A stretch of 20,000 nucleotides of DNA from an uncultured virus (IMG/VR IMGVR_UViG_3300029305_003094) (taxonomy: Duplodnaviria; Heunggongvirae; Uroviricota; Caudoviricetes), in IMG/VR virus record IMGVR_UViG_3300029305_003094. One strand, given 5' to 3'. The notes under the pieces are model-generated. The model had not been told where the DNA came from. It did not search any database and worked only from the letters and a program-made list of their open reading frames with translations. The position numbers were made by a program, and so were the translations under genes. Positions 1-20,000 of this stretch are shown here, one piece after another (position 1 is the first letter of the stretch; every line of letters begins with the position of its first letter).

Positions 1-464
1 ATATCGGCATCCACCATCAAGGTGAAGTCCTTGTGGATGGCTTTCTCGTTCTTCTGCACCATCACCTTGTCGCATGGTACATAGTACAAAGCGGTGAATT
101 TGTTCCCCATCTTGCCGATGTAGGCATAACCGCCTTTACCAAGCAGATAGTCCTCACAGATTGCCTTCTTAAACTGGAATCCGTCAAGTGTGTCCCTTGT
201 GTCATCGTTAATGATGGTCACTCGTTCATCGGTGACTTCCTCGGTCACTCGCTTTCCGTCTTTCACAGTTTCCTTGTACAGTTTGAAGGGGATCTGTGCG
301 AAGGTATTGCAGATAAAGTCAACACAACTCGCCACCGAAGGAATGGACAAGGTGCTTTCTCTGCTCATTTCGTAGCCGTTCAGCACGGCTCTCAACAGAA
401 CATCATCAACCTTGCCTTCGTTCAGCACTTCCTCTCGCTGTGCTTTCTTCTTAAACAACCCCAT
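1..464 (-). CDS. Phage portal protein, HK97 family (N-terminal part, runs off the window)
   Basis: Translated by hand: MGLFKKKAQREEVLNEGKVDDVLLRAVLNG...LSIPSVASCVDFICNTFAQIPFKLYK...EDYLLGKGGYAYI; RBS GGAAGGGGGTG; directly downstream of terL. Confidence 0.9.
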   Translation of the reverse strand, partial: MGLFKKKAQREEVLNEGKVDDVLLRAVLNGYEMSRESTLSIPSVASCVDFICNTFAQIPFKLYKETVKDGKRVTEEVTDERVTIINDDTRDTLDGFQFKKAICEDYLLGKGGYAYIGKMGNKFTALYYVPCDKVMVQKNEKAIHKDFTLMVDAD

Positions 465-482
465 ATTTTCACCCCCTTCCTG

Positions 483-2171
483 TCAAAATGTTTGGACGAT
501 GAATCCGTCCTCGAAAATAGTGTCTTGCTGGAGCAGATATGTTGCATTCAGCATTGCCATGACCATATCCACCTTTCCCTTTGACCGCTTCTTGTGTATG
601 TAGCGGTTCATGTTCGTGTCGAATGTGCATCGTGCGTTTTCAAAGTTGATTTCCAGAAGGTTGTTCGGCTCATACTGGAATTCCTTGTTGACTATCTTTT
701 CATACAGAAGTTTGGTAGGGGAGTGAAGTGTGTCACTATGCTGGCGAATCTGTATGCAGTTGATGCTTGCGTACTTGCCACCATCACCGCTTTCCCATTT
801 TTGTGCCGATGACAGGGCATTGAAGCGGTCATATCCCAAAGCCTTGATATGCACACCATACTTCTCCTCAATGTGGAACACAAAGTCCTCTATGACTCCA
901 TAGTCAACGGTCTTGTTACCACAGGCAATGCACTTCATGGCTTCGATAAACTTTCTGTAATCCACTCGTTCAAACTGGCTCTTCTCTTCGATTCGTCCTT
1001 CAGGGATGAAAGCAATGGCATCTGCCAGGATGATGCCATCTTCCTCGGCAACCATGCCAACAGCACAGTTATCATTTGTCATTGCAAGGTCAACACCGAT
1101 GTATACATCTCGGTCTTTCCAATCAATGTGGCTGACTTTGCATTGCAGAACATCGTTGATGTCAACAAAGGATTCCGTGCCAGCACCTTGGTATATGATG
1201 TTTGCGTGTTTGGTGAGGAAGTTTTCTCTTGCACTCTCGATGGCAATGGCTCTCGCTCTTTTCTTCAGCAAGTCTTCCCATATTTCAGGGATCTCCAAAG
1301 CCACAGGATTGCTGTGCTTGAGTATCATGTCATCGGTTGTCCAGTTCTTGGGATTGTCAGGCTCATACAACAAAGCGAATACTGTTTCGTCATCCTCGAT
1401 GCCGTCCAAAACTCGCTTTGCATAGCTGACTTCATCCTCAAAGGGATTGTTTGCGGTGGGATATTTCGTGGAAATGATGCATCCCAGCTTGTTCAGGATG
1501 TTCAACTGTCCTGACCGCATGGCTTCAATCGCATAGGAATTCGGCAATGCACCGACCTCATCCGCAAGGAACACATTCGGCAACTTGCCGTCAAAGCGGT
1601 TTGCGGAATAGTTCAGCGGATAGTATCGGCTTTCGGTCAGGTTGAATTGAATGTAATCTCTCAACAGCCTGAACCTCGGCACTTCCTTGTACAGATAGAC
1701 AAGGGGAGATGACCGCAAGGTTTCCTCAATGGCTGTTTTCACCTCTCTGGACAGCGAACCATCAGGTGCAACCGAATAGAATTTTGAATATTTCGGCTCT
1801 AATAAAAAAAGCAGAATGAACATTGTCGCAACCGTGTAGGTTTTGAAGTTCTTTCTGCAAATTTCCAGTATGGCGGTTTCATATCTCCGCTTTTTGGGAT
1901 TGTCCCTGTGTACAATGGCAAGCACCGAAGTGTAGAACAGCCATTGATACTGCGTGGAGCATTCATACAAACTGCACCCAGCCTTCAAGCCTTTCGGCAT
2001 TACCAATAATTTCAGGACATTCTCAATCTGTGTGACCTTGGTGGTGTCTAGGAAATACTTTTGATCCTTCCCATCAGCAATCTTGATGAATACACGGCAT
2101 TGTTTCTTGACATATCGTGGGACTTCCTTTGACTTGACCGCCCACTTTGCGTATTCATAAGCCTTGTTCAT
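483..2171 (-). CDS. terL: Terminase large subunit
   Basis: Walker A variant ICRKNFKT, Walker B FLADEVG, nuclease motifs IGVDLA, YDRFNA, KGKVDMVMA. Confidence 0.95.
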   Translation of the reverse strand: MNKAYEYAKWAVKSKEVPRYVKKQCRVFIKIADGKDQKYFLDTTKVTQIENVLKLLVMPKGLKAGCSLYECSTQYQWLFYTSVLAIVHRDNPKKRRYETAILEICRKNFKTYTVATMFILLFLLEPKYSKFYSVAPDGSLSREVKTAIEETLRSSPLVYLYKEVPRFRLLRDYIQFNLTESRYYPLNYSANRFDGKLPNVFLADEVGALPNSYAIEAMRSGQLNILNKLGCIISTKYPTANNPFEDEVSYAKRVLDGIEDDETVFALLYEPDNPKNWTTDDMILKHSNPVALEIPEIWEDLLKKRARAIAIESARENFLTKHANIIYQGAGTESFVDINDVLQCKVSHIDWKDRDVYIGVDLAMTNDNCAVGMVAEEDGIILADAIAFIPEGRIEEKSQFERVDYRKFIEAMKCIACGNKTVDYGVIEDFVFHIEEKYGVHIKALGYDRFNALSSAQKWESGDGGKYASINCIQIRQHSDTLHSPTKLLYEKIVNKEFQYEPNNLLEINFENARCTFDTNMNRYIHKKRSKGKVDMVMAMLNATYLLQQDTIFEDGFIVQTF

Positions 2172-2527
2172 TACTTGATGCCCAAAGCCTTCAGCAATTC
2201 GTCCTCGCCTTCGTTCTCATCGTCACCATTACGCAAGGACTTGATAATTTTGATAAGGGTGGCAACTGTTTGGTTAGCTGCCGTACTGGTCTTGTTGTAT
2301 TCACCGATTGCTGGGTGGGTGTAAATGTTCTCTCTGCCTTTGACATATTCCTTGGTCACCAAGGCACCGTCCTCTTTGATTTTCTCTTCAAGGTCGGCAA
2401 GGATGTCCAACTGGACTCTGTATCTGTTGAATGTGGTTATGAAGAAGAAGTTCTGCTCTACACCATGCTCGGTTGCAATCCGCAACACTTCTTCTGCCTG
2501 TTGCTGAAGTGTAGGTCTTTCTTTCAT
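2171..2527 (-). CDS. terS: Terminase small subunit, P27 family
   Basis: DGALVTKEYVKGRENIYTHPAI motif; ATG at 2527 with RBS GAGAGGA; stop overlaps terL start. Confidence 0.85.
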   Translation of the reverse strand: MKERPTLQQQAEEVLRIATEHGVEQNFFFITTFNRYRVQLDILADLEEKIKEDGALVTKEYVKGRENIYTHPAIGEYNKTSTAANQTVATLIKIIKSLRNGDDENEGEDELLKALGIK

Positions 2528-2544
2528 TCCAAAAATCCTCTCTA

Positions 2545-2625
2545 AATTTTCTGTTGGTGTGTTCGCCTGGGCGATGTGAGGTCTTTTTCGACAAAATTTG
2601 TTTTTTATTTTTCCATGGGGGGGAT
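2545..2625. other. Candidate cos packaging site region
   Basis: Non-coding gap between HNH and terS with a G-run, an AT-rich tract and the GC-rich dyad TCGCC-TG-GGCGA (2563-2574); usual cos position in HNH-terS-terL phages. Confidence 0.45.
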
Positions 2626-2631
2626 TGTTTT

Positions 2632-3018
2632 TCATTCCTTGTGGACTTTGTTCACCAAGTCAATCAATACTTCCCTTGGGATTTCTCCCTTATCAGCCAT
2701 CTTGTGGTGGTAGCTGCATAGGCTTATTAAATTTTCATTGTCTAGCCTTCTGTTGTAGTCCTCTTGTAGCGGTGTTATGTGATGGACTTCAACTGTCTTG
2801 TAGTTCAACCATTCGATGGTGTTGTATAGGTTATTCAAACAGCATTGACAGAGGAATCTATCTCGCTGACGGATCTCCACACTTTTATCTGTCCATGCCT
2901 TTGTCTTCCTGAAGCGGTCACTCTGCCTGTCACCGCTCTTTTGTCGGCTCTTTTTGTGTGGGCATTGGTGTCCCCTTGGGACGATTCCGCAGTATCTGCA
3001 AGTCACCAGGTCTTTCAC
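2632..3018 (-). CDS. Packaging-associated HNH endonuclease (HK97 gp74-like)
   Basis: RDRFLCQCC, VEVHHITPL, NLISLCSYHHKMAD; adjacent to terS; start GTG 3018 or 3027. Confidence 0.9.
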   Translation of the reverse strand: MKDLVTCRYCGIVPRGHQCPHKKSRQKSGDRQSDRFRKTKAWTDKSVEIRQRDRFLCQCCLNNLYNTIEWLNYKTVEVHHITPLQEDYNRRLDNENLISLCSYHHKMADKGEIPREVLIDLVNKVHKE

Positions 3019-3133
3019 CGCTCTCACCGCTTTTCTGTTCCATCTCTCGTTGGTATTCGCCTTCGCATATTCTGTTCAGCGGACACCGCTTGCAAGTGTT
3101 CGCATATCTCATGCATAGTTCAATTTCACGCAT
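2930..3133 (-). CDS. Small Cys-rich hypothetical protein (67 aa), overlaps the HNH 5' end
   Basis: ATG 3133 with RBS GGTGGTGGA just after the upstream stop; CMRYANTCKRCPLNRIC. Confidence 0.5.
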   Translation of the reverse strand: MREIELCMRYANTCKRCPLNRICEGEYQREMEQKSGESGERPGDLQILRNRPKGTPMPTQKEPTKER

Positions 3134-3143
3134 ATCCACCACC

Positions 3144-4217
3144 CTAAACATAATGTATTGAGGTGAGTCTATCGTGCGAATACTCAAACAGCTGGAATCT
3201 CTTGTGGTTGCCAACATAGCCGTTTTTGCTATGCCAAGCATCTGTTTTGTTCCCTGTTGACAATCTCCGCACAACCACACCACTCTCATCACCATCTTTA
3301 ATTTCGGTGTGCAAATGCCCCAGATGGATTTCCCTTGTTTTTGAATGTGCAAACTCAAGAGGAAACTCTATCGTAAACTGGCACCGTATATCCTTTGGCG
3401 AGGTTCTCCCATCATCGCAATGTCCATATCCAATGAAAATGTCATGCCAATGGATGCACTTTCTCGGCTCTCTAGAATCATCAAAGGTGATTTGCTCACC
3501 AAACACCTCTTTCAACACTTCAAAGAAGAACCAGCCAGTTGTTTCATCGTGGTTGCCTTCGCTATAATGCACTCGAACATCATCGCAACATTGCTTTGCT
3601 TTTCTTAATATGCTGAAATACATCTGTCTTGCATCAGCATATGCCTTTTCCATGTCCACTTGTTGTATTGGTGTACCCTTTGCGGTTTTACCCCTAAAAT
3701 CGTTATTATGGAACAAGTCCTGACCGATAATAACTTGAATGCACTCCCATTTTTTGCTTTCGATAATCACCAAGATGCGGTTTAAGGTTTCCTTGTAGTA
3801 TTCAATGTCATTTATACCGAAATGCACATCGAATAAGGGAATTTCAAGCATCCCTTCAGGAGCATCCGTTTTGATAGGCTCTATATATTCAACCTTGGGA
3901 AGTTGTTTTGCGATTTCGATGAGTCTTTCAAGGTTTTCTCGTTCTGCTGTTTGCTTAATCCAACATTGAATAACATTTCCCTTGCCGTCAACCTGAACCG
4001 TTGCACCATGAGGAGTAAACCCTTTATAAGTGCCAGAATTCAAGGTGAGTTCATCCGCATAGGTTTTTTTCTCCCACTTGTTCAATGACCTTCTAAAAGA
4101 TGCAAAAGATTGACCACTATGCTGTTTTTTGAAAAAGTCATTGTATATTTCCCTAGAGGATAAACCTTGCTTTGCAAGTTCAACGCATTTCCGCTTTGTT
4201 TCCAGGTCAATCTTCAC
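3144..4217 (-). CDS. Calcineurin-like metallophosphoesterase with N-terminal HTH-like region
   Basis: Motifs DVHFG, GQDLFH, GNHD, GHC, HLGHLH. Confidence 0.85.
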   Translation of the reverse strand: MKIDLETKRKCVELAKQGLSSREIYNDFFKKQHSGQSFASFRRSLNKWEKKTYADELTLNSGTYKGFTPHGATVQVDGKGNVIQCWIKQTAERENLERLIEIAKQLPKVEYIEPIKTDAPEGMLEIPLFDVHFGINDIEYYKETLNRILVIIESKKWECIQVIIGQDLFHNNDFRGKTAKGTPIQQVDMEKAYADARQMYFSILRKAKQCCDDVRVHYSEGNHDETTGWFFFEVLKEVFGEQITFDDSREPRKCIHWHDIFIGYGHCDDGRTSPKDIRCQFTIEFPLEFAHSKTREIHLGHLHTEIKDGDESGVVVRRLSTGNKTDAWHSKNGYVGNHKRFQLFEYSHDRLTSIHYV

Positions 4218-4237
4218 ATCTTCACCTCGCCATATAG

Positions 4238-4270
4238 CAAAAGAGCAACCGCCTGAACGGTTGCCCTTTG
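4238..4270 (-). terminator. Intrinsic terminator-like hairpin in the late leader
   Basis: Minus strand: AAAGGGCAACCG-TTCAGG-CGGTTGCTCTTTTG. Confidence 0.7.
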
Positions 4271-4290
4271 TGCTGTTTTCCTATGGTAGC

Positions 4291-4324
4291 ATTATATCAC
4301 ATAACTTATGGGCATTGTGGGCAT
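4291..4324 (-). promoter_or_regulatory. Putative activator-dependent late promoter
   Basis: Extended -10 TGaTATAAT (4299-4291); ATGCCCA direct repeat x2 in place of a -35. Confidence 0.65.
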
Positions 4325-4361
4325 CTTTTTTGAAATTGTTTGAAAATTCCTAAAATAATGC

Positions 4362-4390
4362 TTGACATACTGCTAGCAGTATGCTATAAT
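4362..4390 (+). promoter_or_regulatory. Consensus sigma-A promoter of the moron with palindromic operator
   Basis: TTGACA(4362)-17 bp-TATAAT(4385); perfect 18-bp palindrome CATACTGCTAGCAGTATG at 4366-4383. Confidence 0.9.
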
Positions 4391-4413
4391 ACAGACAGAA
4401 AGGGGGTGATGAT

Positions 4414-4521
4414 ATGAAAGTTAGGGTAAAGCGAAAGCCTACCGCCTTCGTGGTAGCTAAGTTGATTATCGAAGCAATCCTTGCACTGGCAGCTTTGATA
4501 ACAGCTATCCGTTGGTGGTAG
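4414..4521 (+). CDS. 35-aa single-TM peptide, type I toxin-like
   Basis: MKVRVKRKPTAFVVAKLIIEAILALAALITAIRWW; RBS AAGGGGGTGA; below the ORF track cutoff. Confidence 0.75.
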   Translation: MKVRVKRKPTAFVVAKLIIEAILALAALITAIRWW

Positions 4522-4574
4522 GCTAGCCTAGGGTGGGTCGCATGACCCACCCCCCTTGTGGGGATGGCATTGGT

Positions 4575-4603
4575 ATTATAACTTATTGAAAGGAGTTTTT
4601 CAA
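4575..4603 (-). promoter_or_regulatory. Antisense promoter convergent on the peptide gene (putative antitoxin sRNA)
   Basis: Minus strand TTGAAA(4603-4598)-17 bp-TATAAT(4580-4575). Confidence 0.65.
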
Positions 4604-4780
4604 GTGCTTTTAGATAAATTCTGGTTTATTACTTTATGTGTGCTTATGATTATATCCGTAAATATCGGCTTGAGCATTCCGTTGCGGATCGCACTCGCCA
4701 TCAATGCTGTTGTTATCCTGTGTGATGTGATTAAGGGAGTTAGGAGATTGTACAATGAATGTTGCGAAGCGGAAAACTAA
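4604..4780 (+). CDS. 58-aa two-TM membrane protein
   Basis: GTG start with RBS GAAAGGAG; hydrophobic segments FWFITLCVLMIISVNIGL and LRIALAINAVVILCDVI. Confidence 0.7.
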   Translation: MLLDKFWFITLCVLMIISVNIGLSIPLRIALAINAVVILCDVIKGVRRLYNECCEAEN

Positions 4781-4946
4781 AACTTCCACAGAGGTGAAGG
4801 CACGATACAATCAAAAGACTTATGATATTGTATCGGTTAGAGTACCCAAGGAAATGGCTGAAGCATTCAAGGCGAAGTGTGTTGCAGATGGTGTACCACA
4901 AGCACAGATTATCAAACAGGCTATTGAAGAATTTTTGCAGAAGTGA
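4755..4946 (+). CDS. Ribbon-helix-helix DNA-binding protein
   Basis: YDIVSVRVPKEMAEAFKAKCVADGVPQAQIIKQAIEEFL gives the beta-alpha-alpha pattern; RBS AGGAG. Confidence 0.85.
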   Translation: MNVAKRKTKTSTEVKARYNQKTYDIVSVRVPKEMAEAFKAKCVADGVPQAQIIKQAIEEFLQK

Positions 4947-4974
4947 GGGAGCATTTTCGCTCCCTCTCTTTTTT
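4945..4974 (+). terminator. Intrinsic terminator closing the moron (possibly bidirectional)
   Basis: GAGGGAGC-ATTTTC-GCTCCCTC followed by TCTTTTTT. Confidence 0.8.
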
Positions 4975-4989
4975 AGCCTTGCATCGACC

Positions 4990-5367
4990 TTATTTCTCCG
5001 CATCCATCTTTGCTTCACACATAGGACAGCACTTCCAAAAGGGAGAGCCAACGGTGTTACACCTAGAACACTCCACCCAATTGTTTTGCCCCTTGTTGTG
5101 GGAAATCCACCGCCCATGCACCACTTCCACGGCATCCACGATTTCCAAAGGTTGAACCATAAGCACATTCTGTTCTTTTGCAGTTTTTGCACCGCCCCAA
5201 AACTGCTCACCGCTGTCAACGATGAATGCCTCGATTAAGCCGTTGTTACATCTGTATTCGCTCTTTACGGCAATGCAATCATCACCGAAAGCAAATAGTG
5301 TTCCGCAAGGCAATTCATCAAGTGTGCATTTCTCGCCACACGGAATCAACCGCTTTTCATTTGCCAT
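4990..5367 (-). CDS. Hypothetical phage protein with C-terminal zinc ribbon
   Basis: VVHGRW...CSRC...CPMCEAKMD. Confidence 0.75.
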   Translation of the reverse strand: MANEKRLIPCGEKCTLDELPCGTLFAFGDDCIAVKSEYRCNNGLIEAFIVDSGEQFWGGAKTAKEQNVLMVQPLEIVDAVEVVHGRWISHNKGQNNWVECSRCNTVGSPFWKCCPMCEAKMDAEK

Positions 5368-5509
5368 CTTCCGTCCTCAACTTTCTGCCACAGTTAGGGC
5401 AATATTCAAAGACCATCTGGAATCGCTTGCCATATGCGGTAATGATGGTCACAGGCTTTTTGGTGTAGGCTCTGCCTTTGCAGAAATCACAAGGCTTTTT
5501 ATTTTCCAT
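5357..5509 (-). CDS. 50-aa zinc-ribbon protein
   Basis: MENKKPCDFC...YCPNCGRKL, translated by hand; overlaps both neighbours. Confidence 0.7.
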   Translation of the reverse strand: MENKKPCDFCKGRAYTKKPVTIITAYGKRFQMVFEYCPNCGRKLRTEDGK

Positions 5510-5729
5510 CTTTCTTCCGCCCTTTCTGCACAATGATGACAGGACCGTTCAAATCATTTGGATTGATGCCGTCCGTGGCGAATCGAACCAAAGGTCTTCT
5601 TCCTTCATAGTTCCTGTTGCCACTCGTTTCGCTGTAATCATCTTCAACACATCCGTGTCCAGCAACATGGCGGTGTCTAAATTGCGACATGATGAACGGA
5701 TGATTCTAGCCTCGCTTATCACTAGACAT
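5499..5729 (-). pseudogene. Hypothetical gene with in-frame TAG at codon 8
   Basis: ATG 5729 overlaps the upstream stop; MSSDKRG*NHPFIMSQF... continues in frame to a stop overlapping the next start. Confidence 0.4.
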
Positions 5730-5937
5730 ACTCTTTCCACTCCCTATATCCTTCAAGAATCATGTTCTTGTAATACTTCCGTGCAACCTCGCTTCTGGAT
5801 CTGGTCGCAATATCAACCCATGCTGGGTGATGTCGGTTCGCCCATGCCTTTGCATCGTGCCATTCAATCCACGCACCAACCGAATGCTTGATGGTGTACC
5901 AAATCTGTTCCAAGCTGCCAACCTTACGATATGCCAT
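5722..5937 (-). CDS. Hypothetical phage protein
   Basis: ORF in the operon, start overlaps the upstream stop. Confidence 0.65.
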   Translation of the reverse strand: MAYRKVGSLEQIWYTIKHSVGAWIEWHDAKAWANRHHPAWVDIATRSRSEVARKYYKNMILEGYREWKEYV

Positions 5938-6290
5938 TACTTCCACTTTCCTTTCATGTAGTCAAATTCAGGTGCAAACTCATATCTCTTGTGAAAACTG
6001 TCATGGAGTCCTTCTCCGTAGGCTTCTGCCAAGGCACCGTCAAGTTTATCTCTGTAATAATCGGTTTCGTCATCCTTCTCCCATGCTTTTTGATAGGTGT
6101 CGATGTATTCACCGATCCCCTTGACTACCTTGCAAAGTCTGTCCTTGCCGAAGGTGTCCTTGCCCATGATGTCAGCATCTCGCAGAACCAAGGACATCAT
6201 GTCAAGGATTTGCTGTCTGCCACACCGCAAGCCAGCTTCAAAGAATCCCCTTTGAATTGCCCTTTGTTTGTCTAAATAAGCATTACCCAT
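5937..6290 (-). CDS. Hypothetical phage protein
   Basis: 117-aa ORF overlapping its neighbours. Confidence 0.75.
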   Translation of the reverse strand: MGNAYLDKQRAIQRGFFEAGLRCGRQQILDMMSLVLRDADIMGKDTFGKDRLCKVVKGIGEYIDTYQKAWEKDDETDYYRDKLDGALAEAYGEGLHDSFHKRYEFAPEFDYMKGKWK

Positions 6291-6780
6291 TAGATTTCAG
6301 CAACTCCCTTCTTCTGTAGTACGAAGCCACAGAACCGCAGTTTTTACAACAGAACATTTGATTGCTCTTGGATGCCTCAAAGGACTTCCCACACCACTCA
6401 CACTTCTTTATCAACGGCACATAGACCAAATTCCGTTTGTAGTATAGCTTTTTGCAATCCTCATCGCAGAACACTTTCTCCCTACCCTTGCGTTTATATA
6501 TGAATTCCTTACCGCAATTCTTGCATACTTGCCTTGTGCCAGTTGGCTGTGGCTTTGAAGTGACAACAGGCTCTTGCACGGCTTTCCTGTGGTTTCTGCG
6601 ATATTCGTGCCACTCTTTTCTTGTGCAAGTCCTTTGCCGAATCTTCTGCTCCAGAACCTTTCCGCGTTGCATCTTTTCCCATTGCAATCCCTTCCATTTG
6701 CCGTATGACATACCAGCTGCGATTGCCATGCTTGATTCAATTGCGAGTCTGTCAGGCTCTCTTGTTTTCTTTCTTGCCAT
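6283..6780 (-). CDS. Basic protein with two treble-clef-like zinc fingers
   Basis: CKNCGKEF...FCDEDC and CEWCGKSF...FCCKNC; start MARKK at 6780. Confidence 0.7.
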   Translation of the reverse strand: MARKKTREPDRLAIESSMAIAAGMSYGKWKGLQWEKMQRGKVLEQKIRQRTCTRKEWHEYRRNHRKAVQEPVVTSKPQPTGTRQVCKNCGKEFIYKRKGREKVFCDEDCKKLYYKRNLVYVPLIKKCEWCGKSFEASKSNQMFCCKNCGSVASYYRRRELLKSNG

Positions 6781-6784
6781 ACTA

Positions 6785-7195
6785 TCACCGCCCTGTGCTA
6801 CCGAAGCCGTTGTTTCCTCGCTCGGTTTCGTCCAGTTCATCAACCAGTTCAAGGTCAGGTGTCAAAATGGGAAGGATGACCAACTGGCTGATTTTGTCAC
6901 CCTTGTTCACCTGATACCCTTTATCACCGTGGTTGTACAACTTCACCCTGATGCTCCCTGTGTACCCCACATCGATGACACCTTCGCTCTGGATGCCGTG
7001 CTTGACATTCAAGCCACTTCTGCTCTTGACCATGCCCACCGTGTTCTTGGGGAGTTCGATGTGAACCCCTGTGTCGATGGTCATTGCGGATCTCCTTGGA
7101 ACGATGACAGTTTCAGGGGAATACAAGTCAAGTCCAGCATCCGCGTCATGTCCCCTTGTGGGCATATATGCACCCTTGTCCAGTTTGATTCTCAT
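6785..7195 (-). CDS. dut: Trimeric dUTPase
   Basis: AGLDL, SRSG, GVIDVGYTG, ISQLV, RGNNGFGSTG motifs. Confidence 0.95.
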   Translation of the reverse strand: MRIKLDKGAYMPTRGHDADAGLDLYSPETVIVPRRSAMTIDTGVHIELPKNTVGMVKSRSGLNVKHGIQSEGVIDVGYTGSIRVKLYNHGDKGYQVNKGDKISQLVILPILTPDLELVDELDETERGNNGFGSTGR

Positions 7196-7350
7196 TTTTC
7201 CACCCCCACAAAGATGACATTGCTCAAATGCGTTTCATACTTCACACCGCTTGTGTCAACGATGATGGTATAACCGCTGGAATCAACAGACCGCCACTTG
7301 ACCTCGACCTCTGCAAAGTTGCCTGTGCAACCCTTGATGAATGCTTTCAT
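7192..7350 (-). CDS. Small hypothetical protein (52 aa)
   Basis: ATG overlaps the upstream stop; stop overlaps the dut start. Confidence 0.6.
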   Translation of the reverse strand: MKAFIKGCTGNFAEVEVKWRSVDSSGYTIIVDTSGVKYETHLSNVIFVGVEK

Positions 7351-7730
7351 TAGTTTTCGTCCTTTCCAAAGTAGTTCTCCAGTTTTCTGCTTACTGTCCT
7401 TCTGTCCATGTGGCATTCCTCGCCAATGTCCTCATACTTCATGCACTCAAGGTATCGTTTCCTTGCCAGTACACGAATCTCGGCATCCTCAACCGCTTCT
7501 ATGTAGGTTTCAAGCCGTTCCATCTCCTTGGCAACCTTCTCCTTGGCTTTTCCCAACTTGGTGCGAAGTTTATCCAGGCGGTTGTAGAATTGCTCAACAG
7601 GGGATGACACCGAATGTCCTGACGGCATACCGCTCATTTCAAAGGCACTCAAGATGGTCAACTCTTTGATTTGATTCTCAATCTGTATGACCTCTTGCTT
7701 CAGCCAGTACAGTTTGTTCAGGTTCTTCAA
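7350..7730 (-). CDS. ArpU/RinA-like late transcriptional activator (sigma region 4-like HTH)
   Basis: Coiled coil then RKRYLECMKYEDIGEECHMDRRTVSRKL. Confidence 0.75.
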   Translation of the reverse strand: MKNLNKLYWLKQEVIQIENQIKELTILSAFEMSGMPSGHSVSSPVEQFYNRLDKLRTKLGKAKEKVAKEMERLETYIEAVEDAEIRVLARKRYLECMKYEDIGEECHMDRRTVSRKLENYFGKDEN

Positions 7731-8563
7731 AACAATCCCCCCTTGGATTTTCTTCGGTAACTATCACCAGACAACCGAATCATTGCCGTGGACATCTCAC
7801 CGATGCGGTCAACGGTCTTCTTCATCATTCCTCTGTCCTTGATGAGTTCATTCATGGAATAGTTGCTGGAGAAGATGGTCGGCTTCTTGTTGTTATACCG
7901 CTTATTGATGATGTCGAACACCTGACCTTGTAGCCAGTTGTCCTCACCGCCCTTGGTCAGTATCTCCGTCCCCAAGTCATCAAGGAACAGGAAGTCAACA
8001 TCGCAGATCCGCTTGATGACCACCGCTGAATCAGCATTGCCGTTCCATGTGGATTGAATCAGCTTGGATATTTCAAAGAAGTTGGTGAACAGGCATTGCT
8101 TCAGCTGCGACATCAACTCATTGCACATACAAGCGGTCAAATGTGTCTTTCCTGTGCCTGAATCTCCGTAGATATACAAACCATATCCATGCTCAAGTGC
8201 CATGTCAGGGATTTGGCAATATTTACGGCATCTTTGGAAAGCCTTTTTGAAGTCATCAGGGCGGTCAAGGTCAGTTTTGTCGAATGTGGTGTCCTTGTAT
8301 CGGTCACCCAACAAACTCGCCCCACGCAAGCGGTCAAGTTGTGCCTGTTTCACCTTTTGTTCCTCTTGTTCCTTTTCCTTGCGTTCCGCTTCTTTCATGC
8401 ACTCGCAAGTCACAGGCATTCTCTTGCCGAATGGCTCGACAATGTCCTTTGTGCATCGTCTGGTGTGGCACTTGGTGCAGTAAAGCAGACCATCCTCGCC
8501 TTCATAGGTGTTCTCAATATTCATCTGGATATGGTTCAAAATCATCTCTGCTATTCCGTCCAC
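7727..8563 (-). CDS. DnaC/IstB-like AAA+ helicase loader
   Basis: CTKC..CEC zinc site, GDSGTGKT, FLFLDDLG, INKRYNNKKPTIFSSN. Confidence 0.9.
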   Translation of the reverse strand: MDGIAEMILNHIQMNIENTYEGEDGLLYCTKCHTRRCTKDIVEPFGKRMPVTCECMKEAERKEKEQEEQKVKQAQLDRLRGASLLGDRYKDTTFDKTDLDRPDDFKKAFQRCRKYCQIPDMALEHGYGLYIYGDSGTGKTHLTACMCNELMSQLKQCLFTNFFEISKLIQSTWNGNADSAVVIKRICDVDFLFLDDLGTEILTKGGEDNWLQGQVFDIINKRYNNKKPTIFSSNYSMNELIKDRGMMKKTVDRIGEMSTAMIRLSGDSYRRKSKGGLF

Positions 8564-9191
8564 TTTTACCGCTCCTTTCCCATGTTCTCACGGCTGCCTT
8601 CCAATCCTTCATAGGATTCTTGCCAACCTTCCAGCCGTTTGCAGAATAGTAGTTGTACCACTTTTCCGCATCCACATTGTTGTTCCGCTCCTGGCAATAT
8701 GCTTTCACATCATCAAGAGTTGGTTTGGAAAACCGCCTTTTATATTTCTCTTTCTCTATCTCTGTATCTATCTCTATCTCTTTCTCTTTCTCTGTCGGAC
8801 ATTTGGGGGACAAAAGAGGGACATTGTCCTTCTGCCGTTGCACTCGCTTCTTTTCTGCCCACCTTGTTTCGCTCCCAATCATGGTGTTAACCTCTTTCAT
8901 GTAGATGGTTGCATCGTCCAGAACATCCATCATCTTCAGTTCAATGAACAGCTTCATGGCTGACCGCACAATGTCGATGTTGGTGTTGGTAATCACCGAA
9001 AGCATCTGCTCGTTGTATGGCACCGTGTCACTAAATCGCAACGCACCTTCATGGTCGATGCTCTCCACCAGCAACTTAAGATAAAACAGGAGATATTCCT
9101 TGCCGTTGGGAAGTTCTTCAATGATGCGGATGTCATGCCGTTTGAAGAAGTCCCTTTTCAGCTTCAGCCAGTAGTATTTTTTCTCTGCCAC
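8514..9191 (-). CDS. Phage replisome organizer / replication initiator
   Basis: YYWLKLKRDFF N-terminal domain, EKEKEIEID linker, C-terminal YYSANGWKVGKNPMKDWKAAVRTWE. Confidence 0.9.
   Translation of the reverse strand: MAEKKYYWLKLKRDFFKRHDIRIIEELPNGKEYLLFYLKLLVESIDHEGALRFSDTVPYNEQMLSVITNTNIDIVRSAMKLFIELKMMDVLDDATIYMKEVNTMIGSETRWAEKKRVQRQKDNVPLLSPKCPTEKEKEIEIDTEIEKEKYKRRFSKPTLDDVKAYCQERNNNVDAEKWYNYYSANGWKVGKNPMKDWKAAVRTWERSGKSGRNSRDDFEPYPDEY
8745..8829. repeat. Putative phage replication origin inside the initiator gene
   Basis: GGACA at 8797, 8808, 8819 (11-bp period) plus inverted TGTCC at 8825, next to a TCTC pyrimidine tract. Confidence 0.6.
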
Positions 9192-10184
9192 TCATATCAC
9201 CTCGCAATCTTGCAAAACCTCTTTGTAGAATTCCCTGATGGGGATGCCATCAGTTCTTGGCACATAATCGAAGAAGTCACAGGACTTGTACAACATTCTG
9301 TTGTTGCACCATCTTTGCAAATCCCTTAAGATGTGCCGTTGGGGAAGGGATGTCTTTCTGTAAATACGCACATCTGGCATATATCCCACTTCCTTAAGCC
9401 GTTTCACTCTGTACAAATCCTCTTTGATGGATGTGTCATAGTTGGTCAGCATATAAACCACCGAATTCCGTTCGTCCAGTTGAATGTGTTCCTTCGCAAG
9501 TGCCAAACCCTTGATGATGTTCTTCTCGTTCTTCATGAAATCAAACGCAAAGTGTACCATCTTCATTTTCAGGCTGGACAGCAATTTGACATTTTCCTCA
9601 TTGATGAATCTGGCATCCAATCCCTGTGTGAAGTCAACCCAAGCACCGCTTTTCAACAGCTGCACCAAAAGGTCGATGTGGTCAGGGCAAGCAAGGATGT
9701 TTGGGTCAAGCAACTTGATGTTCTTCTGTCCATCCCAAAATTCACGAAGGTCGGCAACCTTCCGTGATGCTCGTCCTTCTTTTTTGCTCACAATGCAGAA
9801 ACTACAGTTGTTTGGGCATCCTCTTGTCAAGAAACCATAAGCCGTGTCCTTGGTATGCTCTGGATATAAACTGTAATCAGGGAAACTGTGTTCAATTTCA
9901 TCAGGCAGTTCCGTGTCATTCGATTTGGTGTACACTTCCTTGCCATCAACCACGGAAATTGCAAACCCTGTGCCACCTTCGATGATTTTGTCTGCCTGAA
10001 TGATGGTCGGATCTAGGTATGTGTATTCGTCACCGAACACTTTGCTTGTATAAACCACATCGTAGTGCTTCAAGGGGATGCACCACTCAACCGAATCACC
10101 TTTCGCCTTGTGGTATGCTGATATTTTCATCAATGCAAGGTTTGGGAAATTGTGGCTGTCAACATCAATCAAGCCGATTTGCAT
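9192..10184 (-). CDS. Radical SAM protein
   Basis: TRGCPNNCSFC (CxxxCxxC), N-terminal DVDSHNFPNLALMKI, QGLDAR. Confidence 0.9.
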   Translation of the reverse strand: MQIGLIDVDSHNFPNLALMKISAYHKAKGDSVEWCIPLKHYDVVYTSKVFGDEYTYLDPTIIQADKIIEGGTGFAISVVDGKEVYTKSNDTELPDEIEHSFPDYSLYPEHTKDTAYGFLTRGCPNNCSFCIVSKKEGRASRKVADLREFWDGQKNIKLLDPNILACPDHIDLLVQLLKSGAWVDFTQGLDARFINEENVKLLSSLKMKMVHFAFDFMKNEKNIIKGLALAKEHIQLDERNSVVYMLTNYDTSIKEDLYRVKRLKEVGYMPDVRIYRKTSLPQRHILRDLQRWCNNRMLYKSCDFFDYVPRTDGIPIREFYKEVLQDCEVI

Positions 10185-10403
10185 TTATACCACCTCTCGG
10201 TCTGCCAAAATATATCTGGCATACTGTCCTTTTTTGCCTGTGATGCTGTGGACGAAGGTCACATCCTCACTTTCAATCACATAGCCTTCCTTGCGTAACA
10301 GATAGATGTAATGGGACAACCTTGTACAATGGTACAGTTCGATTGCCACAAGGCTTGTGATGCTCCCATACTCCAGTAAATGATCCAGAATGATTTGTTT
10401 CAT
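10185..10403 (-). CDS. Winged-helix HTH protein
   Basis: GSITSLVAIELYHCTRLSHYIYLLRKEGYVI. Confidence 0.75.
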   Translation of the reverse strand: MKQIILDHLLEYGSITSLVAIELYHCTRLSHYIYLLRKEGYVIESEDVTFVHSITGKKGQYARYILADREVV

Positions 10404-10741
10404 TTTCCCACCACCGTTTCAAAGTATTCTTTGTACAATTCCATCCAATCAGGCAACCGCATCGTGACCAACCACTCGCTGTGGTTTCTCCTGTGGAACA
10501 CAGACGGCAATTCTCCGTCCTTTGCATCGTGGATGGCTTGTGCCATCGCATCATATAAATTCAACCGCTCCACTCGCTTGCTTTCGATGTGGATGCCCTT
10601 CAACCCCACAAGGTCAGCTTGTCCTTCATCGGCTTTGCCGTTGTACTGGACCGTTCGCCTTGTGCTGAAGCCGTACTCGTTCAGTTTTCGTGCCAGTTCT
10701 CGCTCACCAGCTGCACCCTTCGCTCTGCTATTGACCGCCAC
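10400..10741 (-). CDS. Hjc-like Holliday junction resolvase, PD-(D/E)XK
   Basis: SRAKGAAGERELA, ADL, IHIESKR. Confidence 0.8.
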   Translation of the reverse strand: MAVNSRAKGAAGERELARKLNEYGFSTRRTVQYNGKADEGQADLVGLKGIHIESKRVERLNLYDAMAQAIHDAKDGELPSVFHRRNHSEWLVTMRLPDWMELYKEYFETVVGK

Positions 10742-10750
10742 ATAATCACC

Positions 10751-11044
10751 TCAATCTAGATAATTTCTCCCATAAGCCTTGATGAAGTCATCAGCGGTCT
10801 TGCCATAGTGTTCCATCCATGTCCGCTGTCCTCTTTGCTTCAGCCGTGTATCATTGGCTTTGTTGAAATGGACTCCATTCGGTGGCTCGTTGTGACACCA
10901 ATGGCACAGATAGACCGTCACACCATCCTCATCGGCTCTCTTTCGGTTTTTCCCACGGAAGATGTGGTGCTTCTCCGTCTGCCCATACCGCTTGCAGATA
11001 TAGCACACACCCTTCATGTCACCCTTGATGATGCTTTCACTCAT
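10751..11044 (-). CDS. Ref/HNH-like zinc-binding nuclease
   Basis: CYIC...EKHHIF...LCHWCH...GVH. Confidence 0.65.
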   Translation of the reverse strand: MSESIIKGDMKGVCYICKRYGQTEKHHIFRGKNRKRADEDGVTVYLCHWCHNEPPNGVHFNKANDTRLKQRGQRTWMEHYGKTADDFIKAYGRNYLD

Positions 11045-11477
11045 ATTCGTACTCCCATGTTGGAATTTCCAACTCACCGCACAGTTGCAAGGTGATGTCC
11101 AGTAGTTCGGTCATTTCCTTGGTGTTCATTTTGGAAGAACCGATGTACACCTTGTAGATGTTGCAATCCTTGCCGTTGACCTCTTGCTTGCGGACGAACC
11201 GAACACCCCTGAAGCACTTCCTCAATTCATCTTCCATGTCATAGGCTGTGATGATGTAGTCACTCAGGGCATCGGCTCGTTCAAGCAAGGCACAATACAC
11301 TTCCATGTCATCCTGGTGCTGTTTCTTTGCTATGGCATGGATAAGTTGCCAGAGCATCTTGTTCTGTTCGATTGACCGCTTTGACTTCGGTTCACGAACC
11401 TCGATGGTGTACAACTTATCCATGTCCAGCTTCAACAGTTCAGGAATGATGTCTTTGACCTTTCCTGAAACCTTCAT
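11037..11477 (-). CDS. NinB-like recombination protein
   Basis: KRSIEQNKMLW and SSKMNTKEMTELLD motifs. Confidence 0.6.
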   Translation of the reverse strand: MKVSGKVKDIIPELLKLDMDKLYTIEVREPKSKRSIEQNKMLWQLIHAIAKKQHQDDMEVYCALLERADALSDYIITAYDMEDELRKCFRGVRFVRKQEVNGKDCNIYKVYIGSSKMNTKEMTELLDITLQLCGELEIPTWEYEYE

Positions 11478-11487
11478 CGTTCACACC

Positions 11488-11862
11488 TCAAAAGGGGAGC
11501 ATTGCATCAGGCTCGTCAATCGGCTCAAAGGCACCGTTGTCTTGCTTCTTGCTCTCAAGGAAGTCAAACTCGGTGACCTTGACCTCTGTGACCTTGACCT
11601 TCTTGCCTTCCTTGTTTTCGTAGCTGCGTGTTGCTAGTTTGCCGACCACAGCGAAGCGGTCACCCTTGTGAACATACTTGCTGATGGTTTCGGCTCTCTG
11701 CTCAAAAGCCACGCAATCAATGAAATCGGCATCATAACCGCCTTGCTCGTTCTTGTAGTCCTTGTTCACCGCCAAGGTGAAGGATGCCACAGCCTTGCCA
11801 GATCCAGTTCTCCGCAGTTCCACATCTTTGGTCAGTCTGCCAATCAAATTTACGCTATTGAT
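11488..11862 (-). CDS. ssb: Single-stranded DNA-binding protein (probable ATC start)
   Basis: NSVNLIGRLTKDVELR, ADFIDCVAF, acidic tail ending LPF. Confidence 0.92.
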   Translation of the reverse strand: MNSVNLIGRLTKDVELRRTGSGKAVASFTLAVNKDYKNEQGGYDADFIDCVAFEQRAETISKYVHKGDRFAVVGKLATRSYENKEGKKVKVTEVKVTEFDFLESKKQDNGAFEPIDEPDAMLPF

Positions 11863-12421
11863 AGGTCATCAATCCTTTCTTGTTTTCATGTCTTTCTTTG
11901 TTGTGCATACTTATGTGTGCCGATTTCGTCATCAGCACAAGGTTTTCAATTCTGTTATCATCACGGATTCTGTTGATGTGGTGTACAACCTCGCCTTCGG
12001 TCAAATGTCTGCCGATGTGCTTTTCCATCACCAGAATATGCTCCATGACATATCCTTCTTTGGTTGCGTTCTGGTGGTTCGGTGCGTACACATGCACATA
12101 GCCGTCCATCCGTTTCTTCTTGTGCCCACCAAACTCTGTGTTGTGCTTGTACACACCCTTTTTGGCATCACTCATCTTTTGCCTAGTTTCGGCAGACACA
12201 ACCTTTCCCTTTTGTGCAAGGCTCATTCGCTTCAATGTTTCTGGTGTGTGTTTCCATCCCTTGCGACCTATCTGCCTTGACGGAATACCATAACCGATTA
12301 TCAGCTTGTGAACCTTTCCAACGGACATATTCAACTCTTTGGCAACCCTGTGCATCGGCATTTGCTCGGCAATGTACAGTTGCTCCAGCACCGCCTTTGA
12401 TGGAGTTGACCAATTTCTCAT
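11855..12421 (-). CDS. NUMOD3-HNH homing endonuclease
   Basis: NUMOD3 repeats HTPETLKRMS and SAETRQKMS; EHILVME...VVHHINRIRDDNRIENL; ATG 12421 with RBS GAGGTG. Confidence 0.85.
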   Translation of the reverse strand: MRNWSTPSKAVLEQLYIAEQMPMHRVAKELNMSVGKVHKLIIGYGIPSRQIGRKGWKHTPETLKRMSLAQKGKVVSAETRQKMSDAKKGVYKHNTEFGGHKKKRMDGYVHVYAPNHQNATKEGYVMEHILVMEKHIGRHLTEGEVVHHINRIRDDNRIENLVLMTKSAHISMHNKERHENKKGLMTYQ

Positions 12422-12422
12422 A

Positions 12423-12626
12423 TCAAAACACCTCTTCTTCAGTTTCCAGTTTTTCTTCCTCAATCTTTTGAACCACCGCAATATCATCCTTTGCGAACAC
12501 CGTGTCACCGATTTGGATGAACGGCTCTCTATTGTTCAATCCGCTGTGAAGGGTGTAAATATCAAGCCACTTGTTCTCGGCTTCAAACACCTTTCCGCTT
12601 TTCAAAGTCACTCTGTATCTGTTCAT
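12423..12626 (-). CDS. Hypothetical phage protein
   Basis: 67-aa ORF with RBS AAGGAG. Confidence 0.7.
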   Translation of the reverse strand: MNRYRVTLKSGKVFEAENKWLDIYTLHSGLNNREPFIQIGDTVFAKDDIAVVQKIEEEKLETEEEVF

Positions 12627-12627
12627 A

Positions 12628-13215
12628 TCAATTCTCCTTCAAATAATCGTTTATAACCTCGTCAACGAGGTTTTCATTGATGGGGATGTCAATGTACTTC
12701 CGCACATCGTTTCTAAGGTGTACACCCCTTAAAAAGTCGATTTTGGCACAATAGCATTGTTGGTATGCAACCCTGTACAAGTTCAACTGGTAGGTCAGGT
12801 ATTTCTTGTCCAAGGTGGATGTCCGCTTGATGTCACCCAAGCCGATGCAATCCTTTTCCACCAACACAAGGTCAAGTCTGCCACAAGCCACCGCTTCGCC
12901 ATCCTTGAAAAGCACCACAGGCACTTCGTTGTCCAGACAATCAAAGTTGTATGCCTTCTTCAGGAATTTCCAGTTCCGCAGTTCTGGAAGGTCGGTTTCG
13001 ATGCCTTCTCTTTCAAAGTCCTCGATAGCTTTGTGAACCGCTGTCCCTTGTTCAGCTGCACGATGCAAGGTTGCCTTTGGGATGCCGTCATACTTGCCAC
13101 CAAACTTGCACTTGAGAAGCTGGGTGATGGAAGGGAGTACAATGCCGTCACACAGATAGGTGTGTGTTTCGTCTATGTATTCCAGCACACCGCCATTGAT
13201 TTCCCATTGCTCCAC
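12628..13215 (-). CDS. PD-(D/E)XK exonuclease (lambda-exo/Cas4-like superfamily)
   Basis: PSITQLL, GTAVHKAIE, GRLDL, DIKRT, QLNLY; GTG start 13215. Confidence 0.85.
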   Translation of the reverse strand: MEQWEINGGVLEYIDETHTYLCDGIVLPSITQLLKCKFGGKYDGIPKATLHRAAEQGTAVHKAIEDFEREGIETDLPELRNWKFLKKAYNFDCLDNEVPVVLFKDGEAVACGRLDLVLVEKDCIGLGDIKRTSTLDKKYLTYQLNLYRVAYQQCYCAKIDFLRGVHLRNDVRKYIDIPINENLVDEVINDYLKEN

Positions 13216-13219
13216 CGAA

Positions 13220-13924
13220 TCACCCCCATTGTTCTGCCATTGCTTTCGCAATGCCCTCGAATGTTTTGCTTCGTGCTTTCTGTCTGTTTCCATCTACGGT
13301 CTTGTTGTACCAATCAGAAAAACGCACAGTTTTTCCCGCATTTTTACCTCGCTTTATCACAAATTCCCTCATATCTTCCACTCCTACAACTTGGGTGGGA
13401 ACCAGGGGAGAGAGTCCTTTCAGCCATAGACAAGTTTTTTTGCTTTGAGGATGTCCGTATTCGTATGGCTGAATGATTTGTGTCGGTTTCTTTGGCAATC
13501 CGTACCTCTCGGCAAGGTCAGGGAAGTAGGCTTGTACATACTCACCGCTGATGACACCAACAGGATTCTCTATTGCGATTCGGTCACAATCCGCATTCAA
13601 GAATTGGCAGAAGAATTCAATGCCTTCTCGTTGCCTTCCGTCTGCTCTCTTTTTATCAAAATGTCTTGCTCCGCTGACAGCCAGGTGGGTGCAAGGGGGG
13701 AAGGCAATAATCATATCCCACTTGCCCAGGATGTTGTGTTCTTCTCCATCACTAGTTACGAATTCGCAATAGCCATTCAGCAACGGCAACACATCACCTT
13801 GAATGTGCCACTCTGGATGCCCACCGCTACAAGGGATAATGTCGCAGCTGAATGCGTTGTGTCCTTTCTCTCTAAAAGCGGAACATACTCTCTGCGATTC
13901 CTCGCAAGCAACTAATACATTCAT
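13220..13924 (-). CDS. DNA cytosine methyltransferase-like protein (atypical)
   Basis: Catalytic FPPC and IENP motifs; motif I replaced by VACEES; short. Confidence 0.7.
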   Translation of the reverse strand: MNVLVACEESQRVCSAFREKGHNAFSCDIIPCSGGHPEWHIQGDVLPLLNGYCEFVTSDGEEHNILGKWDMIIAFPPCTHLAVSGARHFDKKRADGRQREGIEFFCQFLNADCDRIAIENPVGVISGEYVQAYFPDLAERYGLPKKPTQIIQPYEYGHPQSKKTCLWLKGLSPLVPTQVVGVEDMREFVIKRGKNAGKTVRFSDWYNKTVDGNRQKARSKTFEGIAKAMAEQWG

Positions 13925-13936
13925 GTGATTTCCCCC

Positions 13937-14014
13937 TTACCTCTTGAATTTGCTGATACAGTACATAATCAGCAGAGTTCCACAGATGATGGAAGTGATA
14001 ATGATGCCGTTCAT
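13937..14014 (-). CDS. 25-aa hydrophobic peptide
   Basis: MNGIIITSIICGTLLIMYCISKFKR; ATGA overlap with the upstream stop. Confidence 0.55.
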   Translation of the reverse strand: MNGIIITSIICGTLLIMYCISKFKR

Positions 14015-14397
14015 TTGCTCACCACCTTCATTCGCACACTTGCCTTGCACAGGCTGATGTTGACATATTCGTCATAAAGGTCAGGATGGTCTTTGCGGAA
14101 GGTCTTACTGTCAAAGGTTTCCTTGGTGTACGGTGCCACATAGGAAATGGTCAGGTCAGGTGACTTGATGCTGACGATGCCCTTGCTCTCCATTTCCTCA
14201 AGGATTCTCTGCTTCAATTCCGCTTGCTTCGCCTTGATTGCTTCGACTTGCCGTTCAAACTCTGCCAGCAATGCCGATGCAGAAGCATTCAGCACCGCTT
14301 CGTTGTTCTCCAGAACAATCAGGGCATCCGTGGTCTGCACATCATGCTCTCTCGCACCTCTGGTGTTCTTGTAAAGACCGCTAATTCCAGTAGACAT
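14011..14397 (-). CDS. Coiled-coil protein resembling the C-terminal part of YqaJ-type exonucleases
   Basis: Coiled coil followed by TFDSKTFRKDHPDLYDEY. Confidence 0.65.
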   Translation of the reverse strand: MSTGISGLYKNTRGAREHDVQTTDALIVLENNEAVLNASASALLAEFERQVEAIKAKQAELKQRILEEMESKGIVSIKSPDLTISYVAPYTKETFDSKTFRKDHPDLYDEYVNISLCKASVRMKVVSK

Positions 14398-14398
14398 A

Positions 14399-15043
14399 TC
14401 AATTCTCCTTTTTCTTTAATTTGCCAATCAGTTTGCTTGCCTTTGCCATGCTGATGTCCTCGATGCGATCCACACCATTCGCCTTCAGCAACTTGGTCAG
14501 GTTCTCGCCTGTGTAGACCTTCGCCAGGATTTCAATCTGCTTCGCTGTTGCCTTGCGGTCATCTCCTGTGGCGGTTGCTTTGGTGTACTTTGCGGTGTCA
14601 GGACTATGCTCTTGGTCAGGATCTTCGCCTGTGATGATTTTGTATGCCTTGAGCAATGCGTACTTGTCTGCGTAGGTCATTGCCTTGCCAACCGCCTTGT
14701 CCTGTGTGTCGATGCCGTCACCGTAGGTGGTGATTTCGATGTACTCTTCAGGATTCTCGATATTCACAAAGCGGTAAATGGTTTCGATACGAAGAAAGAT
14801 TTGGTTGCCCTTGGTCACATTGCCGTTGTATTCCTTCTCGGTTTCCAAGATGGCTCTGTCGATGACCTCTCGCTTGCAAGGATAGGAGTACACCTTATAC
14901 TTCTGCTCCAACTGCTTAACGGCAAAAAGTACATCCGCTTCACCGACAGCCTTGTAGGAGTTCTTGCCGATGCCCACCTCAAGGTTCTTGCTGACATTCT
15001 TGATTTCGCTTGTGATGCTCAACAGCTTTTCGTAGATGTTCAT
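14399..15043 (-). CDS. ERF-family single-strand annealing protein
   Basis: MNIYEKL..., DKAVGKAMTYADKYAL, GEDPD. Confidence 0.88.
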   Translation of the reverse strand: MNIYEKLLSITSEIKNVSKNLEVGIGKNSYKAVGEADVLFAVKQLEQKYKVYSYPCKREVIDRAILETEKEYNGNVTKGNQIFLRIETIYRFVNIENPEEYIEITTYGDGIDTQDKAVGKAMTYADKYALLKAYKIITGEDPDQEHSPDTAKYTKATATGDDRKATAKQIEILAKVYTGENLTKLLKANGVDRIEDISMAKASKLIGKLKKKEN

Positions 15044-15058
15044 TCAATTCACCCCCTT

Positions 15059-15355
15059 TCAAATGGTGCGGACTAGACCGCCCACACGGACTCCAGCAAC
15101 CCAACCGAACACAGATGTAATGCCCACAGCCAGACCGCCATCCACCATGAGGTTTCTGCTTGCGATGCCGAACGCAAAACCGATGACGATGAAGCCAAGC
15201 ACCCAGCAGACAATCTCGGTGACAGAGCGGACTCTCCGTGCCTTTCTCCGCTCAATCCACTTTTGGGCATCCTCGGCAAACTTAGCTTCTCTGGATGCAT
15301 CGGCATTGCCGTTGACGGCATTAATCATTTCTCTTTCAAAAGCATTGTTGTCCAT
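15059..15355 (-). CDS. Hypothetical two-TM membrane protein
   Basis: Hydrophobic C-terminal half; RBS GAAAGGA. Confidence 0.7.
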   Translation of the reverse strand: MDNNAFEREMINAVNGNADASREAKFAEDAQKWIERRKARRVRSVTEIVCWVLGFIVIGFAFGIASRNLMVDGGLAVGITSVFGWVAGVRVGGLVRTI

Positions 15356-15370
15356 TGTTCTGTTCCTTTC

Positions 15371-15577
15371 TTATTCGCCACGCATGGCTTTGATAAACGG
15401 TCTTTTGGGGATTCGCACCCTAGATCCCATCCTGATGACAGGGAATGGGAAGGGATTCTTTCCGTCCCTTGTTGCCACATTGATGGAATATGGTGTGCAT
15501 CCAAGAATCGGTGCAATGTCCGCTGGCACAAGCATTTCCTTCGGCAACCGCTCAAGTTCTTGCAATGTCATCTGCAT
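15371..15577 (-). CDS. Excisionase-like winged HTH protein
   Basis: LVPADIAPILGC...FPVIRMGSRVRIPKRPF. Confidence 0.7.
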   Translation of the reverse strand: MQMTLQELERLPKEMLVPADIAPILGCTPYSINVATRDGKNPFPFPVIRMGSRVRIPKRPFIKAMRGE

Positions 15578-15681
15578 CACTCCTGTTCCTGTTTCAGCAT
15601 TTGGTAGATGAAGGACAAGGTGTCAATGTCGGTGAGGTTGTCAATCATTGCCTTGACTTCATTCTTGATTTCGTCAACCAT
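15577..15681 (-). CDS. 34-aa acidic amphipathic peptide (putative antirepressor, lytic copy)
   Basis: MVDEIKNEVKAMIDNLTDIDTLSFIYQMLKQEQE; RBS GAAGGAG at 9 nt; TGATG coupling to the next gene; paralog of 17597-17710. Confidence 0.75.
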   Translation of the reverse strand: MVDEIKNEVKAMIDNLTDIDTLSFIYQMLKQEQE

Positions 15682-15702
15682 CTTCGTCATCTCCTTCGAG
15701 TT

Positions 15703-15721
15703 TGATTCATTAAAAGGCTCT
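15703..15721. promoter_or_regulatory. Operator copy O3 downstream of cro
   Basis: TGATTCATTAAAAGGCTCT, 16/19 match to the reverse complement of O1. Confidence 0.6.
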
Positions 15722-15930
15722 TAATTCGCAAAAAAAACGGCTCTTTCTTCATCGGCTTCGCTGATGCCCAACTCGATGCACAGGATGCGTACTTGCTCAT
15801 AAGTAAACTTCGCAATGTTGTTCTTGCAGTTGTTGAAGCCTTGTCTGGATAGGTTGCACACCTTGGCAAGGTGTCCTTTCTTCTTGCCACTATCCTGAAT
15901 CTTCTGTTCCAGTAGTTCGGTATTTACCAC
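15721..15930 (-). CDS. Cro-like XRE HTH protein
   Basis: SGKKKGHLAKVCNLSRQGFNNCKN...FTYEQVRILCIELGI. Confidence 0.85.
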   Translation of the reverse strand: MVNTELLEQKIQDSGKKKGHLAKVCNLSRQGFNNCKNNIAKFTYEQVRILCIELGISEADEERAVFFAN

Positions 15931-15942
15931 TTTGTCACCCCC

Positions 15943-16722
15943 TTAAAACAATCTATAATTTAATGGTTGCTCTAACATTTCCCAGCGGAACACCCTGTCA
16001 TCTGGTGATAAAAGACCATCATCCTCAAGTTGAAATCTTCTGTCATAGTCACGCACCGTGTGTCCGTTTGGTTTGAACACCACAGGACTGTCTTCATCCC
16101 ACTTCAACAACATCATCCAATATTCTGGATAATTTCTTCGTAGTAAACGCAACTGTTCCACACCTTGGTTGTGGCAGAACCAACAACCACCCCTTGTTGC
16201 AGTTGTGTAAATCGGTGACAACAAACCGTTTTCCTCGCACCATTGTCGGCACTTTGCTTCCGTCCATCCAGCTTCGACAAGAGGCAATCTCATATTTGGT
16301 TTTTGTATGTGCCGTTCGATCCGTTTTGGTTCATCAGCTGCGATCCCCACCAAAGAAACAACACCTTTGTTCATCTTGTCCATAATATTGGTTTTTAACT
16401 TCCCCACACACCAGTTTCTTCTCTGCATTGGGAAGCCATTTATCACACCAGCATACTTTGCCTTTTCACCTCTTTTTTTGTAAAAGTAGGATTCGTATGT
16501 ATACTCGCTCCTGATGTGTTCCACACGAAGACCGTATCTCTGCAAGATTATCTCGTCAGCTTTTTTCTTAAACTCAACCATAGGTGGCAATTCCGCTGGG
16601 ATGGTATCCGTTGCCCATACTTCTGCATGAACAATTCGGTCAATCGGCAACCCCAGTTCTTCAGCTGCACCAAGACAAGCAAGGCTGTCTTTGCCGTAAC
16701 TAAGGCTTAAAACATTTTCCAC
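15943..16722 (-). CDS. PAPS reductase-family (PP-loop) protein
   Basis: SYGKDS PP-loop, RNWC, GIAADE, RGGCWFC; GTG start with RBS AAAGGGGGTG. Confidence 0.85.
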   Translation of the reverse strand: MENVLSLSYGKDSLACLGAAEELGLPIDRIVHAEVWATDTIPAELPPMVEFKKKADEIILQRYGLRVEHIRSEYTYESYFYKKRGEKAKYAGVINGFPMQRRNWCVGKLKTNIMDKMNKGVVSLVGIAADEPKRIERHIQKPNMRLPLVEAGWTEAKCRQWCEENGLLSPIYTTATRGGCWFCHNQGVEQLRLLRRNYPEYWMMLLKWDEDSPVVFKPNGHTVRDYDRRFQLEDDGLLSPDDRVFRWEMLEQPLNYRLF

Positions 16723-16821
16723 ATCATCACCCCCTTTCGTTGGTTGGCGGTTGGCTGTTTGAATTGTGACCATCTGCCTGTCCGCATTACCATCCCCCAT
16801 TTGGTGGATGTCACTCTGCGA

Positions 16822-17016
16822 TTATTTCAGTTCATCAAGGACAGTTGCCTTTATCACACATATCTCTGCAATGTGGACAAGATTTCTCCAATGCTCCTCA
16901 TGGCTGGATGACCAATCGTCTGCGTGGTCATGCAAGTACCGACACGCAAGGTCAAGAGCATTCTTTCCGTTCTTGATGTACTGTGCTTTCTTAGCCTCGA
17001 TTTCGTTTCTGTTCAT
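16822..17016 (-). CDS. 64-aa hypothetical protein, first gene of the lytic operon
   Basis: MNRNEIEAKK... with RBS GAAAGGAG. Confidence 0.7.
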   Translation of the reverse strand: MNRNEIEAKKAQYIKNGKNALDLACRYLHDHADDWSSSHEEHWRNLVHIAEICVIKATVLDELK

Positions 17017-17062
17017 GGTTGTTCTCCTTTCAAAATCCAAGTTGCTTGTAGCCTTTTTCGCT

Positions 17063-17143
17063 TGAGCCTTTAAATGGCTCATTGTGGCTAAAAAAATAAG
17101 TAAGCTGTCGATGTGGTTCTTTGGTGAGCCTTTTAATGGCTCA
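17063..17143. promoter_or_regulatory. Two 19-bp palindromic operators (O2 17063-17081, O1 17125-17143)
   Basis: TGAGCCTTTAAATGGCTCA and TGAGCCTTTTAATGGCTCA, 62 bp apart. Confidence 0.8.
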
Positions 17144-17148
17144 GGCAA

Positions 17149-17178
17149 ATACTATCATACCGTGTCGATATTTGTCAA
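17149..17178 (-). promoter_or_regulatory. Early lytic promoter
   Basis: TTGACA(17178-17173)-18 bp-TAGTAT(17154-17149) with TGn extension; O1 lies over +1. Confidence 0.7.
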
Positions 17179-17205
17179 TAGGTATTTTAATATTTTTCAA
17201 AGAAA

Positions 17206-17236
17206 TGTTGATTTTAATGAATCAAGGTGATACAAT
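17206..17236 (+). promoter_or_regulatory. Repressor promoter with degenerate operator O4 over the -35
   Basis: TTGATT(17208)-17 bp-TACAAT(17231) with TGn; TGTTGATTTTAATGAATCA at 17206-17224. Confidence 0.7.
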
Positions 17237-17260
17237 GATGGCAGAAAGGATGTGATTCAC

Positions 17261-17620
17261 ATGGCAAACATGACCGTGGCAACCAGAATCAAAGACAGGA
17301 GAAACGAATTGGGATGGTCGCAAAGAGAATTGGCATCTAGGATGGGATATGCCAGTAACACTACCGTTGCCAAGATTGAACAGGGCAAGGTGGATGTTTC
17401 TCAGGCTCGTCTGGAACACTTCGCTGAAGTTCTCGGTGTTTCTGTTGCTTACCTGATGGGTTGGGAGCAGATTCAAAAAAAGAATGACCAACTGGTCAAG
17501 CTGGTCATTCGCATGAGAAGGGATGAAAGATTTGCCGAAGCCGTCAAGATGCTTGACGAATTGGATGCAGACAAGTATGAGAATGTGTTCCAGATCCTAT
17601 CCGCATTCACTCAAAAGTAA
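17261..17620 (+). CDS. XRE-family prophage repressor without S24 peptidase domain
   Basis: RIKDRRNELGWSQRELASRMG...AKIEQG...LGVSVAYLMGW plus a ~50-aa helical tail; divergent from the lytic operon. Confidence 0.9.
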   Translation: MANMTVATRIKDRRNELGWSQRELASRMGYASNTTVAKIEQGKVDVSQARLEHFAEVLGVSVAYLMGWEQIQKKNDQLVKLVIRMRRDERFAEAVKMLDELDADKYENVFQILSAFTQK

Positions 17621-17710
17621 TTTGTGGACGAAGTCCAGTAGTTCAAAGTCTGTGATGCGGTCAAGTAATTCATAAATTTCTTGCTTGATTTCAACTGCGT
17701 TAATTTCCAT
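17597..17710 (-). CDS. 37-aa SOS-controlled peptide (putative antirepressor)
   Basis: MEINAVEIKQEIYELLDRITDFELLDFVHKLLLSECG; RBS GGGGGT; own promoter with LexA box; tail-to-tail overlap with the repressor. Confidence 0.75.
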   Translation of the reverse strand: MEINAVEIKQEIYELLDRITDFELLDFVHKLLLSECG

Positions 17711-17748
17711 TGAATGTACCCCCATAGGCTTAATGATTCAAAACTATC

Positions 17749-17797
17749 CAAACATCTGTTCTATTTCAAGGATAAGCTATTGCGACAAAGTTGTCAA
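17749..17797 (-). promoter_or_regulatory. Promoter of the 37-aa peptide with LexA box at +1
   Basis: TTGACA(17797-17792)-17 bp-TATCCT(17774-17769); CAAAC-ATCT-GTTCT at 17749-17762. Confidence 0.75.
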
Positions 17798-17838
17798 TAT
17801 TTCGACACGATTTTTGCTCTATGTAAATGTTACCAATG

Positions 17839-17852
17839 CGAACAACTGTTCG
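17839..17852. promoter_or_regulatory. Gram-positive LexA/DinR SOS box
   Basis: CGAAC-AACT-GTTCG matches CGAAC-N4-GTTCG. Confidence 0.8.
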
Positions 17853-18003
17853 ACTAAAACATACCACTCGATATGTCCAATAGATTGGACTTTAAATGAA
17901 TGTGGGGGAGAAAGCTGCCAACTGTCCACCCCCACACCGCTGGGTGATAGGCTGTTTCCAACCTGATAAAAGCCTATCATTTCGCCACCCAAAAATCAAC
18001 ACT

Positions 18004-18140
18004 CACAACTGATGGTTTTTGCATAACATATGTTACACCAATGCACACAACTGATGGAATTTTAACACATCTGTGCATTCGCATATCATATCTGTGCAGT
18101 TCTGTAACACATCGGTGCATTTTACTATCACAACTGATGA
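18004..18140 (+). repeat. Phased array of six ~12-bp direct repeats (~21-bp period)
   Basis: CACAACTGATGG 18004 and 18046, CACATCTGTGCA 18066, CATATCTGTGCA 18087, CACATCGGTGCA 18108, CACAACTGATGA 18129. Confidence 0.85.
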
Positions 18141-18155
18141 AATGAGAGGTTAACT

Positions 18156-18680
18156 ATGCCATTTTCAACTGAAACACTTGAAGAGAAACCCCATAACATT
18201 TGCATTAGCTGTCCACGCATCGGTCAAACTTGTGACGGTCCCAATTTCTTGGCAATGTCCGTGGAGCGGTGGTGTGAATGGTGTCGGCTTAGAAGGGACT
18301 ATTTGGGATGGAAAAACCAAAATGTCGCAGATAAGGCAAATGTGTCCAGGATGTCAGTTGACCGAATTATGGCTTGTGATGTAAAAGATTTGCGTATCAC
18401 TACAATGCAAGCTGTCACGAAGGCATTGGTGAACGGATCGTGGGGACAATCTCCTTGTGTCCTAGTTACAGAAACCGAAAAGGAAATTTATGTGGATAAT
18501 CCAGTTATCGTTGCCCAATGCCAACACTTGCAGAACACTCTTGATGCGATGGTAGAAGAAAACAAGCGAGATATGGCATCCGTTCGTGAGGAATCACAGA
18601 AAAAGATTGACTTCCTCATGGAGCAAATCACCATCAAGGATAAGCAAATAGAATGGATGTTCTCACTCAGGAAGGAATGA
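18156..18680 (+). CDS. Cys-motif + XRE-like HTH + coiled-coil protein
   Basis: CISC..C, RRDYLGWKNQNVADKANVSRMSVDRIM, C-terminal heptads; RBS GAGAGGT. Confidence 0.8.
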   Translation: MPFSTETLEEKPHNICISCPRIGQTCDGPNFLAMSVERWCEWCRLRRDYLGWKNQNVADKANVSRMSVDRIMACDVKDLRITTMQAVTKALVNGSWGQSPCVLVTETEKEIYVDNPVIVAQCQHLQNTLDAMVEENKRDMASVREESQKKIDFLMEQITIKDKQIEWMFSLRKE

Positions 18681-18684
18681 TTGA

Positions 18685-19800
18685 ATGTTATGCCGTAAGT
18701 GTAAAAAGGAAATTCCAGACGGCTCAAAGTTCTGCAACTTTTGCGGAATCAAACAGGACTATGAGAAGGCAAGCAAGAAAAGAGGAAATGGTCAAGGCAC
18801 CGTATACAAAGATAAAAACGGCAAATGGATTGCTGAGTACACCATCGGCTGGGACATCGAAACCGAAGACAACAAACTAAGCCGTAGGAAACGCAAAAAA
18901 AGAGGCTTCGCCACAAAGAACGAAGCCATTGCCTATCTGCCAAACCTAAAGCAAGATTTGCCACAACAAGATATGAATGTAAAGTTCAAGGACTTATACA
19001 AAAAATGGCTAGATGGGCATACCGAAAAGGTAACGCAATCCACCATCAACTGTTATAAATCAGCTTATAAGTATTTCTCCACCCTTTACTATGTGGAGAT
19101 ATCCAAAATCCGCACGGAACATCTGCAAAAGTGCATCGATGAATGCCCACACGGAAAGCGAACCAAAGAGAATATGAAAGCCTTGGGGACATCCCTGTGG
19201 AAATACGCAATGCAACTCGACATAGTGGACAGAAACTATGCAGAGTACATATACATCAAGAAGGAAGATTCAGCCGAAAAGATTGCGTTCTCCACAGAAC
19301 AACTCCAAGCCATGTGGGAGAATGTTGAAAAGCACCCAAACCTCAAATATGTACTTGTTCTCTGTTATACTGGAATGCGTTTGACGGAAATGCTTGAAGC
19401 AATGACAGAAAACTACAACCCCACAGATGGATATTTCATCACAGGAATAAAAACAGCTGCTGGAAAGAATCGTATCATTACCATATCACCAAAGATTAGA
19501 CCATTCTTTGATGACTTCGGCACAGGCAAGCACCTCTTCACCGAATTGTCTGCGAAGAAGTTCAGGAGCGAGATATACTACCCAGCACTTCAGGCATTGG
19601 ATTTAGATCCAATCAAAGAAGATGGAACACACATCAACACTCCTCACATCTGTCGGCACACCTTCGCCACATTGATGAAAAATGTGGATGCTCCAGCCAC
19701 AGACAAGCAGAAACTGATTGGTCATTCTAAGTTTGAAATGACCGCCCATTATACCCATACAGACCTCGGCTCATTGAAGAAAATCACGGATAATCTCTAA
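18685..19800 (+). CDS. int: Tyrosine integrase with N-terminal zinc ribbon
   Basis: CRKC...FCNFCG, RGNGQGTVY arm-binding region, YTGMR, KT, HICRHT, LIGH, TAHY. Confidence 0.95.
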   Translation: MLCRKCKKEIPDGSKFCNFCGIKQDYEKASKKRGNGQGTVYKDKNGKWIAEYTIGWDIETEDNKLSRRKRKKRGFATKNEAIAYLPNLKQDLPQQDMNVKFKDLYKKWLDGHTEKVTQSTINCYKSAYKYFSTLYYVEISKIRTEHLQKCIDECPHGKRTKENMKALGTSLWKYAMQLDIVDRNYAEYIYIKKEDSAEKIAFSTEQLQAMWENVEKHPNLKYVLVLCYTGMRLTEMLEAMTENYNPTDGYFITGIKTAAGKNRIITISPKIRPFFDDFGTGKHLFTELSAKKFRSEIYYPALQALDLDPIKEDGTHINTPHICRHTFATLMKNVDAPATDKQKLIGHSKFEMTAHYTHTDLGSLKKITDNL

Positions 19801-19815
19801 TATCAATAGGTTTCT

Positions 19816-19836
19816 GTGACCACCACGTGACCACCA
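19816..19836 (+). repeat. Tandem arm-type integrase binding sites
   Basis: GTGACCACCA at 19816 and 19827 (11-bp period), between int and the att core. Confidence 0.65.
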
Positions 19837-19877
19837 AACAGCCAAAAAACCCAGTAAAATCAAGGTTTTTACATTGT

Positions 19878-19922
19878 ATGGCATTCAAGAGGTCAGCGGT
19901 TCGATCCCGCTTATCTCCACCA
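19878..19922 (+). other. att core: 3' half of tRNA-Ala(GGC) (attR, or attP)
   Basis: ATGGCATTCAAGAGGTCAGCGGTTCGATCCCGCTTATCTCCACCA has the anticodon loop, T arm and CCA; 5' half absent. Confidence 0.88.
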
Positions 19923-19954
19923 AAATCCGGGTCTTGTGATTATTAAGTTGTCGG

Positions 19955-19995
19955 ACGAAAAATCCTGAAATCGTATGATTTCAGGATTTTTTCGT
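19955..19995 (+). terminator. Terminator-like hairpin downstream of the tRNA fragment
   Basis: AAAAATCCTGAAATC-GTAT-GATTTCAGGATTTTTT. Confidence 0.75.
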
Positions 19996-20000
19996 TATCT

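What the first reader, a model, noticed from the sequence alone, without database searches (positions are those of the whole stretch)
15577..17710. A second paralog of the putative antirepressor lies right behind cro: trigger-and-lock switch
Seen: the unannotated 34-aa ORF at 15681-15577 (EIKNEVKAMIDNLTDIDTLSFIYQMLKQE) aligns without gaps to the SOS peptide (EIKQEIYELLDRITDFELLDFVHKLLLSE). Identity is 11/29, and many other positions are conservative substitutions. It sits in the repressor-controlled lytic operon, between operator O3 and the xis-like gene to which it is translationally coupled. Inference: the SOS copy starts derepression, and the lytic copy gives positive feedback that commits the switch. 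The lytic copy may also bias new infections toward lysis or cross-induce related prophages. I do not know of a described two-paralog peptide circuit of this kind.
Basis: partly seen in the sequence, partly recalled or inferred. Interest (0 to 1): 0.85.

Follow-up and report, generated by a model that had tools for sequence, protein, structure and literature searches.

The report
Two mini-antirepressor peptide paralogs in prophage
A gut-Clostridia prophage carries two related 34-37-residue peptide genes, one switched on by DNA damage beside its repressor and one inside the early lytic operon, which look like tiny repressor-blocking proteins of a kind only recently described in Bacillus phages.

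Summary
ORFs 15681-15577 (34 aa) and 17710-17597 (37 aa) align 11/29 without gaps (BLASTP E 7e-8). None of 3000 shuffles that keep the hydrophobic pattern reached the score.

Both belong to a family of about 35-aa helix-loop-helix peptides: 113 clusters at 50% identity, no Pfam family.

In 13 of 18 other loci, including C. difficile phage phiCD38-2 gp38/gp39, a member is convergent with the 3' end of a short XRE repressor with no peptidase domain and a conserved helical tail. A LexA box lies upstream in 10 of 13 such genes scanned. An antisense terminator sits inside the repressor ORF in 9 of 14.

This matches the AimX-AimC module (bioRxiv 10.1101/2025.11.23.689978), without arbitrium.

The lytic copy is a real gene. 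It has an RBS, overlaps the start of the xis-like gene, and has a repressor operator 3 nt upstream of its RBS. It is missing from two close relatives with the same xis-like gene (L004, L007). It falls in a different clade from the SOS copy.

Its role as a positive-feedback lock is plausible but untested. Action on related repressors is a live rival. Binding was not shown.

Verdict: a new variant of a known kind.

The parts
15577..15681 (-). Lytic-operon copy of the mini-peptide (34 aa; alternative start at 15690 gives 37 aa)
   Evidence: ORF and sequence. RBS AAGGAGAT lies 8 nt upstream. Family profile score 63.7 bits. phrog_19640 E 1.1e-4. AF2 predicts a helix-loop-helix (H2-14, H19-33) with pLDDT 92. 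The identical protein occurs on 17 contigs.
15703..15721 (.). Operator-like site O3 between the cro-like stop and the lytic peptide RBS
   Evidence: Matches O2 in 16 of 19 positions. The window has 3 such sites, against 0 expected in shuffles.
15721..15930 (-). cro-like / AimL-like small regulator (69 aa)
   Evidence: 51% identical (E 4e-22) to the first lytic gene, divergent from the repressor, in L023. Only weak HTH-family hits.
15371..15580 (-). xis-like gene; its start overlaps the lytic peptide stop
   Evidence: GTGATG overlap. phrog_66 excisionase E 0.032, weak. The same gene occurs in L004 and L007 without the peptide, and homology starts at its RBS.
15943..16800 (-). PAPS-reductase-like gene inside the early operon
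   Evidence: phrog_424 E 2.3e-36.
16822..17016 (-). First early ORF (64 aa from ATG 17016), function unknown
   Evidence: ORF with RBS AAAGGAGAA. No family hit.
17063..17143 (.). Operators O1 (17063-81) and O2 (17125-43), 19-bp palindromes just downstream of the early promoter (-35 at 17178)
17261..17620 (+). Repressor: XRE HTH plus a three-helix C-terminal tail, no peptidase domain (119 aa from ATG 17261)
   Evidence: Pfam HTH_3 E 9e-13 and no other domain. AF2 pLDDT 85, tail helices at 69-86, 89-98 and 103-117. The tail is conserved across three different HTH types.
17482..17510 (-). Terminator-like hairpin plus U-run for the SOS peptide transcript, inside the repressor ORF on the antisense strand
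   Evidence: An equivalent hairpin occurs in 9 of 14 paired loci, with different stem sequences.
17597..17710 (-). SOS-side copy of the mini-peptide (37 aa), convergent with the repressor gene and overlapping its last 24 nt
   Evidence: dN/dS against L004, L006 and L007 is 0.07-0.74.
17749..17852 (.). Promoter region of the SOS peptide: perfect LexA (Cheo) box at 17839-52, imperfect box at 17749-62, TTGACA-17-TATCCT at 17797-17769

Best explanation
**Proposed mechanism**
- Both ORFs encode members of one family of about 35-residue acidic helix-loop-helix phage peptides. I read them as AimX/SinI-type mini-antirepressors.
- The copy at 17710-17597 is held off by host LexA.
- After DNA damage it is transcribed as a short message that ends at a terminator inside the repressor gene.
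- The peptide then binds the C-terminal helical tail of the peptidase-less XRE repressor. This breaks up the repressor oligomer and frees operators O1/O2.
- The early operon then runs through orf64, the PAPS-reductase-like gene and the cro-like gene into the second copy at 15681-15577.
- In the lysogen the second copy is doubly shut, by O1/O2 and by O3 immediately upstream of it.
- Once made, it keeps repressor tails occupied. These may be the phage's own (a lock that no longer depends on SOS) and/or those of related phages that share the tail.

**Shown**
- Homology of the two peptides, gene anatomy, LexA boxes, operators, the terminator, and conserved synteny.

**Inferred**
- Antirepressor activity, the tail as the target, and the feedback role of the second copy.
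For: **Homology**
- establish that the two peptides are related.
- The family has 113 clusters at 50% identity with E <= 1e-3, nearly all 31-62 aa.

**Synteny and repressor type**
- In 13 of 18 loci outside this phage the peptide gene is convergent with, and abuts or overlaps, an XRE gene of 117-141 aa. All 13 hit HTH families, and no peptidase family was listed at E <= 0.001.
- phiCD38-2 gp38 lies next to gp39, annotated 'CI phage repressor'.

**SOS control**
- GAAC-N4-GTTC with at most 1 core mismatch lies upstream of 10 of the 13 repressor-convergent genes scanned. In six loci a perfect core sits 23-28 nt before the start. None was found upstream of the lytic copy or of four members in other contexts. 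The background rate for a perfect core is 0.04 per 300 nt.

**Link to the repressor tail**
- Peptide identity tracks repressor-tail identity (r 0.86; 0 of 5000 Mantel permutations as high). It tracks the HTH domain far less (r 0.40). Among the distant loci alone the values are 0.73 and 0.18.
- The same tail and peptide go with three unrelated HTH types.

**Selection and structure**
- dN/dS of the SOS copy is 0.07-0.74.
- The peptide and the last two tail helices are both helix / 4-residue loop / helix.
- The best profile-profile match of the peptide family to the repressor falls on exactly those helices.
- The top Foldseek hit of the repressor model is SinR in the SinR-SinI complex.

**Published precedent**
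- AimX of phage phi106 is a 29-aa ORF just downstream of a LexA site. It overlaps aimC by 30 bp in antisense and acts as a protein. SEC-MALS (phi106 and BMBtp14) and two-hybrid (phi106) show an AimC-AimX heterodimer in place of the AimC oligomer, and AlphaFold models place AimX on the AimC C-terminal oligomerisation domain (10.1101/2025.11.23.689978, sections 6, 7, 9, 10, 11 read).
- The window repressor aligns over 97% of its length, at 27.8% identity (tblastn E 1e-4), with phIS3501 gp49. That gene sits convergent to an AimR gene (Pfam AimR, 82 bits).

**The lytic copy**
- It has an RBS, a stop-start overlap with the xis-like gene, and O3 3 nt upstream of its RBS.
- P0093 shows the same position behind a cro-like gene, judging by its upstream reading frame.
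- A copy that works away from any repressor overlap suggests the product, not an antisense RNA, is the active part.
Against: **No direct evidence of binding or activity**

**Weak peptide-to-tail similarity**
- hhalign gives E 0.055 and 0.037, with probability about 1%.

**Linkage confound**
- The peptide/tail correlation is confounded by physical linkage, because the two genes overlap.

**The lytic copy is dispensable**
- L004 and L007 have the same xis-like gene and 78-92% identical SOS peptides but no second copy.

**The lytic copy may not be cognate to this repressor**
- It sits in another clade, which also holds phiCD38-2 gp38.
- It is 32-38% identical to the SOS copy. Peptide pairs 30-45% identical go with tails of median 31% identity.
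- In a probable second lineage the SOS peptide is 81% identical to this phage's and the repressor tail region 88% identical, but the lytic-type peptide only 47%. That these three proteins share a contig is inferred only from equal contig lengths.

**Other contexts**
- Five of 18 loci place family members elsewhere. Two of them (L010, L020) lie next to Mu-F-like head genes.

**No sequence link to AimX**
- The phIS3501 AimX candidate is not a sequence relative (3 bits).
Confidence: 0.5

Rival explanations
1. The lytic copy is an antirepressor aimed at other phages' repressors, not its own. Made early in infection or after induction, it would inactivate repressors of co-resident or resident heteroimmune relatives that carry a matching tail. 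That would mean cross-induction or escape from immunity, while only the SOS copy is cognate to this phage's own repressor.
For: - The lytic copy lies in a different clade from the SOS copy, together with phiCD38-2 gp38, which sits in the repressor-convergent position.
- Its distance from the SOS copy is typical of peptides paired with tails only about 31% identical.
- The tail-plus-peptide module is shared among phages with three different HTH specificities, so action in trans is conceivable.
- The lytic copy is absent from close relatives, as expected of an accessory weapon.
- Trans-acting antirepressors that couple prophages are known (PMC3121763, abstract seen in the search listing).
Against: - No target repressor has been identified.
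- O3, a copy of this phage's own operator, sits directly upstream. That fits a role in the phage's own switch at least as well.
- The specificity of these peptides is unknown.
Confidence: 0.22
2. The SOS-side element acts mainly as RNA. LexA-controlled convergent transcription gives an antisense RNA over the last ~45 codons of the repressor message, and the peptide is secondary. The lytic copy would then have an unrelated role, for example with the xis-like or cro-like protein.
For: - The convergent overlap is conserved, and a terminator inside the repressor ORF occurs in 9 of 14 paired loci. This gives a defined overlap of about 110-140 nt.
- The lytic copy overlaps the start of the xis-like gene.
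Against: - The peptide sequence shows purifying selection.
- It belongs to a family of 113 clusters with a conserved amphipathic pattern.
- A paralog exists with no antisense partner (this finding).
- The terminator stops transcription well before the repressor promoter.
- In phi106, recoded and stop-codon alleles showed that the protein, not the antisense RNA, is the effector (10.1101/2025.11.23.689978, section 7).
Confidence: 0.1
3. The peptides act on something other than the phage repressor, for example host LexA (as GIL01 gp7 does) or another host protein. The position next to the repressor would reflect only shared regulation.
For: - Small phage proteins that bind LexA exist (PMC4551915, abstract seen in the search listing).
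- Five of 18 loci have members with no adjacent repressor.
Against: - Peptide identity tracks the repressor tail.
- Synteny holds in 13 of 18 loci.
- The architecture matches AimX-AimC.
Confidence: 0.1

Closest known systems
AimX-AimC module of 'extended' arbitrium phages (Kabel et al., bioRxiv 10.1101/2025.11.23.689978; sections 6, 7, 9, 10, 11 read)
   Same: - A tiny ORF (29-80 aa) is convergent with, and sometimes overlaps, the 3' end of a short HTH repressor that has a helical C-terminal oligomerisation domain.
- In phi106 a LexA site lies just upstream of the ORF.
- A cro-like gene is present.
- The window repressor aligns over 97% of its length with an AimC-position protein of phIS3501.
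   Different: - No aimR or aimP here; control appears to be by LexA alone.
- The host is a gut Clostridia lineage, not Bacillus.
- The peptide family is not a detectable sequence relative of the phIS3501 AimX candidate.
- In the sections I read, no second copy in the lytic operon is described.
- That paper reports very few close AimC/AimL homologues outside arbitrium systems.
SinI-SinR of Bacillus subtilis
   Same: - An XRE-type HTH repressor with a C-terminal helical hook, antagonised by a small helical protein that takes the place of the partner's hook.
- The SinR chain of 1b0n is the top Foldseek match of the repressor model (E 2.8e-4, 118 columns).
   Different: - A chromosomal biofilm switch, not a phage.
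- SinI is 57 aa (recalled) and clearly homologous to the SinR tail. Here the peptide-tail similarity is only suggestive (E 0.04-0.06).
- No LexA control.
LexA-controlled antirepressors: Sar of SPbeta-like phages (10.1101/2025.11.27.690993; abstract and passages read), Gifsy antirepressors (PMC3121763; abstract in listing), Tum of phage 186 (recalled)
   Same: The repressor does not cleave itself. SOS acts by de-repressing a small antirepressor gene.
   Different: - Sar is about 100 aa, dimeric, mimics DNA, and targets an integrase-fold repressor.
- These are unrelated proteins and none is 34-37 aa.
Mor of TP901-1 / phi13 (PMC11149083 and PMC7250872; abstracts seen in the search listing)
   Same: An antirepressor is encoded in the repressor-controlled lytic transcript, so its synthesis follows derepression and reinforces it.
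   Different: - From recall, not from the abstracts: Mor is an HTH protein of about 70 aa that binds the CI N-terminal domain.
- It is not a paralog of an SOS-controlled trigger.
phiCDKH01 pair of KilAC antirepressor paralogs under XRE control (PMC11172241; passages read)
   Same: Two paralogous antirepressor genes lie in one repressor-controlled region of a Clostridioides phage.
   Different: - Large KilAC-domain proteins, 79% identical to each other.
- Both lie in the lytic region. Neither is an SOS-controlled trigger.

Membership tests
AimX-AimC type mini-antirepressor module | Small ORF (29-80 aa) convergent with, or overlapping, the 3' end of the repressor gene | tested here: met
   The SOS copy overlaps the repressor gene by 24 nt. 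The same arrangement occurs in 13 of 18 other loci.
AimX-AimC type mini-antirepressor module | Repressor is a short HTH protein without a peptidase domain and with a helical C-terminal oligomerisation domain | tested here: inconclusive
   HTH_3 is the only domain type found, and three C-terminal helices are predicted. Oligomerisation itself was not tested.
AimX-AimC type mini-antirepressor module | Lies downstream of aimR-aimP | tested here: not met
   Between the integrase and the peptide there is only a 174-aa ORF with no Pfam hit. The phIS3501 control does show AimR.
AimX-AimC type mini-antirepressor module | Peptide binds the repressor and blocks its oligomerisation and DNA binding | not testable with these tools
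   Needs reporter, two-hybrid, SEC-MALS or EMSA assays.
AimX-AimC type mini-antirepressor module | Sequence relationship to a described AimX | tested here: not met
   The phIS3501 candidate AimX scores 3 bits against the family profile. AimX proteins are reported to be highly divergent, so this says little about mechanism.
LexA-controlled antirepressors | LexA operator in the promoter of the antirepressor gene | tested here: met
   There is a perfect CGAAC-N4-GTTCG at 17839-52 and an imperfect box at 17749-62. Boxes occur in 10 of 13 relatives scanned. The consensus itself is recalled (Cheo box).
SinI-SinR | Antagonist is homologous to the repressor's own C-terminal helices | tested here: inconclusive
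   hhalign places the peptide on tail helices 92-115, but with E 0.055 and 0.037 and probability about 1%. BLASTP of the lytic copy against the repressor gives E 0.033.
phrog_19640 (function unknown) | Significant match to the profile | tested here: inconclusive
   Lytic copy E 1.1e-4, SOS copy E 0.058. Only 3 of 82 family members match at E <= 0.01.

The most novel reading that the evidence does not exclude
This is a two-paralog mini-peptide switch. A LexA-gated 37-aa antirepressor fires the switch. A repressor-gated 34-aa paralog then makes induction independent of continued SOS signalling. The second copy travels as a cro-O3-peptide cassette. Because the peptide/tail module is shared among heteroimmune relatives, it can also de-repress their prophages. 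More broadly, LexA-gated peptides of about 35 aa, with a terminator embedded antisense in the repressor ORF, would be a general induction device of Clostridia phages, including C. difficile phiCD38-2.
Probability: 0.3. Interest if true: 0.72.

Novelty: new variant of a known kind. Interest (0 to 1): 0.55.

Why it matters
- Many prophages of gut Clostridia have short repressors that cannot cleave themselves, and how DNA damage induces them is mostly unknown.
- This locus and its relatives point to a compact answer: a LexA-gated peptide of about 35 residues next to the repressor. The mechanism so far tested only in Bacillus arbitrium phages would then extend to uncultured gut phages and to a cultured C. 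difficile phage (phiCD38-2 gp38/gp39).
- The second copy in the lytic operon offers a simple test of whether such switches contain a built-in lock or a cross-induction arm.
- The antisense terminator inside the repressor ORF is a clear case of one DNA stretch serving both a protein motif (QKKND...) and an RNA structure.
- These genes are usually unannotated, so the family profile could improve annotation of prophage switches.

Tried and rejected
- **Complex prediction** of repressor plus SOS peptide, both given as alignments: no verdict (score 0.02, controls not run). It is neither for nor against binding.
- **RNA runs** for 15300-18000: none was listed.
- **DNA similarity to cultured phages**: no match.
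- **tblastn of the SOS peptide against phages**: no match. The lytic peptide gave only E = 7 hits. One of them led to phiCD38-2 gp38, which I then supported by profile (18.5 bits) and synteny.
- **ESM Atlas**: no usable hit.
- **PDB sequence search with the family profile**: nothing below E 0.09.
- **Pfam on 82 family members**: 0 families.
- **Earlier findings of this scan**: nothing.
- **Collection scans with the peptide profiles** returned few loci:
  - viral contigs: 2 loci and 1 locus
  - genome contigs: 1 locus
  - metagenome contigs: 3 loci
- **Genome samples** had low hit rates: 11 of 401 (order), 5 of 400 (class), 2 of 401 (family).
- **Hits I set aside as not family members**: L015 and L017 (inside proteins of 622 and 546 aa), L019 (97-aa ORF) and L025 (end of a 121-aa ORF).
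- **RNAalifold on a MAFFT alignment of the nine terminators** was uninformative because the hairpins were put out of register.
- **Ideas considered and dropped**:
  - Secreted signal peptide or RiPP leader: there is no signal sequence, and most members end right after the second helix.
  - Spurious ORF: ruled out by the family, the RBS and the gene overlap.
Full report
**Setting.** The window is the immunity and early region of a prophage of an uncultured Clostridia host.
- The nearest genome locus with a family member is an Oscillospiraceae MAG.
- No whole genome is held for the window.

Gene order, right to left:

| Coordinates | Strand | Feature |
|---|---|---|
| 18685-19800 | + | tyrosine integrase |
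| 18156-18680 | + | 174-aa ORF with no family hit |
| 17710-17597 | - | the 'SOS' peptide |
| 17261-17620 | + | XRE repressor, convergent with the peptide and overlapping it by 24 nt |
| 17017-17260 | . | divergent promoter region |
| 17016-16822 | - | early operon: 64-aa ORF |
| 15943-16800 | - | PAPS-reductase-like gene |
| 15721-15930 | - | cro-like gene |
| 15681-15577 | - | the 'lytic' peptide |
| 15371-15580 | - | xis-like gene |
| 15059-15355 | - | 98-aa ORF with no family hit |
| 14399-15043 | - | Erf |

**The observation.** It is confirmed.
- The two peptides align 11/29 without gaps (BLASTP E 7e-8).
- None of 3000 full shuffles reached the observed score. Neither did any of 3000 shuffles that keep the hydrophobic/polar pattern.
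- Intermediates exist, for example P0058.
- The most likely starts give 34 and 37 aa, each with a Shine-Dalgarno sequence 8 nt upstream.
- The operator O3 is real. The window has three matches to the 19-bp palindrome, against none in 200 shuffles.
- O3 lies in the 30-nt gap between the cro-like stop and the peptide's RBS.
- The peptide's stop overlaps the start of the xis-like gene.

**The family.**
- A profile of the two types found 113 clusters (50%-identity representatives) at E <= 1e-3 among 1.84 billion proteins. Nearly all are 31-62 aa.
- Two long hits (899 and 154 aa, with repeated short stretches) were left out of my alignments.
- None of 82 members hits Pfam, and 3 of 82 hit phrog_19640.
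- The consensus is roughly [LI]K..I.E......D..LLD[LF]IYKLL..E.
- AF2 folds the lytic copy as helix (2-14), a 4-residue loop, helix (19-33), with pLDDT 92.

**Where family members sit.** Outside this phage I could read 18 loci.
- In 13 the peptide gene is convergent with, and abuts or overlaps, a gene for a 117-141-aa protein. These are L004, L006, L007, L008, L005/L009, L011, L013, L014, L018, L023, L024, L026 and phiCD38-2.
- All 13 neighbouring proteins hit HTH_3-type families, and no peptidase family was listed at E <= 0.001.
- In phiCD38-2 the pair is gp38 (31 aa, 'hypothetical') and gp39 ('CI phage repressor').
- The other five:
  - L016: a repressor tail lies 1.1 kb away.
  - L010 and L020: next to Mu-F-like head genes.
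  - L012 and L028: other contexts.

**The repressor tail.** The repressors share a C-terminal tail, QKKNDQLVKLV.R.R.D.RFAEAVKMLDELDADKYENV.QILSAFTQK in this group.
- It is recognisable in all the paired loci, while the HTH domains differ.
- Between the window and L004, the HTH domain is 29% identical, the tail 89% and the peptide 76%.
- Peptide identity tracks tail identity (r 0.86; 0 of 5000 permutations as high). It tracks the HTH domain much less (r 0.40).
- Because the genes overlap, linkage alone could produce this correlation.

**SOS control.**
- The window has a perfect CGAACAACTGTTCG at 17839-52. It is the only zero-mismatch match in 20 kb.
- An imperfect box lies at 17749-62, just downstream of a TTGACA-17-TATCCT promoter.
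- Of the 13 repressor-convergent genes scanned, 10 have GAAC-N4-GTTC with at most one core mismatch upstream. Six have a perfect core 23-28 nt before the start codon.
- Nothing was found upstream of the lytic copy or of four members in other contexts.
- In the printed phiCD38-2 sequence I see by eye a box with one core mismatch.
- The LexA consensus itself is recalled knowledge.

**An embedded terminator.**
- In 9 of 14 paired loci a 9-12-bp hairpin followed by a U-run lies 72-93 nt after the peptide stop, on the peptide's strand, inside the repressor ORF. In the window it is at 17482-17510.
- The stems differ in sequence but stay paired.
- The U-run and one arm are the antisense of the conserved QKKND codons.
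- The SOS transcript is therefore short. It overlaps only the tail-coding part of the repressor message and does not reach the repressor promoter.

**What it most likely is.** The anatomy matches the AimX-AimC module described in a 2025 preprint. In the preprint:
- AimX of phi106 is a 29-aa ORF just downstream of a LexA site and overlaps aimC by 30 bp in antisense.
- Recoded and stop-codon alleles show that the protein is the effector.
- SEC-MALS (phi106 and BMBtp14) and two-hybrid (phi106) show an AimC-AimX heterodimer in place of the AimC oligomer.
- AlphaFold models place AimX on the AimC C-terminal oligomerisation domain.
- The authors compare this to SinI-SinR (10.1101/2025.11.23.689978, sections 6, 7, 9, 10, 11).

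The window side is consistent with that picture:
- Its repressor aligns over 97% of its length with phIS3501 gp49 (27.8% identity; tblastn E 1e-4).
- gp49 lies convergent to a gene with a Pfam AimR domain (82 bits). An AimP-like ORF and an unannotated 41-aa ORF lie between them.
- The window's repressor model has three C-terminal helices.
- Its top Foldseek hit is SinR in the SinR-SinI complex.
- The peptide profile aligns best to the last two tail helices, though weakly (E 0.055 and 0.037).

The differences:
- There is no aimR/aimP here.
- There is no detectable sequence relation to the phIS3501 AimX candidate.

I therefore file the SOS copy as working like AimX, not as a member of an AimX family.

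**The second copy.**
- It is a real gene: family membership, an RBS, overlap with the next gene, conservative variants (P0047, P0050, P0062), and the identical protein on 17 contigs.
- It is transcribed only with the early operon. No promoter-like site was found on its strand in the cro-to-peptide gap.
- It has a copy of the repressor's operator 3 nt upstream of its RBS.
- That fits an element that must be tightly off in the lysogen and that reinforces derepression once the operon opens.
- Mor of TP901-1 is a precedent for a lytic-transcript antirepressor (PMC11149083, PMC7250872; abstracts only).

Evidence that tempers the 'lock' reading:
- L004 and L007 carry the same xis-like gene and 78-92% identical SOS peptides but no second copy.
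- Homology with the window begins exactly at the RBS of the xis-like gene. So cro-like + O3 + peptide behaves as an exchangeable cassette.
- P0093 shows the same cassette in another lineage, judged from its upstream reading frame.
- In the tree, the KQEQE-tailed group, which I labelled by that sequence tail, clusters together (93/84 support). It includes phiCD38-2 gp38, which sits in the repressor-convergent position.
- The two copies are thus not a recent local duplication.
- The lytic copy is as diverged from the SOS copy as peptides that pair with tails only about 31% identical.
- So it may act on other phages' repressors. I give the 'own lock' and 'foreign target' readings roughly 0.3 and 0.2 within an overall 0.5 that it is an antirepressor of tail-bearing XRE repressors.

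**Limits.**
- Binding was not shown.
- The single complex job gave no verdict and no RNA run was listed. Both are reported only as tried.
- DNA for most lytic-type relatives could not be reached.
- Supplementary files of the two preprints were not seen. They may list AimX sequences or second copies.

**Literature.**
- My four answered searches found no description of two paralogous mini-peptide antirepressors with one SOS-gated and one repressor-gated.
- phiCDKH01 has two KilAC antirepressor paralogs, both under XRE control (PMC11172241, passages).

**Verdict.** This is a new variant of a known kind, with interest 0.55.

Noticed in passing
window 17482-17510 (-); L004, L006, L007, L008, L009, L011, L014, L023: An intrinsic-terminator-like hairpin plus U-run lies on the antisense strand inside the repressor ORF, 72-93 nt after the peptide stop, in 9 of 14 paired loci. 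The stems differ but stay paired. The element is encoded opposite the conserved repressor motif QKKND, so that DNA stretch is under double constraint.
   Followed up: partly
window 17997-18680: A 174-aa ORF (18156-18680, +) lies between the integrase and the SOS peptide and has no Pfam hit. It is preceded by three 21-nt-spaced direct repeats (18063-18136) and two copies of CACAACTGATGG (17997-18062). Similar proteins sit at the same place in L007 and L024. It may be a second regulator with its own operators.
   Followed up: no
L010, L020 (G196 contig 70), L012, L028: Family members also occur away from repressors. Two lie next to Mu-F-like head-morphogenesis genes and two in other contexts, all without a LexA box. 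One genome (G196) has two copies 20 kb apart: one in the LexA/repressor position and one in a late-gene region.
   Followed up: partly
proteins P0065, P0095, P0115, P0120, P0122, P0124: Some family members carry a 10-15-residue C-terminal extension ending in ...VLFGG, ...VLVSG, ...LILCG or ...IVLCG. Its meaning is unknown.
   Followed up: no
L030 (NC_019502.1 phIS3501), locus 3339-3464 (-): An unannotated 41-aa ORF with a strong RBS lies between an AimP-like ORF and the AimC-position repressor gp49. It is a candidate AimX and is not a sequence relative of the family studied here.
   Followed up: partly
proteins P0069, P0023, P0182: A lytic-type peptide, an SOS-type peptide and a 119-aa repressor are each listed with 2 contigs and a longest contig of 4437 nt. 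They probably share a contig, which would be a second lineage with both copies. The DNA could not be fetched.
   Followed up: no
window 15943-16800 (-) and 13220-13924 (-): A PAPS-reductase-like gene (phrog_424, E 2e-36) sits between the early promoter and the cro-like gene. Further along the operon lie a DNA methyltransferase (phrog_757, E 4e-60), Erf (14399-15043) and an exonuclease (12628-13293).
   Followed up: no
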